IMG/VR virus record: IMGVR_UViG_3300037510_000569 | Location: 1-62,731 of that record | Reading direction: 5' to 3' (one strand) | From: a virus | Lineage: Duplodnaviria; Heunggongvirae; Uroviricota; Caudoviricetes | Length of the DNA stretch: 62,731 bases | Part shown: piece after piece, positions 1-62,731 of the stretch | Numbering within the stretch: position 1 is the stretch's first letter | Layout of the letters: every line of letters starts with the position of its first letter | The notes under the pieces: model-generated | The model's database searches: none | The model's input: only the letters and a program-made list of their open reading frames with translations | Told to the model about the DNA's origin: nothing | Translations under genes and position numbers: made by a program

Positions 1-864
1 GAGCACCAGGCGGCACGCAACAAGCGCTCGGTCTGGGAGATACCGACGGTCCCATTCAAGGGCACCCACTTCGCCACCTTCCCACCGAAACTCGTCGACC
101 CCTGCGTGCAGGCCGGGACACCGGAGGCCGGATGCTGCGTGGAGTGCGGAGCGCCGCGGCAGAGAATTGTCAACAAGGTCCGGACGCTGGACGGCGGGGA
201 GGGCGTAGAAGGCACCTGGGACCACGACGAGGCCGGGCGCATCGGCGCGGCAGGAGTCGGCCATTGGCGCTACGAGACAACGGTTGAGACGCTCGGCTGG
301 CGGCCGACCTGCGTCTGCGGCGCCCCGGCCGGCATCGAACCCGACGACATGGAGCTGATCGCTTCGCCGACCGGCGAGGGAGGCGGTGAGGACCCCAGCC
401 AGAAGGTCGGGCGGGCCGGATACCTGAGGCCGCGGGCAGACGGAGGCGGCCTGCGGGTGATGACGCGCTTCCAACAGCGCCGCTACGCCGAACAGTTGCG
501 CGGCCTGCGCGCGGAGACGATCAAGCGCGACCTGGAGATCACCGACGACGCATGGGCCCACTACATCCGCACCGACCGCGCCGGCGCGCGGCCTCTGCCG
601 CCGGACAAGCTCGCCACTCTCCTCGCCTCTGGGCTTCTCGACCCCGTAGAGCCGCCGGACTGGGAGCTTCCCGAGACGCGGCCAGCGGTCGTGCTCGACC
701 CCTTCAGCGGCGCGGGGACGACCGGGATGGTCTCCCTTCGCTTCGGCCGCTCCTTCGTCGGATGCGAGCTCAGCGAGACCTACGCGGAGATGAGTCGAGA
801 CCGCATCCGCGACGACGCGCCCCTCTTCAACACGGGGGCTGAGAGGCCGCTGGAGGCCGCGTGA
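1..864 (+). CDS. DNA N4-cytosine/N6-adenine methyltransferase, 5' partial
   Basis: Frame is open from base 1: RNKRSVWEIPTVPFKGTHFATFPPKLVDPCV ... VVLDPFSGAGTTGMV ... FVGCEL (SAM-binding motif I); long insertion between these parts. Confidence 0.85.
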   Translation, partial: EHQAARNKRSVWEIPTVPFKGTHFATFPPKLVDPCVQAGTPEAGCCVECGAPRQRIVNKVRTLDGGEGVEGTWDHDEAGRIGAAGVGHWRYETTVETLGWRPTCVCGAPAGIEPDDMELIASPTGEGGGEDPSQKVGRAGYLRPRADGGGLRVMTRFQQRRYAEQLRGLRAETIKRDLEITDDAWAHYIRTDRAGARPLPPDKLATLLASGLLDPVEPPDWELPETRPAVVLDPFSGAGTTGMVSLRFGRSFVGCELSETYAEMSRDRIRDDAPLFNTGAERPLEAA

Positions 865-1316
865 AGCGCTCTGGCCCCATCCGACGAGGGAAACCCCTCA
901 AGCGGGGCGGGCCGCTTAAGAGAGGCGCTCCGCTGAAGCGGAGACCTTCGATTCGGAGCGCTCTGGACCGCCAGCTGTCGGAGGCCTATGCGAAGGGAAT
1001 CCGCCGAAAGAAATGTGCCTCTTGCGGTCGTGCTGCGCCAGGTGTAGTAATACGAGCTCATCATGTGCTGCGCCGCAAAATCCTCGAACGTGAGCTGCGA
1101 GACAGGGGATGGCCGCCAGAGAGGATTTCGACCGCGGCGTGGGACAAGCGCAACCGGCTCCCGGTCTGCGACCAGTGCCACCTCAATCACCACAACGGGA
1201 CCCGACGGCTCCCGATTGACCTTGTCGTGCGCGAGGCACCGAAGGCGATCCAGTTCGCGCGGGAGCTGGACATGCTCGAGGCCCTCAAGCGCGACTACGA
1301 CCAGGAGGAGAGATGA
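861..1316 (+). CDS. HNH-like Zn-binding nuclease
   Basis: CASC...AHHVL...NRLPVCDQCHLNHH; basic N-terminal (K/R)GxPLKR repeats; GTGA overlap. Confidence 0.6.
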   Translation: MKRSGPIRRGKPLKRGGPLKRGAPLKRRPSIRSALDRQLSEAYAKGIRRKKCASCGRAAPGVVIRAHHVLRRKILERELRDRGWPPERISTAAWDKRNRLPVCDQCHLNHHNGTRRLPIDLVVREAPKAIQFARELDMLEALKRDYDQEER

Positions 1317-1456
1317 AGAGCATCGAGGAGATGACCCGTGAGCAAGAAGCGATCCAAAGTCAACTGTCGATCGAGCCTCCCGCGGTAGAGAGTTCAGCAG
1401 AAGAAGCCGCGCAAAACCCGCAAACGCCCCTAGCCCTGGCTCAGCGCAGCATCTAG
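1313..1456 (+). CDS. small hypothetical protein
   Basis: ATGA-coupled 47-aa ORF filling the gap. Confidence 0.35.
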   Translation: MKSIEEMTREQEAIQSQLSIEPPAVESSAEEAAQNPQTPLALAQRSI

Positions 1457-1465
1457 AAGCAGGGC

Positions 1466-2317
1466 ATGAGCTTCCAAGCCATCAACTGGGCTTGGGCGGT
1501 GATCGAAGCCACGCCGCTCGGCAACGGCGAGAACGAGCTCACCGACCGACAAGCCCTGATCCTCGAGCGGATCGCGCATGTCGCCAACCGCTCAGCCATC
1601 TGCTACCCCGGCAACGAGGCTCTCGGGGCGTCCACACGAAGCGACGAAAGCACTGTCACGAGGGCGCTGCGCAAGTTCGAGGCGATGGGTCTCCTGACCC
1701 GTTCAGCGAAGACGCAAAAGGGCCACAGAGGAAGGGCCTACGACACGATCAAGCTGAATCTCGGCTACGCAGCAACCCCGCACGCCAGTGCCAACGGGAA
1801 GCCGCAGCAACCCCGCACGCCAGACGGGACTAATCCCGCACACCAGCCGCAGCAACCCCGCACGCCAGTGCCTCGCACTAATAAGGGAACTGACAACGGA
1901 ACTGACAACGGAACTGACGAGCTACGCGCGCGCGCCCGCGGGAAGCTCCGAATTGACGAAGACGAGGTGACAGACGAGGAGCTGGCCATCGCCCTTGCTG
2001 CGATGGGTGCTTTTAACGAACGCAACGGATCGAATCTCGGGCTGATCGGCTCGAAGGGCAAACCGACCGACGCGCTGACGCGGATCGTGATGAGGGTCCG
2101 CGAACACCCGGAGCTCGCCGCCGAGGACCACGTTTTGATCGTCCATCGCAACTTCGATGCGCCGTGGTGGAAGGAGCCCAAGCTCGGCGGCGTTGGGCCG
2201 ATCTACGGGCCGAAAGCCTGGCCGCGGGCTATGGCCTGCGACGGGGTCAAGCGCTCGGAGCGGACCGTCCGCCGCAATGTCGATCGGCCGGGGCGGCGGA
2301 AGAAGGAACCGTGGTGA
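1466..2317 (+). CDS. phage replication initiator (N-terminal winged HTH)
   Basis: MSFQAINWAW start, CYPGNEALG..SDESTVTRALRKFEAMGLL HTH, internal DNA repeats, followed by a DnaC-like gene. Confidence 0.75.
   Translation: MSFQAINWAWAVIEATPLGNGENELTDRQALILERIAHVANRSAICYPGNEALGASTRSDESTVTRALRKFEAMGLLTRSAKTQKGHRGRAYDTIKLNLGYAATPHASANGKPQQPRTPDGTNPAHQPQQPRTPVPRTNKGTDNGTDNGTDELRARARGKLRIDEDEVTDEELAIALAAMGAFNERNGSNLGLIGSKGKPTDALTRIVMRVREHPELAAEDHVLIVHRNFDAPWWKEPKLGGVGPIYGPKAWPRAMACDGVKRSERTVRRNVDRPGRRKKEPW
1769..1868 (+). repeat. iteron-like direct repeats (probable origin)
   Basis: GCAGCAACCCCGCACGCCAG at 1769, 1804 and 1849, plus a degenerate copy near 1833. Confidence 0.85.
1886..1920 (+). repeat. 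tandem 12-mer GGAACTGACAAC x~3
   Basis: Follows the A/T-richer ACTAATAAG; encodes GTDNGTDNGTD. Confidence 0.8.
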
Positions 2318-3156
2318 GTCAGCTACGAGCCGTCAGCGAAGTCGGCAACGCAGCTTGCACTGGCTGCGGGAAGACGATCGAGATCGACGGTCTGGAGGAG
2401 ATGGGCGAGCCCTGGCGCGACTCGCTGGAAAGGACCGTGAAGTGCGAGGAGTGCATCCAGAAAAGCGAGGCGGCCGACGAGGAGAAAGTGCGCGCCAAAC
2501 GCATCGCGCTCTACCACGGAGCCGTGCGTCTGATCGGCCTGCCGCGGGAGTTCGTTGGCCTCGGTTGGGCGGCGATGGACGAGACCGAGCCAGACGACGT
2601 GGTGGAGGGCGAGCGCGTCGTTGCCACGAAGGAGGAGGCCAGCGTGTCTCGAGCCGAAGCGATCGCCGCCGCGCAGCGCTGGGCTGAGGGCAAGACTCGA
2701 GGCCTGGTGCTGAGTGGGCGAGTCGGTTTGGGGAAGTCGCGCCTGGCCGCCGTGGCGGCGCAGGCTTTCGTCTTCTGGCGCGTCAAGGCGATGGCCGCCG
2801 ACCGAGTGGAAGCCGGCGCTCAGGTCGCAGCGCCGCGCTATGTCTCGGTCCCCGCGCTCGTCAAGGCGTCGCGGGCGCGCTACGAATCCGATGCGAGAGA
2901 GTGGGCCGAGCGCGTGGTCTCCGGCTCCTCCTCGCTCGTACTCGACGACATCGACAAGGTCAAGCCCACCGAGTTCTCGATCGACCTGCTCTTCGAGGCG
3001 ATCGAGGCCCGGACCTCGCAGGAGCGCTCGCTGCTCGTGACGACGAACCTCCGCTACCCCGAGCTCGAGGACCTGCTCGGCGAGCCGATCGCATCGCGCT
3101 TGGCGGGCTACTGCGAGGGCCGTCGAATCCTCGGCGAAGACAGGCGGCAGAGCTGA
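2314..3156 (+). CDS. DnaC/IstB-like AAA+ helicase loader
   Basis: CxxC...CEEC N-terminus; Walker A GRVGLGKS; Walker B LVLDDID; LVTTN; IASRL; GTGA overlap at 2314. Confidence 0.85.
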   Translation: MSQLRAVSEVGNAACTGCGKTIEIDGLEEMGEPWRDSLERTVKCEECIQKSEAADEEKVRAKRIALYHGAVRLIGLPREFVGLGWAAMDETEPDDVVEGERVVATKEEASVSRAEAIAAAQRWAEGKTRGLVLSGRVGLGKSRLAAVAAQAFVFWRVKAMAADRVEAGAQVAAPRYVSVPALVKASRARYESDAREWAERVVSGSSSLVLDDIDKVKPTEFSIDLLFEAIEARTSQERSLLVTTNLRYPELEDLLGEPIASRLAGYCEGRRILGEDRRQS

Positions 3157-3189
3157 TGTCGTCCGGCCTCAACGGGACCATTTACCGCT

Positions 3190-3681
3190 ATGGAGCAGGC
3201 ATTGCTCACCCCAGATGCGGCTGTGGAAGCACAGCTGATGAGCACCGCCGGGCCGCCCGTGGAGTTCGAGATCGTGGGGCGTCCGGTGACGTGGTCGCGG
3301 ATGCGGCGAAACCGCTACGGCGCGTCTTTCATCCCTGCCGACCGGGAAGCGCACATGGCGGCGATCCGCGACTCCTGGCTGACCACCGGCCGGGAGGCTT
3401 TCCACCGCGACGAGGTGCTCTTGCTGGAAACGGAGTTCGTCTTCGACCGCAGCCGCTCGCACTTCGGCTCAGGCAAGAACCGCAACCGCGTTCTGCCGAG
3501 CGCGCCGGTGCGGCCGGGGAAGAACTGCGGCGACCTCGACAACCTCGTGAAGATCGTCAAGGACGCGCTGAACTCCATCGCCTTCCACGACGACTCTCAG
3601 ATCGCCTTCCTGGTGGCGCTGAAGCGCTTCGCCGAGGGCACGGAGATGCCGCGTACCAGGGTGCTCCTGCGCGCCCTATAG
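3190..3681 (+). CDS. rusA: RusA-like Holliday junction resolvase
   Basis: GDLDNLVKIVKDALNSIAFHDDSQI signature. Confidence 0.85.
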   Translation: MEQALLTPDAAVEAQLMSTAGPPVEFEIVGRPVTWSRMRRNRYGASFIPADREAHMAAIRDSWLTTGREAFHRDEVLLLETEFVFDRSRSHFGSGKNRNRVLPSAPVRPGKNCGDLDNLVKIVKDALNSIAFHDDSQIAFLVALKRFAEGTEMPRTRVLLRAL

Positions 3682-3703
3682 AGCTTGCGACCAAGGGAGC
3701 GGC

Positions 3704-3727
3704 GCCGGGGGCCGTAGTGCCCCCGGC
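3704..3727. terminator. GC-rich hairpin
   Basis: GCCGGGGGC/GCCCCCGGC 9-bp stem, no U-tract. Confidence 0.45.
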
Positions 3728-3736
3728 CCGCCCAAG

Positions 3737-4093
3737 ATGACCCAGGTCTCTGAAATCGCAGCGGTCATTCGCCGCCACCACTTCCACTTCTTCGACGAGT
3801 ACATGCTCCAGGAGGGGCTCGCCGGCGCTCTTGGTGCAGCGGGCCACGAGGTCAAGCGCGAGGTTCGCATCAAACGCGGTCGACTCGACCTGCTGATCGA
3901 CGGATGCATCGGCCTCGAGGTCAAGATCGCCTGCCCCAAGCGCCAACTCGAACGCCAGGTGACGCGCTACCTGGAGGGGGACGAGCTGGACGGCATGGTC
4001 GTCGTCTCGGTCGCAGCGCGCCACGCGGCGATCGCCGAGCAGATAGCCGGCAAGCCAGTGGAGGTCGTCACCCTCGGCGGCGGGGCCTTGTAG
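3737..4093 (+). CDS. PD-(D/E)xK nuclease-like protein
   Basis: REV...RLDLLIDGCIGLEVK...QVTRY; sits next to the SNF2 helicase. Confidence 0.6.
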   Translation: MTQVSEIAAVIRRHHFHFFDEYMLQEGLAGALGAAGHEVKREVRIKRGRLDLLIDGCIGLEVKIACPKRQLERQVTRYLEGDELDGMVVVSVAARHAAIAEQIAGKPVEVVTLGGGAL

Positions 4094-5889
4094 TGGGCGA
4101 GCTCCTCGCCCTCGAGCGCCCCCGCCGAGACCCCAAGAAGCGCCGGACCTTCGGCACGATGAAGTACCTGCCGCCGGAGGTGGAAGTGCGGCCCCGCGGC
4201 GTCTGGGTGATCGAGGCCCAGCCCGAGGTGATGCTGCGGCTGAAGCGCATCTTCCTGCGGATCGACCGCGGCAAACGCGGCATGGTCTGGATCACGGACT
4301 CGCCTGAAATCTGCCGCGATCTCAGCTGGGTGATGCAGCGCTACCCGATGGAGATGGATGCCGGCACTCGCGTGCGGCTGAAGGAAGGCACCCGGCAGCA
4401 CATCCGCACCGAAGAGACCGTGATCGACATCCTCGCTGGCCACGAGCAGCGCCTCGGCACCCGCGAGCCCGCACGCCAGCCGCGCGACTACCAGCGCGTC
4501 GCCGGCAACCTGATCCTCTCCACCAAACGCCTGCTGCTGGTGGATGACCTCGGTTTGGGGAAGACCTTCAGCCTCCTCCTGACCCTGATGGCCGAAGACG
4601 CGCTACCAGCGCTGGTGGTCACGTTGACCCATCTCCCCGGCCAGTGGCTGGAAGAGCTCGAGCTCTCCTTCCCGGAGCTGCGTGGCCACGTCGTCCGCAA
4701 AGGGACGCCGTACGACCCTTCCAAGCACCGCTCCATGAAGGGCCGCCAGCCCGACGTGCTGATCATGAACTACGCCAAACTCGCGGGCTGGGCGGACTAC
4801 CTCTCAGGTCGGGTGCGCACCGTCCTGTACGACGAAATCCAGGAACTGCGGCGCGACCAGAGCCAGAAGTACGACGCCGCCGCTCAGATCGCGGACGGCG
4901 CGCTCTACAAAGCCGGGGCCACCACCACGCCGGTCTACAACTACGGCGGCGAGATCCACAACGTCGTCTCGATCCTCGACACCGACATCCTCGGCACCCG
5001 TGAGGAGTTCATCCGCGAGTGGGGCGCCGGCGACTCCGGCGACAAGCTGAAAGTCAAGGAGCCCGACGCCCTCGGCTCCTACCTGCGCAGCGAGGGGATC
5101 ATGCTGAAGCGGACCCGCGAGGAAGTCGGCCGGGAGTTGCCGCCGACGGTGCGGGTCCCCCATACGGTCGAGACCGATGAGAGGACCCTGTTCCGCCTCA
5201 CCGCCGGAACGCTTGATCTCGCCGACCTCATCCTCAGCCGCGCCGGCACCAAGGAGGAAGTCTTCAAGGCATCCGGCGAACTGGACTGGAAGATGCGCCA
5301 TGCGACCGGCGTGGCGAAGGCGCGCTACGTCGCCGAGTTCGTGAGACTCCTGCTGGAGGAGGAGGAGAAGGTCCTGCTGTTCGGCTGGCACCGAGATGTC
5401 TACGACATCTGGCTCCAGATGCTCGCCGACTTCAACCCCGTGATGTTCACCGGCTCGGAGTCGCCAGCTGGAAAGGAGCGCAGCAAGCAGGCTTTCGTCG
5501 ACGGCGACAGCCGCGTCTTGCTGATGTCGCTGCGCGCGGGCGCTGGTTTGAACGGAGTCCAGGAGGTCTGCAAGGTCTGCGTTTTCGGCGAGCTCGACTG
5601 GTCGCCAGGGGTCCATGACCAGTGCATCGGTCGGCTGCGCCGCGACCGCGACGAAGACGAGGGCAAAGTCGCCGAGGAGCGCGAGGCCATCAAGCAGGTC
5701 TTCGCCTACTTCCTCGTCGCCAACGAGGGTTCCGACCCGGTCGTTGCCGAGGTTCTCAACCTGAAGCGGATGCAGTCCGAGCCGATGATCAATCCCGACC
5801 GCCCCCTCTTCGAGGGAGCCTCGGACGCCGGCGATCGCGTCCGGCGCCTCGCTCAGTTTGTGAAGGAGAGCCGTGAGAAACGAGAGTGA
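4093..5889 (+). CDS. SNF2-family helicase/ATPase
   Basis: DDLGLGKT, YDEIQ, SLRAGAGLNG, ELDWSPG, QCIGRLRR motifs. Confidence 0.85.
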   Translation: MGELLALERPRRDPKKRRTFGTMKYLPPEVEVRPRGVWVIEAQPEVMLRLKRIFLRIDRGKRGMVWITDSPEICRDLSWVMQRYPMEMDAGTRVRLKEGTRQHIRTEETVIDILAGHEQRLGTREPARQPRDYQRVAGNLILSTKRLLLVDDLGLGKTFSLLLTLMAEDALPALVVTLTHLPGQWLEELELSFPELRGHVVRKGTPYDPSKHRSMKGRQPDVLIMNYAKLAGWADYLSGRVRTVLYDEIQELRRDQSQKYDAAAQIADGALYKAGATTTPVYNYGGEIHNVVSILDTDILGTREEFIREWGAGDSGDKLKVKEPDALGSYLRSEGIMLKRTREEVGRELPPTVRVPHTVETDERTLFRLTAGTLDLADLILSRAGTKEEVFKASGELDWKMRHATGVAKARYVAEFVRLLLEEEEKVLLFGWHRDVYDIWLQMLADFNPVMFTGSESPAGKERSKQAFVDGDSRVLLMSLRAGAGLNGVQEVCKVCVFGELDWSPGVHDQCIGRLRRDRDEDEGKVAEEREAIKQVFAYFLVANEGSDPVVAEVLNLKRMQSEPMINPDRPLFEGASDAGDRVRRLAQFVKESREKRE

Positions 5890-6130
5890 CGGCGACGCCC
5901 GCAACCTGCAGCGCAGCCTCGCCCTCCGGATGGAGGCTCACTTCCCCGTCGCCGCGGTTGCCGTATTGAACGCTCAGCCCGAGCTACGCGACGGCACCTT
6001 GATCCTCTTCTTCAAGCGCGAGCACCGCAGCTCCTTCAAGGAGGCGAAGAAGATGGAGTTGGGGATGCGGCACTTCTGCGACTGCGAAGTGCGAGTGGAG
6101 CGCGACTGGCACAACCTGCGAGAAGACTGA
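5873..6130 (+). CDS. hypothetical protein
   Basis: ORF overlapping the helicase end, GC3-rich codons. Confidence 0.55.
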   Translation: MRNESDGDARNLQRSLALRMEAHFPVAAVAVLNAQPELRDGTLILFFKREHRSSFKEAKKMELGMRHFCDCEVRVERDWHNLRED

Positions 6131-6187
6131 AGCGTCCGCAGCGGGTGCCACGCTCCGCGCGTCAATCCCCTTGCAAGGAGGAAGTAG

Positions 6188-6472
6188 ATGGCTGGTCTAG
6201 TCACCGAGGGACTGCCGGATCAGGTTGCGGCAAGTCTCGCATCGTTCGTCCCAGGCGCGCTCAAGGTCGATGTCGTCTCAGGGGCGGCCGAAAACACCAA
6301 CATCGCCGTCACCGGCATCGCCACCGAGGACACGGTGATCGGCGCGGTCTTCTTCCCCAAAGAAGGCGGCGCTCCGGCGAAGCTGACCGTGACGATCTCG
6401 GCGGGCAACATCAAAACCGCGACCGACACGACCGGCGGCAAAATCGTCGTCCTCTGGGCCGACAAGAGCTAG
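6188..6472 (+). CDS. small beta-rich protein, possibly a virion decoration protein
   Basis: SD GGAAG; Ala/Gly/Thr/Val-rich composition; followed by a hairpin. Confidence 0.6.
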   Translation: MAGLVTEGLPDQVAASLASFVPGALKVDVVSGAAENTNIAVTGIATEDTVIGAVFFPKEGGAPAKLTVTISAGNIKTATDTTGGKIVVLWADKS

Positions 6473-6478
6473 GCGTGA

Positions 6479-6503
6479 CCCCGACCGCCTAGCGCGGTCG
6501 GGG
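6479..6503. terminator. bidirectional hairpin between convergent genes
   Basis: CCCCGACCGC/GCGGTCGGGG 10-bp stem. Confidence 0.65.
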
Positions 6504-6505
6504 GA

Positions 6506-6847
6506 CTAGCTCGCTGAGCCGATCACAAGGCCGCAGAGCAAGCCGACGATCATTGCGACCACGGCGGAACCGCAGACCCACAGGATGATCCTCTCCCGCG
6601 CGTCTGAGAGGTCTTCCTGGAGGACGCGCTGGCGGCGGCGGCCCTCCCTTTCGATGTGGCCGGTCAGTTTCGCGGCCTGCTCGCAGTCCGCGCTGTCGTT
6701 GCAATAGCGGACGTTTTCGCCGCGTTCGTGGCCGTAGCCGTCGACGTGGGTGTGCTTCGCGACGCTGATCTTCGCGTCGGGCCGCGAGCGCCCGCAGATA
6801 TGGCAGGTCCAGCGCAGTTCTTGGGCGTCGCCTTCTACTTCGCTCAC
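6506..6847 (-). CDS. Zn-ribbon protein with C-terminal TM helix
   Basis: CHIC...YCNDSADC and hydrophobic tail; GTGA-coupled to the upstream small ORF. Confidence 0.55.
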   Translation of the reverse strand: MSEVEGDAQELRWTCHICGRSRPDAKISVAKHTHVDGYGHERGENVRYCNDSADCEQAAKLTGHIEREGRRRQRVLQEDLSDARERIILWVCGSAVVAMIVGLLCGLVIGSAS

Positions 6848-6966
6848 GCGCGTTTGGCGTGCAGGTTGGGGCAGTTGGCCTGTCCGCAGGTCTTGCCTGC
6901 CTCCAGCTGGGTATTGGTGCAGCCGCAAATCTCGACAACGTTGACTGCGGCACCTTGGACTGACAT
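6844..6966 (-). CDS. 40-aa Cys-rich peptide
   Basis: MSVQGAAVNVVEICGCTNTQLEAGKTCGQANCPNLHAKRA; preceded by CCGACCAAGGAGG and TGcTAACTT. Confidence 0.55.
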   Translation of the reverse strand: MSVQGAAVNVVEICGCTNTQLEAGKTCGQANCPNLHAKRA

Positions 6967-7054
6967 GGACTTCCTCCTTGGTCGGGTGTGCCAACAAAGT
7001 TAGCAGAATCGTGTATGGTGTGCAGCAGAATCAACCCGACCAAGGAGGCCAGCG

Positions 7055-7330
7055 ATGGCAACCACCAAGACGACGCCGAGCAAAGGCGGAGTTGACATGA
7101 AGGAGGGCGCGCGGCAGGTCCTCGCCCGCGCCAAAGGACCGCTCCACTATCGCGAGATCACCAAACGGATTCTCGCCGACGGGAAGGTCAAGACCAAAGG
7201 CAAGACGCCAGCGCAGTCGGTGAGCGCGAAGCTGGCGACCTCGGCCGCGAAGGGCGACACCTTCGTGCGCGTGGCTCCGGGGGTCTACGACCTCAAAGAG
7301 CGCGCCAAGAAGGGGGACGACGAGGAGTGA
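7055..7330 (+). CDS. stand-alone HARE-HTH domain protein
   Basis: EGARQVL..PLHYREIT..GKTPAQSVSA..FVRVAPGVYDL pattern. Confidence 0.8.
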   Translation: MATTKTTPSKGGVDMKEGARQVLARAKGPLHYREITKRILADGKVKTKGKTPAQSVSAKLATSAAKGDTFVRVAPGVYDLKERAKKGDDEE

Positions 7331-7629
7331 CCGAGCGCTGGAAAGCCGAGGACTTCTGGCAGGAACGCGGCGATGTCCCCCCGACCGAGGGGGGCACTCT
7401 GCTGACCAGCAACGATGTCCTCTGGGCTACCTTCACCGCTGGCGCAACGGAGGCCACCGTTCTTCCCGGCCATCCCGATCCCGGATACGCGACCGTGCGC
7501 GTCCGCGGCTTGGGGTGGTTCGGGAGGCGGCGGCTGTGGTGGGTGCTGAACCAAGACAACCGAGTGCCGATCGGCCATCGCTACAAGGTCGAGAAGCTGG
7601 ACGACAGAACGGAGAGGACCGATGGCTAA
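7327..7629 (+). CDS. hypothetical protein
   Basis: GTGA-coupled ORF. Confidence 0.6.
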   Translation: MTERWKAEDFWQERGDVPPTEGGTLLTSNDVLWATFTAGATEATVLPGHPDPGYATVRVRGLGWFGRRRLWWVLNQDNRVPIGHRYKVEKLDDRTERTDG

Positions 7630-9142
7630 GAAGCTCCCGACCTTCGAGGTAGACAAACAGGGCTTGGCGAAACTCCTTGAGCGCAAAGGCAAGCAGTTCG
7701 CCGTCGCCGAGTTGATCCAGAACGCCTGGGACGAGAACGTTTCAAGGGTCTCGGTGACGCTCCGCGAGGAAGAACCCGCCGACAGCGGCGGGAGCATCTA
7801 CCGCCTGGAGGTCGAGGACGACTCCCCCGAGGGCTTTGCGGACATCGCCCACGCCTACACGCTGTTCGCCGACTCCAAGAAGAAGGACGACCCCGAGAAG
7901 CGCGGGCGCTTCAACATTGGCGAGAAGCTCGTGATCGCCATGTGCCAGACCGCGGTGATCGAAACGACCAAGGGCATCGTCCGCTTCACCCCCGATGGCC
8001 GCGAGATGGACGACAGCCAGCCGCGAAAAGCAGGTTCGATCTTCCGCGGCTTCGTCCAGTTCAGCGACGAGGAGGCCAAGGCCGTCGAGCGGCTCGTCAA
8101 CCGCCTGATCCCGCCCGCAGGGGTGACGACTACCTTCAACGGCGTCGAGCTTGCCCACCGCGAGCCGGTCCGGGAGTTCGAGATCAGCTTGCGCACCGAG
8201 CGCGCCGACTCAGAGGGCTTTCTGAGGCCGACCACGCGCAAGACGCGGGTGGCGATCTACCAGCCTTCGGAAGGGGAAGTCGGCCAGCTCTACGAGATGG
8301 GAATCCCGGTCGTCGAGTCCGGGGACACCTATCACGTAGACATCGCCCAAAAGGTGCCGCTCAACACCGACCGCGACAACGTGCCGCCGAGCTTCCTGCG
8401 CGATGTGCGAGCCGCGGTCCTCAACGCGACCCACGAACTGCTGACGCCCGCCGAGGCGGGGGAGACCTGGGTCGATCACGCGATCGAGGACGAGACCGTC
8501 ACCGAGGAAGCGGTCCAGTCGGTCGTCAGCGCGCGCTACGGCGACAAGGCCGTGATTGCGGACCCGAGCGACCGGGAGGCCGAGAAGATCGCCGTGTCCA
8601 AGGGCTTCACCGTAATCCCCGCGGGTGCCTTCTCGAAAGCCGCATGGAAGAGCGTCAAAGGCGCTGAGGCGGTCAAGCCTGCGGGCCAGGTCACGCCCTC
8701 ACCGGACCCGAGCGCGGGCGAGGACAAGCTCGACATCATGGACCCCGAGCATTGGCCCAGCGCGGTGACGGAGTTCGCTGCTTACGCGAAGGAGCTGGCC
8801 GCGGTTGTTCTGGGGGTTGCGGTCAACGTCCGGGTGGTTCAGCCCAAGAACCGCTCGGAGTGGCCCTACAACGCGACCTGGGGACGCCGAAGCGCGACGA
8901 CCGCCGAGCTGACGTTGAACTACACCGCCCTCGGCTACTCGTTCTTCGAGAAGGCCGTGAGCGGCCCCGTCTGCTCTGTTCGGGCGCACGAACTGCTGAT
9001 CCACGAGTTCGCCCACCAGGACGCGCCCGAACACCTCAGCGAGGCGTTCTACGACGCCTGCTGCAAGGTCGGCGCGCGGCTCGCCGCGGCTCTCGCCGAT
9101 GAGCCGGATCTGCTCGAGCACTCCCAGAAGGTAGCGGCATGA
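7622..9142 (+). CDS. GHKL (Hsp90/MORC-like) ATPase with C-terminal HExxH motif
   Basis: ELIQNAWD (N box), VEDDSPEG (G1), GRFNIGEK (G2); LLIHEFAH near the C-terminus. Confidence 0.75.
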   Translation: MAKKLPTFEVDKQGLAKLLERKGKQFAVAELIQNAWDENVSRVSVTLREEEPADSGGSIYRLEVEDDSPEGFADIAHAYTLFADSKKKDDPEKRGRFNIGEKLVIAMCQTAVIETTKGIVRFTPDGREMDDSQPRKAGSIFRGFVQFSDEEAKAVERLVNRLIPPAGVTTTFNGVELAHREPVREFEISLRTERADSEGFLRPTTRKTRVAIYQPSEGEVGQLYEMGIPVVESGDTYHVDIAQKVPLNTDRDNVPPSFLRDVRAAVLNATHELLTPAEAGETWVDHAIEDETVTEEAVQSVVSARYGDKAVIADPSDREAEKIAVSKGFTVIPAGAFSKAAWKSVKGAEAVKPAGQVTPSPDPSAGEDKLDIMDPEHWPSAVTEFAAYAKELAAVVLGVAVNVRVVQPKNRSEWPYNATWGRRSATTAELTLNYTALGYSFFEKAVSGPVCSVRAHELLIHEFAHQDAPEHLSEAFYDACCKVGARLAAALADEPDLLEHSQKVAA

Positions 9143-9324
9143 AAGGGGTCAAGATCAGCGTCAAACTCGGGCCGATGGAAGAAGGCTCGCTCAAACTGGA
9201 GGCTGGTGCCGTGCTGATCGAACTGGACGCCGAGCGGGGTGTCAGCAAGGAGCTGGAGGGGCTGATCCGAGAGGCCACCGACAACGCGAAAGCGGCGTCG
9301 ATCATCGGCAAGGCGGGCTCGTGA
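9139..9324 (+). CDS. hypothetical protein
   Basis: ATGA-coupled ORF. Confidence 0.55.
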   Translation: MKGVKISVKLGPMEEGSLKLEAGAVLIELDAERGVSKELEGLIREATDNAKAASIIGKAGS

Positions 9325-9764
9325 ACGCGCGCGAGGCTTTTCTTATCGCCATCGCCGCGCACCAGGGACAGGACGACAAGGGCGGTGTCCCCTACATTTT
9401 CCACCCGCTCTCGGTGGCCGACAAGGTCAAGGGTCTGGGCGAGGACTTCGAGGTCGTCGCCCTGCTCCACGACGTGCTTGAGGACACGCGCTACCCGCTC
9501 CACGAATCAGATTGGTCGCCCCGACAGCGGGAGGCGATCTTCGCCATAACCCAGCGCCGCGACGAGCCCTACTTCGACTACATCCGACGCTGCCGGGAGG
9601 ATTTCATCGCACGGGTAGTCAAGGTGGCCGACCTGAGACACAACCTGTCCCCGGAGAGAAACGGCGTCCTGCCGGAGAAGGAAGCCGCGAGTCTTCGCGC
9701 TCGTTACGAGAAATCCCTGGAGATTCTCGATGGGACCGACGCCGCGGCGTCGCCGGGAAGCTAG
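9321..9764 (+). CDS. HD-domain phosphohydrolase, SpoT/Mesh1-like
   Basis: AHQGQDDKGGVPYIFHP, ALLHDVLED, VKVADLRHN. Confidence 0.85.
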   Translation: MNAREAFLIAIAAHQGQDDKGGVPYIFHPLSVADKVKGLGEDFEVVALLHDVLEDTRYPLHESDWSPRQREAIFAITQRRDEPYFDYIRRCREDFIARVVKVADLRHNLSPERNGVLPEKEAASLRARYEKSLEILDGTDAAASPGS

Positions 9765-9792
9765 GCTAGGTAGACCGACCAAGGAGTCCTCC

Positions 9793-10113
9793 ATGCCAGA
9801 TGCACTCGCCTACGTCCTGATCGTTGTGCTTGCTCTTTCCGTCGTCGTCCTCGGCGTCATGTTCCTGCGCGCGTCAGGTGCCGAGGAGGAGTGCGCGCCT
9901 TCTGCGATTCCAGCCGAACCCCTGCCCCCACCGGCAGACGACTCGCCCAAGCTGAGCAAGCTCTCCGATGAGGCGCTGCGCCTCTTCGAGGAGGCCGGCG
10001 CGTCTTGGTGGTCAGAGGTCTGGGGAACGAAAAACCCTGAGCCACCCTACGACTGGGCGCAGGAGGGTATGCCGCGCGCCTTCGTCGGCGCGGGACGCGG
10101 GAGGGCGATCTGA
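9793..10113 (+). CDS. membrane-anchored hypothetical protein
   Basis: N-terminal TM helix; CCGACCAAGGAG at 9775. Confidence 0.6.
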   Translation: MPDALAYVLIVVLALSVVVLGVMFLRASGAEEECAPSAIPAEPLPPPADDSPKLSKLSDEALRLFEEAGASWWSEVWGTKNPEPPYDWAQEGMPRAFVGAGRGRAI

Positions 10114-10319
10114 TGCCCGAGAAGGTCACGATCACCCGCTGCAAGGGCGAGCTCGTAGGCGCGGCTGAGGCCGCGGAAATCCTTGGGGTCAAAGTCCCAC
10201 AGATCACTCGTTGGCGGCGCGCCGGAAAGATGCCGCCGCCCGTCGAGGAACTGCGCGCTACCTACGTGTGGCTGCGCACCGACGTGGAGCAGATGGCCGC
10301 GTCGCGCCGGCGCCCCTGA
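10113..10319 (+). CDS. AlpA/excisionase-like HTH protein
   Basis: LVGAAEAAEILGV...ITRWRRAGKMPPP. Confidence 0.7.
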   Translation: MPEKVTITRCKGELVGAAEAAEILGVKVPQITRWRRAGKMPPPVEELRATYVWLRTDVEQMAASRRRP

Positions 10320-10379
10320 ACCCTTTTTCCTCTTCCCGCTGTCCCCGAGCAAGGAGGTGACGCCACGGACAACCCGACA

Positions 10380-10491
10380 GACCCGCGCTGAACGAAGTCA
10401 ACGTAGGAGTGCGCCGCCAAAGAGCCTCGTCCAGAGGAACGCCCAGGCGGTAGCTGCGTGGGTCGGGCTTTCCGATGACCCGAACAAGGAG
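10380..10491 (+). promoter_or_regulatory. structured 5' leader of the Rpf gene (candidate switch)
   Basis: GACCCGCG/CGTGGGTC, CCGCC/GGCGG, CCTC/GAGG stems; GGGTC can alternatively pair with GACCC 10477-10481 next to the SD. Confidence 0.4.
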
Positions 10492-10499
10492 GCAAACCG

Positions 10500-11096
10500 A
10501 TGCGGAAACGCATCAGCGTCATCGCAATCGCGGTGGCGCTCGCGGCGCTCCTAACGAGCACCGCAACCACGCAGGGAACCGACGTGCATCCGTCGCTCAA
10601 GGAACGTTTGGGCTGCTACGAGATCACGACGGTCCAGGACTTCCGCGGCTTTGCCGAGAAGGTCTGGGACAAGAAGCGTTGGCGACGAGAGGGAGGTCAG
10701 CCCAAGCAGGCCACCCTCGACGCCATGCGAGAGAAGGTCCGCTGCGCGCGAAGCGCCAGCCACCGCAAGGCACAGAAGCGCGTCTGGCGGAAGCTCAAGG
10801 CGGCCTACTACGACTATCGCCAACGGAAGCGGGAACGAGCTCGCTACCTGAACGCGATCAACCCGCCTGGGGCGTCCGTGCTTGCCGCGATTCGCTCCTG
10901 CGAGTCGGGCGGCAACTACCAGATCATCGACTCGAGCGGCACCTATTTCGGTGCCTACCAGTTCAACCTCGCCGCTTGGCAGGAGGTCGGAGGGTCCGGC
11001 CTTCCGAGCGACGCCCCGCCCAAAGAGCAGGACGAACGGGCGGCGGTGCTGTATCGGATTCACGGCTCTTCGCCCTGGCCGGTCTGCGGCGTCTAG
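10500..11096 (+). CDS. secreted Rpf-like lytic transglycosylase
   Basis: Signal peptide; IRSCESGGNY...GAYQF..AW..GG....A..EQ..RA..LY...G..PWPVCG. Confidence 0.9.
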   Translation: MRKRISVIAIAVALAALLTSTATTQGTDVHPSLKERLGCYEITTVQDFRGFAEKVWDKKRWRREGGQPKQATLDAMREKVRCARSASHRKAQKRVWRKLKAAYYDYRQRKRERARYLNAINPPGASVLAAIRSCESGGNYQIIDSSGTYFGAYQFNLAAWQEVGGSGLPSDAPPKEQDERAAVLYRIHGSSPWPVCGV

Positions 11097-11101
11097 ACGA
11101 T

Positions 11102-11127
11102 CGGGGAGGGGCTTCGGTCCCTCCCCG
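11102..11127 (+). terminator. intrinsic terminator-like hairpin
   Basis: CGGGGAGGG/CCCTCCCCG stem with a CTTCGG loop. Confidence 0.7.
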
Positions 11128-11208
11128 AAAGTCAATCCAGGGGTAGGTGCAGCAGATGGGTCTAGGCTGGTTGAGCCAGTCCATGCCCGCAAACTTCCTC
11201 AAGCATGT

Positions 11209-11424
11209 ATGAACGGCGACCTGCTCCCGCCGCGACTGCTCCAGGGCGCGGGCCTACTCCTTCTCTTCGCCTCGTTCGGATGGTGGGTCTACTCGGGCAG
11301 CGAATCCGCTCTTCTCGTGGGGGCCGCGCTCTCCTTGATTGGCTTGGGCTCCTACTCGCAGGCCGCCCAATCGCTACGTCGGCGGAACGGCAACGGGAGA
11401 CGGGACGACGAGGATGCCCGATGA
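11209..11424 (+). CDS. small 2-TM protein (holin-like)
   Basis: Two hydrophobic helices, charged tail, follows the muralytic gene. Confidence 0.55.
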   Translation: MNGDLLPPRLLQGAGLLLLFASFGWWVYSGSESALLVGAALSLIGLGSYSQAAQSLRRRNGNGRRDDEDAR

Positions 11425-11606
11425 CCGACGCGCGCGTCCGCATCAACATCCTCCTCGTTGCGATCGCAACCTCCTACCTGACCCTCGGCGTGGCTAACGC
11501 AGAGTGGGCGGCTTCGCTGTGGTGGATCTACGCCATGATCTCGGGGACGCTGGCCTCCGCCAACCTGATCCTCGCTCACCGCAGCGAGAAGCGCAGGCGC
11601 CACTGA
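11421..11606 (+). CDS. small 2-TM protein (holin-like)
   Basis: Two TM helices, basic C-terminus RSEKRRRH. Confidence 0.55.
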   Translation: MTDARVRINILLVAIATSYLTLGVANAEWAASLWWIYAMISGTLASANLILAHRSEKRRRH

Positions 11607-12082
11607 TGCCCGAGAAAGACCCCAAAGAACCGCTCCTGCGCGAGGAGTACGAGCGCCGGCACAAGGCGCTGCAGACCAAGTACGAGACCTTCGCGCGCCG
11701 GACCTATCGCACCCTGGCCGTGTTCTTCGTCGGCCTGCTGCTTACCGCGGGCGCTGCGGGGTATCTGATCAACGAGAACGGCGAGCGCTCCGGCGAAATC
11801 ACCGAAAGCCTGGTCAAAGGCTGCAAGGAGAGCGGCAACTCTCTGCGCAAGACGGTGCGCAAGTTCGGCTCGACGCTGATTGAACAGACCCAGCGACAGA
11901 TCGACCAGAGCAAAGCCTTCGAGAAGTCCGGCGTCCTCGCAGAATTTCTCCCTAACTTCACGCCCGAGGAGCGACACGCGCTCGTGGTCAAAAGCCGTCA
12001 GGAAGACCGCAAAACCAAGCGCGAGTTGCGCAAAGCGAAGGCGAACGCCCACCCTGTTGCCTGCGAGGCGCGGTACCCATAA
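11606..12082 (+). CDS. single-TM coiled-coil protein
   Basis: TM LAVFFVGLLLTAGAAGYLI, two Cys in the ectodomain; TGATG coupling. Confidence 0.6.
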   Translation: MPEKDPKEPLLREEYERRHKALQTKYETFARRTYRTLAVFFVGLLLTAGAAGYLINENGERSGEITESLVKGCKESGNSLRKTVRKFGSTLIEQTQRQIDQSKAFEKSGVLAEFLPNFTPEERHALVVKSRQEDRKTKRELRKAKANAHPVACEARYP

Positions 12083-12094
12083 GTAGCCCGCATA

Positions 12095-12643
12095 TTGCGG
12101 AATCACCTGTGCCCAGCGTCCGTGGGCTTGGGTAGCTTCCTGGAGGTGCCCGACCAAGTCACCGAGCCGCCAGCGCTTGCGGCCCGCCCCCATCACGGCG
12201 GCTTCCCGATCCCCTTCATCACCGCGATCGTCGACGGCCGCCCCGACTTCAAAGTCCATGATCAGGCGCTGCGGGCGAGCTGTGCGACTCGAGGCCTGTG
12301 TCAGCTCTGCGGGACAGAGATGGAAGGCGGCGAGATGGCCTTCGTCGGCTTCCCGCGTTCGATCGAGCGCCGCGTCTTCGGCGAGCCGCCGGCCCATCCT
12401 GCCTGTCTTGACTACGCCTTCTCGGTCTGCCCCTGGCTCGCCGGGCGCGGCTGGGCCGAGGGCTGGGAGGAGAAAGCGCGCGTTGCAGGGATTACTGTGG
12501 CGCCAACCCCGGCCCCAGCTGAGGTGATGGGCGTCCTCTACACCGACCGCTTCTGGCTGGTCGACGACGACGAGGGCGTCAGCGACTTCAAGTTCCACGC
12601 GGGCGAGCCGACCCGCGCGATCGAGTGGAGGAGCCGTGGCTAG
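12095..12643 (+). CDS. conserved Cys/His phage protein
   Basis: PIPF..DF..HD..CQLCG..EPPAHPACLDYAFSVCP; start uncertain. Confidence 0.6.
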   Translation: MRNHLCPASVGLGSFLEVPDQVTEPPALAARPHHGGFPIPFITAIVDGRPDFKVHDQALRASCATRGLCQLCGTEMEGGEMAFVGFPRSIERRVFGEPPAHPACLDYAFSVCPWLAGRGWAEGWEEKARVAGITVAPTPAPAEVMGVLYTDRFWLVDDDEGVSDFKFHAGEPTRAIEWRSRG

Positions 12644-12821
12644 CTTCGTCTGTGCCTGCGGGAACAGCATCCCAGTCGAGGAGGTGGTGACGGTGGTGAA
12701 CCGTCCGCCCCGCGTCGATCCCGTGACCAGGGCTGTCAAAGCGCAGTCGGTCGTGCTCTGGCCGAGCATGGTCATCTGCGGGAGTTGCGGGATGGAGATG
12801 AAGGAGGTGGAGGATGCCTAA
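12636..12821 (+). CDS. Zn-ribbon protein
   Basis: CACG...CGSC. Confidence 0.6.
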   Translation: MASFVCACGNSIPVEEVVTVVNRPPRVDPVTRAVKAQSVVLWPSMVICGSCGMEMKEVEDA

Positions 12822-13845
12822 GAGCGCCCTGGCCTGCCTCGATGCCTTGCCTCAGTACCTCGGCTCCAAGCGCGAGCTCACGCCGGCGATCTTCCGCGCC
12901 GTGGGCCTGGCCGGCTTCCCGCCAGGGCGGGGCCATGTTCTGCTCGACGCCTTCGCTGGCGGATGCAGCGTCGCGCTCACGGGCAAGGCGCTCGGCTACC
13001 AGGTGATCGCCAACGACGTGAGCCTGCGAGCCGAGGCTGTCGGCCTCGCGTTCGTGGAGAACGACCGGGTGCGGCCGAGTACCGAGGATGTCGGCGTCGC
13101 CCTCGAGACCGGCGTGGAGGACTGGTGGCTGCCGCCGGTCAAGGACCTGCCCTGGCCCGATGGCGCTCGCGAGCTCCTCGCTCAGATCGCCAAGGCAGCG
13201 ATGAGCTACGAGGACCCCGCTCGCCGAGCGCTGATGCGCGCGCTGATGCTGAAGACCGCGACGCGGCTCTCGATGTGGGGCCAGGTGCGATCGCTCGGCG
13301 TCTCCCACGCGCGCCGGGAGCAGTGGGATGCGATGACCCGCACGCAGATCGAGCGAGTGCCCGCGCTCACCCGGCCACGCTCGATGATGCTGAAGGCGCT
13401 GAAAGCGATGCAGCAGGGGGTCTTCTCCAACGGCTACGAGAACCGGATGCTCCGCTACGACGTGCTCGATGTCTTCGACGCCGACCTGCCGATCGCCGAC
13501 GTGCTCTACCTCGACCCCCCCTACCCCGAGACCGAGACCTACGAGCGCAACTACTGGGCGCTCGACGGCATCCTCGAAAACGCTGCGCCGCCGCAGGGCC
13601 CAAGCCGCTTCAGCCGCGCCGGCGGCTGGCGTCACCTGGGCGATGTCTTCGATGCCGCGGGCGACATCACAGTCTGGGTCGTGAGCGTCGGCGGCAAGGG
13701 CGTCGATCCAGAAGAGCTGGCAGAGATGGCACGCGAGCGCGGCCGCGTCGTCAAGCAGCACGCGATCCGCTACGGCCACATCACCTCCAAGGAGAACGAA
13801 GAGACCAAGGCAACCAGTCACGAGCACATCCTCGTGGCGACCTGA
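12814..13845 (+). CDS. Dam/D12-class N6-adenine DNA methyltransferase
   Basis: YLGSKREL, LLDAFAGGCSV, IAND, LYLDPPY. Confidence 0.9.
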   Translation: MPKSALACLDALPQYLGSKRELTPAIFRAVGLAGFPPGRGHVLLDAFAGGCSVALTGKALGYQVIANDVSLRAEAVGLAFVENDRVRPSTEDVGVALETGVEDWWLPPVKDLPWPDGARELLAQIAKAAMSYEDPARRALMRALMLKTATRLSMWGQVRSLGVSHARREQWDAMTRTQIERVPALTRPRSMMLKALKAMQQGVFSNGYENRMLRYDVLDVFDADLPIADVLYLDPPYPETETYERNYWALDGILENAAPPQGPSRFSRAGGWRHLGDVFDAAGDITVWVVSVGGKGVDPEELAEMARERGRVVKQHAIRYGHITSKENEETKATSHEHILVAT

Positions 13846-13855
13846 AAGGACAGCG

Positions 13856-14170
13856 ATGGCAGAGAACACGCAGTACGTGGTGCTGAAGCTGGTCACGGCC
13901 GATGAAGTGGCCGAGCTCGCCAACCAGGGCCGGGAGTTCTGGTTGACGATCGACGACAGCGTTGGGGCAACCGGCAACACCGAGGCGATCAAAGCCGCGA
14001 CCAAGGACATGAGCGCTGAGGAGAAGAAGGGCACCTACGCTGCGCCCTCGGTGCGCAACTTCCCGGTGCTCAAGCGCGACATCCGCACCGAGGAGATCGA
14101 CGACTTCGGGACGCCGAGCACCGCTGGGACCAGGCCACGCACGAAACCAGAGCCGACGCCGGATGTCTAA
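13856..14170 (+). CDS. hypothetical protein
   Basis: SD AAGGA; GC3-rich ORF. Confidence 0.6.
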   Translation: MAENTQYVVLKLVTADEVAELANQGREFWLTIDDSVGATGNTEAIKAATKDMSAEEKKGTYAAPSVRNFPVLKRDIRTEEIDDFGTPSTAGTRPRTKPEPTPDV

Positions 14171-14825
14171 GAGCATCGAAGAGGGTCTGCGCCAGCCCGA
14201 TCTGCAGATCGAGAACCTGCCGATCGAGAGCGTCCAGCCCGACCCCGCGAATCCCAACGAGCTCCCGGACGACCTGCTCGACACTCTCAAGCAGGATGTC
14301 CGGGAGCGGGGCTTCGTTCAGCCCGTGCTGGTGCGCCCGCTCGAGGGCGAGGAGGAGCGCTACCAGATCATCGACGGCGAGCATCGCTGGAAAGTGCTGC
14401 TGGAGCTCGGCGCCGAGACCGTCCCGGCTGTCGTCGAGGACGTGAGCGAGGACGACGCACGGCTGCGCAACATCACGATGAACCGCCTGCGCGGTTCCTT
14501 CGTGCCGATCAAACTGGCCCTGCTGCTGGCCGACCTCAACCAGCGCATCCCCGAGGACGAGCTCCGCCGGCGTCTGGGGATGGATGAAGCCGAGCTCAAG
14601 GACTCGCTGCGGCTGGCGGAGTTCACCGACGAGCTCCCCGACAAAGTGCGCGAGGCGACCGAACGCGAGGAGAAAGAGGCGCCGGAGGTCCTACAGTTCG
14701 TGCTGACCAAGCGCGACGCGAAGGTGGTAGAGCGAGTGATCGGCAAACTCACCAACGAGACGACGGACCGGGCTAAGGCTCTGGTTCAGCTCTGCCGCGA
14801 ATACGAGAAATCAGGCAGCGGCTAG
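14163..14825 (+). CDS. ParB/Srx-like domain protein
   Basis: DPANPN..GFVQPVLVRP..YQIIDGEHRWK..N..RG. Confidence 0.85.
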   Translation: MSKSIEEGLRQPDLQIENLPIESVQPDPANPNELPDDLLDTLKQDVRERGFVQPVLVRPLEGEEERYQIIDGEHRWKVLLELGAETVPAVVEDVSEDDARLRNITMNRLRGSFVPIKLALLLADLNQRIPEDELRRRLGMDEAELKDSLRLAEFTDELPDKVREATEREEKEAPEVLQFVLTKRDAKVVERVIGKLTNETTDRAKALVQLCREYEKSGSG

Positions 14826-14847
14826 GGTCGTCTGGAGGGAGGACAAA

Positions 14848-16794
14848 GTGCTCGAACTGATCGGCGGCCCCTTCGACGGCCGGACTTACAACCGCAACCC
14901 CGATGGCAACGAGGTCCTGGTCGGTCCCCAGGGGCAGATTCGCAACCCTGGTCCTGACCTCGGCGAGAACACCCGCTATGTCGAGGATGGGGTCTGTCAG
15001 GGCTGTGGGGTCCGGGTCGAGAGCAAGACCGCCTCTGCCTCAAGCAAGAACCTGAAGGTGCGCCGCTTTGTCCTTGAGGAGATGGCGAAAGGTCAATGCG
15101 ATTTGTGTGGAAAGAAGGTGGCTTGATGGAGGAGTTCCCGCGCTGTGGTTTGCCCGAGGACAAAATCGACAACGCGCGCTTCGAGGACCTGATCCTCACC
15201 AGGGTTGATGCGAAGCGAGGCTCCAGCAGCTACGGCGTCGAGGCCGAAGGAAGAGGCTTCGGATTCGCCAAAGCGGCCGCCGTCCAGGCGGGCGTAGAGC
15301 CGCCCGAGGTTGGCGATCGCGTGAGGCTCTGGAGCTACCGGGGTTCGATGATCCTGGGCATGGCACTGCGTGGCACCGTGCTCTTCTACCGCACCGAAGA
15401 GGAGAACCAGGCGCAGCTTGCCGCCGAAGGCGAAGAGCGCGAAGCCAAGGAAAAGAAGGAGTGGGAAGACCACGGCAAGGCCGAACTTCAAGCCCGCTAC
15501 GAAAAGCTCCCCGAGGCCTTCCGTCATCGCCTCGATAAGTACCGTAACGGGCCGAACAAATCCTTTGGCTGGCAGTACGAAAGCTACGAGATGTTCTGCT
15601 GTGAGCAGGCTGTCGTCTATGCCGAGCAGGCGAAAAAAGTGGTTTCTGTCGCAATGGGAGACACCGCCGAGGTTGCGGCCTACTACGAAGGCAAGGGCGA
15701 GAAGTCAACCCCGCCGACGCCCGAGCTTCGCTGGCTCTTTTGGTGGAACGCGCTGAACTCGGTCGAGTACGACTACGACTACGAGCGCCAAACGGCTCTG
15801 ATGCCGGGCATGTCGGGCGACCACTCCGGCAACACCCACGGCACGGCTTTCCAGCTCGCTGTGATCTGGCTGAGCCCTGAAGAGGGTCTGGGTGATGAGG
15901 GTGTAGTCAAGCGCTTCGGCGCGCTGGCGCCCCTGGTCGGCTCAGAGACCTACGGAGACTCGATGCCCGAGGAGGCCCCCGCTGGGTAAGAACGTCACCG
16001 TCGTCATCAAACTCCCCAGGGACGAGGAGACCGAGGGGATCAAGGTCGGCGACATCATCCGTGTCGAGCAGGCAGAGACCGAGAACGCGGTCGGGCCGGT
16101 CGGCTCCGTTGTCGTCGTATGCAAGGTGATCGTGCCGCCGCACACCTTCGCCGACGAGGAGATCGGCGTGCCGGTCGAACTTCTGCCGGTCTCGGAGGCC
16201 AAGAACGCGACGATCCTCGTCACCGCTGAGTCCCAGAGACGGTCGTGAGCCGAGAAATCGAAATCTGCTACAACGACCCCGAGGGCAACCCTCTGCCGCC
16301 GCGCGAGGTCCTGGCGATCCTTGGGCGCAGCGGCACTCCCTTGCACTGGCTCGATCGCCGCGAGTGCGACGAGGCTGGCAGGGTGGCTGCGGCGGGCACA
16401 GACGAGGAGTGCGCGACTCTGCTGGAGAAGCTGGAGAAGGAAGCCAACCACCGGCTCGCTATGTGGCGGTGGAGCCAGTGAGCGTCGAGGACCTGCGCGA
16501 GCCCTCAGAGGAGGCGCTGACTCGCTTCAGTGACGAGGAGGGCTACCAGCCCTACGCGCACCGCGCCCATCTGCGCTTCAAGGCCCTGGCCTTCTACCTT
16601 TGGCGCTTCGCCTGCGACGGCCACGAGGCCGCGGCGCTGGCTACCTGCGATCGCTACGGGCACGAAGTTCGGGGCGGGCGCTGTGAACGTTGCGGGAGGC
16701 CGCCGCGATGATCGACCGAGTGATCTGCGGCGCTCTGGCGTTGGCTTGCATCGGCCTCGCCGGCGTCGTTCTCTACGCCACGGTTATTCACTAG
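14848..16794 (+). other. run of hypothetical CDSs
   Basis: 14848-15126 (Zn-binding), 15126-15989, 15982-16248 (CTG start), 16245-16481, 16478-16711, 16708-16794 (TM peptide); translationally coupled, GC3-rich. Confidence 0.6.
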
Positions 16795-16819
16795 CCCTGC
16801 TGCGGGCTACGATTGCTGC

Positions 16820-17335
16820 GTGGCCCGCGCCAAAAATGCCGCTGAGAAAGTTCAGCGGGACCGCCAGATTGTCGCTGCTAAGGCCCGCGCGCTCTCCGAC
16901 GCCACCGTCGCTGAGACCTTCGGAGTCTCAGAACGCCATGTGCAGAACGTCATGGCCGAATACCGTGAGAGCCAGCCGTCGCTGCGCACCATCGACCCGA
17001 TCGAAACCGTCGAGCAGGTCCTCTTCGAGCTGAGGGGCACGATCGAGGAGCTGGCGCTGATCTCCAGCTCCACCAAGCAGGACGCGGTTCGCGTCGGCGC
17101 GATCTCCAAGAAGCTCGACGCCACCAAGCAGATGACCGCCTTGATGCAGGCGACGGGCGTCTTGCCGAACGACCTCGGCACGCTCAAGGTGGACATGGAC
17201 GTGCGCGCCTTCGCCGCCACGGTCCTGCGCGTCTTCACCGAGGAGGGCGTGCCGCAGGAGACCGTGGCGAAGGTGATGGACGAGATCGCCTCCTTCACCG
17301 GACGCCAGCTGCCGAGTGGCAACGGGGACAGCTGA
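16820..17335 (+). CDS. terS: terminase small subunit
   Basis: N-terminal HTH (SDATVAETFGVSERHVQNVM), helical remainder, directly upstream of TerL. Confidence 0.65.
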   Translation: MARAKNAAEKVQRDRQIVAAKARALSDATVAETFGVSERHVQNVMAEYRESQPSLRTIDPIETVEQVLFELRGTIEELALISSSTKQDAVRVGAISKKLDATKQMTALMQATGVLPNDLGTLKVDMDVRAFAATVLRVFTEEGVPQETVAKVMDEIASFTGRQLPSGNGDS

Positions 17336-19104
17336 TGGCGGGGCCGCTGACCAAGTTCGCCAAGCGCGAGGAGGTCGCAGCGCCCAAGCTCGACCCCCTG
17401 CAGGCGGTGCTGGAGATGTACCAACTGCAGCAGGCCGACGCCGCCAACCGCCGCACCCCCTTTCTGGACTGGGCGCTGCGGGTGCCCGAGCCCAAATCGG
17501 GCACGCTCGACTTCGACCGCTTCCCCTTCCAGCGCGAGCTCTACGCCGAGGGCGCCTACGAGAAGGAGATGGTCATCAAAAAGGCGACCCAGCTCGGCAT
17601 CTCCGCCTGGCTGACCCGCTGGGTCATGTACCACGCCGACATCGGCGCTCTGGTCGCGCTCTACGTCTTCCCCAAACTCGCCCAGATGTACGACTTCGCC
17701 GACGCCCGCGTGAAGCAGGCGATCCTGGGCTCGGAGTACCTGCGCGGCCGGGTGCCGCCGGCGCATGTCCAGAACAAGGGGCTGCGGCAGATCGGGCTGG
17801 GGATGGTCTACTTCCGCGGCTCGGAGGTCAAAACGGCCCTGGACTCGGTCGACGCCGACGTGCTCGCCCTCGACGAGTACGACACCCTCACCCAGGAGAA
17901 CATCCCCGACGCCGAACGCCGCATCTCCGGCTCCGACATCGCCCTGATCCGCCGCGTCGGGGTCCCCTCGACGCCCAACTGGGGGATCGACAAGCTCTAC
18001 AACGAATCCGACATGCGGCGCTGGATGGTCAAGTGCGAGTCCTGCCGCACCCAGCAGCACATCGAGTTCCCCGACAACGTGGACCTCGAGGCGGCGATCG
18101 TCATCTGCAAGAAGTGCCGCAAGCCGCTGGATGTGCGCAAGGGCGAGTGGGTCGCCGAGCACCCCGACCGCGACATCCGCGGCTACCACATCCCGCGCTT
18201 GGTCAAACCCAACACCAACGTCGCGGAAATCGTCAAGGCCTCGAAGAAGACCAACCCGACCGAACGCAAGACCCACCACAACAAGGACCTGGGTCTGGCC
18301 TATGCCGACGAGGAGGGCCGCCTCTCCGACGAGGCGATCGCCGCTGCGTGCCGCGCCTACGCGATGGCTCCTCGCGACGGTGGCTACCGCGGTCCCAACC
18401 TCGTGACGATGGGCGTCGATGTCGCCTCCACGAGGGCACTGAATGTGCGCATCTCCGAGCACTTCGGCGAGCGCAAGCGGGCGCTGCTGATCGCGCGGGT
18501 GGACAACTTCAACGAGATCGAAAAACTGATCCGCCGCTTCAACGTGAAGATGTGCGTGATCGACCATGCGCCCGAGGAGCGCATGGCGCGCAAAGTGGCC
18601 GAGAAGTTCCCCGGCCGCGTCTACCTCTGCGCCTACGCCCAGAACCAGGGGCAAATCTTCGCCGTCAAGGAGGAGCTGCGCCTCATCACCGTGCGCCGGG
18701 TCGAGGCGATCGACGCGACCTACGATCTGATCCGCCGCCAGCTCAACGAGCTCCCCGGCGGCCGCGGCGGCGATCCCGAAGCTCTGCCGGAGGGCTACAA
18801 GGAGGAGCTTCAGGGCGAGGTGCGCGAGGCCGAGACCGACGAGTTCGGCCGCACCACGGTCCACTACCGCAAAACCGGCGCCAACGACTACACCCACGCC
18901 GAGGTCTACGACGTGGTGGCGACCGAGGCCTGGCACTACCGCCAGGGCGTCGAGTCGGAGCTGAGCGAGGACACGCAGCCGCTCGACGACATGATCGAGT
19001 TCGAACGAGCCAAGCTCGACCCGATCGGCAGCCCCGCTTCACCGAGCGAATACGACCCCGGATTTGAAGGGAGCAACGAGTATGAACCCGGCTTCGAAGA
19101 CTAG
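17335..19104 (+). CDS. terL: terminase large subunit, lambda GpA-like
   Basis: VIKKATQLGISAW Walker A region, LALDEYD Walker B, CESC/CKKC Zn finger, MGVDV nuclease motif. Confidence 0.9.
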   Translation: MAGPLTKFAKREEVAAPKLDPLQAVLEMYQLQQADAANRRTPFLDWALRVPEPKSGTLDFDRFPFQRELYAEGAYEKEMVIKKATQLGISAWLTRWVMYHADIGALVALYVFPKLAQMYDFADARVKQAILGSEYLRGRVPPAHVQNKGLRQIGLGMVYFRGSEVKTALDSVDADVLALDEYDTLTQENIPDAERRISGSDIALIRRVGVPSTPNWGIDKLYNESDMRRWMVKCESCRTQQHIEFPDNVDLEAAIVICKKCRKPLDVRKGEWVAEHPDRDIRGYHIPRLVKPNTNVAEIVKASKKTNPTERKTHHNKDLGLAYADEEGRLSDEAIAAACRAYAMAPRDGGYRGPNLVTMGVDVASTRALNVRISEHFGERKRALLIARVDNFNEIEKLIRRFNVKMCVIDHAPEERMARKVAEKFPGRVYLCAYAQNQGQIFAVKEELRLITVRRVEAIDATYDLIRRQLNELPGGRGGDPEALPEGYKEELQGEVREAETDEFGRTTVHYRKTGANDYTHAEVYDVVATEAWHYRQGVESELSEDTQPLDDMIEFERAKLDPIGSPASPSEYDPGFEGSNEYEPGFED

Positions 19105-19149
19105 GTCTGCTGCGATGCGTCGGAAGCGCGCTCTACGCTTCCGCCTCAA

Positions 19150-19856
19150 GTGGCCGCAGCGTCTCAACTTTGCGTCGCCTGCCCGGCGGCTGAGCCGATC
19201 GGTGATGCCGGCAACGGCCCAGCCGTCCGTTGTCGAGTCGAGCACTCCGTCATCACCGCGGCAGAGAACCCCAATTCACTCGTCGCCTTCTGTCTCGGCG
19301 AGTACACCCAGTGCCCCACCTGGCGCGCGGAGAAGGAGCGAGGGTGGGCGCGCAAACGAGAGCTGGTCAGCGAGCGTGAAAAGGTCTGATGCCTCCAGCC
19401 AGGTCAAACCCGAGGCGGGCGACTATCTGCAGAACGGCAAGCGGCTGGTGATGGTCTTGTCCTACACAAAGACGGGCGCATTTCGGGTCGAAGACGCCCA
19501 GACCTACAAGGTGGACACGCTGAGTTCGCTCGAGGGCTGGAAGCCGGTGGAGCGGCGACATGGCTAGCGAGGACCAGCGCACTCAGGCGGCCGAAGTACG
19601 CAAAGTCCTGAAGAACGCCTGGGAACGCGGGGAAAAGAGCGGCGAAGAGCGCGGCTATGAAGCCGGGCTGAAGTACGCCATGCGCCAGGCGCTGCTCAAG
19701 ACCCACGCCGAGGCACTGGAGGCCGCGGCGAAACGAGTCGATGACGAGCCGGCGACCACTGGCTTCAAGGAGGCCGCCAGCATCCTGCGCGACCTCGCCG
19801 CTCAGGGACCTCCAGAGGAACCGGAAAGCAAGGTCATCGAGCGGAAAGCGGGCTAA
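19150..19856 (+). other. three small hypothetical CDSs
   Basis: 19150-19389 (Cys-rich), 19376-19567, 19560-19856. Confidence 0.55.
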
Positions 19857-21872
19857 GTGGCCGAGCGCCCCTTCATCCGCCGACTCCGCGAGGCAGCGGA
19901 AGACCGCACCGGCCTCACCGTCCGCAAAGGCGAGGAGGTTCAATTGCTCGAGGCCTCCTACGAAGAGCGCCGCGCCCTGCAGCGCGAGCTGGACCTGCTC
20001 GCCTACACCGCCCTGGACTACTTCGGCGGCAACGAGCAGGACCTCCAAGCCGTCGAGCGCCGCAAACTCGCGCAGCGATCGCGCGTCGCCTGGCAGAAAG
20101 ACGCTCAGGCCGGCGGCGCCGTCGATCTGCTCAACGACTTCACCTTTGGCCGCGGCGTGCCGAAGCCCAAATGCGCAGACCCTCTGGTCCAGGAGGTGGT
20201 CGACGAAGCCTGGGACGACCCCGACAACCAGCTGATCCTCACCTCCTACGCAGCGCAGATGTCTCTGGGCGTGGACCTCTCGACCCAGTCCAACATCTTC
20301 TTCCTGATGTTCGACGAGGGCAAGGACGGCAAGGTCAAGGTCGGCCTGCTCGAACACGACTCCGTCGAGAACGTCGTGCGCGACGAGGACTTCCGCCAGC
20401 GCATCCTCTGGTACGTCGCCCGCCGCAAGATCGTCAAGTGGGACTTCGACAACGACCAGGCCAAAGTCCAGCTGGAGCGCGACCGCGACGTGATCGAAAA
20501 CCGCCCGGTCCGCTACTACGCGCACTGGCAGAACGTCGAGGTGGCCGAAGAAGAGCGCAAGCTGGAGAAGCCGCCCAAGGACAAGGAGGGCAAAGGCAAG
20601 GTCTTCCACCTCTACGTCAACAAGACGAGCGAGGCGGCCTTCGGGCACCCGATCATGGACCGGACGCTGCGCTGGTTTAGCGCCTACAACAACTTCATGG
20701 AGGCGCGCGTGGACATGGCGCGCGCCGCCGCGGCGCTGATCATGAAGCGCAAAGTCCAGGGCACCAAAAACCAGGTGGAGCGGATGGCGATGCAGGCGCT
20801 ATCGCGCCGCTCGGTGCTCGGCGCAGCTGTGGAAACCGCCGACATGGTAGGCCCGAGGGCGGCCTCGGCGATGACCGAGAACATGGAGGTCACGCACGAA
20901 CCGCTGAAGCTCGACTCCGGCGCTGCGAACGCGGAGACCGACGGGCAGATGATCCGCTCCCAGATCAGCGCCGCCACCCACTTCCCGCAGCACTACCTCG
21001 GCGACGCGGGCTCAGCCAACCTGGCCACGGCGACGAGCATGGAGCTCCCCGTCCTCAAGCACGTCGAGGGCCGCCAGGAGGTCTTCGAGGGCGTCTTCCG
21101 CTGGTTCGTCGACCGCGTGATCGAGCGCGCTGTCGAGGCGGGCACGATCCCGAAAGAGCTCACCGAAGAGGAGAAGGCAGAACGGGCCGAAGAGGAGGAA
21201 GCCAAAGAAGCCAACCGCGAAGGTCAGGTTCCCCCGCCACCGCAGGAAGCGCCGCCGACCCAGCTCCAGGCCGCCCACGCGGAGGCCACCGAGGACGAAG
21301 AGGACACCGAGCGCGACCTCTCCTACGAGTTCTCGATGCCGAGCCCGCTGCGCCGGATGTTGAACGATCTGGTCGGCGCCGTCGAATCCATCGCCAAGAC
21401 CTTCGACCCCAACGGCACCAACGTCGAGCTCTCCCGCATCCTGCTCAGCGTCGCGCTCGGTGAGGCCCTGGAGGTGGAGGACCCCGGTGCGGTCGTCGAA
21501 AGGGTCTTCCCGCCGGGCTACGAGGACCCCGTGCTCGCCCAGGCGATGCAGGCCAAACAGCAGGAACAGATGGGCGAAGGCGAAGAAGGCGAAGAAGAAA
21601 ACCCCTACGGCGGTCGGATGAAATCCCAGACCCCCGAGGAAGCTGCGAAAGCGCCCTACGGTGCGCAGGAGGGGCGGGTCACTCCGCTCGGCCGAGACGG
21701 CCACCCGATCCGCGAGGCTGCCTTCACCCAACTGCCCGCCGACGACCGCGCGCGCAGCGAGGAGCGCACCGACGAGCTCAGCGAGAAGTTCGACGAGACC
21801 GTGATCGCCACCGCCGAGCGCGCCCTCGAGCTAGCCCTGGGCGCCCACCAGAACGGTGCCAGCAGTGGCTGA
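19857..21872 (+). CDS. portal protein
   Basis: 671 aa after TerL; NDFTFGRG, NKTS..FG, SAATHFPQHYLGD..NLATATSME, acidic tail. Confidence 0.8.
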   Translation: MAERPFIRRLREAAEDRTGLTVRKGEEVQLLEASYEERRALQRELDLLAYTALDYFGGNEQDLQAVERRKLAQRSRVAWQKDAQAGGAVDLLNDFTFGRGVPKPKCADPLVQEVVDEAWDDPDNQLILTSYAAQMSLGVDLSTQSNIFFLMFDEGKDGKVKVGLLEHDSVENVVRDEDFRQRILWYVARRKIVKWDFDNDQAKVQLERDRDVIENRPVRYYAHWQNVEVAEEERKLEKPPKDKEGKGKVFHLYVNKTSEAAFGHPIMDRTLRWFSAYNNFMEARVDMARAAAALIMKRKVQGTKNQVERMAMQALSRRSVLGAAVETADMVGPRAASAMTENMEVTHEPLKLDSGAANAETDGQMIRSQISAATHFPQHYLGDAGSANLATATSMELPVLKHVEGRQEVFEGVFRWFVDRVIERAVEAGTIPKELTEEEKAERAEEEEAKEANREGQVPPPPQEAPPTQLQAAHAEATEDEEDTERDLSYEFSMPSPLRRMLNDLVGAVESIAKTFDPNGTNVELSRILLSVALGEALEVEDPGAVVERVFPPGYEDPVLAQAMQAKQQEQMGEGEEGEEENPYGGRMKSQTPEEAAKAPYGAQEGRVTPLGRDGHPIREAAFTQLPADDRARSEERTDELSEKFDETVIATAERALELALGAHQNGASSG

Positions 21873-22197
21873 TGCCTGCCGAGTCGAGAGCAGCGCGCCC
21901 CGCTACCCAGTGGAGGAGGGCGAGCTGGCGCGAGTCAGCGGCGTCTTCACCGACCTGGAGAGCGGGGAGGCGATCGACCCCGACGTGGTCCGCTTCTTGC
22001 ACCGCCGCGGCGAAGGCGACACCGCGACGCTGACCTATGGCGATGACGCAGAGGTGGTCCGCGAGGAAGCGGGCGTCTACCACGTCGATGTGCCGACCGA
22101 GGACGAGGGCGTGCTGCGCTGGCGCTGGGAGAGCGCCGGCGACTTCATCGGTGTCTCCGAGGGCCAGGTCACGGTGCTCGCCAGCGGCGTGCTGTGA
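21856..22197 (+). CDS. small beta-sandwich virion-associated protein
   Basis: GVYHVDV..GVLRWRWES pattern; in the head module; start uncertain. Confidence 0.55.
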   Translation: MPAVADACRVESSAPRYPVEEGELARVSGVFTDLESGEAIDPDVVRFLHRRGEGDTATLTYGDDAEVVREEAGVYHVDVPTEDEGVLRWRWESAGDFIGVSEGQVTVLASGVL

Positions 22198-22370
22198 AGC
22201 GAAGCGAACACCGCACGGTCTGGATCTTCCGAGACGACGGGCACTGGTATGAGGTCGGCGTCCCCTACAGCGACGAGTTCGCTGCCGCACTGGGCCGCTG
22301 TCAGCCAAAAGCCTGGCAGGTCGCGCTGAACGCGATCGAGAAGCTGATCGCGGCAGTCGATCAGAGCTAG
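22194..22370 (+). CDS. hypothetical protein
   Basis: GTGA-coupled 58-aa ORF. Confidence 0.5.
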   Translation: MKRSEHRTVWIFRDDGHWYEVGVPYSDEFAAALGRCQPKAWQVALNAIEKLIAAVDQS

Positions 22371-22409
22371 GCGACGGGGCGACGGGCCAAAGCCCGCCGC
22401 CCGTCTCGC
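22371..22409. terminator. bidirectional hairpin
   Basis: GACGGG..CGGGC/GCCCG..CCGTC between convergent ORFs. Confidence 0.55.
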
Positions 22410-22648
22410 TACTCGAGAGGTAGAGCCGCGATGCCGACGCCTACTGCCGCGATGTCCGCCGCCAGAATCTCGGCGAGAGTCACCAGGATCAACACGATCG
22501 CCACGGTGTAGCGGAGGGTGATGATCCGCCTGGAGCGTCGCGCTTCGCGGCGATGCTTGAGGCAGGTTTCTTCTCGCCGACGAGCGATCTCTGTCGGTGA
22601 ACGTGGCTGGGCCTGTGGCTCGGCGAGGCTCATCGTCGTCGTCGCCAT
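22409..22648 (-). CDS. small membrane protein
   Basis: C-terminal TM helices; CCGACCAAGG and TGaTAACTT upstream. Confidence 0.6.
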   Translation of the reverse strand: MATTTMSLAEPQAQPRSPTEIARRREETCLKHRREARRSRRIITLRYTVAIVLILVTLAEILAADIAAVGVGIAALPLE

Positions 22649-22729
22649 AAGCTCCCTTCCCTTGGTCGGTTTCGTCGCCAACAAAGTTATCAGCTACGCG
22701 GTAAGCTGTGGACCCCGACCAAGGAGGAA

Positions 22730-23410
22730 GTGATCGTGGATTACCGCGAGGCAGTTAAAGCACACGAGCGCGCCCAGCAGCGGGAGAAGAGGCTCCGTGA
22801 ATCGCTCCAGGAGTTGACCGACACTGGCATCGCTGCTGTCCTGCTCTGGATCAGCTACTTCTTCATCAAGCGCGGGATCATCAAGCGCGGCGGGCCAGAG
22901 TGGGCGGCCTACGGCATCGCGCGGCTGGCGATGGCGATCTACTCCCAGCCGACCAAAGAAGCGGCGACGAAGTTGCGCGAACAGATCGAAAAGGACCAGG
23001 GTTGGGTCGAGCCCGCTCACGCCGCCAGGGGCCGAGCCCAAAGCCGAGGCCAAACCATGAGCGACGGCTTCAGCTTCACCTTCGAAGGCAAGCCCGCAGC
23101 GACCGTCTTCGAGCTGACCGAACGGATCAGCGAAATAGCGAAGGCAGGGGACAAGGAGAAGGCGGCTCGCTTTCTGGACGAGTACACCGCGGTCCTGGCC
23201 CAGCACGCCAAGGAAGAGAAAGTGCGCAACGCGCCGCGGGCGGTCGCCCAATCCAACGTCGGCTACCTGAGTGGCTACTTGGACCCCGAGACGATGGGTA
23301 AGGCACTGGAGGTCTTCGATGTCTCCCACCCGGTCTTCGGCCAGTCGGTGCCGACGCCGACCGAGGCGATGGCCGCCGGAGAGCGAGATGGGGCTGAGGC
23401 TGAGAGATGA
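22730..23410 (+). CDS. hypothetical protein (possibly two fused units; internal Met near 23057)
   Basis: CCGACCAAGGAGG at 22715. Confidence 0.6.
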   Translation: MIVDYREAVKAHERAQQREKRLRESLQELTDTGIAAVLLWISYFFIKRGIIKRGGPEWAAYGIARLAMAIYSQPTKEAATKLREQIEKDQGWVEPAHAARGRAQSRGQTMSDGFSFTFEGKPAATVFELTERISEIAKAGDKEKAARFLDEYTAVLAQHAKEEKVRNAPRAVAQSNVGYLSGYLDPETMGKALEVFDVSHPVFGQSVPTPTEAMAAGERDGAEAER

Positions 23411-23712
23411 GCCAACCAACGGAGACCAAACCCGCCCTCTGTCCAGATTGCAGACGCAGACTCAAGCTTGTTCGGCGCGTCCCCGAGGACGTGGAGTTCG
23501 AAGGCTATAAGCCAGGCGATGTAGTCGAGTCGCGCGGCGTGCTTCGCTCTGTGGACATGGGAGCTGTCCTGCTCTGGGTCGAACAGGGCGACCGCTTCGA
23601 AGACGCCAGTGGTCCTGGTCCCGATGGAGGAGCGCTCGGCGAGGTTGAGTGCGAGGAGCACGGCGAGCTAAGCGTCGATGCGCTATGCGCGCACTACGAG
23701 GCGAAGCTGTAA
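23407..23712 (+). CDS. Zn-ribbon hypothetical protein
   Basis: CPDC...CEEH. Confidence 0.55.
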   Translation: MSQPTETKPALCPDCRRRLKLVRRVPEDVEFEGYKPGDVVESRGVLRSVDMGAVLLWVEQGDRFEDASGPGPDGGALGEVECEEHGELSVDALCAHYEAKL

Positions 23713-23826
23713 CCCGCAGGAACCCGCTCGGGCCGATCTTCCTCTTGTCGGGCATCTTCGGCCTGATGATCGGCGTCTGGCTGGTCGGCGGCGTCTTTGT
23801 GATCTTGGGCGCCGCCGCCGTCGTTC

Positions 23827-24093
23827 TCAACGGACGCTAGGGCGCACTCCGCCGACGTAGCCTTCGCTCGCCATGATCCGCTCGCACTCCGGGCAGATCG
23901 GGCGACCGCAATCCGGGCAGGCTTCCTGGCCGTTGTAGGGCGAGCAACCCGGCGCGGGGAGGCAGTCATACGGCGCTCCGCAGACCGTCTTGTCGGAGTG
24001 CTCCATCACTTCCAGGATGTGGCAAACGTCGTCCTCGTCTAGGACAGGGACGGTCGTCTCAGCGACTTGCGGCGGATCGAGGACGGTCGGGAT
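23827..24093 (-). CDS. Cys-rich Zn-binding protein (start uncertain)
   Basis: CHI..VCG..CPDCGRPICPEC; minus-strand TATCCT box just upstream. Confidence 0.45.
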   Translation of the reverse strand: MPTVLDPPQVAETTVPVLDEDDVCHILEVMEHSDKTVCGAPYDCLPAPGCSPYNGQEACPDCGRPICPECERIMASEGYVGGVRPSVR

Positions 24094-24133
24094 TGCCTCA
24101 GGATAGCCGCGAGCCGACCTATCATCGCCTTCG

Positions 24134-27100
24134 ATGCCGAGGGAAAAGCCCGAGGAACAGCGACCCGGCACCAGCGGCGTCGCAGCCGGTACTGCGGCGG
24201 CGGGCACCGCGACCGCGGGCACCGCCGCCCCGGCTCCAGTCACCGCCGGAGTCGGGGCGGTCGGCATCGCCCAGACCACCGCGGCGGTTCTCGCGGCACT
24301 GCGCGCGTTCTGGGGCGGGGAGGACGACTTCATCTGGCTCTACCAGTCCCTCCTGCGCCGCCACCCCGAGCTACAGCCCGATGAGCTGAAGAAGCTAGCC
24401 GATCGAGAGTCCGCCTACGGGCAGGAGTTCCGCCGGCGCATGGCCCAGCGCATGGAGCGAGACGTTCCTCGAGCGCTGGCGACCGCCGAACCCAAACGCG
24501 CGCTGCGCAAAGTGCTCGAGCGCGAGAAGCGCTACACCCGTCAGCGGCAGCAGGCGATGCTGGCGAGGTCGATCTCCACCATCGAGCGCGACTCGATCAA
24601 GCGCATCTCACCGCTGGGCGCGTACTGGCGACTCAGCCCGTTCGTCAAGGAGCACACGATCGACTGCATCGCGATGGGCGGCAAGTTCTGGCCCTGGGAG
24701 GTGCTGGACGTCATCCATCCACCGCGGCACGCGGGCTGCCCGTGCGAGCTCTACGGCCTGGAGGAAGCGATCCAGCGCGGCTTCCTCCCCTTCGGCTTCA
24801 AGCCACCCCACCCAGCTGACGGGATCGAACTGGCGCGCGAACTGCAGGCGCGCTTCAAAGAGCTCCGCGAGGCGCTGCGCCCAGGTGAGGACCTGGCTGA
24901 GCTGATCGACGAGCTGGAGTCCATCCGCCTGCAGGAGGCACCGTGGGCCAAACGCTTCGCCAAGGGGACCGAGAAGGGCGGCGAGTTCATGCCGAGGCGC
25001 GGCGGCTTCAGCGCGCGGCTGCGGAGCGAGCTCGCCAAGAGCGTCGACGGCCTGCTCCGCGTCGGCTCCGGGCGAGGCCGGGCACGACCCCAACGCGCGC
25101 CGATCGAGCCCAAGCCACCTGGCGGCCACACGCCGGAGAGCTACAGGCGGGCCTGGGAGAAGTCCGAGAAGGTGGCCGAGAAGCTCCGCGCCATGCCCGG
25201 CGGCAAGGGACCCCGGAAGGCCGAGGGGCCGCCGGTCGCCGGCGAGGCGGGCAGCCCACCGAAGAACTTCGGGGAGTTCAGCGCGCGCGTCTCCAGCGGG
25301 GCGGCCAAAGCAGCCGAGGCCAACCACGCCAAACTCGTCTTCAAGGGCCTGGAGCACGACCCCGAGGAGCCCGACACCACCGCGCTGCGCTGGTGGGACG
25401 GCCACGCGGCGATTGGCGAGGACGCACCGGCTCACCTCGAGGGGGGCGCCGCGGCACAGGCGGGCGAGTCGGACCCCAAGGCGGCTTCAGGCGTCTGGCT
25501 GACCTACTCCCGAGGAGCGCACGAGTCCGTCGGGCACGGCGTCAACCCGATCACGTCGTCGGAGTACGCCACCCCCGAGGGCTACGCGCTGGAGGAGGCG
25601 CTGGCCGAGGAGATCGGCCGCGACGAAGCGAGGGCCTGGCTGGCCGAGGACGGGCACACCGACGCGATCGCCTGGGCCGACGCCAACCCCGACCACCCGC
25701 GCGCACTGGGGGCTTACTCGATCGAGCGGGCTCGCCTCGCCACCCTGCTCGACGCCGCGCTGGTCGCACCAGCTGATCGGCGCGATCTCCTGCGCACGAT
25801 GAGCCTGCGCCAGGGGCACCAGGCCCGGTTGAACACGCTCAGTGCGCTGCTCGCCAACGCCGCAGGCCTCGAGCCGAGCGCCGCAGCGGAGATGGTCCGC
25901 CAGCGACTCGCCGGCGAGCACGACTCCGAGCTGGGGCTCTACGACGGGGTCGGGGCCGAGGCGCATCTGCCGGTCTTCCAGCCCGCAGTTGACCTTCCGG
26001 ACGAGGGGGGGTCGAAAAGCAGCCCTGAGAAGCCTTCAGAAGGCGCGACAGGCGCTTCAGGAGGCGGATCGACCACGACCCCGCCGACTACCCTCGTGGA
26101 TGTCAGCGGGCCGCGTGGCTTCGACGCCCGCCACTACAGCGACCCGCGGCGATCGCTCCTCGCCAAGATGCGCGCGCTCCCCGAGGGGAAGACGATCGAG
26201 ATGGCCGACGGCACCAAGGTCAAACGGGGGCCGAAAGGCTCCTTCAGGGTCACGCCACCAGGTGGAGAGCAGGGGAAGCTCTACTCGACACCGCAGCGGG
26301 CGGTAAACGCCGAGACCGCGGGCATCCTCGAACGCCACGGCGTCGGAGGGGCCAAATTGAAGGCCGCCAGGGGCTTCGCGGGGGCCAAAAAGGACGCTCA
26401 GCGCGCCCCGGCCGAGGGTGACAAAGAGGTGCGTGACGGAAATCCGCAATTTGCGGGGGCTGCAGGCGTGAAGACAGGCCCGAAAGAGGAGGTGCCGAGG
26501 CCCGAGAACCCCGGTATTCCGACCTACAAAGAGGCCGATTTGCACCTCCACGACTTCAAGGCCGCCGGCGGGTCCAACGGAGCCCAGTTTGCGACCGATG
26601 CAGCAGGGTCGAAGTGGCTGGTCAAGGCCTACCGCGGCAACACGGATCGCGTGGCGACCGAGCTGCTCGCCAACGCCGTCTACCGCGAGCTGGGGATCGA
26701 GGTGCCCGAGGCCGGCAAGCTCGGCAGCGGGCCGGACTTCTCGGCGATCGCCGACGAGCCCCTGGACGAGCCACCTCTGCCCGATCTGCCGCCGCTGCCG
26801 CTGAGCGCGGGCGACAACACCGCCGAGGGCGAGCTAACGAAAGGTAAGTTCGACGCCGCGATCAGCGCCCTGAAGGGCAAGGGGAAGGACAAGGGCAAGA
26901 CACCGCGCAAAGAGCAGTCCACGGGCCTGCTGGTCCTCGAGGACGACGGCTCGGTCTGGCTGTTCGAGCCCAAAGGCGGCTTCGGCGGCTACCAGAACAC
27001 CTTCAGCAAGGGCCGCCTGGAGAAGGGCCTGAGCCCGCAGCAGAACGCCCGCAAGGAGCTCTGGGAGGAGCTGGGGATGCGGGCCAACCCCGTCGCCTAC

Positions 27101-28333
27101 CTGGGGGACTACGAGGGCGACGAGACGATGACCCGCTTCTACGTCGCCCGGCGCACCTCAGAGCCCGTCGATCCACCCGGTGGGGAGACCGAGCCAGGCG
27201 GTGTGAAGAAGGTCAGCGCAGCGGACGCACTGGAGCTGCTGAACAAATCCCGCGACCGCGACATCCTCCTCGACGTGGTCAACGGCGAGTGGCCTGCAGG
27301 CGATCGCACCGACCACGAGCCACCCGAGGGGCCGCCACAGCTGGCCTACCCGCTGGTGGACGGCAAGACCGAGCGATGGAAGGGCGCAAGCCAGGAGCTG
27401 GGAGAAGGGTTCATGGCCGACGCCCTGCTCGGCAACTGGGACGTGGTGGGCCTCCAGCAGGACAACGTGCTCTGGACCGCCGACGGCCGCCCGGTGCGCG
27501 TCGACCAGGGCGGCACCTTCGAGTTCCGCGCGATGGGGAAGGAGAAGCCCTTCGGCCCCGTGCCAACGGAGGTCTGGACGATGCGCTCGCCCAAGGGCCA
27601 GGCGTTCGGGCGCATGGCGCTCAGCGAGGAGATGATGCGCGACCAGGCCCGAGACATCTCGGAGCGGCTGACCCCGCAGCGGATCGACGAGCTGATCGAC
27701 CAGACGCCCTTCGCCGACGAGGAGATGCGAGATCGCGTGCGCGGCAATCTGAAGGCCAGGGTCACGTTCATGCGCGGGATCGCCGAGGGCACCGAGGAGC
27801 TCCCAGGCCCGCTGCGCGGCGAGGAAGCCGATCTCCAGCTCGAGCAGGACCTCGCTCACCTCGAGCCGCTCTACCCCGAGGAGGAACGAGCGATCAGCCA
27901 TCTGCTCGAGGACGGCGAGGACATCGACAACCATCTGCGCAGCGGAGCGCCCAAGCAGGCGGCTTCCCTCGAGGTGCAGGGCTCCGTCGAACAGCTGGAC
28001 GCGCTGCTCGGCCAGGCCCGCGCCGGCGAAGACTTCAACGCCTACGTGCCGATCGCCTTCGAGACGCTGGGGGCCGATGGCGACGCGCTCGCCGGCAAAC
28101 GCTTCAAGGAGGCCAGCTACCTGACCGCCTCGACCGATGAGACGAGCGCCAGGGCGGCCGGGAAGGCGGTGCTCAGGCTTCTGGTCCCCGAGGGCACGAG
28201 GGTGTTGAGCACGAGCGCAGCGGGGCTGTCAACCGAGCCCGGCGCGGTCCTCTTCAAGCGCGGCACCCAGGTGCGGATCGCCGGCGCGGCGATGGAGGAC
28301 GGGGTGGCCTACGTCGATGCCGTCGTCGGCTGA
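24134..28333 (+). CDS. MuF-like head morphogenesis protein fused to kinase-like, Nudix and ART-like domains
   Basis: MuF: WRL..HTIDC..PPRHAGCPC; kinase-like GGSNG..WLVK..ELLAN..Y and DALLGNWDVVG..DN..VRVDQGG; Nudix KGRLEKGLSPQQNARKELWEELG; ART-like YLTAST..VLFKRGT. Confidence 0.8.
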   Translation: MPREKPEEQRPGTSGVAAGTAAAGTATAGTAAPAPVTAGVGAVGIAQTTAAVLAALRAFWGGEDDFIWLYQSLLRRHPELQPDELKKLADRESAYGQEFRRRMAQRMERDVPRALATAEPKRALRKVLEREKRYTRQRQQAMLARSISTIERDSIKRISPLGAYWRLSPFVKEHTIDCIAMGGKFWPWEVLDVIHPPRHAGCPCELYGLEEAIQRGFLPFGFKPPHPADGIELARELQARFKELREALRPGEDLAELIDELESIRLQEAPWAKRFAKGTEKGGEFMPRRGGFSARLRSELAKSVDGLLRVGSGRGRARPQRAPIEPKPPGGHTPESYRRAWEKSEKVAEKLRAMPGGKGPRKAEGPPVAGEAGSPPKNFGEFSARVSSGAAKAAEANHAKLVFKGLEHDPEEPDTTALRWWDGHAAIGEDAPAHLEGGAAAQAGESDPKAASGVWLTYSRGAHESVGHGVNPITSSEYATPEGYALEEALAEEIGRDEARAWLAEDGHTDAIAWADANPDHPRALGAYSIERARLATLLDAALVAPADRRDLLRTMSLRQGHQARLNTLSALLANAAGLEPSAAAEMVRQRLAGEHDSELGLYDGVGAEAHLPVFQPAVDLPDEGGSKSSPEKPSEGATGASGGGSTTTPPTTLVDVSGPRGFDARHYSDPRRSLLAKMRALPEGKTIEMADGTKVKRGPKGSFRVTPPGGEQGKLYSTPQRAVNAETAGILERHGVGGAKLKAARGFAGAKKDAQRAPAEGDKEVRDGNPQFAGAAGVKTGPKEEVPRPENPGIPTYKEADLHLHDFKAAGGSNGAQFATDAAGSKWLVKAYRGNTDRVATELLANAVYRELGIEVPEAGKLGSGPDFSAIADEPLDEPPLPDLPPLPLSAGDNTAEGELTKGKFDAAISALKGKGKDKGKTPRKEQSTGLLVLEDDGSVWLFEPKGGFGGYQNTFSKGRLEKGLSPQQNARKELWEELGMRANPVAYLGDYEGDETMTRFYVARRTSEPVDPPGGETEPGGVKKVSAADALELLNKSRDRDILLDVVNGEWPAGDRTDHEPPEGPPQLAYPLVDGKTERWKGASQELGEGFMADALLGNWDVVGLQQDNVLWTADGRPVRVDQGGTFEFRAMGKEKPFGPVPTEVWTMRSPKGQAFGRMALSEEMMRDQARDISERLTPQRIDELIDQTPFADEEMRDRVRGNLKARVTFMRGIAEGTEELPGPLRGEEADLQLEQDLAHLEPLYPEEERAISHLLEDGEDIDNHLRSGAPKQAASLEVQGSVEQLDALLGQARAGEDFNAYVPIAFETLGADGDALAGKRFKEASYLTASTDETSARAAGKAVLRLLVPEGTRVLSTSAAGLSTEPGAVLFKRGTQVRIAGAAMEDGVAYVDAVVG

Positions 28334-28415
28334 GAAGCGACGCGGGCGAGGCCGCTTGGCCCTGTATCGGCCCGCGTAGCCGCGTAGAATCCTGCGGACC
28401 CGACCGAGGAGACTG

Positions 28416-28993
28416 ATGAACGACCGGACTTTCAAACGCGAGCAGATTCGACGCTCCGCTGTAGAACTTGCCGATGCCTTCCAAGAGGCCGCCGACGCGG
28501 AGGCAAGCGGCGACTTCGAGGCGATGGAGACGGCCGACCAGAAAGGCGTTCTCCAGTTGGTCGTGATCTCGATGGGCGCGCGCGAGTACGCGAAAATGGT
28601 CTTGCCGGACGTGGTGGACAAAGGGGTCTGACGTTGGCCTACATGCGCGGCGAGACCTACGTCTACCGGCACCTCAACGGCGACCTCCATCTCCACCGTG
28701 GCGGCGACTCCTTGGCGCTGGACTGGGAGAGCGCCGAGGAGTTGGTGGCGATGATCTGGCACGGCATGGACGAGGACGAGCGCAAGGCGGCGATGGAGCG
28801 CGCGTCGAAGCGCCACGGCGGCAACTTCGGCGCCGACGGCGTGCGGGTCGCGCTCGGCAAGCCGACCGTCATGGAGGAAGTCGGCACACTGACCGAGCGG
28901 GCGATGAAAGAGCGCTGCGCCCGCGACTCAGACTGGTGCGACGGAGAGATCTGCAAGATGCACGGGGTCGACTGCCCGAACGCTGACCGATAG
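28416..28993 (+). other. two hypothetical CDSs
   Basis: 28416-28631 (TAGAAT and CCGACCGAGGAG upstream), 28634-28993. Confidence 0.6.
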
Positions 28994-28996
28994 CAG

Positions 28997-29040
28997 TCCC
29001 GTATAACAGACATCCCCGGTAGCTGTTATAAAGGTCGGGA
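28997..29040. promoter_or_regulatory. inverted repeat / candidate operator
   Basis: TATAACAG 29002-29009 / CTGTTATA 29023-29030, flanked by TCCCG/CGGGA, ending at the ATG. Confidence 0.5.
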
Positions 29041-29576
29041 TGAAGAAGGTCGTCTACGGACTCGTCGATCCTCGTTCGGGCTCTATCCGCTACATCGGTT
29101 CGTCTCGCCGCGTCGGCGTTCGCTTCGATGAGCATCTGAGAGGCCGGACGGCGTCGACCGCACCTTGGGTGCAAGAACTGGCCGAGGCTGGCTTGGCTCC
29201 CGAACTACGTGTTGTTGTCCCGGAGACCGAAGACTGGCAGGCCGAGGAGATTCGGCTGATCCTCGAGACGACGGGCTTGCTCAACAAGCGGGCCGCTTCC
29301 GCTTCGCCCAGGCCACCGAGGAGTGAGGAAAACGAGCGGATCGACGCGGCGGTTGGCGGAGCCCTACGGGAGGCGCGTCAGGCGATTGGAATGAGTCAGC
29401 AGGAGGCGGCACAGGCCACCGGCGTGACCCAAGCGGCCATCTCCTTCTACGAGCGTGGGAAGCGGCGGCTGACGTTCGAAACTGCGGACAGACTCATCAC
29501 AGCTTACGGCGGAAAAGTCAGCGACCTTGAAGGACCCATAGACAAAGCAAAGCGGGCAATCCGCGGAGAGGACTGA
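29040..29576 (+). CDS. GIY-YIG-like nuclease fused to an XRE HTH
   Basis: VYGLVDPR..RYIGSS..RF.EH; LREARQAIGMSQQEAA..GVTQAAISFYERGKR. Confidence 0.8.
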   Translation: MKKVVYGLVDPRSGSIRYIGSSRRVGVRFDEHLRGRTASTAPWVQELAEAGLAPELRVVVPETEDWQAEEIRLILETTGLLNKRAASASPRPPRSEENERIDAAVGGALREARQAIGMSQQEAAQATGVTQAAISFYERGKRRLTFETADRLITAYGGKVSDLEGPIDKAKRAIRGED

Positions 29577-30341
29577 ATGGCGACCAAGACGAAGACGAGG
29601 AAACGGGCGAAAGCCAAGACCAAGACGGCGACCGAGACGATCCATCTCGGCCTGCTGATCGACGAGTCCGGCTCGATGGGCGGCAAGGAGGAGGCCGTCA
29701 TCACCGGGTGCAACGAGTTCATCCAGGGCTTGCGCGCCGACGAGCAGGTCGCGGCCAAAGAAGTGCGGGCGACCCTGGCGGTGTTCGACGCCAGCGCCGG
29801 CAACGAGGTCGTGCGGGTCAAGTACGAGGGCACGCCCCTGAGCGAGGTCCCCGAGCTGACCGCAGCGGACTACCGGCCGCGGGGCATGACGCCGCTGAAC
29901 GACGCCGTGCTCGAGGTCATCGGCCGGATGGAGCGCGAAACCGACGAGGGCGACAAGGCCATGCTGGTGATCTTCACCGACGGGCTGGAGAACGCATCCA
30001 ACGCCAGCAACGATCAGGTCCGGGAGAAGATCAGCGAGCGGGAGGCCGCGGGCTGGACCTTCATCTACCTGGGCGCCAACCAGGACGCCTGGGCCGCGGG
30101 CGGAGCGATCGGCGTCAGCGCGGGTTCGTCGAAGAACTTCATGGCGACTCGGCGCGGGACGGTCGGCACGATGCGGGCGGCTTCCTCGATGGCGGGTCTG
30201 TACGCGACCACCGACCGCGGGACCTACGACTCGACGATGGCCGCGCTCGGCGACGAAATCGGCGAGGACGGTCTGAGCGCGACCCAGGCCAAAGCCCTCG
30301 CGGACGCGCGCGCGAAGGCCAAAGGCGGTGAGGGATCGTGA
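29577..30341 (+). CDS. von Willebrand factor A domain protein
   Basis: MIDAS DESGS, GMTPLNDA, IFTDGLENAS, WTFIYLGAN. Confidence 0.85.
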   Translation: MATKTKTRKRAKAKTKTATETIHLGLLIDESGSMGGKEEAVITGCNEFIQGLRADEQVAAKEVRATLAVFDASAGNEVVRVKYEGTPLSEVPELTAADYRPRGMTPLNDAVLEVIGRMERETDEGDKAMLVIFTDGLENASNASNDQVREKISEREAAGWTFIYLGANQDAWAAGGAIGVSAGSSKNFMATRRGTVGTMRAASSMAGLYATTDRGTYDSTMAALGDEIGEDGLSATQAKALADARAKAKGGEGS

Positions 30342-32870
30342 GGTGCCCCAACTGCGGCTACGGCCGCTGTCCGTGCTGTGGTCGGGGCTACCGACCCTTC
30401 TGGCCGTGGCGCTGGGACTACGAAGGGTGCCCGCCGCCGCCGCCAGTCTGCCCGCCGGTGGTGAGGCCGCTTCTGCCCTCGCCCCCGCCGATCCATCCGA
30501 TCGACGCCGCCAGAGCCGCGATCCTCGCTTGAGGGTCGCGGCTAAACTGGTGTCCGATGGATAGCGCGAGGCGAAACCGCTTCCTCTCAGAACTGTCAGC
30601 CGACCTGCGCGCCGCCGAGCATGAGAACGCGCTGATCGTCGTCTTCGACCGCGGCCTGCGGGTCTACGAAAGGGCGCAGTGGCGCTGACCAACGACCCAG
30701 AGGCGGCTCGGCAGTCGGGGACCAAACCCAACGGCGAACAGGAGCTTTACGTGGTCCTCTCCGAGGAGGAGCGCGCCAAGGGGTTCGTCCGTCCGCTGCG
30801 CTTCGCCTACAAGCACATCGGCCCACCCGCTCCCCGGTTCCAGCTGGTCGATCTCACCGAGGAGCAACGCGAGGAACACGAGGGGCGGGGCTACGTCAAG
30901 TACGAGCCCTACCCGGAGTCCGAGCGGCCTTCGCTGGGCCGGTTCTGGACCCAGGACCAGCTCGACGGCGTGCTCGGCGGGTGCGGTGTCGTGACCACGA
31001 TGAACACGGCGATCGCCGAGACCTACGCGCGCGACCCGAGCTACTACGGCGGCACCTTCTGCGCGGGGTGCAAGAAGCACTTCCCGGTCGCCGAGTTCCT
31101 CTGGGACGGCACCGACCAGGTTGTCGGCTCCTAGCGAGAAAGACGAGCCGCGCTGCGACTACTGCCCGGAGGCGGCGCGCTGGTTGAGGTGGGTCGCGGA
31201 ATCGCCAGTCGACGAGTTCCAGCAGCGGGTGATGGGTTTCCCTGGCCCGACCTCGCGCGCACTCCGTGCCTGCGATGCGCACAAGGACAGGATCGAAGCC
31301 CTAGAATCAAGAGCACCCGACCAAGGAGACGTATGACCTCTTCGGACCCTACGGGCTGATGAGAGAAAAGCCTGAAGAGACCCGCGAAGACGTTTGCCAC
31401 GTTTGCGGTTGCGACCTCGACACGAGCAGGAAGCAGCAGATGATCGGGCCGGACTATCGGGCATGGTGCCCTCTCTGTGAGGAGTGGCGCGTGCCGATCG
31501 TCGTCCTCAACGAGGCGGCGTCGAAGCTGGTCAAGGACATTCTCGAAGAACCCGCGCAGCGGGTGATGAAGCGGGCGGGTTCCTGATGGGGGAGATTCTC
31601 GAAGTCATGGACGAGTTCGCCGACGCTCCGCAGAAAGAGATGAACCTCGACAGCCAGACGATGGATGAATGGTTTGTCGCGCGCGAAATCGACGGCAAGG
31701 AATTGGCAAAGGTGGTCCACGTCTTTATTCAGGTCGGTATGCGCTCGATTGGACGGGGCGGGCTCTCCACTGTTCTCGGCAGCGCCTTTCGGCTTGGCTA
31801 CGAGCTGGCGGCCAGGCGCTACGTCACCGAGATCCCGATGGGCGAGCAGAGGGCCGCTGAACGAGACGAAGCGTTTCGTGATCTAGCCGAGGTCGCCTAC
31901 GGTGATCGAGACGCTGTGTGGTCCTCGCCGCGGACCTTGGTGAGGGTGGCGATGGAGAAGGCGGCGAAACGCTGATGCGTTGCGTTGACGCCGCCGCCGC
32001 GCGCTTGCTGTTCCGCCTCGCGCACGAGCGTGGCCTGACGGTCGTCGATGCTTGGTCGCGCCAGCACATGCTCCGCGAAATGGGCGTGGTGATGGACGAT
32101 GAGTGAGCTTGCGGCCGAGGCCCTGGCGAAACGGTTCTGGGAGTTGCGGACCTTGGGCGAGGACCTGCCGCCCTGGGACCAGCTGAGCGAAGAGGAGCGC
32201 AGCGCGAAGGTGAGCAGCGCCGCGACCTTCCTCGAAGGGCTGCTCTTCCTCGATGGCGAGGTCGGCCAGCGCTGGTTCGTCGCCGTCAAGGATGGCCGGA
32301 TCGACCGAGATTGGCCCGCCAGCGCGGAGGGTCGTCAGGAGCCCAAAGAGCGGCTGTTTGGCGACGCTGACTCAATCGTCGCGGTGATCTCCCAGAAGGA
32401 GGCGCGCGCGCGTACGGCGGCAGAGGTTGAGCGAATACGGAAAGCGCTGGAAGACCTCGACCGCTATGTCGTCGGCACCGGCTCCAGCGGGGACCACTAC
32501 CAAGAGCGCACCGTGGGGCAGATGATCGTGATGAACAACGAGAACGCTCGCGGTGAGAAAGGGCAGTGGATCAGGCGGGCTGACGCTCTGGCGGCGATCG
32601 AGAAGGAGAAGGGCGTTGGCTGAGAAGCTCGTCCAGTGCCCCGGCTGCGCGCTGATGCTGTCCGAGGACGACGCCGCCGGCCAGGTCGCGCACATGCGCG
32701 AGGAGCACTCTGACATCGTGGACGAGCGCCTCGCCGAGGCGGGCTTCGAGTACGACGGCGAGCGCTGGATCGACCTACTGGTGGACGAGGGCGAGCGCGA
32801 CTCGAGGCCCGAAGAGTTCGAGCGCTTCATCGAGAAACACGGCGAGCATATGCTTCCCCCCGATGCCTAA
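30338..32870 (+). other. run of small hypothetical CDSs, several Zn-binding
   Basis: 30338-30532, 30557-30688, 30679-31134 (ETYARDPSYYGGTFCAGC), 31121-31336, 31359-31586, 31586-31975, 31975-32106, 32099-32623, 32616-32870. Confidence 0.6.
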
Positions 32871-32922
32871 GCCGCGCGATCGAAACACCTTCCCTCTACG
32901 ATCTCGTTCTCGAGCGGCACGC

Positions 32923-32974
32923 TGGGCGGTAGCTCAAGGGCAGAGCGCCGGGCTCATGGCCCGGTGGTTACCGG
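32923..32974 (+). pseudogene. 5' two-thirds of a tRNA-CAT (Met/Ile2), broken at the T-loop
   Basis: TGGGCGG TA GCTC..GAGC G CCGGG CT CAT GG CCCGG TGGTT ACCGG, then the ATG of the next gene where TTCGA is expected. Confidence 0.65.
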
Positions 32975-33550
32975 ATGCCTGACGACGCCCAGCCCGACGA
33001 TGGACCTGATATGACCGACCTTGAACTGCTCACCGAGAAGATCAAAGCCGTCCTCACGGCGGATGGCTTCGAGGTCGAGGGCGGTGCCTTGACTCACGTC
33101 GGCAACGTGACCGCCAAGAAGGACGGGGAGGTCCTACAGGTCAGGCTGACCCTCGGGGAGATCAAACCGCGCGAACCTTGACCCCGCCGAGTGGGAGGCT
33201 GTCAAGCGGTGAGCGCCTCAACCGATCGCTTCCCAGACGGTGCCGCCTTCCCCGAGGGCTACTTCCCGGTGGGCCAGCCCGTCGATGAAGGCGACGTTGT
33301 GCTCTACGCGCTCCAGCCCCAGAACGACTCCGTGGAGCACTGCTTCATCGTCCGCGCCTACCGCGGCGAGGAGCTGTTGGGCGAGAAGAAGATCCCGATG
33401 AGCCACGACAGCCGCTTCGGTATCGACGCGGAGGACGGCGCTGCGCTGGAGGCCGGGACCGACGAGTGGCTGGCCGAGATCAGGGGGGCGCTAGGCTTGA
33501 TCCATAGCAGGGCCGTAGCTCAGAGTACGTCGAGACCCCGGCCGCCCTAG
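32975..33550 (+). other. two hypothetical CDSs
   Basis: 32975-33181 and ~33191-33550, acidic, GC3-rich. Confidence 0.55.
33509..33548 (+). pseudogene. tRNA relic (acceptor/D start joined to a degenerate T arm)
   Basis: AGGGCCG TA GCTCAG ... GTCGAGA CCCCGG CCGCCCT. Confidence 0.4.
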
Positions 33551-33576
33551 CGGGCATAAGGTAGTCCGGGTCGTCA

Positions 33577-33669
33577 GGGGCGTAGCAGAGAGCACCGCCA
33601 ACGTGGCGTCCCGTTGATTGATCGCACAGGACGGGAGGGCGGCGGAAGGACGTGGGACTAGCTGCCCCA
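33577..33669 (+). ncRNA. structured tRNA-mosaic RNA of unknown class
   Basis: GGGGC..AGC/GCTGCCCC closing stem, TCCCGT/ACGGGA; contains GCCAACGTGG identical to the tRNA-Gly anticodon region; -10 TAAGGT at 33557. Confidence 0.35.
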
Positions 33670-33683
33670 CCGGCCCTGCATCT

Positions 33684-33756
33684 GCGGCTGAAGCTCTGTC
33701 GGTGGAGCGCCACGTTGCCAACGTGGAGGTCGCGGGTTCGATCCCCGCCAGCCGCT
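33684..33756 (+). tRNA. tRNA-Gly(GCC)
   Basis: Full cloverleaf, CCACG TT GCC AA CGTGG, U73; A at position 8; no encoded CCA. Confidence 0.9.
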
Positions 33757-33788
33757 CTGTCCGCACCTCCGTCTAGCGTTTCCCGTGG

Positions 33789-33977
33789 ATCGTCGCTTCG
33801 ATCTACAACATCTCTCCTCTCTGTCACCCCCCCAGCGCCCCGTCGTCTCCCTGTCGGCGGGGCGCTTGCGCTTCTGGCTCGCAGCGGCTACGGTGGCGAG
33901 CCACATAGCCGTCCTCGCCTCTAGATGTCCTGGTACGACTTGAGGGCGGCGCCCGAGATGTTGTAGAGAACGGCGAT
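33789..33977 (+). ncRNA. multi-branched structured ncRNA, unknown class
   Basis: P1 33789-33814/33955-33977 (13 perfect bp plus extension), 12-bp, 8-bp and 9-bp inner stems; G-U pairs indicate the + strand. Confidence 0.65.
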
Positions 33978-33978
33978 T

Positions 33979-34020
33979 CGCCTCCCCGAAGTGTTCAGTC
34001 GAATGTGGGGAGGCGTTTCG
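33979..34020 (+). terminator. intrinsic terminator
   Basis: CGCCTCCCC/GGGGAGGCG stem followed by TTTCGTT. Confidence 0.65.
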
Positions 34021-34048
34021 TTGTCCGGGGCGTCTTTAGGATCGGTAG

Positions 34049-34534
34049 ATGCCGTGGGAACACGTCAAATGCGGCACCGTTCACGAAGGCCGCGTGCCGC
34101 CGGTCAACTGCGCCTACTGCTGGCTCCACAACACGCACATCCCGGTCGTGCGCGGCGACAAGGACAGCGGCAAGGGCTGGCGCAAGGTCGGGGGCACTGG
34201 CCCGGTGGATGTGCCGCATCCCAACAACCGGAAGAGCCGACGCCGCGGCAACCGGCGCATCGGCCCCGAGCGGCGCGAGAAGCTCTATGAGCGCGACGGA
34301 TGGAAGTGTGTCGAGTGCGGCGAGGACGACAGTGCCCTGTTGACGCTCGACCACAAAATCCCGCGCTCCAAGGGCGGCGACAACAGCGATGACAATCTCC
34401 AGACGATGTGCCACGACTGCAACAACCGCAAGGGCGACAAGGTGCCGAACGGCGTCCGCTGGCCCTCCCAGAAGGAGATGCGCCGCGTCGATGCAGCGGT
34501 TAGGCTTCCCGCGGATGCCCGACCAGACTGCTGA
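34049..34534 (+). CDS. HNH endonuclease
   Basis: RDGWKCVECG..LTLDHKIPRSKGG..NLQTMCHDCNNRKG; leaderless TAGGAT promoter. Confidence 0.9.
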   Translation: MPWEHVKCGTVHEGRVPPVNCAYCWLHNTHIPVVRGDKDSGKGWRKVGGTGPVDVPHPNNRKSRRRGNRRIGPERREKLYERDGWKCVECGEDDSALLTLDHKIPRSKGGDNSDDNLQTMCHDCNNRKGDKVPNGVRWPSQKEMRRVDAAVRLPADARPDC

Positions 34535-37017
34535 GCAGATCACGCTTGCCGATCGTTTCCAGGCTCTCGCGCAAGAGCTCTCCGATGAACTGGATGCTCA
34601 CGGCTACCCCGAGGGCCACGCTGCGCGCCGGATGACGATCGACATGCGTGAGGCGGCTGCCCTGCTCGAGGGCGCTGACTCCCTGCTCAAGCTGATCCTC
34701 GTGGATATGGCAACGGCGACCAACCGGGACCTCGCCAGCGACGGCCCGGTCGGGGATGCCGAGGGCGCTGTCTGGCAGAAGATCAAAGAGGCCGCCGAGG
34801 AGCTGCGCGAGCGCTTCGCTGAGGCGGCACCTGAACCTGGTCCAGAGGATGCCTGAGCTGAGCAACCAAACCGCCCTCACCGTCTGGCTCCACCTTGGCG
34901 AGAAGGGCTGCGCGGCTCGGCTCGAACGCGAATACCGCTACTTGAGCGCGGAGAAGGCGAGCGAGTACGCCGGCGGCAAAGAGCCGGTCTTCTACCGCGT
35001 TAGGGTGCCGATCCGTCACATCGGCGAGCGCGGTCTTGAAGAGGTCCTTGCGATCGCCAAGACCTACGAGGCAAAGGTAGGCTTCGGCTGCGGCCCGACC
35101 GGCGAACCCTTCATGGAGATGCTGTGAGCAAGGGCAAGCGAAAGCGCGAAAGGCAGGAGCGTCGCGCGCTGAAGGCGGACCCCGCGCCTGCGCCTGCGCC
35201 CGCGAAAGAGGTCGAGAGAGAGGAGCGGCCCAACCCCTACTTCTGGAACGGCGACACGCTGATGCACCGCAGCGGCCGCGCGGTGGCCCACGTCAGCGAG
35301 TTCCCCTTCGCGTCGATGCGCGAGCACTACCGGCGCATGGAGGTCATCCGCTCCTTCCATGAAGGCAGGCCCCCCTACGCCCCGCCGAAACCGAAGCTGG
35401 TCGTGCCGTGATCGCGCTAGGTATCTGGCTGATCGGCTTCCTTGTCGCGCTGGTCTTCGTGCCTCGCATGGCGCGCTTCATCTGCGACGGCAAGGGCGTC
35501 GAGTTCCCGCATCTCCGCGGCGAGCACGAGTCGTTCGGCCTCGCTCTCGTCGCCGCAATGATCTGGCCCGTGCTGCTGGCCTGCTTCAGCTTCAAGTACC
35601 TCGTCGAGTACAGCTTCGGCACTCGCCAGCTCCCGCGGCGCCCGCGCGCGCGTGGCACGCAGCGCTTCGTCCAGGGAGAAATCTGGGAGCAGAAGAACAC
35701 TCAGGTAGATGTCCGCGCTGAAGTCCGAGCGCGCCTAGTCGTCGTCGGCGTCAGCATCGACGGCGAGGTGATCCTCCAAGGGCTCAACGACGACGGCGAA
35801 CACAACCTGGTCCTGCTGCGCGCCGAGGAGTTGAGCGACACCTACGCGCCCGGCGAGTCGATGAAGCTGGCGATCGCTTGAAGCCCTCCATCGACCTCGC
35901 CGTCAGCGGCATCCGAGACTGGCTGGATGAGCGCTGGGATCAGATCGACTTCAACATCGAAGTCAAGGACGACCCGACCAGCCCTTGGCTCCTCGTCGAC
36001 GCCGAGCGGCGCACGCCGTTCTTCGAGGAGGAAGGCACGCCCGAGAAGGTCTCCTTCGCGGTATGGCGAGAGACCGGCGCCGTCCACCGCTGCGAAGAAG
36101 GCATGGTCAAGGACCCCGAGCTGTTCATCCTCGAGGAGCCGCCGACGCCCGCGGAGCGAGCTAAGCGAATCCGCGAAGAAGTGGAGCGGAGCATGATGGG
36201 CCGCCTCCAGCCCTCCGACGCGCGCGCGATCGAGAGCGTCGTCGCCCAAGTCATCGAAGAAGCGCAGCAGAAAGGAATCATCCCGTGATCGGACTCTTCT
36301 TCCTCATCGTCTGGCTGATCGGCATCCCGGTCTCGGTTCGGCCCTTCGCCAAGTGGTGCTACCGCCTGACGCCCACCCGCAAGACGACTTCCGAGTACGC
36401 CCAGGGGCGCGTCTGGGAGGCGCAGGACGGCTCTCAGGTGATGATCGCGGGCTTGCGCTCCAACGGCTACCTGATCATCCAGCGCCTCGACCGCGACGCC
36501 GAAATCTCGTCCGTCACGCCAAGCCAGCTGGTAGCGGCCTTCGCGCCGACCCACGAGGTACTCGACCTCGAAGTCGCGGAGATGCTGTGAAGCGTCTAGT
36601 CCACATCGTGATCGACCCCGAGAAGGTCGCGCAGGGGAGCTACGCGGTCGGCGGCGTCAAGATCCTCGACGGCACCGCCACCGACGAGGACATCGGCCGC
36701 GGTCTGCGGACGACGGTCGTGCGCGTTCACGACGAAGACGGTGCCGAAGAAATCCGCCAGATCGTCGCCCTCGACGACAACCTTGAGCTCGACGACCACA
36801 GCCCGCTCCGATGAAGAAGGCTTTCTGGCGCTTCGTGCCGCACCGACACCTTCCTTGCGACCACAGGTGCGCTCGCTCCGAACGGCTCGGCCGTTCGATG
36901 CTCTGCGGCGCTGAGTGCCATCGCTGCCAGCGGTGCGGGCGCTTCGTCGATCTCGATCCGAAGACTAAGAGCTGGCGGCTCGGCCGGCCGTCCTGGATGG
37001 TTGATGGGCCGCCCTGA
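34515..37017 (+). other. run of hypothetical CDSs
   Basis: 34515-34856, 34849-35127, 35124-35411, 35408-35881 (TM), 35878-36288, 36285-36590 (TM), 36587-36814, 36811-37017 (Cys-rich). Confidence 0.6.
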
Positions 37018-37019
37018 AA

Positions 37020-37092
37020 CGCGCCTGGCAGGATTCGAACCCGCATCGACCCGGTTTAGGAAACCGGCGCTCGTCCGTTGAGCCACAGGCGC
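37020..37092 (-). tRNA. tRNA-Arg(CCT)
   Basis: GCGCCTG/CAGGCGC, CCGGT TT CCT AA ACCGG, TTCGAAT. Confidence 0.9.
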
Positions 37093-37104
37093 AGGTAGAG
37101 GGAG

Positions 37105-37335
37105 CTACAGCGTCCTGAGTCTCGCGCGAAACCACACCCGGAAGGGCGTGACGAAGGTCTCGGAGTAGTGGACGGTGGTGATGAGCACCAGCGCCGCGAC
37201 GCCGAGGGCAACCCGTGCTGGCTCCCACATGCCGACCAGGAAGGAGGCGATGTTGATGAGGCCGATCGCCCCGTAGGACCACGCGACGCGCCGCAGCGTC
37301 GGGCGGAAGCTGAACTGGAGGATCGGGACCAACAT
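37105..37335 (-). CDS. small 2-TM membrane protein between tRNAs
   Basis: ATG 2 nt after the tRNA-Val 3' end; two hydrophobic helices. Confidence 0.55.
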   Translation of the reverse strand: MLVPILQFSFRPTLRRVAWSYGAIGLINIASFLVGMWEPARVALGVAALVLITTVHYSETFVTPFRVWFRARLRTL

Positions 37336-37337
37336 AA

Positions 37338-37412
37338 TGCCCACTCAGGGACTCGAACCCCGGACGGCCCGGTATGTAACACCGGCGCTCTCCCAAACTG
37401 AGCTAAGCGGGC
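37338..37412 (-). tRNA. tRNA-Val(TAC)
   Basis: GCCCGCT/AGTGGGC, CCGGT GT TAC AT ACCGG, TTCGAGT, A73. Confidence 0.85.
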
Positions 37413-37439
37413 AAAACGCCGATCGTCTCGGATCGGCAG

Positions 37440-37512
37440 CACGCCTGGAGGGATTCGAACCCCCGACCCCCGGCTTCGTAGGCCGATGCTCTGTCCGCTG
37501 AGCCACAGGCGC
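37440..37512 (-). tRNA. tRNA-Arg(ACG)
   Basis: GCGCCTG/CAGGCGT, TCGGC CT ACG AA GCCGG, TTCGAAT. Confidence 0.9.
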
Positions 37513-37548
37513 ATCTGTGATGTTAGCGCGCCATGCTACGGTCACGAT

Positions 37549-38046
37549 GTGGCGGTCGCAGGCTCTCGGAAATACAGCGAAGAGGACATGATCCGAGCCC
37601 TGCGAAGAGTCGCCGAGAAAATCGGCCGCACGCCGATGGCGAGCAACAGCGCCCCGCGGAAGAAGACACAAAAGCTCTGCTACTCCGATCACAAGCGCAA
37701 GAGTGAGCCCTGCTCGGCAGCGATCATCTACACCTTCGGCTCCTGGAACGCGGCGCTGGAAGCCGCAGGCTTGCCCCTCAACAACTTGCAGCCGAAATGG
37801 GAGGGCTTCGGGGCCAAGACCTTCACCGACGACGAGCTGATCGAGGCCGTCCGCGACATGGCCGCCCAGTACCCGGTCTTGACGACGCAGCTCTACCACG
37901 AAAACCGCCCGAAGGGCTCACCGAGCCTCTCGCTGATCCGCCGCCGTCTTCGCAAGAGCATCGGGACTTGGCAGCAGATCGTCGCCTACGTCGGCGGTCA
38001 GTCAGGCCCCGGACATCGGCGTCTGAAGAAAGCGACAGCCACATGA
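37549..38046 (+). CDS. homing-endonuclease-associated repeat protein (2 repeats, no nuclease domain)
   Basis: YSEEDMIRAL..GRTP..FGSWNAALEAAGL and FTDDELIEAV..PS..I..GTWQQ; leaderless TGcTACGGT. Confidence 0.7.
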   Translation: MAVAGSRKYSEEDMIRALRRVAEKIGRTPMASNSAPRKKTQKLCYSDHKRKSEPCSAAIIYTFGSWNAALEAAGLPLNNLQPKWEGFGAKTFTDDELIEAVRDMAAQYPVLTTQLYHENRPKGSPSLSLIRRRLRKSIGTWQQIVAYVGGQSGPGHRRLKKATAT

Positions 38047-38363
38047 TGTTGGACGACGGTCGGCTCGAGGCCGCCTACCCCAACGGACTCAAAGGCGACG
38101 GCATTGGCTACCGCCGAGTCAAAGCGTCCAGCTTGATCGACGGAATTTCCCCAAGCGAGGTATAGGAATCACCGCTTGCAGCAGGTAGCCTCGCCCGTCC
38201 GATGAATCGCGTAAAGCACCGCCACCGCGTCGAAGTAGTGAACGCCCGCCTGCGTGAGCAGATGGAGGCCCGCGCGCGCGTGGAGAGGTGCCGGTGCGAG
38301 GGGCGCCACCACGCCGGATGCGCCGCGACGCACCGCGAGCATCGTGAGCGTGCCTTGGCGTGA
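38043..38363 (+). other. two tiny hypothetical CDSs
   Basis: 38043-38165 and 38202-38363. Confidence 0.4.
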
Positions 38364-38800
38364 GCAAGCGCCACGGCAACTGCCGATACAGCGAGCGCCA
38401 CGAACTGGAAATGGTCTCGCTCTACGTCGACGAGGAACGCTCGCTGGCCGAAATCGAGGCGCTGACCCTCGTGCCCTACCGCAGCGTTTGGACGATCTTG
38501 CGCCGGCATGGCGTCCAGCTCCGCCCACCTGGTGTCGGGCGACCTGCGCCGCGGCTGGCGGACAACGATCTGATCCGCACGGCCTGGCTCCATGAGCAGG
38601 GCTTGACCTACGCGCAGATCGGCGAGCTTCTCAACCTGCGCGCGGGCGGCGTCAAGTACCGGATCAGCATCGCCCGCGAGCGGCTTGGCTACGACCGCGT
38701 CAACCGTGGCGCGCACAACCGGGCGCGGAGCCAACTGCCTGATCACGTTCGCCGAGCGATCGCGACCTGGAGGGCAGAGGGTCTTCTGGCCTCAAGCTAG
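38360..38800 (+). CDS. double-HTH DNA-binding protein
   Basis: LY..RSLAEI..VW.ILRRHGV and GLTYAQIGELLN. Confidence 0.65.
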   Translation: MSKRHGNCRYSERHELEMVSLYVDEERSLAEIEALTLVPYRSVWTILRRHGVQLRPPGVGRPAPRLADNDLIRTAWLHEQGLTYAQIGELLNLRAGGVKYRISIARERLGYDRVNRGAHNRARSQLPDHVRRAIATWRAEGLLASS

Positions 38801-39183
38801 CTCGAGCGCAACTTCTTCATCACCCGGCGAGCGTCGGCGTCGGGTTCCTCGAGGTCGCGGAGGCCATGCTCGGCCGCCTCGGCCCCGGAGCCGAACAGAG
38901 GCACGTCGGTCTCGTAGTCGAGGAAGCCGTCCACATCGACCCGGCCCTCCGCTGAGGCGAGCCGCAGCGCCAGCGACTCGTACATGTCGTGGACAGCGAC
39001 CCACCCGGCGCAGGCGCGGCCGTCCTGTCGGTGGCAGTGGAAGACGCCGATCGGCTGCTCGAAGGTCTCCCCGTCGTAGGCGGGGAGCTTCTCGTACTCC
39101 TCCTCGGCCCATACGCCGCTTGGCACATCACGCCGGTAGGGGCAAGAACCGCAGGGGCGGTCGGCTGGCGGGCGGATGTCCAT
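38797..39183 (-). CDS. DUF6283-like Cys-rich protein
   Basis: PCGSCPYRRDVPSGVW..EY.KL..YD..FHCH..CAGW. Confidence 0.65.
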   Translation of the reverse strand: MDIRPPADRPCGSCPYRRDVPSGVWAEEEYEKLPAYDGETFEQPIGVFHCHRQDGRACAGWVAVHDMYESLALRLASAEGRVDVDGFLDYETDVPLFGSGAEAAEHGLRDLEEPDADARRVMKKLRSS

Positions 39184-39187
39184 CTCT

Positions 39188-39556
39188 TTAGCCCTTCTGG
39201 AGGACCTGCGCGAGATCACCATTGGGTTCGAGAGCGATCGCCTTCTCGACATCGACCAGGAGCCAGTGAAGCGTTCTCGTCTCGTCGGGTGCGTTGAAGT
39301 AGGCGTACTCCCGCTCGTCGTAGGCGACGGCCACGGCGTCGAAGGTGTTTTCCTGCGGCATCGTGACCTTCTTGCCGCCGAACCCGACCATCGTCAAACC
39401 CGGTTCGCCCGCCTTGTTCTCCGCGACGCAGACCAGCACTTTGTCGGCTGGCACATCCGAGAAGCTCTCGCCCTCGAATCGTTCGGCGCCATGCTCGGCG
39501 AGCAAACGATCAGCCTTGCCCGTGTCGCCGCCAGGAACCTCCAGGTACATCCCCAT
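39188..39556 (-). CDS. hypothetical protein
   Basis: CCGACCAAGGAGG SD and TGcTAACTT upstream. Confidence 0.65.
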   Translation of the reverse strand: MGMYLEVPGGDTGKADRLLAEHGAERFEGESFSDVPADKVLVCVAENKAGEPGLTMVGFGGKKVTMPQENTFDAVAVAYDEREYAYFNAPDETRTLHWLLVDVEKAIALEPNGDLAQVLQKG

Positions 39557-39594
39557 TGCATCCTCCTTGGTCGGGTGAGCCAAGAAAGTTAGCA

Positions 39595-39667
39595 CCCGCC
39601 CGGCTGGATTCGAACCAGCGGCCTCCGCCTTCGGAGGGCGGTGTCCTGTCCGCTAGACCACGGGCGG
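39595..39667 (-). tRNA. tRNA-Arg(CCG)
   Basis: CCGCCCG/CGGGCGG, CCGCC CT CCG AA GGCGG, TTCGAAT. Confidence 0.9.
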
Positions 39668-39740
39668 TGGTTGGACGACCGGCCCGCATGGTCTCCCCTA
39701 CAGGAGCGCCTACCGGCCGCCCGCGGGTAGAGTAGCGGCA

Positions 39741-40089
39741 GTGAAGGCGCTCGTATGCGGAGAGTGCGGCGACATCCAAGCGCTGCAGGTCGAGTGGCGA
39801 TCCTGCAAGTGCGGGAACGTCGAGGGGCACTGGACCAACCCCCTCCTCGGCACAGCCGAGTTCAAAGCCCGCCGGCGCGATCGCGCCTTCATCCTCGGGC
39901 TCAACAACCAGCTGCTCGGCCCAGCGCTGCGCGGCCAGCTCGGCATCTGGGAGGACTTCCGCGAGGGTTCACAAGCAGGCGACGAAAGCGCCCAACCACA
40001 TCTTCGACGAGTCCCGAGCCGACTGCTGGGCTGTCGTCGTCGCCGTCGGCCGGACCAACGATGTGCGCTGGGCCGAGGACGAGGCATGA
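39741..40089 (+). pseudogene. Zn-binding protein gene with a +1 frameshift at GGG 39965-39967
   Basis: CGECG..CKCG N-terminus; the +1 frame reads VHKQATKAPNHIFDESRADCWAVV with high GC3 and ends in an ATGA overlap. Confidence 0.55.
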
Positions 40090-40244
40090 AGGTCGATCTG
40101 TCCACGGCGGAGGTCGAGCGCCTTCTCTCGCTGCTGAATCTGACGACCGCGCACGATCCGCGCGACTCCGAGGGGCCGTGTGCCGGATGCACCGCCCGCG
40201 AGAAACTGAAGAAGGCAAGCGAGGGCGACCCCGCTCCCCGCTGA
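40086..40244 (+). CDS. small hypothetical protein
   Basis: MKVDLSTAEVERLL..CAGC; ATGA-coupled. Confidence 0.55.
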   Translation: MKVDLSTAEVERLLSLLNLTTAHDPRDSEGPCAGCTAREKLKKASEGDPAPR

Positions 40245-40246
40245 AG

Positions 40247-40505
40247 AGAGGTCCGACCCCGAGCGGGTGGGTTGCCGGACTTCTATCTGGACCCTCCGGG
40301 TTCACCCGGACCGAGCCGGGTTCACCCGGCAGGCCGCTGGCGTCATCGTCGCCCTCGTTGCGCTGGCGGTGTGGGCTGGTTGAACTACGAGACCGTCAAA
40401 CCAGCTTGTCCCACGCTGGAGGCAAAGTCCCGCCGGGATCGCGCCTCCGTCCCGGATCTCCCGGCAGTTACGTCCGGGCGTTCTTTCGCGCAGGGCAAAG
40501 CTACC
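40247..40505 (-). ncRNA. pseudoknotted structured RNA downstream of tRNA-Glu
   Basis: H-type pseudoknot CCGGGA/TCCCGG plus GGAGGC/GCCTCC; GCTGGTT/AACCAGC; twin CCGGGTGAACCCGG hairpins; long-range GGACTT/AAGTCC; no credible ORF. Confidence 0.6.
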
Positions 40506-40510
40506 TGAAG

Positions 40511-40619
40511 TGCGCCCGGCGGGACTCGAACCCGCGACCTCCGCCTTGAAAGGGCGGCGCTGCTGGACCCCGCATCTCCCGAAGGCGCGTAAGCCTCGAA
40601 CCAACTGAGCTACGGACGC
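40511..40619 (-). tRNA. tRNA-Glu(TTC) with a 35-nt insertion in the D arm
   Basis: GCGTCCG/CGGGCGC, CCGCC CT TTC AA GGCGG, GCGGG TTCGAGT CCCGC all intact; extra bases 40561-40595 inside the D-stem 3' strand. Confidence 0.85.
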
Positions 40620-40785
40620 AAGATGGAAACGGCGGGCTTGACCCGCTCAGCGTTCGAGCGGACCTGGGGCGCTCTCGGAGCGCGGGCGCGTGCCGTAGCG
40701 AAGGGTCACGCGAGCGAGTGTAGCTCGATGCCACGACGGGACACGCAGCGGGTACCCTTCCGCTGGTCCCGAACAAGGAGGCGCA

Positions 40786-43700
40786 GTGAAGCTGCTTCAG
40801 CAATTCGAGGGCATGACGTCCCGAGTCCAGGCGATCATCGTCATCTCCGTCGCCCTCGTCTTCGGCGGCGCCCTCGCCGTCGTCATCGTCGCCACCGACA
40901 GCAACTACACGCGCGACCAGGCAGTCTCCGACGCGAACTACTACTGCGCCGAACACGGCGGGGTGGAACGCTTTGACTACACCTACCAGAGCGACGGCAA
41001 GAGCCAGGTCATTTGCAAGGACGGCGCGCTGGCGGTCTTCCCGTGATCGAAACCGAGTACCGCATCATCGGGATCGAGATGCCCTACCGCCTGCGCTACG
41101 AGAACGGCCCCTTCGAGAGCGAAACGCGCGCCCGCGAAGAAGCCGAGAAACGCAAGGACGCGGGCGACTCCGCGCGCATCCAGAAGCGGACCGTGCAAGC
41201 GACTCCCTGGAAGGATGTGGACTGATGCCGAGCGTCGCCTCCAACACGTCGAAGATCAAGTGCGAGGTCTGTGGCGCTACCTACGATGTCCCGCTGATCG
41301 CGATGAAGCTGCCGCCCTGCCAGGTCTGCGGCCAGGTCATGTACAAGCGCGTCCTCGTCCAACCGGCCTGCGACTTCTGCGGGGGCAACCTCGACGACTT
41401 CTGCTGCTGGACCTACCCAGCCTCCGTCTTCGTCTACCCGCACCAGCCGCCGACGGTGACGCCGGAAGGAAGCAACGACGCCTGGTCAGCCTGCGAGAAG
41501 TGCCACGAGTTCCTTCAAGCCAAGGACCTTGACGGGCTTGCGGTCTACTCGGTCGACGCCGACCTGACGCGAGAACCAAACCCGAAGGCGGACCGCGCTC
41601 ACCTGATTGCCTACACGCTCGATCTCCATCGCCGCTTCTGGGAGCATCGCATCGGCGAACCCTTCCGCGAGGTCTACAGCGACGGTGAGTGGAAGCGCGT
41701 CGATGACTGAGCGCTGGCGGCTCCTGAAGTGCGAGCGTCACGGCATCCAGCTGGGGCCGAAGGACACGCTGCGCTGCGGCGTAGCCGAAGACATTGGCGA
41801 CTCCGTCCACGAGTGCGAGCGCTTGCTCGAGATCATCGAGGTCGAGGAGGTGCGCTGGCCCTACGGCGAGCCGCCGCCGGAAGCGCTGGAGGTGCTGGTG
41901 GAGGCGCGCGCGCGGACCATCGAAAAGGGTTTGCACCATCTCAACGAGGCGAGCCAGGCGCAACTTCGAGAGTGGCTTCGTCCGAGCACGCAAGAGGAGC
42001 TGGACGCGCTCTCGACGGCGCTCAGGGCGAACTGGAGCGCGCGTGCGCGGGAAGCCAAGGGAAGCATCGCCACGGCGCTCGGTCAGCTCAGAGCGGGCGA
42101 CACCGCGCGTCTGGAGTTCAACCTGCAAGCGGCCCTCGACCGCCTCCACCGCATCATCGAAGGGGAGGACTACATCGAGCGCTGGGAGAAGCTCGCCGCC
42201 GAAAACCCCGGTGCCGTGTCCTTCACCGCGCCACCGACGGCGGCGCTGCCGAGTGATGCCCAAACGGGCAAGATCAAACGTGGCTGAGCCGATCGTCGTC
42301 CACGCTCCGCTCGACTGGCGCGTCCTTGAGAACCGCGACGTGGCGCGTCGGCGCAAGCCCTACGAGACGATCTGCGGCGTCTTCGCCAAGCTCCCCTCGC
42401 GCGTGCGGGTGCGCGAGGACGAGCAGGGTCCGTACCTCGTCGCCGGGCCGCACGAGCGCTACTTCGGCTGGTGCGCGGATTGCGCGCGCGCGACGACGGC
42501 TGGCCTTGCTCCGGTCGCCTCCGAGTAGAACACTCGTCCGCGTTGCTCAAGGGCCTCGCCGGCGTCGCCGATGAAGCCGCGTGGAAGCGAAACTCGCATC
42601 CCGTCTCCCCACCTGGCTCCGCCGTCTGGAACAGTCCACCGGAGACCCCGAGAAGGTCAAGCTCGCCGTCACGCTGGCTCACTACCAGCGCCTCGAGCGG
42701 GAAGCCGTCGAGCAGGCTGACTCCCGCTCTTGCAGCGGCTAGTCTGTGCCGCGTGCCCGACCATCCTCGCGGTAAGTCCGCTCCTTCGCCTGTCCAGTCA
42801 GTCTGCTCTTGCGGACACCGCTACGACCACCACAACCACGCGGTCGCCGGCGCTCCCTGCTGGCGCTGCGGATGCAAGCGATACGACCCGGCGTGAAGAT
42901 CGTCTACGACAAGGACGAGTTCGTCGTGCGCAGCATCGACGACGACAACCCTGGCCTGCTGTGCCTCAGCTTCCACCCGGAACACAACTTCGCCTCGTGG
43001 TGCATCGACTCCAAAACCCAGCCTCCCCAGACCGAACCGGATGGTCTACACCCCCGCTTCCAGCCAATCGGCCCAGGAGAGTCGATCGACTACCTGACCC
43101 CGATCACGCCCGAGGAGTTGATCGAGGCGATCGAGAACTTCGACATCGCGCTCCACACGCTGGCGATGATCGGCCAGGCAGTCGTCATGAACGCGCAGCA
43201 GGCGACGATGGGGAAAGGAAGCTGGACTGCGGTCGCCGCGGGCGCGATGCTCGCAGACAAAACCGCTGAGGTAGTCGTCGAGCGCTGGCAGGACGAGCAG
43301 CCCGAGGCCGCATCATGAGCTCGGAGCCGCGGTGGGTCCGGCTTCTTCGCTGGCTCGGCGTCGATGTGGATTCCGATGCCTGAGGGCAAGCCGTCGATCT
43401 GGGTGCGGCTGTGGCGAGCGCCGGATGGGCCCTGGCAGAGCGGCGAAGCGCCTGTCTCTGCGGCCGAGGTCGAGCACTTCGCGCCGGCAAGCAAGGTCGC
43501 GCCTCTGGTGGAGGCAGCGCGGGCCTTCGTGGGCGCAGAGTTCCCTGGGGGCCTCGAGGAAGCCTCCGAGTTCAAAGCTGACGCGAAGGCCAAGACGCTT
43601 CTCGAAGCGCTGGAGGAGTTCAGTGCCTAAGAGCTTGCCAACTGCCTTCAGCGTCTTGAAGCGGAGTGACCTGCCGGTGACGTTCCGCGCCTTCCGCACC

Positions 43701-44666
43701 GACAACGACGAGCAGGTCTGGGAGGAGCAGATCACCGAGGCCGCTGACTTCGCCCAGATTCGAATCCCGCCGCTGGCGAAGGAACACGGCTCCCCTGTGA
43801 GGATGACGATCGAATACGGCGACGGACGAATCGAGGAGGCGACACCTTGACCCTGTTCTCTTACAGGACCGCCCAACGGCTGGAGGGAGGCGACTTCTAC
43901 GCCCTCATCATGGCCGCAATGATGGGCGCGGACGAGTTCAACCAGGCGAAGCTGAAAGCCGCCTGGCCGGAGGTCTACGCTGAGCTCGAGGCCCGCTACC
44001 ACGCTCCGCAGGGGCTCCTACCAGGTGAGCGCAATCCCGAGACCGGCGACACCCGCGAGGAGCTTGACGAGATCCGACGAAAGGCAGGACTCAGTGACTG
44101 AGCCAACCTCGATGGACGAGCTGGCAAAGCTCCAGCTCGCTAACCACAAGGTCAGCGGCTTCGGCGTCTACGAGGTCAAGACCCATTTCCCCTGCCCGTT
44201 CTGCGGAGCAGAGGACTGGTGCGTCGTGAAGATCATCGACTTCCGCGGCGAAAGCAAGCCGCATAAGTGCGAGGTCTGCGGGCGCTCGGCTCGCTTCGTC
44301 CATGAGGAATCGGCGGGCAGCGTCTCCGTCGGCGTCGTCCAGACGGGCGGCCCCGCTCAACCGAGCTGGCTCAAGCCGCGGATGCCGGTCGAGCTTCCGA
44401 CGATCATGGAGGCCGCTGGCGACGGTGCTGGCGAGTACGCCTGGGTGCGCCGCGACGCGATCCTCGACACGCCCGAGAAGGCAGTCGAGGAGTACCGCGA
44501 CTACATGGGGCTCGACGGCGAAGAGATGCCCGCGCCCGAGCAGGCCAAGCCGATCTTCATGCGCCCCGCCACCGATGCCGACGAGCCCGAGGAAGGCATC
44601 GCCGTCGTCTGCGGGGAGGGCGAAATGGACTCCCAGCCCTACTGGGAGATCGACCTGAGTCCATGA
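40786..44666 (+). other. run of hypothetical CDSs
   Basis: 40786-41046 (TM plus Cys pair), 41043-41225, 41225-41710 (Zn), 41703-42287, 42280-42528, 42581-42742, 42893-43318, 43376-43630, 43623-43850, 43847-44101, 44094-44666 (Zn ribbon). Confidence 0.6.
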
Positions 44667-44682
44667 GCGAAAGGAGCCTCCC

Positions 44683-45465
44683 GTGCTGCACACCGTCTCG
44701 CTGATCAACGCTTCGACCGTCGTCACCGACGTGGAAACCGCTGCGATAGCCCGTGCTCTCCAGCGCCAGGTCAACCGCGACTACCGCCCGATCTGGGGAA
44801 CCAACGCCGCGGTCGTCCCCGTCTTCAGGGGCCAGCCGCCGCCGCCGGGCACTTGGTGGCTGGTGATCCTCGACGACATGGATGTCGCCGGCGCCCTGGG
44901 CTACCACGACCTCACCTCTGAGGGTCTGCCGATCGGCAAGGTCGGCGCGAAGACCGATCTCGAGTTCGGGGCGAAGGTCAGCGTGACCTGCTCGCACGAG
45001 CTGCTTGAGATGCTGGGCGACCCCGAAATCAACCTCCTGGTTGAAGACCCCGACGCTGGCCGCCTCTATGCCTACGAGAACTGCGACGCGGTGGAGTCCG
45101 ACGATCTCGCCTACGAGGTCCTGGGCCAGATGGTCTCCGACTTCGTGCTGCCCGCCTACTTCAACCCCTACCGACGTGGCAACGAGCCTCTGTCCTTCCG
45201 CGGCAACGTCTCCAACCCCTTCGAACTGGCACCGGGCGGCTACCTGAGCTACCGCGAGGTCGGCGACAGCGCGTGGAAACAGGTCTTCGCCAAGACGCGC
45301 AGCGGGGACCTTCTCCGCGTCAAGCCCGGCGAGACCGCTCCCGAGCGCCAGGAGCGGCAGCGCAAGCCTGGCTTCCCCGCGGGATCACGTCGCCAGCGCC
45401 GCCTGAAGCTCAGCGAGGGAAAGGGCCTGGAGCGCAGCAACGCGCACATCGTCTTCGATGCCTGA
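44683..45465 (+). CDS. putative zincin-like metallopeptidase
   Basis: GALGYHD...CSHELLEMLGDP...YENCDAVE. Confidence 0.55.
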   Translation: MLHTVSLINASTVVTDVETAAIARALQRQVNRDYRPIWGTNAAVVPVFRGQPPPPGTWWLVILDDMDVAGALGYHDLTSEGLPIGKVGAKTDLEFGAKVSVTCSHELLEMLGDPEINLLVEDPDAGRLYAYENCDAVESDDLAYEVLGQMVSDFVLPAYFNPYRRGNEPLSFRGNVSNPFELAPGGYLSYREVGDSAWKQVFAKTRSGDLLRVKPGETAPERQERQRKPGFPAGSRRQRRLKLSEGKGLERSNAHIVFDA

Positions 45466-47588
45466 GACTGTCATCAGCGCCTACACGATCGACCACGGCG
45501 GCGAGTTCGCCGTGAACCATGTCGAGGTCGTGCGGACCGGCCGCCTGGAGCACGGCGTCTTCACCTTCGTTTCCCGCTCCATGTCGCCCTCGAGCTTGCC
45601 CAGACGACCCCGCCAGAACACCTCGTTGGCTGACGCGATGGACAGAGCACCGCGGCGGATCAACGTCGGCAGCAGCGAGCCGGTCGGCCCGCGCACCGCC
45701 TTCCTCAAGCGCTCGCCGCCGGGTGAATGGGGCCGCTGGTGCGTCTGGCGTCAGCGCGAGGACGGCTCCTTCGACCTGACGACTTGCCATGTCTTCCGCT
45801 GGCACGCGCGCCTCTGCGCGCGCCTGTACGAGCGCAGGGGCAAGGTCCGGGGTTACGCGCCGTGATCGTCATGCGGGAGTTCGAGTGCGAGGACTGCGGC
45901 CAGCGGGTGATCGAACTGCGCGGCCCCGATGGGATGAAGCTGATCCTCGACTGGCACGCCTCGCCGGCGGGCAACATCGTCATCAAGGGCCACAAGGCGA
46001 CGGTGCTGCGCAACGCGAAAAGAGCGCGCAAATTCCTGGAGCTGGCTGGCGTTCCGGATGCCGATCGCTACCTCGTCCATGCCTGTTGGGGTAAGAAGAA
46101 AGCTCCGAAGAAGGCCAAGAGGAAGCGATGATGGAGCGCACCCTGCTAGGCAACGCCTGGATCACCGAGCACGACCGCCGCGAGATCGCCGCGTTCCGGC
46201 GTTTCCTCAACCTGGCGGGGCCACCGGCCGATCCGGGCGTCCCGCGGCGCTACCCCGGCTGGATTCCCTACATCCTCGGCCACTTCTTCTGGTCGGGCGT
46301 CTGGGGGCCGCACGAGCGGAGCCTGCACCCACCGGAGGGCTTCGACGAGGTGCCCGTGACCGCCTGGACCTTGCCCGGATGAGCAGGATTGCGGACTCAC
46401 GCGCAGCGGTGCGCGCGGGCGAGCGCCTGCTCGCGGTCAAGGGTTCGATCCGGGGCGCCTGGGAAGGGCTCGGCCTGGGATGGACCTTCGACCAGCTGAT
46501 GGACTACCTGAAGGGCGGCGGCTACGGGTCCATCCCCGAGGATTACCACGGCCAGGTCCTCGGTATCGCCGCCAGCGTCGCCGTCGTCGCCGTCGAGCAG
46601 GAGCGCGACCGGCAGATGCCGGAGCCGCAGGAGAGCGGCACCTTTGTCGTCGAGAAGCGCGAAAGCGGCGTCGTCGGTCCGTTCGGCGGCGATCGCCTCT
46701 GGGGCTCGCTGAACGGCCAGCGCTACTGCGTCCTGCTCAGCCGCGATGTCTTCCCCGACGGCGATCCGCGCTGGCACATCTCGGTTTCCAACGAGGCGCA
46801 CCTACAGCGTGGCCACGATGTCCCCGTCTGGCGCGACTTCGTCGCCATCGTCCACCAGATGCGGCCGGGCGTGCCCTTCGTGCTCGGCATCCCGCCGAGC
46901 AACATGTGGATGAACAAGAACCCCAACGTGCTGCACGCGCTCGAGGTCAAGGACGAGGCGTTGATCCGCGAGTGGCGGCGCCACGCCGACGCTGTACGAG
47001 GCACCGACGCTGCGACTCCATCGTGATCCTGCGCGCGCTGCTGAAAGAACACGGCATCGACCCCAACGCGCTCCTTCGAGCTGAGGTCGGCGGCCCGCTG
47101 AAAGACGGCGGCGGCATCACCTTGCGCCTCGAGGACGGCGTGATCGACATCCACATCATCGTCCCCCAGAACGCGCTGCCCAGGGAGAAGAAATGAAGCT
47201 GGGGCGCGGCGGAGAAGGGCCCTGGGAGGACCGCTCAGAGATGTTCATCAAGCTCGCGCGCTCGGAGGGCAACAAAGACGTGGTGGCAGGGCACCTGAAC
47301 CGCGACTACGCCGTCCAGCGCCGCCAGTACGTCTCCCACCCCGGCATCGACCTGCTGACCGTCATGCGCCACGACAAAGCCAACCAGCATCCGGGCTGGG
47401 CGGTGCTCCAGTCGATCAAGAACAAGCTCGCGCCCGACGGCACCGAGCGCTTCGGCATGGAGGTCTTCCCGCCAGCGCGCTTCGTAATCGACAACAGCCA
47501 TCTCTGGCACGTCTGGGTCATGCCGCTGGGCTGGGAGCCTGGCTTCGGCTTCCATTCCGACCAGAAAGGCGGGGGGCTGAAGATTTGA
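45458..47588 (+). other. run of hypothetical CDSs
   Basis: 45458-45865, 45862-46131, 46128-46382, 46379-47026, 47023-47196, 47193-47588. Confidence 0.6.
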
Positions 47589-47998
47589 TGCTGGAGCTTG
47601 AGCGGCTGGCGAGAGAGAAGGCGTTGGTGCAGCCAGTGCCGTTGGGGACTGAGCTTGCCTTCGGCACGCTGGGAGAACGCGACGAGCTCGTCCACCTCTA
47701 CTCCTGGGCGATTCCCAACGAGGACGCGCTGCGCGCGATCGCCGCGCATGGTCCGATCCTCGAGGTCGGCGCCGGCAACGGCTACTGGGCGCAGCTCCTG
47801 ACCGAACGCGGCGTCGATGTCCTCGCCTTCGACCCCGTGCCATTCGCCGAGGGCCACTACGCCGAAGTCGAAAGCACCAGCGTCATCTGCCGGGACGGGT
47901 CGAGCTGGATTCAGGAGTACCACGGCGAAGACGCCGAAAACGAATTTGAGTCGCCCGAAGAAGTTCGCGAGCGCCAGCGCGGAGAACCCAGCGAATAG
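47585..47998 (+). pseudogene. truncated class I SAM-methyltransferase-like protein
   Basis: YSWAIP..ILEVGAGNGYWA..VDVLAFD, then the sequence diverges and stops early. Confidence 0.5.
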
Positions 47999-48028
47999 CT
48001 TGCCGATGCAGCGGCTACCCTGGCCCGC

Positions 48029-48783
48029 ATGACCGATCTGCGAGAGGGTGACAGTGGACTGCCGCTTGGTCTGATCCAGGCGTTTGATCCCGCTCCGGCA
48101 CCCCAGCCCCGTCGGTCGTCGTTGAGGTCGGTCGCCGCCAGGCTCGCAGAGGCGGCGGCAATTCAAGTCGACGAGCTGGCCTACAAGCTGCTCGGCTCGA
48201 ACAAATTCCGGCTCGAACGCTGGGCGCACGAATACGGCCCGATCGTCAACACCCGCCGCTGGGTGCAGCGGGCTCGCCGCGGCTGGGCGATCGAAGACAC
48301 CTTCTCCTTCGACGAGTACCTCGCGCGGGTCATCGTCGAAGGGCTGACCGAGCTCCGCAACCGCGACCTCGCCCACCCCGGCGGCCTGACGATGGAGGAG
48401 TGGCGGGCGGTCCTCGACGAGATCATCATCGGCTTCAAGACCTTCCTCGACGAGGAGAAGCGCTTCAGCAACGACCCCGCGGTGCGCGAGAAAATGGACC
48501 GAGGTTGGGAGCTTTTCCGGGAGTGGTTCCCGGCTCTTTGGGACTGATGCCCGACCGCCCCGACAACATGGACCTCTTCTGGGCGTGGCTGTGCTTCCTG
48601 GGTTCCTGCTTCATGGCCGCGTCGGTTGCGGCGGCGCCGGAAGCGACGATGGGCTACGTCATCTGGCTCGTCAATTGCATTGGCTCGGGCTTCTTCTGGC
48701 AGCGCTTCTGGACCACCCGCGACAAGTGGCGGAACTGGCAGAAGGCACGCGAGGACGAACGCACCGAGGAGGAATCCTCGTGA
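48029..48783 (+). other. hypothetical CDS and small 2-TM CDS
   Basis: 48029-48547 and 48547-48783. Confidence 0.6.
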
Positions 48784-49319
48784 GGGAGCTTCCCGATGCC
48801 GCGCTCCAGGACCAGATGATGAAAGCCGCCGCTGCGGAGGCGCGCGAAGTCCAGATCGAGCTTTTCGTCGCCGAATCCAACCGGATCGAGCAGATCGAGC
48901 GCGAGCCACTGCCGGAGGAGATCGAGGCACACCGCCAGTTCCTCTACCTGAGCGAGATCACCGTAGAGCGCCTCGAGCGCTTCGTCGCCGTGGTCGAGCC
49001 CCGCGCGCGCCTGCGCCGGCGCAAGGGCCAGAACGTGACGGTCCAAGAACGAGGCAAGGTGCTGCATCGTCCACAGGAAGGTGGTCCGGTGATCGAGGTG
49101 CGGCTCAACCAAATCCTCGAAGGGATCGAGGAGGGGCGCCTCTCACCCGCCCAGGCGCACTACGCCTACGAGACGCTTCACCCCTTCACCGACGGCAACG
49201 GCCGCTCCGGCCGGGTGCTTTGGGCCTGGCACATGGAGAAGATCGGCAAGGACCCCTTCTCCCTCGCCTTCCTCCATCGCTGGTATTACGAATCTCTTGA
49301 AGCCCTAAGGCAACGTTGA
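48780..49319 (+). CDS. fic: Fic-domain protein
   Basis: HPFTDGNGRSGR catalytic motif; N-terminal ESNRIEQ resembling the inhibitory (S/T)xxxE(G/N) motif. Confidence 0.9.
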   Translation: MRELPDAALQDQMMKAAAAEAREVQIELFVAESNRIEQIEREPLPEEIEAHRQFLYLSEITVERLERFVAVVEPRARLRRRKGQNVTVQERGKVLHRPQEGGPVIEVRLNQILEGIEEGRLSPAQAHYAYETLHPFTDGNGRSGRVLWAWHMEKIGKDPFSLAFLHRWYYESLEALRQR

Positions 49320-49705
49320 ATCGGGGCGAAGAAACTGCTTGGGCGGCGGGTTTGTTTGAGGGCGAGGGTTGCGTCTCTCGGTACATCACGACCAAGCGCT
49401 CTCGGCAATACGGCTACTGGCAGACCAAGTTGAGCAGCACGGATCTCGATGTTGTCGAGCGATTTTGCGAGATCGTTGGTGTTGGACGAATCTATGTGCA
49501 AAAGCGCTCCAATCCCGATTGGAAGCCTGCCTATCAGCACTGCATCTACCGCCAGCCGGAGGTACTTGCCACGCTGGAGCTTCTTCGTCCTTTCATGCTG
49601 GCGCGGCGTGCCGCCAAGATCGACGAGGCACTTACCGAGATGCGCGGGCGTGTTTACAAGCCGGGCCGGCGAGCAACGCCTCAGCGCGAGCTTGCCTCCC
49701 GCTAA
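49316..49705 (+). CDS. single-motif LAGLIDADG-type endonuclease
   Basis: AWAAGLFEGEGC motif, GVGRIY; lower GC than its neighbours. Confidence 0.75.
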   Translation: MNRGEETAWAAGLFEGEGCVSRYITTKRSRQYGYWQTKLSSTDLDVVERFCEIVGVGRIYVQKRSNPDWKPAYQHCIYRQPEVLATLELLRPFMLARRAAKIDEALTEMRGRVYKPGRRATPQRELASR

Positions 49706-49736
49706 ACTTCTTGGCAACCGACCAAGGGAGTCCTCG

Positions 49737-50152
49737 ATGTACGACAAGCGCTTCTACGCGCTGCTGGCTGTGATCTTCTTGCTGGGCTTGTTTCTGGGTC
49801 TCGCTGGCAGGCTCTTTGTCGTCTTCTTCATCGTCCTGCTCGTCCTGCTCGCGGTAGCCCTCGCGTCCCTCGCAAGGCGGCGGCGGTGAGACACCCGATC
49901 CGTCGCATCCGGGTCCAGATCGCGCTGTGGCAGATGCGCCGCGCCGGTCACCTGAGCCGCGAACGCGACGAGAACGGCAAGTGGCTCTACAGCCTGACCG
50001 AGGAGGGGAAGCGATGGACCGAGCGCGAACAGGAGCGCCGCGGAGAAGCCCGCATGGTCGCCCACGAGCAACGCAGGCTCCCGCGCGTGCCCGCCAACGG
50101 GCGCGAGGTCGCCGCCGAGCAGATGCTTCGCGGGAACTGGTGGCCACGATGA
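49737..50152 (+). other. small TM peptide and winged-HTH-like CDS
   Basis: 49737-49889 (hydrophobic), 49886-50152 (WLYSLTEEGKRW). Confidence 0.55.
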
Positions 50153-50293
50153 AGACCTACGTTGCGGCGGGCCGTGGCTTCATCCTGATCGACGGCTGGA
50201 AAGGTCCCTGATCGTGTCTTGGTGGCAACGACTCGTTCGCCGCTGGAACCGTCGCTATGGTCGGCACCCCGTGCTGGAAGGAGTCTCAGGCTG

Positions 50294-52114
50294 ATGGCGA
50301 CGATCACCGACCTCTTCTGCGGGGCTGGCGGCTCGAGCATCGGCGCTGAGATGGCGGGGGGCGAGCTGCGCCTCGGCCTGAACCACTGGCCGCGCGCGAT
50401 CGAGACCCACGCGACCAACTTCCAGCACGCCGATCACGACTGCAACGACGTGTCGGCGTTGACCACGGCGCAGATCAGGGGCTACCCAGACTCCGACATC
50501 CTGCTCGCCTCACCGGAGTGTACGAACCACTCCCTCGCCAAAGGCGGGCGGCGCCGCAAACCGCAGCGCGGCTCGCTGTGGGAGGACGGCCCAGCTGGGG
50601 ATGCCGAGCAGGAACGCTCGAGGGCGACGATGTGGGATGTCGTCCGCTTCGCCGAGCAGAAGCTGTTGAAGGGCAAGCCCTACAAGATCATCGTCGTCGA
50701 GAACGTCGTGGACTCCTTCAAGTGGGGCTACGAAGACGACGGCGGACTCTTCCGAGCTTGGCTGGAGGCGATGCGGGCGCTCGGCTACGAGCACGAGATT
50801 CTCTGGCTCAATTCGATGTTCTGTCACCCGACCCCGCAGTCTCGGGACCGCATGTACGTGGTCTTCTGGAAGCGCGGCATGGTCGCGCCGAACCTGCGCG
50901 TCGAGCCCTTCGGCTGGTGCCCTCACTGCGAGAAAGCGATCAACGGTCGGCAGACCTGGAAGAAGCCGACTCTGCCTTGGGGCCGCTACGGGGCGCAGTA
51001 CTTCTTCTCCTGTCCGCTGTGCAACGGGGCGATGCTTCCCGGCGTCTTCCCGGCCGCCTCGGCGATCGACTGGAGCCTGCCCGCCGAGCGGATCGGCGAT
51101 CGCAAGAAACCGCTGGCCCAGGCGACGCGCGAACGCATCCGCCGCGGCCTGGAGAAGCTCGGCCGTGAACCCTTTGCGATTCGGCTCACCCACGGCGGCT
51201 CGCCGAAGCCGCTCACCCTGCCGATCGTCACGCTGACCCAGCGCCACGATATGGCGATGGTGATGCCGGTGGCCGGTAACACCTTCGAACGGACGCCGGG
51301 CAATCGCGCCCGCGACGCCGACGCTCAGCCCTGCGACACCGTTCACACGACGCTCGATCGCGCGATGGTCGTGCCGCCGATGGGGAACGTCGCCCCGCGC
51401 GACGCCGACGCCGCGCCGGTGCCGACCCAGACGACCTCGACGCGCGCCTCCCTGGTGATGGCGAACACCGAGAACAACGTCCCACGCGACGCTGAGCAAG
51501 AGCCCACGCAGACGCTGCGCACCGAAGGCGGACTGGCGATGGTGATGGCGAACCGCGCTCACAACGTGCCGAGGGACGCCGCCGAGAGCGCGGCGCCGCC
51601 GCTTCTGACCGGCAGCCACCTCGCCGTCGTCATGCGCAACAACAAAGGCGGCGCGGAGATGTCCACCCCTGCCGACAAAGAGCCGATCAGGACGCTGACG
51701 GCGGGATGCCACCAGTCTCTGATCGTGCCCTACGACCGCACCGGGGAGCCGCGGCCGGACTCCGAGCCGACGCCGACGTTGACCACGCGCGATCGCCTGG
51801 CGATGCTGGTCCCCTTCACGCGCGAGGCGCGCCCGCGCGATGTCGATCGAGAGCCGCTGACGACGACGACCGCGGAAGGACCGCCAGCGATCGTCCTCAC
51901 CGAGGAGGACATAGACGCCTGCCGCTTCCGCATGTTCGACCTCCACGAGATCGCCGAGGCGATGTCGATGCACACGCACGTCGACGGCGGCGAATACGTC
52001 GTCCTCGGCAACAAGCGCGAGAAAATGGCGCAGTACGGCAACGCGGTCACGCCGCCGGCGATGCGCTGGATTCTGGAAAGGTGCCTGCCGGTCCTGGGGA
52101 GTGCGGGCGGTTGA
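50294..52114 (+). CDS. C5-cytosine DNA methyltransferase with internal repeats
   Basis: TDLFCGAGG, LASPECTNHS, VVENV, QSRDR, YGNAVTPP. Confidence 0.9.
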   Translation: MATITDLFCGAGGSSIGAEMAGGELRLGLNHWPRAIETHATNFQHADHDCNDVSALTTAQIRGYPDSDILLASPECTNHSLAKGGRRRKPQRGSLWEDGPAGDAEQERSRATMWDVVRFAEQKLLKGKPYKIIVVENVVDSFKWGYEDDGGLFRAWLEAMRALGYEHEILWLNSMFCHPTPQSRDRMYVVFWKRGMVAPNLRVEPFGWCPHCEKAINGRQTWKKPTLPWGRYGAQYFFSCPLCNGAMLPGVFPAASAIDWSLPAERIGDRKKPLAQATRERIRRGLEKLGREPFAIRLTHGGSPKPLTLPIVTLTQRHDMAMVMPVAGNTFERTPGNRARDADAQPCDTVHTTLDRAMVVPPMGNVAPRDADAAPVPTQTTSTRASLVMANTENNVPRDAEQEPTQTLRTEGGLAMVMANRAHNVPRDAAESAAPPLLTGSHLAVVMRNNKGGAEMSTPADKEPIRTLTAGCHQSLIVPYDRTGEPRPDSEPTPTLTTRDRLAMLVPFTREARPRDVDREPLTTTTAEGPPAIVLTEEDIDACRFRMFDLHEIAEAMSMHTHVDGGEYVVLGNKREKMAQYGNAVTPPAMRWILERCLPVLGSAGG

Positions 52115-52257
52115 GTCCCTTGGTCGCGCTGCGCTTCCTGGTGCTCGGCGCTGTCGTCGGCGGATTGCTCTTGCTCTTTGGCGCTCCGCTTTGGGCCTAC
52201 TACGTCGCGTTCGCCGCGACGCCCCTTCTCGTGCTCGAGCTTCGCCGCGATGCCTGA
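52111..52257 (+). CDS. small membrane protein
   Basis: TTGA-coupled, two TM helices. Confidence 0.5.
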   Translation: MSPLVALRFLVLGAVVGGLLLLFGAPLWAYYVAFAATPLLVLELRRDA

Positions 52258-52687
52258 CCCCTTCCTCGTCGTCGATGCCTCCTTCGACGAAAACCTCAAG
52301 ATGGCTGGCATCGCTGCGGCCTGGGACACCGGCCGGGTGATCGCCACCGAGGTCGCCAGCGCACCCAACGGCAACGTCGCCGAGGTCCTGGCTGCGATCC
52401 GCGCGACCTCCTTCCTTGCTGCTCGCCAGGAACACGGCCTGACGATCGTCACCGATGCCGTGTTCATCATCGACTGCCTCTACGGGGACGGCCAGCGCGG
52501 GGATCAGATGGTGATGGCTCGGATCAAGGACCTCAGACGCTTCCTGGAGCGCCGAGAAGCAACGATGCGCTATGGCGAGCGCCGAGAGGTCAAGGCCGCC
52601 CACAACGCCGCCAGGGGCGCTCTGAAGGCTTGGAAAGCGGGCCGCAAAGAGGAATCGACCTGGCGCTGTCCTGTCGAGGTCACTTAA
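52250..52687 (+). CDS. RNase H-like protein
   Basis: VVDASF, NVAEVLA, IVTDA, AHNAAR match the D-E-D catalytic layout of RNase HI. Confidence 0.7.
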   Translation: MPDPFLVVDASFDENLKMAGIAAAWDTGRVIATEVASAPNGNVAEVLAAIRATSFLAARQEHGLTIVTDAVFIIDCLYGDGQRGDQMVMARIKDLRRFLERREATMRYGERREVKAAHNAARGALKAWKAGRKEESTWRCPVEVT

Positions 52688-52772
52688 CGCAGTTTGCGGG
52701 TTCAACCGCGACGAGCATCGGCTCCGCTCGCTAGCTTCGCGCCTACCAGTCAACGAGATTTCAGGAGGTCCA

Positions 52773-53342
52773 ATGTCCGAGCGTCCGAGGCTCCCCGTCT
52801 CGTTCCTCAAGCAGTTCAAACGCGAACGCCTGATGGAGGCCGCCGCCAGCGTCATCGCCCGCAAGGGCTACAACGACACGATCGTCTCCGACCTCGTGAG
52901 CGAGGCCAAAGTCGCCCGCAACACCTTCTACGAGACCTTCTCCTCCAAAGAGGACTGCTTCCAGTCAACGGTGCGCTGGATAGTCGAGCAGGCCACCGAC
53001 CGGATCGAGACCCAAGTCAACGGCTACACCGACATCAACGAGCGGATCGAGGCGGGGATGGAGGCGCTGGTCGAGTTCGTCCGGGAGTACCCGCACTGGA
53101 CGACCTGCTGCCTGATCGAGGCGCCGGCGGGCGCTCCTGAGCTCTACCAGGAGATGCTCGAGCGCGCAGCGGAGCGCTCCGGCCTACCCGCGCCCGTCAA
53201 CGAGATGGTCGTCGGCGGAGTCGCCTTCATCCTCTACCGCTACGCCCTGGTCGGCGGCGACGGCGACGAGCAGGAGCTTCTCAAGGGGCTGAAGGAGTTC
53301 GCCCAGAACAGCTTCGCTGCGGTCGAGCTACAGACGCGCTAG
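52773..53342 (+). CDS. TetR-family regulator
   Basis: RERLMEAAASVIARKGYNDTIVSDLVSEAKVARNTFYETFSSKEDCF; SD AGGAGG. Confidence 0.9.
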   Translation: MSERPRLPVSFLKQFKRERLMEAAASVIARKGYNDTIVSDLVSEAKVARNTFYETFSSKEDCFQSTVRWIVEQATDRIETQVNGYTDINERIEAGMEALVEFVREYPHWTTCCLIEAPAGAPELYQEMLERAAERSGLPAPVNEMVVGGVAFILYRYALVGGDGDEQELLKGLKEFAQNSFAAVELQTR

Positions 53343-53513
53343 ATGTCCGCGCTGATGGTCTACTGGTGCCCGGCCTGCATGAGGGCCTGGCCGGTCGCCA
53401 GCGGACCGAAGTGCGCAGGATGCGAGAAAGAGCGCGGGACCGCCGACGCTTTCTCGGTGATCGAGCACCTGGTGGCTATGCTCCCCGGACCCGACCCGAC
53501 CAAGGAGACGTAG

Positions 53514-54638
53514 ATGGCGCTGGTGCATCCTGAGTCCCACCCGCTCGCGGACAAGAAGATCAAGGTCGCGCTACGCGGCAATCCGATGCAAGCCCTTCAC
53601 GACGGCGTGGAGATGCGCGTTGAAGACTGGTGGAGCTGGGCGCACGAAGACAACGAGCGCCAGGGCGATCAACCCCAACTGCTCGCTTCGATGAGCCCTG
53701 CAGCGCAGATGTACGTGCTCCGCGCCAAAGCCGCCGGACTCCCGGTTGACGACGACGTGATCTACGGCAAGGTCCGGGTGGCTCCCCCAAAGGGCGTGAT
53801 CGATCTCGGCGGCCAGGGGGTCGGCGTCGGCTACATCATCCACAGCTCCGAGATCGGCGAGGTCGTCCCTGACTGATGGCAAGCTGGAGTGGATGAGCAT
53901 CGAAGCCGAGGCCAAGAATCTGCGCGCTATCAAGGCCGCGATCATCGAGCACAACGGCAACTGCGGGATGCGTATTCTCGCCATCTTGATGAACCCCTTC
54001 GAGGTCGACCGCTTGGGCTGGGACGAGTTCGAAGGCATCCCGATCACCGGCGACTCCAAAATCTGCACGGGAACGTTCCATCTGCTCTGCGAAGGCGACC
54101 ACGGCAAGTCCGAGGTGCAAGAGCGCGAGACAGTGCTGGTCGGCAAGGAGGTCTAAGTGCCCGAGATACCGCTTTACCTTGACGACGCCCATCCCGAGGC
54201 TCGCACGCAGGTCGGAATCGTCCATGTTGATCAGGTCGGCAACGATCTGCAGATCAACGGCACGGTGCGGCTCTTCCCCGGCTTCGAGCACCTCAAGGAT
54301 CAGTTGGGTCAGACCTTGGACGTGACCGCCGGGTTCGGGCCGAATGGGGCCACCTTCGTGCTGCGAGAGAAGCGTTGAGCGAGGAACTCAACCAAGCGCC
54401 CGTCGGTCGGGTAGCGGCGAACCTCATGGAGAGGATCGAAGGCATCGTTGAGCGAGAGGGGCGCTTGCCCAAAATCGGCGTTGTCGCCTTGGTCGTGGAG
54501 CTCGATTGGCCGGCCGAGGAGGAGGGAAGACCTGGCAGCACCGAGGTTCTGTATCACTGCAACGATCCGCGGCGCTGGGTCCAGAAGGGCATCTTCCAAG
54601 CAGCTGCCGCAGCCGTTGATCGCGTCCCCGAGGTCTAG
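53514..54638 (+). other. run of hypothetical CDSs
   Basis: 53514-53876, 53893-54156, 54157-54378, 54375-54638. Confidence 0.6.
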
Positions 54639-54645
54639 TCAACTT

Positions 54646-54654
54646 TGTTAACGT
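54646..54654 (+). promoter_or_regulatory. extended -10 promoter TGtTAACGT
   Basis: TGn-TAnnnT just upstream of the ncRNA/tRNA-Ala/tRNA-Cys unit. Confidence 0.5.
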
Positions 54655-54668
54655 AGTTGGCGAGCCTC

Positions 54669-54826
54669 TGGCGAAGGGGCGGGCACGGTGGCCTAGCACC
54701 AGCCACGGGCAAGGAGCGCTTGGGCCGAAGCGGGGCGAGAGGACCGGATACCGCCTCAAGCCGCAGTCGGTCGCGTTGGCGCAGTCGAAGATCGGGGTGG
54801 CACCCCGGCGCCTTGCCCCTTCGTCA
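54669..54826 (+). ncRNA. multi-branched structured ncRNA, unknown class
   Basis: 15-bp P1 54669-54683/54812-54826 with 3 G-U pairs; inner GTGGC/GCCAC, CAAG/CTTG, GAGG/CCTC, CGGGGT/ACCCCG. Confidence 0.65.
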
Positions 54827-54850
54827 CGCTCCACTTGTATTCTGGATAGC

Positions 54851-54923
54851 GGGCCTGTAGCTCCAACGGAAGAGCGGCTCCCTTGCAAGGAGAAGGTTCC
54901 GGGTTCGAATCCCGGCTGGTCCA
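54851..54923 (+). tRNA. tRNA-Ala(TGC)
   Basis: G3-U70, CT TGC AA, CCGGG TTCGAAT CCCGG, A73. Confidence 0.9.
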
Positions 54924-54925
54924 CT

Positions 54926-54998
54926 CCCCGGTAGGAATCCGGGCGGCTCGTATCCGGTAGGCGTTGCCCTGAGCCGGGCGACCGCCGCTCTACCGGGG
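54926..54998 (+). ncRNA. long hairpin spacer between tRNAs
   Basis: CCCCGGTAG/CTACCGGGG plus GGCGG/CCGCC and CCGG/CCGG. Confidence 0.4.
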
Positions 54999-55004
54999 AT
55001 ACGC

Positions 55005-55076
55005 GACCGGGTGGCTGAGCGGCTAGGCGAGGGACTGCAAATCCCTTCGACGCGGGTTCGAATCCCGCCCCGGTTT
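55005..55076 (+). tRNA. tRNA-Cys(GCA)
   Basis: AGGGA CT GCA AA TCCCT, GCGGG TTCGAAT CCCGC, U73. Confidence 0.9.
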
Positions 55077-55130
55077 TCTCTCCGTTCGTCGCTGATAGCC
55101 TCCGGTCTTCAACCCGACCAAGGAGGATTC

Positions 55131-55442
55131 ATGAAGAAGCTGTCTCTTGTGGCGCTGATCTTCGCGCTGCTCGCCGGTGGCGTCGTGGTTGGCTGTGGCT
55201 TCGGCCCCGACGAATCACGCGAGGACGCGACCGACACGAAGAATGTCGATAAGACCGAACCCGAGGCGATCGCCTTCAACAACCACTTCCCGAACGTCGA
55301 GACGAAGTGCGATCAGCACGGGCACCGGATCTTCGTGTCCACCCACGACAGCTCGACCGGGAACAACCTGATCGTGCTTCCCGATCCGACGTGCCCTGGC
55401 TACGTCAAGGGGCAAGAGCCGCCGGTCGTCGTCTCGCCATGA
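55131..55442 (+). CDS. putative lipoprotein
   Basis: MKK plus hydrophobic stretch plus VVGC lipobox-like motif; CCGACCAAGGAGG SD. Confidence 0.65.
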   Translation: MKKLSLVALIFALLAGGVVVGCGFGPDESREDATDTKNVDKTEPEAIAFNNHFPNVETKCDQHGHRIFVSTHDSSTGNNLIVLPDPTCPGYVKGQEPPVVVSP

Positions 55443-57498
55443 GCCAGACCCAAGCTGAGAACTACCTCTACCGCAAGGAGCTAGACGACGGTCGGGAGAT
55501 CGTCGTCTACCCCATGCTCTTCACCGACCGGCTGTGCATTGGCGTCGCCGGTGACGGTGGCTACGAACGCGCCTGGTGCTACCCACGTCTTCATCCGGCG
55601 GGGCAGACCACCGCGGTCATTGCGGCCGAAGCCTGGGACGGTGAAGGCGACCCGCCAGTCGGCTGGATCAAGGAGGTCGGCACCGAGCGGCGCAGGGTCG
55701 ATGGAGATCCCGAGCGCGAGTACGACGCGAGCAGGGAACCCAAGCCCGCCTGATGTATCTCCTCGGCTTTACCGCAGACGGCACCCGCATCCAGATCAAC
55801 GACGACCCCTACGCGGTCAAGCGCAACAGCGACCCCCGCGTCCTCTTCGACGGCGAGGAGGTCGAAGTCACGTCGATCTCCCGCTACCGCGACGGCGGCA
55901 CGACGGTGATCGAGACCGAGCGCGGCCGACTTGTCGCGCATCGGCGCGTAGGGGAAGAGCCCTGGGATGAGTTCGAGGACGAGCGCCTGAAGCCCGAGGG
56001 TCCTTTGAGCACCTTCGCAGCGGTGATGACGACGGACGGGATCACCTTCGTGCGCCTCCCCGACGGGCGCTGGACGCGGCTCGAACCCGAGCAGGTCCTC
56101 ATGACGGACGTAAGCGGCGGCACGGTCCACAACATGAACGGGCCGCCGCTGAAAAACGAAGCGCACCGCGAGGTCGCGGCGAAACTGGAGCACGCGCTTC
56201 AGCAAGCCCGCATCCGGTCCGGTCTGTGAGCTACATCGCCTGGCACACCCGCGATGAGGGCACCGCCGAGCTTCGCGGCTCGGAGTACGCCCATGCCAGG
56301 GGTGTCTGTACCGACCTCGCCCTTGGCCTGCTGCGAGCCGCGATAGCCATGAACCACAAGCGCCTCATCAGCTTCCTTCACAACCCGCCCGACTACGTGA
56401 GGAAAGAGCCCGAGCCGGCCGAACACATGCGCTGGGCCTCCGGCCTGAAGACCTGGCTGAACGTCGATGGCGAAGTGAGCATCGACGGGGAGACGATGAG
56501 CTTCGGCGAGATGGCGATGAACACCGCGATCACGATGAACCGCCCGCTGCGCCTGCTCGCTTGGATGGCCGGGATGTCGGAGAACCACGGCTACTTCGAG
56601 CGCCCCGAGCAGAGCGCCCTGATCGAGGCGATCAGCGAAGGGCTGGACGCGAGGATTCTCCGCGCCGATCAGGGCTGGGATCGCGTCTACGACCTGCTGG
56701 AGCGCAACGTCGCCGCCGGTGGCAGTGCCGTCGTCTGGAGCTTCAGCGTCGCCGAGTCCTGGCCGGATGTCTGGATGCTCGACGACCGCCCAGACCCAGA
56801 CGATGACGACGCGGTTGCCGCCTGGGAGGAGCGCTGGTATCTCTTCGGTGAAAGCGACCAGGAGCGCCGCGAGGCAGGCAAGCCAACGAGCGGGGAGATT
56901 TGGGACCTGTGCATGGAGAAGTTGCGGGCGCAGGACTGGCCCGTCCCCCTGGACCTCGAGGTCGAACAGGGCTATCGCAGCGGCAAGACGACCTTCGACT
57001 TCCTCGCCCAGCTGAGCTGAAAGGAGACTGAATGAGGCAGGCAGAACGCGAGACCGAACTGGTCAAGGCGCTGCTGGACATCGGCGCGGGTTGCACCGCT
57101 GAAGACCCGGACGCGCACGCGCGCGTCGCCCTGGAAAGCATCTACGGCCCGAACTGGCGCAAGCTCAAGGGCCACGAAATCGACGAGTGGGTTGCCGAGT
57201 CGGAGAGGGTGTCGGGCTGATGCGCCTGCGCTTGCGAATCGACAGAGCGATCGAAGGCGGGCATACCCACGTCACGGTCTTCGAGGGCAAAGAGCATGGC
57301 CCCAACCTGGGGAAGCTCGTCTTCGACTCCGCCAAGTTCGCCGGTCTCGTGCCCGGCGTCCTGCGCTTTGAGAACGATGCTGTGATCCACGACGCCAACG
57401 ACAAGAGCGTGATCGGCGTCGGGGATACCTTCGAAGTTGAGGTCCGCGCGACGCGAGTCGTGCGCCGCCACGGGCTTTCGACCGCTCGCAGCGGCTAG
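55439..57498 (+). other. run of hypothetical CDSs
   Basis: 55439-55753, 55753-56229, 56226-57020, 57032-57220, 57220-57498. Confidence 0.6.
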
Positions 57499-57527
57499 TC
57501 TGCCGACAACCGACCAAGGAGGATCAG

Positions 57528-57806
57528 ATGGGGTTGATGAAGGTCATGGGACCTGAGGGCGACACGGAGATCGCCTGGGACCCAGACGACAAAGCCAGCG
57601 TCGAGAAGGCCAAGGAGGAGTTCAACCGCCTGAAGAAAGACGGCTACGAGTTCTTCGAAGTCGCCGAGACGAAGGGCAAGCAGGTCAAACGGTTCTCGAA
57701 GAAAGCGGGCAAGCTGATCGCAGCGCCGCGGGCGGCCAAAAGCCAGGCCGAGAAGACCGGCGGCCGGGCGATGGCCGGCGGTCCGCTGTCCAGCCTCGCT
57801 CGATGA
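57528..57806 (+). CDS. small protein with a near-terminal GG motif
   Basis: GDTEIAWDP..AKEEFNRL..GY..RF..KLIAAP..AMAGG followed by PLSSLAR. Confidence 0.7.
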   Translation: MGLMKVMGPEGDTEIAWDPDDKASVEKAKEEFNRLKKDGYEFFEVAETKGKQVKRFSKKAGKLIAAPRAAKSQAEKTGGRAMAGGPLSSLAR

Positions 57807-58621
57807 ACCTTCCCTACGGGGGGTCGCCTGACGAATGGATCGCGCGGGATGGGCTTCCCGCCGCGATCCTGGGCGACGCGATCAAAGGCAAGGTAGGCGG
57901 CCTCCCGAGCGCCGAAGACGATGACGGCTTCGTCGTCTACGAGCAGATGATCGTCTTCAACAAAGGGGGCTTCGCCCAGGTCCACTGTTTCCCTCGCAGC
58001 TACATAGGGACCTGCATGGCTTTCGGAGGCGGACTCGTGCCGCTCCATCACCAGCCCTCTCAGCGCTGGGCCTACCGGCCGTGCATCTACCGCTGGCACG
58101 CCGAGCGGACCTGGCAGCGGCAGGGGAGCCAGCAGGAGCTCGACTGGCGCTACGCCCAGCACAAGGCGTTTGAGGCGCTCCAAGGGGGCGTACAGGCACT
58201 CTGGCGATACCTCGAAGCTGATCCGCTCGGACAGGCAAATCGCCGGGCTGATGAGCTGTTGGAGTCCATGCTCGGGTCGACCCAGATCACCGAACTGTTC
58301 ATGCGCGGTGGAACCTTCCGCGTGATCGGCGGCGCCACCGGGCACCACTACCGCATCGAGCTCGGCAACGGCTTCGCTCGAGTCGATCCGGCGACCAACG
58401 AGCCGATCACCAGCTACTGCCTGCACCCCGAAGACTGGATGCCGCACGCCGATGTCGCCCTCGCCCACAAGCTGAACCTGGAGTGCCCCGAGCTCGAGGA
58501 GGAGACGATCAAGCGCGCCAACGCGCGCGACCTTCCGCGCTATGAGGACGAAGACAGCCCTACGGAGCTGCGTCGCCTTCGCTACGCCGCCGACATGGAG
58601 CGGGAGTTGATCGCCGCGTGA
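57803..58621 (+). CDS. conserved phage protein, partner of the GG protein
   Basis: ATGA-coupled; G.TG.HYRI..YCLHP..P.ADVALA.KL.LE..E..AN. Confidence 0.65.
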   Translation: MNLPYGGSPDEWIARDGLPAAILGDAIKGKVGGLPSAEDDDGFVVYEQMIVFNKGGFAQVHCFPRSYIGTCMAFGGGLVPLHHQPSQRWAYRPCIYRWHAERTWQRQGSQQELDWRYAQHKAFEALQGGVQALWRYLEADPLGQANRRADELLESMLGSTQITELFMRGGTFRVIGGATGHHYRIELGNGFARVDPATNEPITSYCLHPEDWMPHADVALAHKLNLECPELEEETIKRANARDLPRYEDEDSPTELRRLRYAADMERELIAA

Positions 58622-58821
58622 GCGAACAGACTTCGCTGGAGGGGACCGACTGCTGCAAGTACCGCAACTGCCCGCGTCCTGTGGTCGGCTCGTCGACCAC
58701 CGGCAGGGGTCATGTCTGCAAGGGCCACAACGAGTTCGAGTGGGGCGAGGCGCTGCGGGAGTACGACCCGCGTCTCAGCCGCGCGCTGTTAGCCGACTCC
58801 GAAAGGACGCTCGATGGGTAG
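58618..58821 (+). CDS. small Cys/His protein
   Basis: CCKYRNC..HVCKGH. Confidence 0.5.
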   Translation: MSEQTSLEGTDCCKYRNCPRPVVGSSTTGRGHVCKGHNEFEWGEALREYDPRLSRALLADSERTLDG

Positions 58822-59320
58822 GCCGCTGCTCTTCCTCGACGTAGATGGCGTGCTGAACGCCTGCCCGCCGCTCGACGGCGTGCCGGTCTTCAACGCGAAA
58901 GGCTTCCCTATCTGCGTGCCGCCAGGGACCAAAGAGCGCATCGCGCGTCTGCTCGAGGCCTTCGATCCGGTGTGGGCGACGACCTGGCGCGGGGACGCGC
59001 ACGCGCACTTCTGCGAGGCGATCGGGGTCGATGAGGACCCGCCCTGGGATCACATCGACTCTCCGCGCGGTGGCGCTTGGAAGCTGCCAGAGATCCTCCA
59101 GTACGCCTGGACGCTGCGGATGAGCGGTCCCGATGTCCACCAGCCGTGGGTCTGGATCGACGACGACGGCCGCTGGGAGATGCAGCAGCACGGCCTCTGG
59201 CACGACAAGGTTCAGACCCTCGTGATCTGCCCCGACACGGCGAAGGGGCTGACCGACGAGCATGTCGAGGAAGCGCTCGCCTTCGCCGAGAGGCTGAAGG
59301 AACATGACCCTTATTCCTGA
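58814..59320 (+). CDS. HAD-superfamily phosphatase (Swiss-army-knife RNA-repair type)
   Basis: LLFLDVDGVLN, VWATTW, K, VWIDDD, GLT..H. Confidence 0.8.
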   Translation: MGRPLLFLDVDGVLNACPPLDGVPVFNAKGFPICVPPGTKERIARLLEAFDPVWATTWRGDAHAHFCEAIGVDEDPPWDHIDSPRGGAWKLPEILQYAWTLRMSGPDVHQPWVWIDDDGRWEMQQHGLWHDKVQTLVICPDTAKGLTDEHVEEALAFAERLKEHDPYS

Positions 59321-60016
59321 CCACTACCGCTACCCGATTCCCGGCCTCGGGATGGAACGGACGCGCTTCAGCGCGCTCGATGTCGCTGAGGTCCAGATGG
59401 GCCGCGATCGCAACGGTGCCTACAGCGATGCGAGGGCCAGGATTCCCAGCGAGGACGCGAAGCGTCTTGGCGAACGCGAGGGTCGCGCTGTAGCTCATAC
59501 GATTCGCTTGAGGGCGGCACGCGAAAAGCTCGGCGAGTGGCTGACGTGAGTCTCTTCCGCAAGCGCTGGGAGGTCTGGGTCCACTACCGGCTCGGCGACG
59601 AGATCATCAAAAGCCGTCTGCTGAAGAGGCATCGCTTTCTTTGGTGGGCCAAGCAGTGCCACGAAGGGGTCGTGCATAACCCCGCAGTGCTCTTGGCGAT
59701 CATGGAGAGCCTTGACGACGACGGGCGCATGATCTTCCCCGAGCTGGAGTACCGCCGGACCTAGTTGGCGCGCAAGCCGCCCGTTCACTGGCAACCCGGC
59801 ACCGAAGCCAAGCTCACCTACACCGACCACGGAGTCCCGCCGTGGCCCAACGGCACCCCCGTCGTCGGCGACCTGCTCGCATCGGAAGCCGGGGGCGCTT
59901 GGGTGATCGAAGAGGTCAAGCAGTCCAAGAGCAACCCCGCGCGCCTGAACCTGGTCGTCGTGAGACTTGAGTACGGCTCGATCGACATGGACGAGGAGGG
60001 CGTCTGGCCGCTTTAA
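59304..60016 (+). other. three small hypothetical CDSs
   Basis: 59304-59549, 59537-59764, 59765-60016. Confidence 0.55.
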
Positions 60017-60019
60017 ATT

Positions 60020-60248
60020 GGGGTAAATGAATCGGCTTGAATGGCGTGAAGGCTTCGCTGAGCCGCTTGCGCGACGGCTCGCCCTGAATCTTGTCGCCGC
60101 GGGACCCTTCTGAGTCGATTAGCTGCATCGGACTCACAGTATAGAGCTATCGACGCGATGTATAAGTGGATTTTGGTTTAACGCCGCGCAATCGCCGGGC
60201 CTTTTCGCCCGGCGCGGCAGGTCCCGCGCCAAGTCGACCCGCTACCCC
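60020..60248 (+). ncRNA. tmRNA-shaped structured RNA with an internal mini-ORF and no T-arm
   Basis: Nested closing helices GGGGTA/TACCCC, TCGGCT/AGTCGA, TGGCG/CGCCA, CGGGACC/GGTCCCG; pseudoknot; ORF 60158-60181; lies between convergent genes. Confidence 0.55.
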
Positions 60249-60418
60249 CTCTGCAGGCGCGCCTCGGCGCGCCGCAGGCTCAGGTGGACCAAGGTCGCCG
60301 CCGCGCGCTCGTCTTGGAAGGGACCGTGGGCCTCGATCGCCGCCCGAACCGGCTCGGCGACCGGACCGTCGGCGACGAGCTCCGCTGACTGGGGACGGCG
60401 CTGATCGGCAGCAGGTAT
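60242..60418 (-). CDS. small hypothetical protein (start uncertain)
   Basis: GC3-rich frame ELVADGPVAEPVRAAIEAHG..LSLRRAEARLQRG*. Confidence 0.4.
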   Translation of the reverse strand: MPAADQRRPQSAELVADGPVAEPVRAAIEAHGPFQDERAAATLVHLSLRRAEARLQRG

Positions 60419-60426
60419 GGTCCTTC

Positions 60427-60502
60427 GCGGCGAAGGCGGTTGACGCAGAGATACCTTTCGGCTGCGTTTTGACCGCATAAGGGGCGGTGCCGTCTTCGCC
60501 GC
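60427..60502 (+). ncRNA. three-way-junction RNA candidate
   Basis: 13-bp P1 60427-60439/60490-60502, GACGCAG/CTGCGTT, ACCGC/GCGGT. Confidence 0.45.
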
Positions 60503-60515
60503 TAAACTGCTCCGT

Positions 60516-60587
60516 GGCGCTGTGGTCTAGCGGCTAGGACACCGCCCTCTCGAGGCGGGGGTCAGGGTTCGATTCCCTGCAGCGCTA
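60516..60587 (+). tRNA. tRNA-Glu(CTC)
   Basis: CCGCC CT CTC GA GGCGG, TTCGATT; -10 TAAACT 7 nt upstream. Confidence 0.9.
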
Positions 60588-60595
60588 CTGCACAA

Positions 60596-60667
60596 GCCTT
60601 CATCGTTCAATGGCCAGGACGCCGCCCTGTCGAGGCGGAGATCGCGGTTCGAATCCGCGTGGGGGCG
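60596..60667 (+). tRNA. tRNA-Asp(GTC)
   Basis: CCGCC CT GTC GA GGCGG, CGCGG TTCGAAT CCGCG, G73. Confidence 0.9.
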
Positions 60668-60677
60668 TAGACCGTGC

Positions 60678-60745
60678 GCGGGCCTAGCTTAGATGGCAAA
60701 GCGCTGGCGCTGCCGGAGATTCGGGCTCGGCTCCCGTGGCCCGCA
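60678..60745 (+). ncRNA. tRNA-like RNA lacking an anticodon loop
   Basis: Perfect acceptor GCGGGCC/GGCCCGC, D stem GCTT/AAGC, stem CTGGC/GCCGG with a 3-nt loop, T-loop CTCGGCT. Confidence 0.65.
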
Positions 60746-60827
60746 GCGGTCTAGTCCGACCGCTTCTCTACCTTGCGCAGCAGTCGGTGAGTAGACGCTC
60801 GCCAAGTCCAAGTCGAGGAGGAACACG

Positions 60828-61355
60828 ATGGAGAAGCCCGATTTCGATGTGGTCAACACGGTCGGCGCAGCAGATGCTCTCGCCAAGCTGATCTCCCAGA
60901 TCACCGAGGACCGTGATTGGCCTGGCCTCACCGCCCTGCAGGCCGGCCTCGAGGTCTACGAGAATCATCGCTACCCCAACCAGGGGCAGAGCACGACGCC
61001 GTTCACCGCGATCGAGGAGCAGATCGCCCAGGCCAGCTGGGTCCTCCGTCGCCTCGTCGCCCTACACGGCTTCCAGGCCACGCTGACGGTCTACGGCGGA
61101 GACTTCGAAGAGCACGGCACCAACGTCCACCGCGGCGTGAGGGTCAACGTCTTGCGGCGATCGCTCGACCTTGACCAGATTCGGGCTATCACCGAGTTCG
61201 CGGAGGACCACGGCTGCGACGCCGAGTGGTCTCAGGAGCACGGCGTCACGCTGCGCCTACGGCCGATCATCGAAGCCGAAGTCTCGACTCCCAAAGTGTC
61301 GATCACGGGCTCAGGAGGTATCGAAGGGGTCACCTCGACGGCTGTGACGCTTTAG
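60828..61355 (+). CDS. hypothetical protein
   Basis: SD GAGGAGG; GC3-rich ORF. Confidence 0.65.
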   Translation: MEKPDFDVVNTVGAADALAKLISQITEDRDWPGLTALQAGLEVYENHRYPNQGQSTTPFTAIEEQIAQASWVLRRLVALHGFQATLTVYGGDFEEHGTNVHRGVRVNVLRRSLDLDQIRAITEFAEDHGCDAEWSQEHGVTLRLRPIIEAEVSTPKVSITGSGGIEGVTSTAVTL

Positions 61356-61375
61356 CAGCGGCTATGGTGGCGGCG

Positions 61376-61458
61376 ATGGCAACCCGATTTCACGGCACAG
61401 GCAAGCAAACTTAGCCCGCGTCGTGGATCGGCGCGGGCGCCCCGAGGAGGGTTGCCAT
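61376..61458 (+). promoter_or_regulatory. leader structure sequestering the start codon
   Basis: ATGGCAACCC/GGGTTGCCAT perfect 10-bp stem with an inner 10-bp hairpin. Confidence 0.5.
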
Positions 61459-61732
61459 GCGCCGTACCAAGCACCGACGCCGCTACCACACCGGCCGCGT
61501 CATCTCGAACCGCCAGCGCCGCCAGCGCCGCCTTGACCGGGCGCTGTGGGTCGACGGGACCGGGACCTGGGTTCTCCCCAACGGGAGGCTCGACGACACC
61601 GATCGCTACCACGACTGCGGCCGGCCGCGCTGCCTGCTCTGCCACTGGGACAAGTTCGACCCGAGCCGTCGCGCGCGGGAGAAGCGCGGTTGGCGCCGCG
61701 AAGTCGATCTCGAAATGCAGCAGGTAGGGTGA
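61457..61732 (+). CDS. Arg-rich small protein with a CxxxxCxxC motif
   Basis: HDCGRPRCLLCHWDK. Confidence 0.65.
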   Translation: MRRTKHRRRYHTGRVISNRQRRQRRLDRALWVDGTGTWVLPNGRLDDTDRYHDCGRPRCLLCHWDKFDPSRRAREKRGWRREVDLEMQQVG

Positions 61733-61755
61733 GGCGCCCGACCAAGGAGGAGAGA

Positions 61756-62148
61756 TTGCCGGACCTCAGCCGCTTCACTGACCGCACCCGCAAGGTCCTC
61801 GACGGCGCGTTGCGAGAGGCGCTGTCACTGGGCCACAACTACATCGGCACCGAGCATCTCTTGCTCGCCCTGGTCCGCGATGAAGACGAGACGGTCGCCT
61901 ACATGGCGCTGCAGCGATTCGCCAGCGCCGACGAAATCCGCAACGAGGTCATCCGTCTGCTCAGCGGCAAGGACGCGATCAGTGATCCGGTGCCCGAGCG
62001 CAAGGCGTTGGACATCGCCAAGGAGATCGTCGAGAAGCACCTGGCCGACGCACCCGAGGACCCGAGCACTCCGGTCAACATCCCCGAGGTCATCACGGCC
62101 TTGGCGTTGGTGGCGATCGCCGAAGCCCTGGGAGAGAAGCCATCGTGA
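61756..62148 (+). CDS. stand-alone Clp N-terminal (ClpC-type) domain protein
   Basis: RFTDRTRKVLDGALREALSLGHNYIGTEHLLLALVRD; TTG start after CCGACCAAGGAGG; no AAA domain. Confidence 0.85.
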   Translation: MPDLSRFTDRTRKVLDGALREALSLGHNYIGTEHLLLALVRDEDETVAYMALQRFASADEIRNEVIRLLSGKDAISDPVPERKALDIAKEIVEKHLADAPEDPSTPVNIPEVITALALVAIAEALGEKPS

Positions 62149-62731
62149 TGGTGAGGCACGAAGACCGCATCTTCGTTCTCGTCGTCGGTGCCGCCAGCAT
62201 CGTCGCCTTTCTCCTCGGCCTGGCGATCTTCTCTACCGACTCATGGGCGATAGGCGGCAAACTCGCAATGTTCGCTGCGGTCGTCTTACTCTGGGCGTGC
62301 GTCTTGGTCCCGACGACGATCTTCTACTTCGAGGAACGCGACAAGCGGGTGCGCGAAGAACGGGAGCGCTGGGAAGCTCAGGAGCAACGGCGCCTTGAGC
62401 GCAAACGGCTGGAAGAGATCACCAGTGGCTGACGACGAGCTGACCATCGGGCCGCTGCACTTCGAATACGACCCGAAGACCCGCTATCTGGGGATCGGCA
62501 ACGGCGATGAGCTCTACGGCACCGCCGAGGTCAGCCCGGAGGACTGGGCTGGCTTCCGCGACGCAGCGAAAGAGCTGAAGGAGGACGAGAAGCGTGCCAC
62601 CCAAGGATGAGGGCGCCCGCGCCCGCGTAGACGCGCTGATGAAGGACGCCGAGGAGATGCCCGAGGCCGCGCTCGAGGCCGCCATTCCGAAGGCGACCGA
62701 CGCTCTCTACGACACCCGCGAAGGCGAGGGC
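62145..62731 (+). other. terminal hypothetical CDSs
   Basis: 62145-62432 (2 TM), 62425-62610, 62607 to window end (partial). Confidence 0.55.

Follow-up and report, generated by a model that had tools for sequence, protein, structure and literature searches.

The closest described systems are homing-endonuclease genes of the phage T4 type, in which inhibitory RNA structures form only on transcripts from an upstream promoter and a promoter inside gives a translatable RNA. I-TevI, I-TevII, I-TevIII, segB and Aeh1 mobE are examples, and in T4 promoters for downstream genes are located inside endonuclease ORFs (reviewed in PMC2988022). The locus analysed here shares much of this layout. A stable RNA structure, which could form only on transcripts arriving from upstream, precedes a nuclease gene of a homing-endonuclease family; a motif at 33882-33894, which we infer to be a promoter, is flanked by the two strands of the closing helix in three of three homologues, and its transcripts would lack the 5' strand; and the 3' end of the nuclease ORF houses a candidate promoter for the gene that follows. 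The analogy is nevertheless incomplete. Unlike the simple hairpin of the T4 type, the structure here is a multi-branched domain of ~190-225 nt, it covers no start codon or ribosome-binding site and ends 70 nt upstream, and a terminator-like hairpin intervenes between structure and gene.

RNase III stems, formed by sequences that flank a structured RNA, are known from rRNA operons and from the intercistronic sites of phage T7. The present element is similar in that distant flanks form an interrupted ~17-28-bp duplex around a domain, 3' of a tRNA and in a polycistronic context; it differs in that the length of the duplex varies among homologues and only an 8-bp base is strictly kept. No phage-encoded RNase III was found in the phage. 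Taken as a whole, the element is a genuine, conserved and hitherto unclassified structured RNA region, but a composite one.

The source phage is a complete 134,735-bp IMG/VR record (G000) with direct terminal repeats and a GC content of ~66%, and the stretch of DNA analysed here, referred to as the window (62,731 nt), is its first 62.7 kb. The phage carries 10 tRNA genes within the window and 16 in the remainder of the record, and its terminase shares only 26% identity with terminases from cultured phages. One related complete phage is present in IMG/VR (G001); with a terminase 82% identical, it is the closest complete relative. The original prediction, made from the sequence alone, had placed an RNA between tRNA-Gly and a terminator, and both flanks are present: tRNA-Gly(GCC) at 33684-33757 on the plus strand (ARAGORN; Rfam tRNA, 63.5 bits) and a hairpin at 33979-34015 with a U-containing tail. 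The element fills the gap between them, and a free-standing HNH endonuclease gene lies just downstream. Matches to the locus in GenBank phages were limited to the tRNA and part of the HNH gene.

Several tRNA-related sequences were observed in the same genomes. Just before tRNA-Gly, window positions 33511-33680 hold a tRNA-like 5' fragment (GGGCCGTAGCTCAGAG...) with a ~170-nt structured continuation, and in G001 a similar GCGCCCGTAGCTCAGT... unit follows tRNA-Gly(TCC) (L020, G001 51560-51800, minus strand); a T-arm and an acceptor 3' strand, both plausible, come ~230 nt further on. Each unit may be a tRNA-like RNA or an interrupted one; ARAGORN and Rfam made no call on either. Window 32923-32992 gives a sub-threshold tRNA match (26.3 bits versus a cut-off of 29), which over its first 44 nt shares 93% identity with an intact tRNA-Met(CAT) of G001 (L020 2863-2933). 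At window 40511-40619 (minus strand) the Rfam tRNA match spans 109 nt and ARAGORN calls a 77-nt tRNA-Glu(UUC), consistent with an inserted D-arm segment. Relative to the HNH region, the tRNA-Arg(ACG)/Val(TAC)/Arg(CCT) cluster has opposite orientations in the window (37019-37512, minus strand) and in the phage of the homologous contig L031 (3275-4367, plus strand).

Folding of the 189-nt plus-strand segment 33789-33977 gave a predicted minimum free energy (MFE) of -94.3 kcal/mol with a z-score of -6.3 (-6.27); two more flanking pairs extend the structure to 193 nt at 33787-33979 (predicted MFE -97.6 kcal/mol, z -6.15). None of 200 shuffled sequences folded as well as the element. The coordinates and anatomy first described, with a closing helix around hairpins at 33834-33866, 33875-33903 and 33908-33950, were reproduced. 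The closing helix has 25 bp and two small bulges, pairing 33787-33795 with 33971-33979, 33797-33799 with 33968-33970, and 33802-33814 with 33955-33967. Its 5' strand (33787-33814) comprises the P1 base GGAUCGUCG (33787-33795), P1a (33797-33799) and the P1b extension (33802-33814), and its 3' strand (GAGAUGUUGUAGA, GAA, CGGCGAUUC; 33955-33979) abuts the terminator-like hairpin. In the window P1b is a 13-bp perfect AU-rich helix, and this is specific to the window. A CU-rich junction strand of 19 nt (UCCUCUCUGUCACCCCCCC, 33815-33833) leads to hairpin P2 (33834-33866; -28.1 kcal/mol, z -3.65), which has a 12-bp GC-rich stem and the pyrimidine-rich loop UCUCCCUGU. Hairpin P3 (33875-33903), the second hairpin of the original prediction, follows, and then helix P4 (33908-33950), which has 10 bp, encloses a variable insert and begins immediately 3' of a conserved ACAUA. 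All of these features are on the plus strand.

No Rfam 15 family matched 33789-33977 at gathering thresholds. When the cut-off was relaxed to E<=10, the sole overlapping match was HTT-AS1_3, a human lncRNA region, at chance level (14.1 bits versus a 70-bit cut-off, E=4), and a scan of the whole window at E<=10 added nothing; the check for a known family that had been proposed with the prediction came out in its favour. The element is present as a single copy in G000. Searching with the protein anchor P0002 returned only the same phage from another sample (L114, 100% identical). Used as a query against a large protein collection, the HNH protein led to three close homologues on Logan contigs. 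In L029 the order is tRNA-Gly(GCC), a 224-nt element homologue, a hairpin and the HNH gene, and in L031 it is tRNA-Gly(GCC), a 210-nt element homologue, a hairpin and the HNH gene; L032 is identical to L031. The synteny tRNA-Gly(GCC)/element/hairpin/HNH is thus common to three loci, whose elements are three distinct sequences with pairwise identities of 56-59% and full-fold z-scores of -6.15 (window), -5.56 (L029) and -5.77 (L031). The third contig, L030, lacks the tRNA and the 5' half of the element and has the HNH gene together with the internal motif, a short hairpin and the terminator-like hairpin; this indicates that the 3' half of the element belongs with the HNH gene. The indels that separate the homologues (10, 1, 5 and 6 nt) are not multiples of three, and so no conserved reading frame runs through the three of them. 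An observation specific to L031 is a basic, coiled-coil-like ORF of 46 codons (173-309) that separates the element from tRNA-Gly; the 9-mer TCTACAACA is found both in this ORF and in the part of the closing helix that only the window has.

Beyond these loci the element was not recovered. Neither BLAST nor a single-sequence covariance model built from the window sequence (R1) found a copy in G001, where the HNH homologue is located elsewhere and without a comparable upstream region, and R1 found no second copy in G000 and none in 80 metagenome loci with HNH relatives. The genes of the distant HNH homologues P0006, P0013, P0015, P0018, P0026 and P0061 are packed against upstream genes without the element. 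The conserved core GCAGCGNNTANNNT-N8-ACATAGC gave only chance-level matches without the end motifs in viral contigs and 185,579 species genomes, the terminal-repeat pattern was not found in viral contigs, and the core pattern of the phage tRNA-Gly gave no matches or chance-level ones in the collections. The element family is real but very small (three sequences), and in the sequences searched it is found only in what appears to be a small clade of large tRNA-rich phages.

MAFFT was unable to align the 3' halves, and the helices were compared instead at anchored positions. Across the three homologues, a set of distinct sequences too few for a proper covariation statistic, P1, P2 and P4 together have seven two-sided compensatory changes, with no pair broken. 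All three retain the 8-bp base of P1 (GAUCGUCG/CGRCGAUC), and every change in it is one-sided (U-G to U-A, G-U to G-C). P2 has two two-sided compensatory pairs (C-G to A-U, G-C to C-G), and its loops are CU-rich in every homologue: UCUCCCUGU, CCUCCAUUC and one containing CCUUCGCU. P4 covaries at five of eight shared positions without a single non-canonical pair in the three homologues, and it is bounded by the invariant ACAUA directly before it and by GAAC/GCCC directly after it. The compensatory changes by which the original prediction proposed to be judged were thus found in P2, P4 and the terminator-like hairpin (three sequences). For the window and L029 the architecture of P1, extension, P2 and P4 is itself the MFE structure; for L031 it is a fold 7.7 kcal/mol less stable than the MFE.

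Other parts of the predicted anatomy held in the window and not beyond it. The closing helix, described at first as ~23 bp, has its 25 bp only here: its length is window-specific, the 8-bp base alone is kept, and the extension beyond this base compared with shuffles at p=0.002 in the window, 0.13 in L029 and 0.05 in L031. CUCCUC in the junction, taken for an unpaired anti-Shine-Dalgarno-like sequence, is single-stranded in the window but paired with GAGGAG/AGGAG of the 3' strand in L029 and L031. The window and L029 have an identical 18-mer (ACAUCUCUCCUCUCUGUC) that runs from the end of P1b into the first part of the junction. A pseudoknot between GCGGCUA and UAGCCGU was rejected: the complementarity exists in the window, but it has no counterpart in L029 or L031, and the homologues have UAGCG as a direct repeat instead. 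G-U pairs had been said to fix the strand, and in the window the plus-strand fold has six of them and the minus strand folds worse (-84.6 kcal/mol, z -3.2); in L029, however, the plus strand is without G-U pairs and the minus strand is lower in raw folding energy. The strand argument is weaker than had been claimed.

The centre of the element coincides with a recurrent motif. The 13-nt sequence CAGCGGNTANNNT occurs eight times in the window versus 0.18 expected from shuffles, always on the plus strand (14816, 33882, 34494, 40746, 42733, 48009, 57489 and 61356), and further copies lie at G000 68782, at L030 717 and, in G001, at L019 4147 and L020 15423 (both minus strand). Most copies are at gene ends or in gaps, 20-30 nt ahead of the next start codon, and one precedes a gene in G001; a leader of the (T)GCCCGACC type was often observed after them. 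Because of this position and its TAnnnT core, we read CAGCGGNTANNNT as probably the promoter of a phage gene class. An E. coli-type promoter scan, uninformative for a phage of 66% GC, called none in any homologue.

Within the element, the internal block P_B (33866-33910, plus strand) consists of TTGCGC (33866-33871), 17 nt, TACGGT within CAGCGGCTACGGT (33882-33894), 8 nt and ACATAGCC (33903-33910). It is the best-conserved block of the element centre: the spacing TTGCRY-N17-TAsSGT-N8-ACATAGC (core TAnnnT) is fixed in the window, L029 and L031 while the spacers vary. The -35-like TTGCGC directly adjoins the 3' side of P2, and the block overlaps hairpin P3 (33875-33903). P_B is a putative promoter that points at the HNH gene, with a likely start at ~33903, 5 nt before P4. 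A second candidate, P_A, is a -10-like hexamer TAGCGT (33774-33779, plus strand), a degenerate copy of the motif that precedes the first base of P1 by 6-7 nt and is a putative transcription start; only the L031 copy comes near the consensus (CAGCGTCTAGGCT, position 312), and there the 46-codon ORF separates it from the tRNA. The idea of a free-standing ~190-nt sRNA stands insofar as the segment is non-coding, syntenic, covarying and without an Rfam family; the core at 33866-33910 is the promoter-like motif that it had missed. With a conserved centre that looks like a promoter directed toward HNH, a single plain sRNA gene is incomplete as a description.

Downstream, the terminator-like hairpin CGCCUCCCC/GGGGAGGCG with the tail UUUCGUUGUCC occupies 33979-34026 on the plus strand (stem-loop 33979-34015; -21.6 kcal/mol, z -3.5). 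It is kept in L029, L031 and L030, and it covaries (CGCCUCCC/GGGAGGCG versus CGCCCUC/GAGGGCG in L031). The hairpin is followed by UUUCGUUGU or UUCGUCUUU, below the strict requirement for at least 5 U in 8 nt of an E. coli-type scan that is uninformative at 66% GC; the 10-nt tail holds 5-6 U here versus 3-4 after P2. The HNH gene (34049-34534, plus strand) encodes 161 aa with a Pfam HNH match at 4.6e-12 and homologues P0003-P0006. At window 34037-34051, TAGGAT stands exactly 6 nt before its ATG, with TACGAT in the three homologues (L029, L030 and L031; ATG or GTG starts), and a Shine-Dalgarno sequence is absent at the HNH start in three of the four loci (window, L029, L030 and L031). The conserved TAnnnT before the start could be a separate promoter for a leaderless mRNA, located 3' of the terminator-like hairpin. 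The HNH gene itself contains a copy of CAGCGGNTANNNT in its 3' end (34494-34506), and L030 has one at the equivalent spot (717).

We tentatively propose, at a probability of about 0.4, that the element is a structured non-coding module yielding nested transcripts, comparable to the control of T4 homing-endonuclease genes. The starts, the termination, any processing and the regulatory outcome are the parts of this model that we infer. A long RNA would enter from upstream, either by read-through of tRNA-Gly transcription or by initiation at the weak -10-like site that precedes the helix by 7 nt; holding both strands of the closing helix, it would fold P1, P2 and P4 and end at the terminator hairpin. 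A short RNA would start at the internal promoter near ACAUA (~33903), begin with hairpin P4 and be unable to close P1; with the 3' strand of the closing helix left unpaired, it would terminate at the same hairpin or read through into HNH. The likely purpose would be to shield the nuclease gene from transcription of the tRNA operon, with expression set by which promoter fired, and the long duplex could serve as a processing site for a host double-strand RNase. If HNH has its own leaderless promoter, the internal promoter may make only the short RNA. In folding predictions the freed 3' strand of short transcripts tends to extend the terminator stem; no mechanism built on this tendency held for all the homologues.

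Specific ways in which the helix might act on the gene were tried and rejected. Sequestration of the HNH start as in T4 was rejected on the grounds that the helix ends 70 nt before the ATG and that start accessibility is similar in both transcripts; in silico, no consistent difference between the long and the short transcript was found for the HNH start region. Attenuator schemes that set GAGGAG against CCUCC of the terminator, or GGCG against CGCC, each work in only some homologues, and base pairing between the HNH start and the 3' strand of the helix was predicted inconsistently.

An alternative that we regard as unlikely is a free-standing trans-acting sRNA, either as a ~190-nt transcript or as a shorter 5' or 3' product, in which unpaired CU-rich segments (the P2 loop and, in the window, the junction) would possibly pair with purine-rich ribosome-binding regions of phage or host mRNAs. 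Gram-positive sRNAs of the 6C and RsaE/RoxS type have C-rich seed loops. The element is like them in that its pyrimidine-rich loops could pair with G-rich ribosome-binding regions and in its terminator-like hairpin at the 3' end; it is unlike them in that there is no Rfam 6C match, the loops are not conserved, the CU strand is paired in two of three homologues and a putative promoter is embedded. The predicted 5' end of such an sRNA coincides with the -10-like hexamer and its 3' end with the terminator hairpin, the P2 loops are pyrimidine-rich in three of three homologues, the 18-mer shared by the window and L029 runs across the CU-rich strand and suggests a constraint on primary sequence, and L031 has UCCUCCUU, the exact complement of the phage ribosome-site core AAGGAGGA. 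Against this, the loop sequences themselves are not conserved, L029 and L031 pair CUCCUC internally with GAGGAG, and a complementary match to a Shine-Dalgarno core is too short to confer specificity. Nor would such an sRNA account for the promoter motif inside the element or for the association of the 3' half with HNH seen in L030.

We hold it equally improbable that the locus is a set of independent parts without joint function, in which P2 ends the tRNA unit, a promoter follows, P4 is a 5' stabiliser and a second hairpin stands before HNH; the closing helix would then be incidental, or in the window the product of a recent inverted duplication on the spot. Taken alone, each part can be read in an ordinary way, the -35-like TTGCGC comes directly after P2, the 13-bp perfect extension occurs only in the window while the homologues are marginal versus shuffles (p 0.13 and 0.05), and L030 works without the 5' half. 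This account has to contend with the 8-bp P1 at both extremes of the module in three of three homologues, where the changes preserve pairing, and with 5' and 3' extensions that pair better with their partner from the same homologue than in most mixed combinations. Nor does it fit easily with a whole-element z of about -6, which exceeds the separate hairpins, or with the tail after P2, which is U-poor (3-4 in 10 nt versus 5-6).

A further possibility, to which we attach still less weight and which we regard as doubtful, is a two-transcript RNA switch of a new kind, or the stable RNP scaffold of a new phage ncRNA family. In the switch, a tRNA-Gly trailer would bring the 5' strand and the RNA from the embedded promoter the 3' strand; the two strands would pair within or between RNAs, and the resulting duplex, possibly a target of a double-strand RNase, would couple transcription of the tRNA operon to the fate of the nuclease leader.

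It is very unlikely that the element acts at the DNA level, as an invertible promoter switch, as the ends of a miniature mobile element or as protein-binding repeats (GATCGTCG-like words at the helix ends and the HNH start). Imperfect ~20-25-bp inverted repeats do flank a ~140-bp segment with the promoter-like motif, the presence or absence of the element varies among related phages, and GGATCG(N)YCG-like words occur at the 5' end, in inverted form at the 3' end, and immediately ahead of the HNH start codon. An invertible switch was rejected, as neither a resolvase nor a phage-integrase domain was found in the phage (hence no serine or tyrosine recombinase of its own) and a single orientation is seen in four independent contigs (the three homologues and the second sample of the same phage). 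A miniature inverted-repeat mobile element was rejected as well: it has no dispersed copies, being present once in G000 and not at all in G001, and scans of viral contigs, in which the terminal-repeat pattern is absent, and of 185,579 species genomes were without the element. In addition, the helix mismatches of the window and L031 are of the G-U type on the plus strand, and the covariation of P2 and P4 would be left unexplained by any function of the DNA.

The phage also encodes a TROVE/Ro60 protein (Pfam matches spanning G000 88164-89189, 72 bits). Were the RNA a protein scaffold, as the original prediction suggested, this would be its one obvious candidate protein, for which better RNA partners exist at another locus. 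More Ro60-bound RNAs are expected than homology searches recover, and Y RNAs carry a motif GNCGAA(N0-1)G near the 5' end (PMC4201824). At least two YrlA-like RNAs stand in tandem directly upstream of the TROVE gene, at G000 87822-87942 (L025 6823-6943, E 1.5e-6) and 87567-87631 (L025 6568-6632, E 2e-5), with 40.8 and 36.9 bits, respectively, versus a cut-off of 69 and with clear T-arm and D-arm consensus. A repeated GTCTAGCG word near TROVE (87521, 87674 and 87800, minus strand) suggests three YrlA-like units. The element is like YrlA (RF02553) and Yrl1/Yrl2 of phiLo in being an ncRNA of a Ro60-encoding, tRNA-rich phage whose ends pair to close a module, and a terminal stem with an internal module is a shape in common with Y RNAs; unlike them, it has no T-arm or D-arm mimics, no GNCGAA/CGAA motif, no Rfam match and no adjacency to Ro60. 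YrlA and Y RNA models gave no match on the element at E<=10, the arms (GGUUCGA; the GUAGCUCA..GGUAGAGC consensus) are absent from its sequence, and its 5' strand GGAUCGUCGCUUCGAUCUAC has UUCGAU and no GNCGAA. A Y-RNA-like partner of the phage Ro60, with a long end-to-end stem and a structured module, is thus disfavoured and scarcely credible, given that these defining features are absent, that the element lies 54 kb from the TROVE gene (33.8 kb versus 88164-89189) and that YrlA-like RNAs already occupy the usual position directly upstream of the Ro60 gene, as in other phages.

Large tRNA-rich phages have many unexplained structured intergenic segments, and the element is an example with comparative support. 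Its significance is modest for now, with a family of three sequences. A striking 'four-way junction' can be a layered control region, made up of a tRNA trailer, a phage promoter, a nuclease leader and a terminator. The motif CAGCGGNTANNNT is usable to map transcription units of this uncultivated phage family. If the nested-transcript reading is true, the restraint of homing endonucleases known from T4 would extend to unrelated high-GC phages, in a different structural form.

Follow-up and report, generated by a model that had tools for sequence, protein, structure and literature searches.

The canonical bacterial tRNA-Glu(UUC), as modelled in Rfam RF00005, reads GAA codons with a CUUUCAA-type anticodon loop. 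The phage tRNA analysed here has the same loop, the same GAA decoding, the same acceptor, anticodon and T arms and the same tertiary-contact bases, and differs from the canonical form by an extra helix in the D loop, for which we call it five-armed. Class II tRNAs (Leu, Ser, bacterial Tyr and Sec) likewise possess a fifth helix that the ribosome tolerates, and the five-armed genes are misread as class II by ARAGORN. However, the helix of class II tRNAs stands between the anticodon and T arms, whereas that of the five-armed family is located in the D loop, in the 20a/b region. The long variable arm of tRNA-Ser is an identity element.

A short structured segment in the region of the D arm is also a property of the non-canonical tRNA introns of archaea, nucleomorphs and red algae. 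Those introns have a bulge-helix-bulge (BHB) motif, in which two 3-nt bulges with the splice sites stand on either side of a 4-bp helix, are cut by EndA and are joined by RtcB, whereas the phage segment lies in a bacterial setting and has no BHB, with neither EndA nor RtcB detected. Similarly, group I introns interrupt bacterial and phage tRNA genes, but these are ribozymes of more than 200 nt that sit in the anticodon loop of tRNA genes, as against 35 nt in the D loop and no Rfam match for the phage segment.

Two described systems concern the D loop itself. The base U20B of tRNA-Glu (PMC2811023) occupies the same D-loop pocket in the same amino-acid family, but it is one base, as opposed to a helix of 18–30 nt. 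The V-Spinach tRNA fusions (PMC5397188) likewise consist of a helix added to a translating tRNA. In that work only the variable-loop fusions were stable; an aptamer placed in the D loop of an E. coli tRNA, between positions 16 and 18, failed to give stable expression, and this fusion was undetectable. The failure of the engineered D-loop fusion makes a natural D-loop helix noteworthy, although the natural arm lies on the other side of G18-G19. In a search of the full-text literature, which included a review of non-canonical natural tRNAs, we found no published D-loop hairpin or arm in a tRNA, no account of tRNA-Glu from Conexibacter or Solirubrobacterales, and no description of a natural elongator tRNA with an added helix other than the class II variable arm.

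The window, that is the whole stretch of 62,731 nt that was analysed, corresponds to the first 62.7 kb of a phage record of 134,735 bp (IMGVR_UViG_3300037510_000569, labelled G000), which has direct terminal repeats, was judged complete and has a G+C content of about 66%. ARAGORN reports 26 tRNA genes in the whole record. At a probability of roughly 60%, the gene at 40619..40511 (minus strand) is a working GAA-decoding member of a five-armed tRNA-Glu(UUC) lineage that belongs to a subset of the order Solirubrobacterales, in the class Thermoleophilia of the Actinomycetota, and to several uncultured phages, and its arm has been lengthened in this phage.

The window gene and its orthologue in a related phage

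The gene is 109 nt long. On the minus strand of the window, RF00005 matched it over its full length (model positions 1–71) with 58.5 bits, against a gathering score of 29, and cmscan of 40511-40619 left a 37-nt block of the D loop unaligned. The covariance model of the five-armed family, R1, gave it 66.3 bits, the top score among the tRNAs of this phage, leaving the arm as a 39-nt gap. The assignment made in an earlier note, a tRNA-Glu(UUC) with extra bases in the D arm, here about 35 nt, is therefore upheld.

All parts of the tRNA can be placed on the minus strand. The 5' strand of the acceptor stem (tRNA positions 1–7, 40613..40619) pairs with 40512-40518 over 7 bp, including one G-U pair (cmscan), and the discriminator A73 is at 40511. 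The segment 40596..40610 contains GCUC (40607-40610), which is the 5' strand of the D stem, and then the D loop on its 5' side, with A14, G18-G19 and a 5-nt spacer, UUCGA, ahead of the arm. The extra arm itself (40566..40595, about 30 nt), modelled by hand, is an irregular hairpin of about 11 pairs, broken by an A bulge and an AGA bulge and closed by a C(UUCG)G cap, whose UUCG tetraloop occupies 40583..40580. Next, at 40559..40565, come the last bases of the D loop (C, A21) and the 3' strand of the D stem, G(C)AGC, in which cmscan sees one non-standard pair, either a bulged C or else a C13-C22 mismatch. The anticodon arm (40541..40557) has the loop CUUUCAA with the anticodon UUC at 40550..40548, and the T arm (40519..40535) reads GCGGG-UUCGAGU-CCCGC. 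As read from the sequence, the tertiary-contact bases U8, A14, G18-G19, A21, U33, G53-U54-U55-C56 and A58, as well as A73, are all in place. No CCA is encoded at the 3' end, where the next bases are CUU.

This gene is the only one with a UUC anticodon in the phage, and the same is true of its orthologue in the related phage G001; each phage has in addition a normal tRNA-Glu(CUC). In the window the latter, also mentioned in the earlier note, is a real gene located at 60516..60588 (plus strand; ARAGORN and sequence), with a canonical Glu-type body and a 3-bp D stem. The five-armed gene is on the strand opposite to that of its neighbours. A scan for promoter and terminator consensus sequences around it gave nothing, including no sigma-70 consensus; the segment immediately upstream (40620..40740, minus strand), which contains small GC hairpins, is probably a promoter or leader.

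Other tRNA-like calls were encountered in the same record. Directly after tRNA-Glu(CUC) and tRNA-Asp, the window contains a 68-nt tRNA-like element (60678-60745, plus strand) whose acceptor, D and T arms are intact and whose anticodon loop has just 3 nt. It scored 38.1 bits with the Rfam tRNA model in close-up and was missed by ARAGORN and by the whole-window run. Two tRNA-Ser genes called by ARAGORN in locus L016 (G000 66671-66750 and 67049-67132) are only 80 and 84 nt long, and went unreported by the Rfam tRNA model at its gathering score.

At the five-armed gene, the only model reported by ARAGORN is a tRNA-Glu of 77 nt (40510-40586), which, if real, would make the upstream 33 nt a leftover fragment. 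This call was rejected and is scarcely credible: its acceptor stem contains two G-U pairs and a C-C mismatch, U8-A9 is replaced by GG, and its D arm is poor. Moreover, the 109-nt model is the one preferred by both Rfam and R1, G001 matches the 5' 15 nt at every position, and ARAGORN mislabels the bacterial copies of the family as well.

A megablast search of phage records turned up no cultured close relative of the window phage, whose terminase shares only 26% identity with those of Bacillus SPO1-like phages. The comparison was made with G001, a 130-kb IMG/VR record whose terminase is 82% identical to that of the window phage, and with which only about 17 kb can be aligned by blastn, at 78.5% identity. 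At the site of the window insert, the G001 orthologue carries 20 extra nt. The tRNA core is identical at 62 of 66 positions (94%; 15/15 in the 5' 15 nt and 47/51 in the 3' 51 nt), as compared with 45% for the D loop and arm, 70% for the upstream 120 nt and 45% downstream. In addition, the two copies differ by a compensatory change at the anticodon-stem pair 27:43, which is C-G in that of the window and U-A in that of G001. A core so conserved between diverged flanks, together with the compensatory pair, indicates purifying selection on the tRNA core and argues against a dead pseudogene. The earlier note had tied that possibility to an RNA neither spliced nor charged, with an insert both unique and unconserved. 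The segment is no isolated case: its site is common to a whole family, described below. The arm of G001 is a 6-bp stem with a GCAA loop, and its first three pairs (G-C, G-U, C-G) are also those of the window arm.

The upstream 120 nt (window 40620-40740, minus strand; L006, around 1500-1620) share their 70% identity though little else of the two phages can be aligned. Within them, some 15 nt ahead of the 5' end of the tRNA, lies a small GC hairpin whose stem differs by paired changes (GCGGG/CCCGC versus GCGCGG/CCGCGC). Relative to the Arg/Val tRNA cluster, the orientation of the tRNA-Glu unit is inverted in one phage with respect to the other.

Five-armed tRNAs in Solirubrobacterales and phages

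Gapped pattern scans of IMG/VR revealed the same five-armed design in seven further viral contigs of 35–62 kb, whereas a pattern scan of metagenome contigs gave 0 matches. The shared body is GCGYNCG-UA-GCUC-AGUGGUCAA, followed by the hairpin and AAA-GAGC, after which the anticodon arm, the variable loop and the T arm are ordinary. The anticodon is UUC in five of the viral copies (L015, L020–L023), CCU in two identical ones (L029/L030) and UGC in one (L031). The pair G3:U70 is the mark of alanine tRNAs, and the UGC copy is without it. The five-arm body was also seen with other anticodons in L047, L083 and L149 (ACC, UGU with a 35-nt arm, and CGG). The sequences suggest that anticodons have been switched on the five-arm scaffold, mostly in phage or phage-like contigs.

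Several unusual tRNAs were noted during these scans. Just upstream of its tRNA-Glu, one contig (IMGVR_UViG_3300046812_000338, L022:1003-1125, plus strand) has a second five-armed tRNA, 123 nt in total, in which a block of 28 nt replaces the 7-nt anticodon loop. A tRNA with anticodon CAU from a low-GC phage (IMGVR_UViG_3300046710_000506, L024:5251-5322, plus strand) carries, between its anticodon stem and position 32, a hairpin of some 20 nt, an insertion of a different kind from the D-loop arm. A tRNA-Val(UAC) at L032:3276-3340 (plus strand) has a 16-nt variable region, and in a long tRNA-like sequence at L027:271-360 (minus strand) the D and T arms are separated by about 50 nt.

Among bacteria, represented by contigs of one genome per species, the pattern matched at least 120 genomes, nearly all of them Solirubrobacterales, Solirubrobacteraceae or Thermoleophilia MAGs. 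The bacterial matches listed comprise 50 distinct sequences, almost all of them a tRNA-Glu(UUC) of 96 nt. In an even sample of the GTDB order Solirubrobacterales, 62 of 401 genomes had an exact-pattern copy, or about 15% of the sampled species, so that the trait is confined to a subset of the order. The pattern search was used in place of a genome search with R1, in which only 27 candidates were scored per genome and which gave an undercount (4/151).

Alignment of 22 distinct 96-nt members defines the arm as a hairpin of 7 bp, separated by 5 nt from G18-G19 on its 5' side and by 3 nt from the 3' strand of the D stem, and mostly capped by UNCG-type or similar tetraloops. In these 22 members, five of the seven pairs of the helix vary on both strands, not one is invariant, and pairing holds in 98% of the cells. 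For the five-helix structure as a whole, pairing is 99.4%, versus 88% in shuffles, and 0 of 500 shuffles reached 99.4%. When the partners were slid by 1–3 columns, pairing was at most 51%.

The window gene has the body of this family: a GCGYCCG acceptor, the GCUC D stem, the CUUUCAA loop, an AGGUC variable loop, the GCGGG T stem and A73 (alignment A2). Its helix is also placed as in the family, 5 nt after G18-G19 and 2–3 nt before the 3' strand of the D stem. The spacer that follows GG reads UCAAC in the family, UUCGA in the window and UUAGA in G001, all of 5 nt, and the 3' flank of the arm reads AAA, CA(G) and CA, respectively. In view of these matching spacers and flanks, and of the shared base pairs, the window arm is, on sequence comparison, homologous in position to the family arm and enlarged at its tip. 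It does not form the compact 7-bp stem with a tetraloop that is typical of the family, and resembles it only in its UUCG cap and 3-bp base.

Five chromosome-level genomes, picked from the pattern matches, were inspected as hosts. In all five, the five-armed gene is the sole tRNA gene with a UUC anticodon and has no neighbouring tRNA genes. All five also have a tRNA-Glu(CUC) of canonical body, whose D stem has 3 bp and whose variable loop has 4 nt, whereas the five-armed body has the 4-bp GCUC D stem and a 5-nt variable loop. Among the wrong names that ARAGORN gives to the host copies are tRNA-???(ggag) and Pro(ggg), and it makes the same error in the phages, because it mistakes the extra arm for the anticodon arm and the real anticodon arm for a long variable arm. 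A single GluRS-type enzyme was found in the three host genomes tested (3/3), and GatB in 5/5. One GluRS-type enzyme together with GatB implies an indirect pathway to Gln, in which discrimination is needed.

The codon GAA is used 18.3 times per 1000 codons in the phage (22% of Glu codons), versus 9.7 (14%) in the host loci, and this higher use gives the phage an ordinary reason to encode a GAA decoder of its own. Judged solely by tRNA architecture, the window phage probably infects a Solirubrobacterales host of the five-armed type.

The same collection of genes bears on whether these RNAs decode at all. They could instead be tRNA-shaped decoys for a host nuclease that targets tRNAs, or partners of a phage Ro60/Y-RNA system. 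Such a role would fit the five-arm bodies with other anticodons in phage contigs, including the UGC copy that lacks the alanine pair, and the existence of phage Ro60 and tRNA-like Y-RNA modules whose T arm matches that of tRNA-Glu(UUC). It is nevertheless very unlikely, as the five-armed gene is the sole tRNA able to read GAA in the hosts, the CUUUCAA loop is conserved in all UUC copies retrieved by scans that left the loop unspecified, and the 7-nt anticodon loop and 5-bp stem are standard.

The Ro60 module of the window phage lies outside the window. It consists of a Ro60/Rsr orthologue of 603 aa with TROVE and Ro60 vWA domains (G000 87385-87942 and 87894-89705; locus L017:5385-7705). Just upstream are two matches to YrlA (Y RNA-like), with 40.8 and 36.9 bits, below the gathering score of 69. 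They lie among three weak tRNA-like matches of R1, with a T arm identical to that of the five-armed tRNA-Glu.

Folding of the window copy and the nature of the insert

Folded according to a family-like five-arm model drawn by hand, the whole window tRNA has an energy of −37.9 kcal/mol. A proximal D-hairpin model, with the arm between positions 24 and 25, was discarded: at −31.7 kcal/mol it is about 6 kcal/mol worse, it loses A21 and it is at odds with the family. Without constraints, the minimum-energy fold reaches −49.4 kcal/mol, which is 11.5 kcal/mol below the five-arm cloverleaf; in this fold the insert pairs with the anticodon arm, on the 3' side of the latter.

The hairpin proposed in the earlier note, a C(UUCG)G cap with a 3-nt bulge, can indeed be drawn, the bulge being AGA, but the stability of the arm is not special: z is +0.55 relative to shuffled sequences, versus −2.5 to −4.7 for the other family arms. 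Likewise, the proposed pairing of CCAGC with the GUUGG of the D loop is present in the constrained minimum-energy fold, but it is thermodynamically unremarkable and is not conserved in G001. It would also tie up G18-G19.

The unremarkable stability of the arm, the gap left by R1 and the alternative fold mean that the window copy is possibly impaired, and it may be partly degenerate. One could go further and regard it as a decaying or non-functional descendant of the five-armed family, in which expansion of the loop disrupted the arm, the D stem was damaged, and the RNA misfolds and does not decode; the mismatch or bulge in the D stem, and an arm that R1 cannot align, would agree with this. We consider such decay unlikely. 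While most of the two phage genomes no longer align, and the flanks of the gene are at 45–70% identity, the core is still 94% identical to that of G001. The compensatory change in the anticodon stem, the intact tertiary-contact bases, and the status of the gene as sole UUC tRNA of a phage in which GAA makes up 22% of the Glu codons all speak against it. As for the alternative fold, nearest-neighbour folding often mispredicts tRNAs.

Two possible origins of the insert were considered and dismissed. A partial duplication of the tRNA's own anticodon-to-T region gave a local alignment score of 24, which is not significant since 7.5% of shuffles reach it. A mobile repeated hairpin element was rejected, the 35-mer being absent elsewhere in the phage and in IMG/VR.

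The earlier note had remarked that removing 35 nt (40561..40595, minus strand; tRNA positions 25–59) restores a canonical tRNA, and this is correct: the resulting 74 nt are called tRNA-Glu(UUC) by ARAGORN and form a perfect cloverleaf in RNAfold (−34.7 kcal/mol). The excision point is uncertain by one base (GA|G...CA|G). One of the two readings offered there was a non-canonical intron, that is a true intervening sequence, which some unknown bacterial or phage endonuclease and ligase would remove to yield the 74-nt tRNA. The exact restoration of the GAGC strand of the D stem by the loss of precisely 35 nt agrees with this reading, as does a GAG triplet at both ends of the 20-nt segment of G001, and the conserved hairpin could be a recognition structure.

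Several results render an intron decidedly unlikely. By hand, no BHB motif could be drawn for either junction pair: the 4-nt strands GUUC/CCAG and UUCG/CAGC are unpaired, and there is no exon-exon helix. Profile searches, whose positive controls matched, found EndA (PF01974) and RtcB (PF01139) in none of the five chromosome-level hosts and in neither of the two phages, and the RNA ligase PF09414 was not found in the window phage. A group I intron was rejected on account of the 35-nt length, the location in the D loop and the absence of an Intron_gpI match in Rfam at E <= 1. The intron mode of ARAGORN, which the earlier note had recommended, added solely a spurious "intron" call of 1.2 kb elsewhere in the genome.

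Furthermore, in most members of the family the 3' strand of the D stem is present once, distal to the hairpin, which leaves nothing to splice in these members. The phage copy L020 is instructive in this respect: its D-stem 3' strand, G(U)AGC, has a bulge equivalent to that of the window, and there are no upstream bases able to restore the D stem. The restored stem is therefore no general clue to an intron, and the perfect D stem obtained by excision in the window is probably a coincidence, due to a GAGG at the 5' base of the arm. Finally, strict covariation of a helix and UNCG or GNRA caps are typical of structural RNA that is retained. From these sequence features we infer that the arm is kept in the mature tRNA and is not an intron. 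This favours the second reading of the earlier note, a functional extended D arm, as the segment sits at the site of a covarying hairpin in a tRNA-Glu(UUC) family and the core is conserved between two divergent phages. The uses that the note imagined for such an arm, evasion of nucleases or a regulated tRNA, are speculative.

A proposed function for the D-loop arm

If the window gene is a working five-armed tRNA, its life could be pictured as follows. Bases at 20a/20b normally flip out into solvent. It is at this 20a/20b pocket, in the D loop's 3' half and five bases past G18-G19, that a small helix would grow out. The phage would carry its own copy, in which the arm was lengthened from about 18 to about 30 nt and became irregular. 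The gene, preceded by the 120 nt that are conserved in G001, would be transcribed as its own unit. The transcript would be trimmed by RNase P and by processing at the 3' end, and CCA would then be added, a step proposed because none is encoded. The arm would stay in the mature tRNA and project from the outer corner of the L shape, leaving the G18-psi55 and G19-C56 contacts unbroken. The single host GluRS would charge the tRNA through its anticodon, and the tRNA would supply GAA decoding to a phage that is GAA-rich, with about twice the use of host genes.

As to the arm itself, it may be a steric flag at the place where GatCAB rejects tRNA-Glu. In tRNA-Glu, the extra base U20B flips out of the corner formed by the D and T loops, and it is by this base that GatCAB rejects Glu-tRNA-Glu (PMC2811023). 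By analogy, a role of the five-armed helix in discrimination by GatCAB is plausible. The pair G1-C72 is already an antideterminant for GatCAB. In a more general form, which we offer as a tentative possibility, the arm would be a functional handle and not a passive expansion: a steric signal by which one non-discriminating GluRS and GatCAB could tell a GAA decoder with a non-Glu-like body from tRNA-Gln.

Should the arm be such a handle, it might also be an identity element, or a shield against nucleases that target tRNAs. Phages would then copy the handle so that host enzymes accept the phage GAA decoder. The arm of the window, with its some 30 nt otherwise unconstrained, would imply that only the base and the position of the arm matter. 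D-loop tagging of tRNAs would then also have a precedent in nature.

Taken as a family, the five-armed tRNAs are an exception to the cloverleaf: the sole GAA decoder of many soil bacteria carries a helix in its D loop, and phages have copied it. The window copy shows that the length of the arm can range from about 17 to 30 nt. The family is also a hazard for annotation, since ARAGORN labels five-armed genes as Arg, Pro, Ala or undetermined. More broadly, the 20a/b pocket may serve as a site for the insertion of helices into tRNAs, and the five-armed design is a possible marker with which uncultured phages may be linked to Solirubrobacterales hosts.

What the first reader, a model, noticed from the sequence alone, without database searches (positions are those of the whole stretch)
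54669..54826. ~160-nt multi-branched ncRNA leading the tRNA-Ala/tRNA-Cys operon
Seen: starts ~15 nt after an extended -10; a 15-bp closing helix with three G-U pairs encloses four to five hairpins; no credible ORF. Its terminal stem GGCGAAGG/CTTCG resembles that of the 60427 element. Inference: a novel ncRNA family; the long stem plus compact domain recalls Y/Yrl or SRP-type RNAs, but their conserved motifs were not found.
Basis: partly seen in the sequence, partly recalled or inferred. Interest (0 to 1): 0.7.

Follow-up and report, generated by a model that had tools for sequence, protein, structure and literature searches.

The report
Orphan structured spacer before phage tRNA-Ala
A 160-172-base non-coding stretch in front of two tRNA genes of an uncultivated G+C-rich phage can fold as described and sits between two promoter-like sites. 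It has no relatives anywhere, folds little better than chance, and is not one of the phage's real Y RNAs, which lie 33 kb away next to its Ro60 gene.

Summary
The stretch is non-coding. Its lowest-energy fold is a 16-bp closing helix around four hairpins. Stability is not exceptional: z is -2.25 for the hand-picked ends, -0.59 for the whole spacer, and about 10% of arbitrary genome windows fold as well once composition is allowed for. Only the long closing helix is somewhat unusual (5 of 400 shuffles).

No Rfam family matches. No copy exists in this phage, in six related phage records, or in the public metagenome and genome collections as far as near-exact word scans can show. So there is no family and no covariation to test.

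The suggested Ro60 check was positive. The phage encodes Ro60, but with its own array of six Y RNAs directly upstream, supported by covariation. The element does not fit that model and lacks its GGUUAYC signature. It does carry three copies of the loose GNCGAAG motif. The likeness to the 60427 stem is chance.

A -10 hexamer followed by 7 nt marks the start of tRNAs and Y RNAs in this phage. The same geometry puts a start at G54662, the first paired base.

Best reading (0.4): a lineage-specific small structured RNA or leader in a tRNA region, function unknown. A chance fold in a promoter-bearing spacer is nearly as likely.

The parts
54375..54638 (+). Last gene of the upstream + strand unit (87 aa, no known family). 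Its stop TAG is at 54636-54638.
   Evidence: ORF list and codon-position GC. No homologue beyond the same phage in one Logan contig.
54640..54654 (+). A+T-rich promoter-like stretch CAACTTTGTTAACGT. It holds the extended -10 TGtTAACGT (hexamer 54649-54654). It overlaps a partial copy of the phage's class-1 promoter core (consensus TGCTAACTTTGTTGG, here with C for the first T of TAACTT).
   Evidence: Sequence. Six of the genome's seven ACTTTGTT words lie in promoter-leader cassettes; this is the seventh. TANNNT is enriched in spacers, 160 of 304 against 66 expected.
54662..54833 (+). Putative 172-nt RNA. The predicted start G54662 lies 7 nt after TAACGT. An outer 4-bp helix pairs GAGC (54662-54665) with GCUC (54830-54833), so both termini are paired.
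   Evidence: Folds of the whole spacer and of this stretch (z -1.83). The start is inferred from the '-10 plus 7 nt' rule. No expression data.
54669..54684 (+). 5' arm of the 16-bp closing helix. It contains GGCGAAG (54670-54676).
54687..54710 (+). Two small hairpins: GGUG-GCCUAG-CACC and GCC-ACG-GGC.
54711..54715 (+). Unpaired AAGGA junction, part of the Shine-Dalgarno-like CAAGGAG. It could alternatively pair, as GGGCAAGGAGCGC, with GCGCCUUGCCC of the 3' arm.
   Evidence: The alternative pairing was read from the sequence and not tested.
54716..54782 (+). Inner irregular long hairpin. Its 5' strand carries GGGCCGAAGCGG (GCCGAAG at 54724-54730).
   Evidence: z -1.47. The 12-mer shared with one Y unit is at chance level (E 2.6).
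54783..54807 (+). Unpaired AGUCGAAGAU (third GNCGAAG, 54784-54790) followed by the hairpin CGGGGU-GGC-ACCCCG.
54810..54826 (+). 3' arm of the closing helix. It overlaps the -35/spacer zone of the tRNA-Ala promoter.
54838..54843 (+). -10-like TATTCT, exactly 7 nt before the mature 5' end of tRNA-Ala. This is the likely own promoter of the tRNA pair.
   Evidence: Five first-of-cluster tRNAs in the two phages have TANNNT at exactly 7 nt, against about 0.06-0.14 expected among 52 tRNAs.
54851..55076 (+). tRNA-Ala(UGC) 54851-54924, an 80-nt structured spacer with a 9-bp closing stem CCCCGGUAG/CUACCGGGG, and tRNA-Cys(GCA) 55005-55076.
55096..55133 (+). Next transcription unit: -10 TAGCCT (55096-55101), the phage's standard leader CCGACCAAGGAGG (55114-55126) and the ATG at 55131 of a small signal-peptide/lipoprotein-like gene.

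Best explanation
The stretch is a small non-coding transcription unit specific to this phage lineage, about 172 nt long (54662-54833). It was probably gained together with tRNA-Ala. The proposed working is as follows.

1. It is transcribed from a -10-only promoter of actinobacterial type (TGtTAACGT).
2. It starts at G54662.
3. It folds so that its first and last bases pair. A 4-bp outer helix and a 16-bp closing helix enclose four hairpins.
4. It ends, or is trimmed back to, that terminal helix a few bases before the separate -10 (TATTCT) that starts tRNA-Ala at its mature 5' end.

In kind it would be a stable small RNA, or a cleaved-off leader, of a phage tRNA region, like RNAC and RNAD of T4. 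Its target is unknown.

Shown: it is non-coding, the fold exists, the promoter-like hexamers are there, and their spacing rule holds. Inferred: transcription, the ends, stability and any function.
For: 1. It is non-coding, and the fold is better on the + strand, the strand of all neighbouring genes.
2. This phage builds its small RNAs as '-10 hexamer, 7 nt, first paired base ... terminal helix, 4-12 nt, next -10'. Y-RNA units U2-U5 follow this. So do five first-of-cluster tRNAs in G000 and G001, against 0.06-0.14 expected.
3. The element obeys the same rule. TAACGT plus 7 nt gives G54662, the first base of the outer helix in the fold of the whole spacer. The next -10 begins 4 nt after the helix.
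4. TANNNT hexamers lie in both short flanks. Their rate in spacers is about 2.7 per kb per strand, so each flank has roughly a 6-8% chance of holding one.
5. A spanning helix of at least 16 bp is uncommon in shuffles, 5 of 400.
6. There is precedent: T4 transcribes two small RNAs of unknown role from its tRNA region (PMC3014915, PMC9697503).
Against: - There is no homologue and so no covariation. It is absent from the closest relative G001 (large terminase, TerL, 82% identical) and from four to five more distant relatives.
- Fold energy is ordinary for 72% G+C DNA.
- The -10 hexamers are low-information, and the upstream one is not of the phage's commonest TAGNCT type.
- The 4-bp outer helix could be picked up by any folding program.
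- Other spacers of this phage also fold into stem-closed shapes, so the shape is not distinctive.
Confidence: 0.4

Rival explanations
1. There is no RNA-level function. The stretch is G+C-rich spacer DNA that came in with tRNA-Ala. It carries only promoter signals for the tRNAs, and its fold is what any sequence of this composition gives.
For: - z is -0.59 for the whole spacer.
- 10% of arbitrary windows fold as well after composition correction.
- 118 inverted repeats of at least 12 nt lie in the window.
- It is a singleton with no conservation.
- The words shared with 60427 and with the Y units are common in the genome.
Against: - A 16-bp spanning helix occurs in only 1.25% of shuffles.
- The + strand folds better, through its G-U pairs.
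- The -10 hexamer sits at the spacing that puts the start on the first paired base.
- 158 nt of neutral DNA would be unusual in a phage that otherwise packs promoters and leaders tightly.
Confidence: 0.33
2. It is a terminator or insulator. The stable structure 30 nt after the last gene of the 53514-54638 unit stops or stalls read-through just before the tRNA promoter and protects the mRNA 3' end. It would be a hairpin terminator without a U-tract, as predicted for many actinobacterial genes (recalled from the literature, not checked here).
For: - It sits right after an operon end, and its 3' arm abuts the next -10.
- The same layout is seen at tRNA-Glu in G000 and, with an unrelated sequence, in G001.
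- No canonical + strand terminator with a U-tract lies nearby.
Against: - A helix closing a 125-nt multi-branched interior is a poor kinetic terminator.
- No U-run follows either the last hairpin or the closing helix.
- The upstream -10-like site would be unexplained.
Confidence: 0.15
3. It is a divergent ligand of Ro60. This would be a Y-like RNA, or a sponge with several sites, that binds the phage Ro60 through its three GNCGAAG motifs. It would link Ro60 and host PNPase to the tRNA region.
For: - The phage encodes Ro60 on the same strand.
- GNCGAAN0-1G near the 5' end is the proposed Ro60 contact in YrlA and YrlB (PMC4201824).
- The element has GGCGAAG at bases 2-8 of its terminal helix and two more copies. 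Three copies in 158 nt occur in only about 6 windows of the genome.
- The 60427 element also starts with GGCGAAG.
- The termini are paired, as in Y RNAs.
- Ro60 is reported to bind RNAs other than Y RNAs (PMC12135203).
Against: - It is 33 kb from Ro60, while six bona fide Y RNAs sit right beside it.
- It scores 8.2 bits, E 1.1, on the model of those Y RNAs.
- It lacks GGUUAYC, whose six + strand copies lie one in each Y unit.
- It has no T- or D-arm and no YrlA match.
- Here the motif is fully paired, not in the internal loop.
- GNCGAAG occurs 1.3-1.5 times per kb per strand.
- It is absent from G001, which has Ro60 and three Y RNAs.
Confidence: 0.1

Closest known systems
[quoted passage not shown]
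   Same: A phage-encoded, non-coding, structured stretch of 100-200 nt placed among tRNA genes, with no known role. It is the closest analogue in kind.
   Different: The T4 RNAs are experimentally detected. This one is only predicted. There is no sequence or structure relation, none was tested for, and none is expected. The host is actinobacterial-type, with -10-only promoters.
Bacterial and phage Y RNAs: YrlA/YrlB (Rfam RF02553; PMC4201824) and Yrl1/Yrl2 of Thermus phage phiLo (PMC12135203)
   Same: A terminal helix formed by the 5' and 3' ends, a GNCGAAG word near the 5' end, and a genome that encodes Ro60 on the same strand.
   Different: No match to YrlA or to the phage's own Y-RNA model. 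No GGUUAYC/YUAY and no T- or D-arm. The motif is paired rather than in an internal loop. It is 33 kb from Ro60 instead of within 4 kb. It is not kept in the sister phage that keeps Ro60 and its Y RNAs.
5' leaders and spacers of tRNA precursors removed by RNase P
   Same: It lies directly upstream of a tRNA on the same strand. It would be released as a fragment if transcription starts at 54662 and reads on.
   Different: tRNA-Ala appears to have its own -10 placed 7 nt from its mature 5' end, so it does not need this leader. The leader would also be unusually long and structured.
Hairpin terminators of Actinobacteria without a U-tract (recalled from the literature, not checked here)
   Same: A G+C-rich structure within 30 nt of a stop codon, with no U-run.
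   Different: It is multi-branched with a long-range closing helix rather than a simple hairpin.

Membership tests
YrlA / Y RNA (Rfam RF02553; criteria of PMC4201824) | Match to the Infernal YrlA model at or above the gathering score (69 bits) | tested here: not met
   No YrlA match over 54669-54826 even at E up to 10. The whole-genome search with RF02553 hits tRNAs and the Ro60-side units only.
YrlA / Y RNA (Rfam RF02553; criteria of PMC4201824) | Encoded within 4 kb of the Ro60 gene on the same strand | tested here: not met
   Ro60 (TROVE, 150 bits) lies at 88093-89705 of the record, about 33.3 kb downstream on the same strand.
YrlA / Y RNA (Rfam RF02553; criteria of PMC4201824) | GNCGAAN0-1G motif near the 5' end | tested here: met
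   GGCGAAG at 54670-54676, plus 54724-54730 and 54784-54790. The motif carries little information: 1.3-1.5 per kb per strand.
YrlA / Y RNA (Rfam RF02553; criteria of PMC4201824) | tRNA-like domain (T-arm GGUUCGA-type loop, D-arm) and YUAY after the motif | tested here: not met
   No tRNA-clan match in the element. ARAGORN gives only a poor artefactual call at a 70% threshold. No YUAY in the sequence.
YrlA / Y RNA (Rfam RF02553; criteria of PMC4201824) | Binds Ro60 | not testable with these tools
   The complex predictor takes proteins and small ligands only.
This phage lineage's own Y-RNA family (model R2 from 6 + 3 units) | Score on the covariance model. The model has two covarying helices around a CGAA(G) / ACCCCACG internal loop. 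| tested here: not met
   The nine units score 49-104 bits. The element's best score is 8.2 bits, E 1.1 in 6.2 kb with filters off.
This phage lineage's own Y-RNA family (model R2 from 6 + 3 units) | GGUUAYC directly after helix 2 | tested here: not met
   GGTTATC occurs 6 times on the + strand and never on the - strand. One copy lies in each of the six Y units, and none in the element.
SRP RNA, tmRNA, tRNA, 6S, riboswitches, ribozymes and all other Rfam 15 families | Any match | tested here: not met
   A scan at gathering scores and a scan at E up to 10 found only the two tRNAs.
Common family with the 60427-60502 element | Shared sequence and structure beyond the GGCGAAGG/CUUCG stem words | tested here: not met
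   Model R1 of the element finds nothing at 60427 at E up to 10. GGCGAAGG occurs 30 times in the genome.
Canonical intrinsic terminator | G+C-rich hairpin followed by a U-run | tested here: not met
   No + strand site in 54000-61000. The sequence after 54807 and after 54826 is not U-rich.
Protein-coding gene | Codon-position GC pattern of this genome, or homologues | tested here: not met
   GC2 is 0.66-0.67 against 0.36-0.45 in genes. Neither open frame has a homologue. It is not called as a gene in a public gene call.

The most novel reading that the evidence does not exclude
The element, and perhaps the 60427 element too, is a second, structurally unrelated class of Ro60 ligand. It would be placed at the head of tRNA operons and carry one to three GNCGAAG contact sites in its terminal and inner helices. 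Through it the phage would recruit its Ro60, with host PNPase, to tRNA-region transcripts, or buffer free Ro60.
Probability: 0.08. Interest if true: 0.65.

Novelty: new member of a known kind. Interest (0 to 1): 0.27.

Why it matters
If the RNA is real, it adds one more phage small RNA of unknown role in a tRNA region, a class unexplained since T4's RNAC and RNAD. It would be in a phage that also runs a Ro60/Y-RNA system, so a link between the two could be tested by a simple binding assay.

As it stands the element is a single unconserved sequence with an unexceptional folding energy, so its weight is low.

The useful by-products are firmer:
- the true Y-RNA array beside Ro60;
- a precise promoter geometry (-10 hexamer plus 7 nt) that starts tRNAs and Y RNAs at their mature 5' ends.

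Both help in reading every other 'structured spacer' of this phage.

Tried and rejected
- **Known RNA families.** Rfam at gathering scores over the whole 135-kb record and at E up to 10 over the locus found nothing but tRNAs here.
- **tRNA or tmRNA remnant.** ARAGORN with introns and lowered thresholds gave only artefacts: a 'tmRNA' whose tag is the end of the upstream gene, and a 'tRNA-Leu' with a 5-nt T-loop and a mispaired anticodon stem.
- **Paralogues and homologues by model.** Single-sequence covariance model R1 found none in G000, G001 or G002-G006. It also found none in two Streptomyces phage loci that hold the nearest tRNA-Ala or in six genome contigs sharing a 20-mer.
- **DNA searches.** blastn against 50,697 phage records matched only the tRNAs. 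Two-anchor and single-word scans of viral and metagenome contigs found nothing.
- **Synteny route.** The upstream 87-aa protein has no relatives. The 264-aa downstream protein has none in viral contigs. An alignment of the 272-aa downstream protein with its G001 homologue found nothing in metagenome contigs.
- **Expression.** The one other assembly of the phage (a Logan contig from SRR12692787) gave no DNA.
- **Split promoter-leader cassette.** I considered that the element plus the tRNAs had been inserted into a cassette (AACTTTGTT upstream, CCGACCAAGGAGG downstream). I rejected this because the downstream gene has its own TAGCCT -10 at the normal distance.
- **Shared words.** The 12-mer GGGCCGAAGCGG shared with Y unit 1 and the CACGCTC after the helix are at chance level (E 2.6; 23 copies on the + strand).

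Full report
**Setting**

The window is the first 62.7 kb of a 134,735-bp IMG/VR phage record with direct terminal repeats and about 66% G+C. Nearly all genes are on the + strand.

- Its large terminase is only 26% identical to those of SPO1-like Bacillus phages.
- The closest public relative is one 130-kb uncultivated phage, G001, with terminase 82% identical.
- A few more relatives lie at 45-57%.
- The record carries 26 tRNA genes.

**The observation**

The interval 54639-54850 lies between the stop of an 87-codon gene and tRNA-Ala(UGC). tRNA-Cys follows 80 nt later.

The stretch is non-coding.
- Its GC by codon phase is 0.66/0.81/0.67. Neighbouring genes show GC2 of 0.36-0.45 and GC3 of 0.75-0.86.
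- The two long open frames across it have no relatives among 5.8 billion proteins.
- A public gene call of the same phage leaves the gap empty.

A 16-bp closing helix (two G-U pairs, one bulge) encloses two small hairpins, one long irregular hairpin and a 6-bp GC hairpin. An extended -10, TGtTAACGT, ends 14 nt upstream.

Is it more than chance? Only marginally.
- The shuffle z-score is -2.25 when the ends are set on the helix.
- It is -1.83 for the 172-nt version.
- It is -0.59 for the whole spacer.
- I folded 2692 windows of 158 nt across the phage and regressed on G and C content. The element's residual is z -1.26, and one window in ten does as well.
- The one unusual feature is the long spanning helix. 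At least 16 bp over at least 100 nt arises in 5 of 400 dinucleotide shuffles of the spacer.
- The + strand folds 9 kcal/mol better than the - strand.

**Known families**

Rfam 15 gives nothing except the tRNAs, at gathering scores and at E up to 10. So it is not an SRP RNA, 6S RNA, tmRNA, riboswitch, ribozyme or YrlA. ARAGORN at relaxed settings yields only artefacts.

**The Ro60 lead**

The phage does encode a TROVE/Ro60 protein (PF05731, 150 bits) at 88093-89705 of the record, 33 kb beyond the element on the same strand.

Directly upstream of that gene lies a tandem array of six Y-RNA-like units (87262-88061).
- Each unit sits behind a -10 such as TAGACT.
- Each begins ...GGGCCGAAG-N(5-8)-GGUUAUC and ends ...ACCCCACGCUCGGC.
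- Three units contain a tRNA-like T-arm and D-arm.
- G001 has Ro60 with three such units.

The nine units align well. Nine of the 17 predicted pairs in two helices show compensatory changes.

A covariance model of them (R2) scores the units at 49-104 bits. The element scores 8.2 bits, E 1.1 in 6.2 kb with filters off. GGTTATC occurs six times on the + strand and never on the - strand, one copy in each Y unit and none in the element. So the element is not a Y RNA of this phage's family. Nor is it a YrlA by the published criteria (PMC4201824):
- it is not within 4 kb of Ro60;
- it has no T- or D-arm;
- it has no model match.

One published feature is met. The motif GNCGAAN0-1G, proposed as the Ro60 contact, sits at bases 2-8 of the closing helix and occurs twice more inside. 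The 60427 element also opens with it. The motif is weak, though. There are 380 copies in the genome, and about six windows of 158 nt hold three. I keep Ro60 binding as a low-probability reading.

**Likeness to the 60427 element**

This is chance. GGCGAAGG occurs 30 times in the genome, and the element's model R1 does not find 60427. The 60427 element is by itself a much better-supported fold: z -5.1, with the MFE structure at 60% of the ensemble.

**Relatives**

There are none.
- R1 finds no second copy in the phage and nothing in G001 or in five more distant relatives.
- blastn against cultured phages matches only the tRNAs.
- Word scans of viral, metagenome and genome collections find nothing real.
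- The flanking proteins lead to no further contigs.

Comparing gene order shows that 49449-54850 is specific to this phage. That block holds a cytosine methylase, a TetR-like protein, small genes, the element and tRNA-Ala. G001 shares the genes from 55439 on, and there tRNA-Cys follows a gene directly.

The tRNA-Ala has no close counterpart in any relative. Its nearest matches, at 87%, are in Streptomyces phages, where the gene happens to lie just downstream of their Ro-like gene. No counterpart of the element is present there. Without homologues no covariation test is possible.

**What the phage's own grammar says**

- Many genes start with the leader CCGACCAAGGAGG-N5-7-ATG. It is preceded at 8-11 nt by a -10 of type TAGNCT, or by the longer cassette GCTGCAC-N13-TGCTAACTTTGTTGG.
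- TAGACT and its kin are strongly enriched in spacers.
- For RNA genes the rule is sharper. A TANNNT hexamer lies exactly 7 nt before the mature 5' end of five first-of-cluster tRNAs in the two phages, against 0.06-0.14 expected among 52 tRNAs.
- The same hexamer lies exactly 7 nt before the first paired base of Y units U2-U5.
- tRNA-Ala has TATTCT at this spacing, so the tRNA pair probably has its own promoter and does not depend on the element.

Applied upstream, TAACGT plus 7 nt gives G54662. In the fold of the whole spacer, G54662-C54665 pair with G54830-C54833 outside the closing helix. The predicted transcript, like the Y RNAs and tRNAs, would therefore begin and end in one terminal helix, with the next -10 four bases later.

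This is the best positive evidence that the stretch is a discrete small-RNA unit. It is circumstantial: the hexamers carry little information and the outer helix has only 4 bp.

**Verdict**

My readings and their weights are:
1. A lineage-specific small structured RNA or leader of a tRNA region, function unknown (0.4). It is comparable in kind to T4 RNAC and RNAD.
2. A chance fold in a promoter-bearing spacer (0.33).
3. A terminator or insulator between the upstream unit and the tRNA promoter (0.15).
4. A divergent Ro60 ligand (0.1).

The claim of a 'novel ncRNA family' is not supported, because there is one sequence and no conservation. Interest is low to moderate. The Y-RNA array and the promoter geometry found on the way are the more solid results.

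Noticed in passing
outside the window: G000 87262-88061 (L006:5262-6061, +); G001 (L018:3143-3452, -): A tandem array of six Y-RNA-like genes lies directly upstream of the phage Ro60 gene (88093-89705). The sister phage has three. Each unit has its own -10 (TAGACT, TAGGCT, TAAACT or TAGTGT). The signature is GCCGAAG...GGUUAYC ... ACCCC(A)CGCUC. Two helices covary in 9 of 17 pairs. Three of the six G000 units and one of the three G001 units carry a tRNA-like T-arm and D-arm. Rfam YrlA scores only 37-41 bits, below its cut-off of 69. Four more distant relatives lack the family.
   Followed up: yes
window 37513-37525 (-), 54838-54850, 60503-60515; L010 890-902 and 1566-1578 (-): A TANNNT hexamer lies exactly 7 nt before the mature 5' end of five first-of-cluster tRNAs: Arg-ACG, Ala and Glu in G000, and Glu and Cys in G001. 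About 0.1 would be expected by chance. This suggests that these tRNAs are transcribed without a 5' leader, so that the first tRNA may not need RNase P.
   Followed up: partly
window 60425-60503 (+): A Y-shaped element (14-bp closing helix, two hairpins) lies between a -10-like TATGGT and the TAAACT -10 of tRNA-Glu. Its z-score is -5.1 and the MFE structure holds 60% of the ensemble. G001 has an unrelated sequence with an 11-bp closing stem at the same position (L010:905-990, -), whose fold is not significant.
   Followed up: partly
window 6984-7048, 22668-22727, 39573, 55096-55133, 57497-57530, 61725-61760 and others; also beyond the window: Two promoter-leader grammars recur. One is GCTGCAC-N13-TGCTAACTTTGTTGG(CAC). 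The other is TAGNCT plus 8-11 nt. Both run into the near-invariant leader CCGACCAAGGAGG-N5-7-start codon. The core CGACCAAGG occurs 32 times in G000, most copies directly before a start codon, and both grammars are conserved in G001.
   Followed up: partly
window 54925-55004 (+): The 80-nt spacer between tRNA-Ala and tRNA-Cys is itself closed by a perfect 9-bp stem (CCCCGGUAG/CUACCGGGG) around an irregular hairpin. Stem-closed spacers seem to be a habit of this genome.
   Followed up: no
window 49449-54850: This block is absent from the closest relative G001. It holds a C5-cytosine methyltransferase (50219-52114), a TetR-family protein (52773-53342), five small ORFs, the element and tRNA-Ala. 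The genes from 55439 onward are shared. The block looks like a lineage-specific accessory insertion.
   Followed up: partly
L050:1419-1664 (Streptomyces phage Alone3) and L051:1418-1664 (pSt2308): In these cultured Streptomyces phages the Ro-like gene is followed by tRNA-Ala and two tRNA-Lys genes. The roughly 245-nt spacer between the two tRNA-Lys genes is conserved between the two phages and unannotated. It is a candidate non-coding RNA next to Ro60.
   Followed up: no
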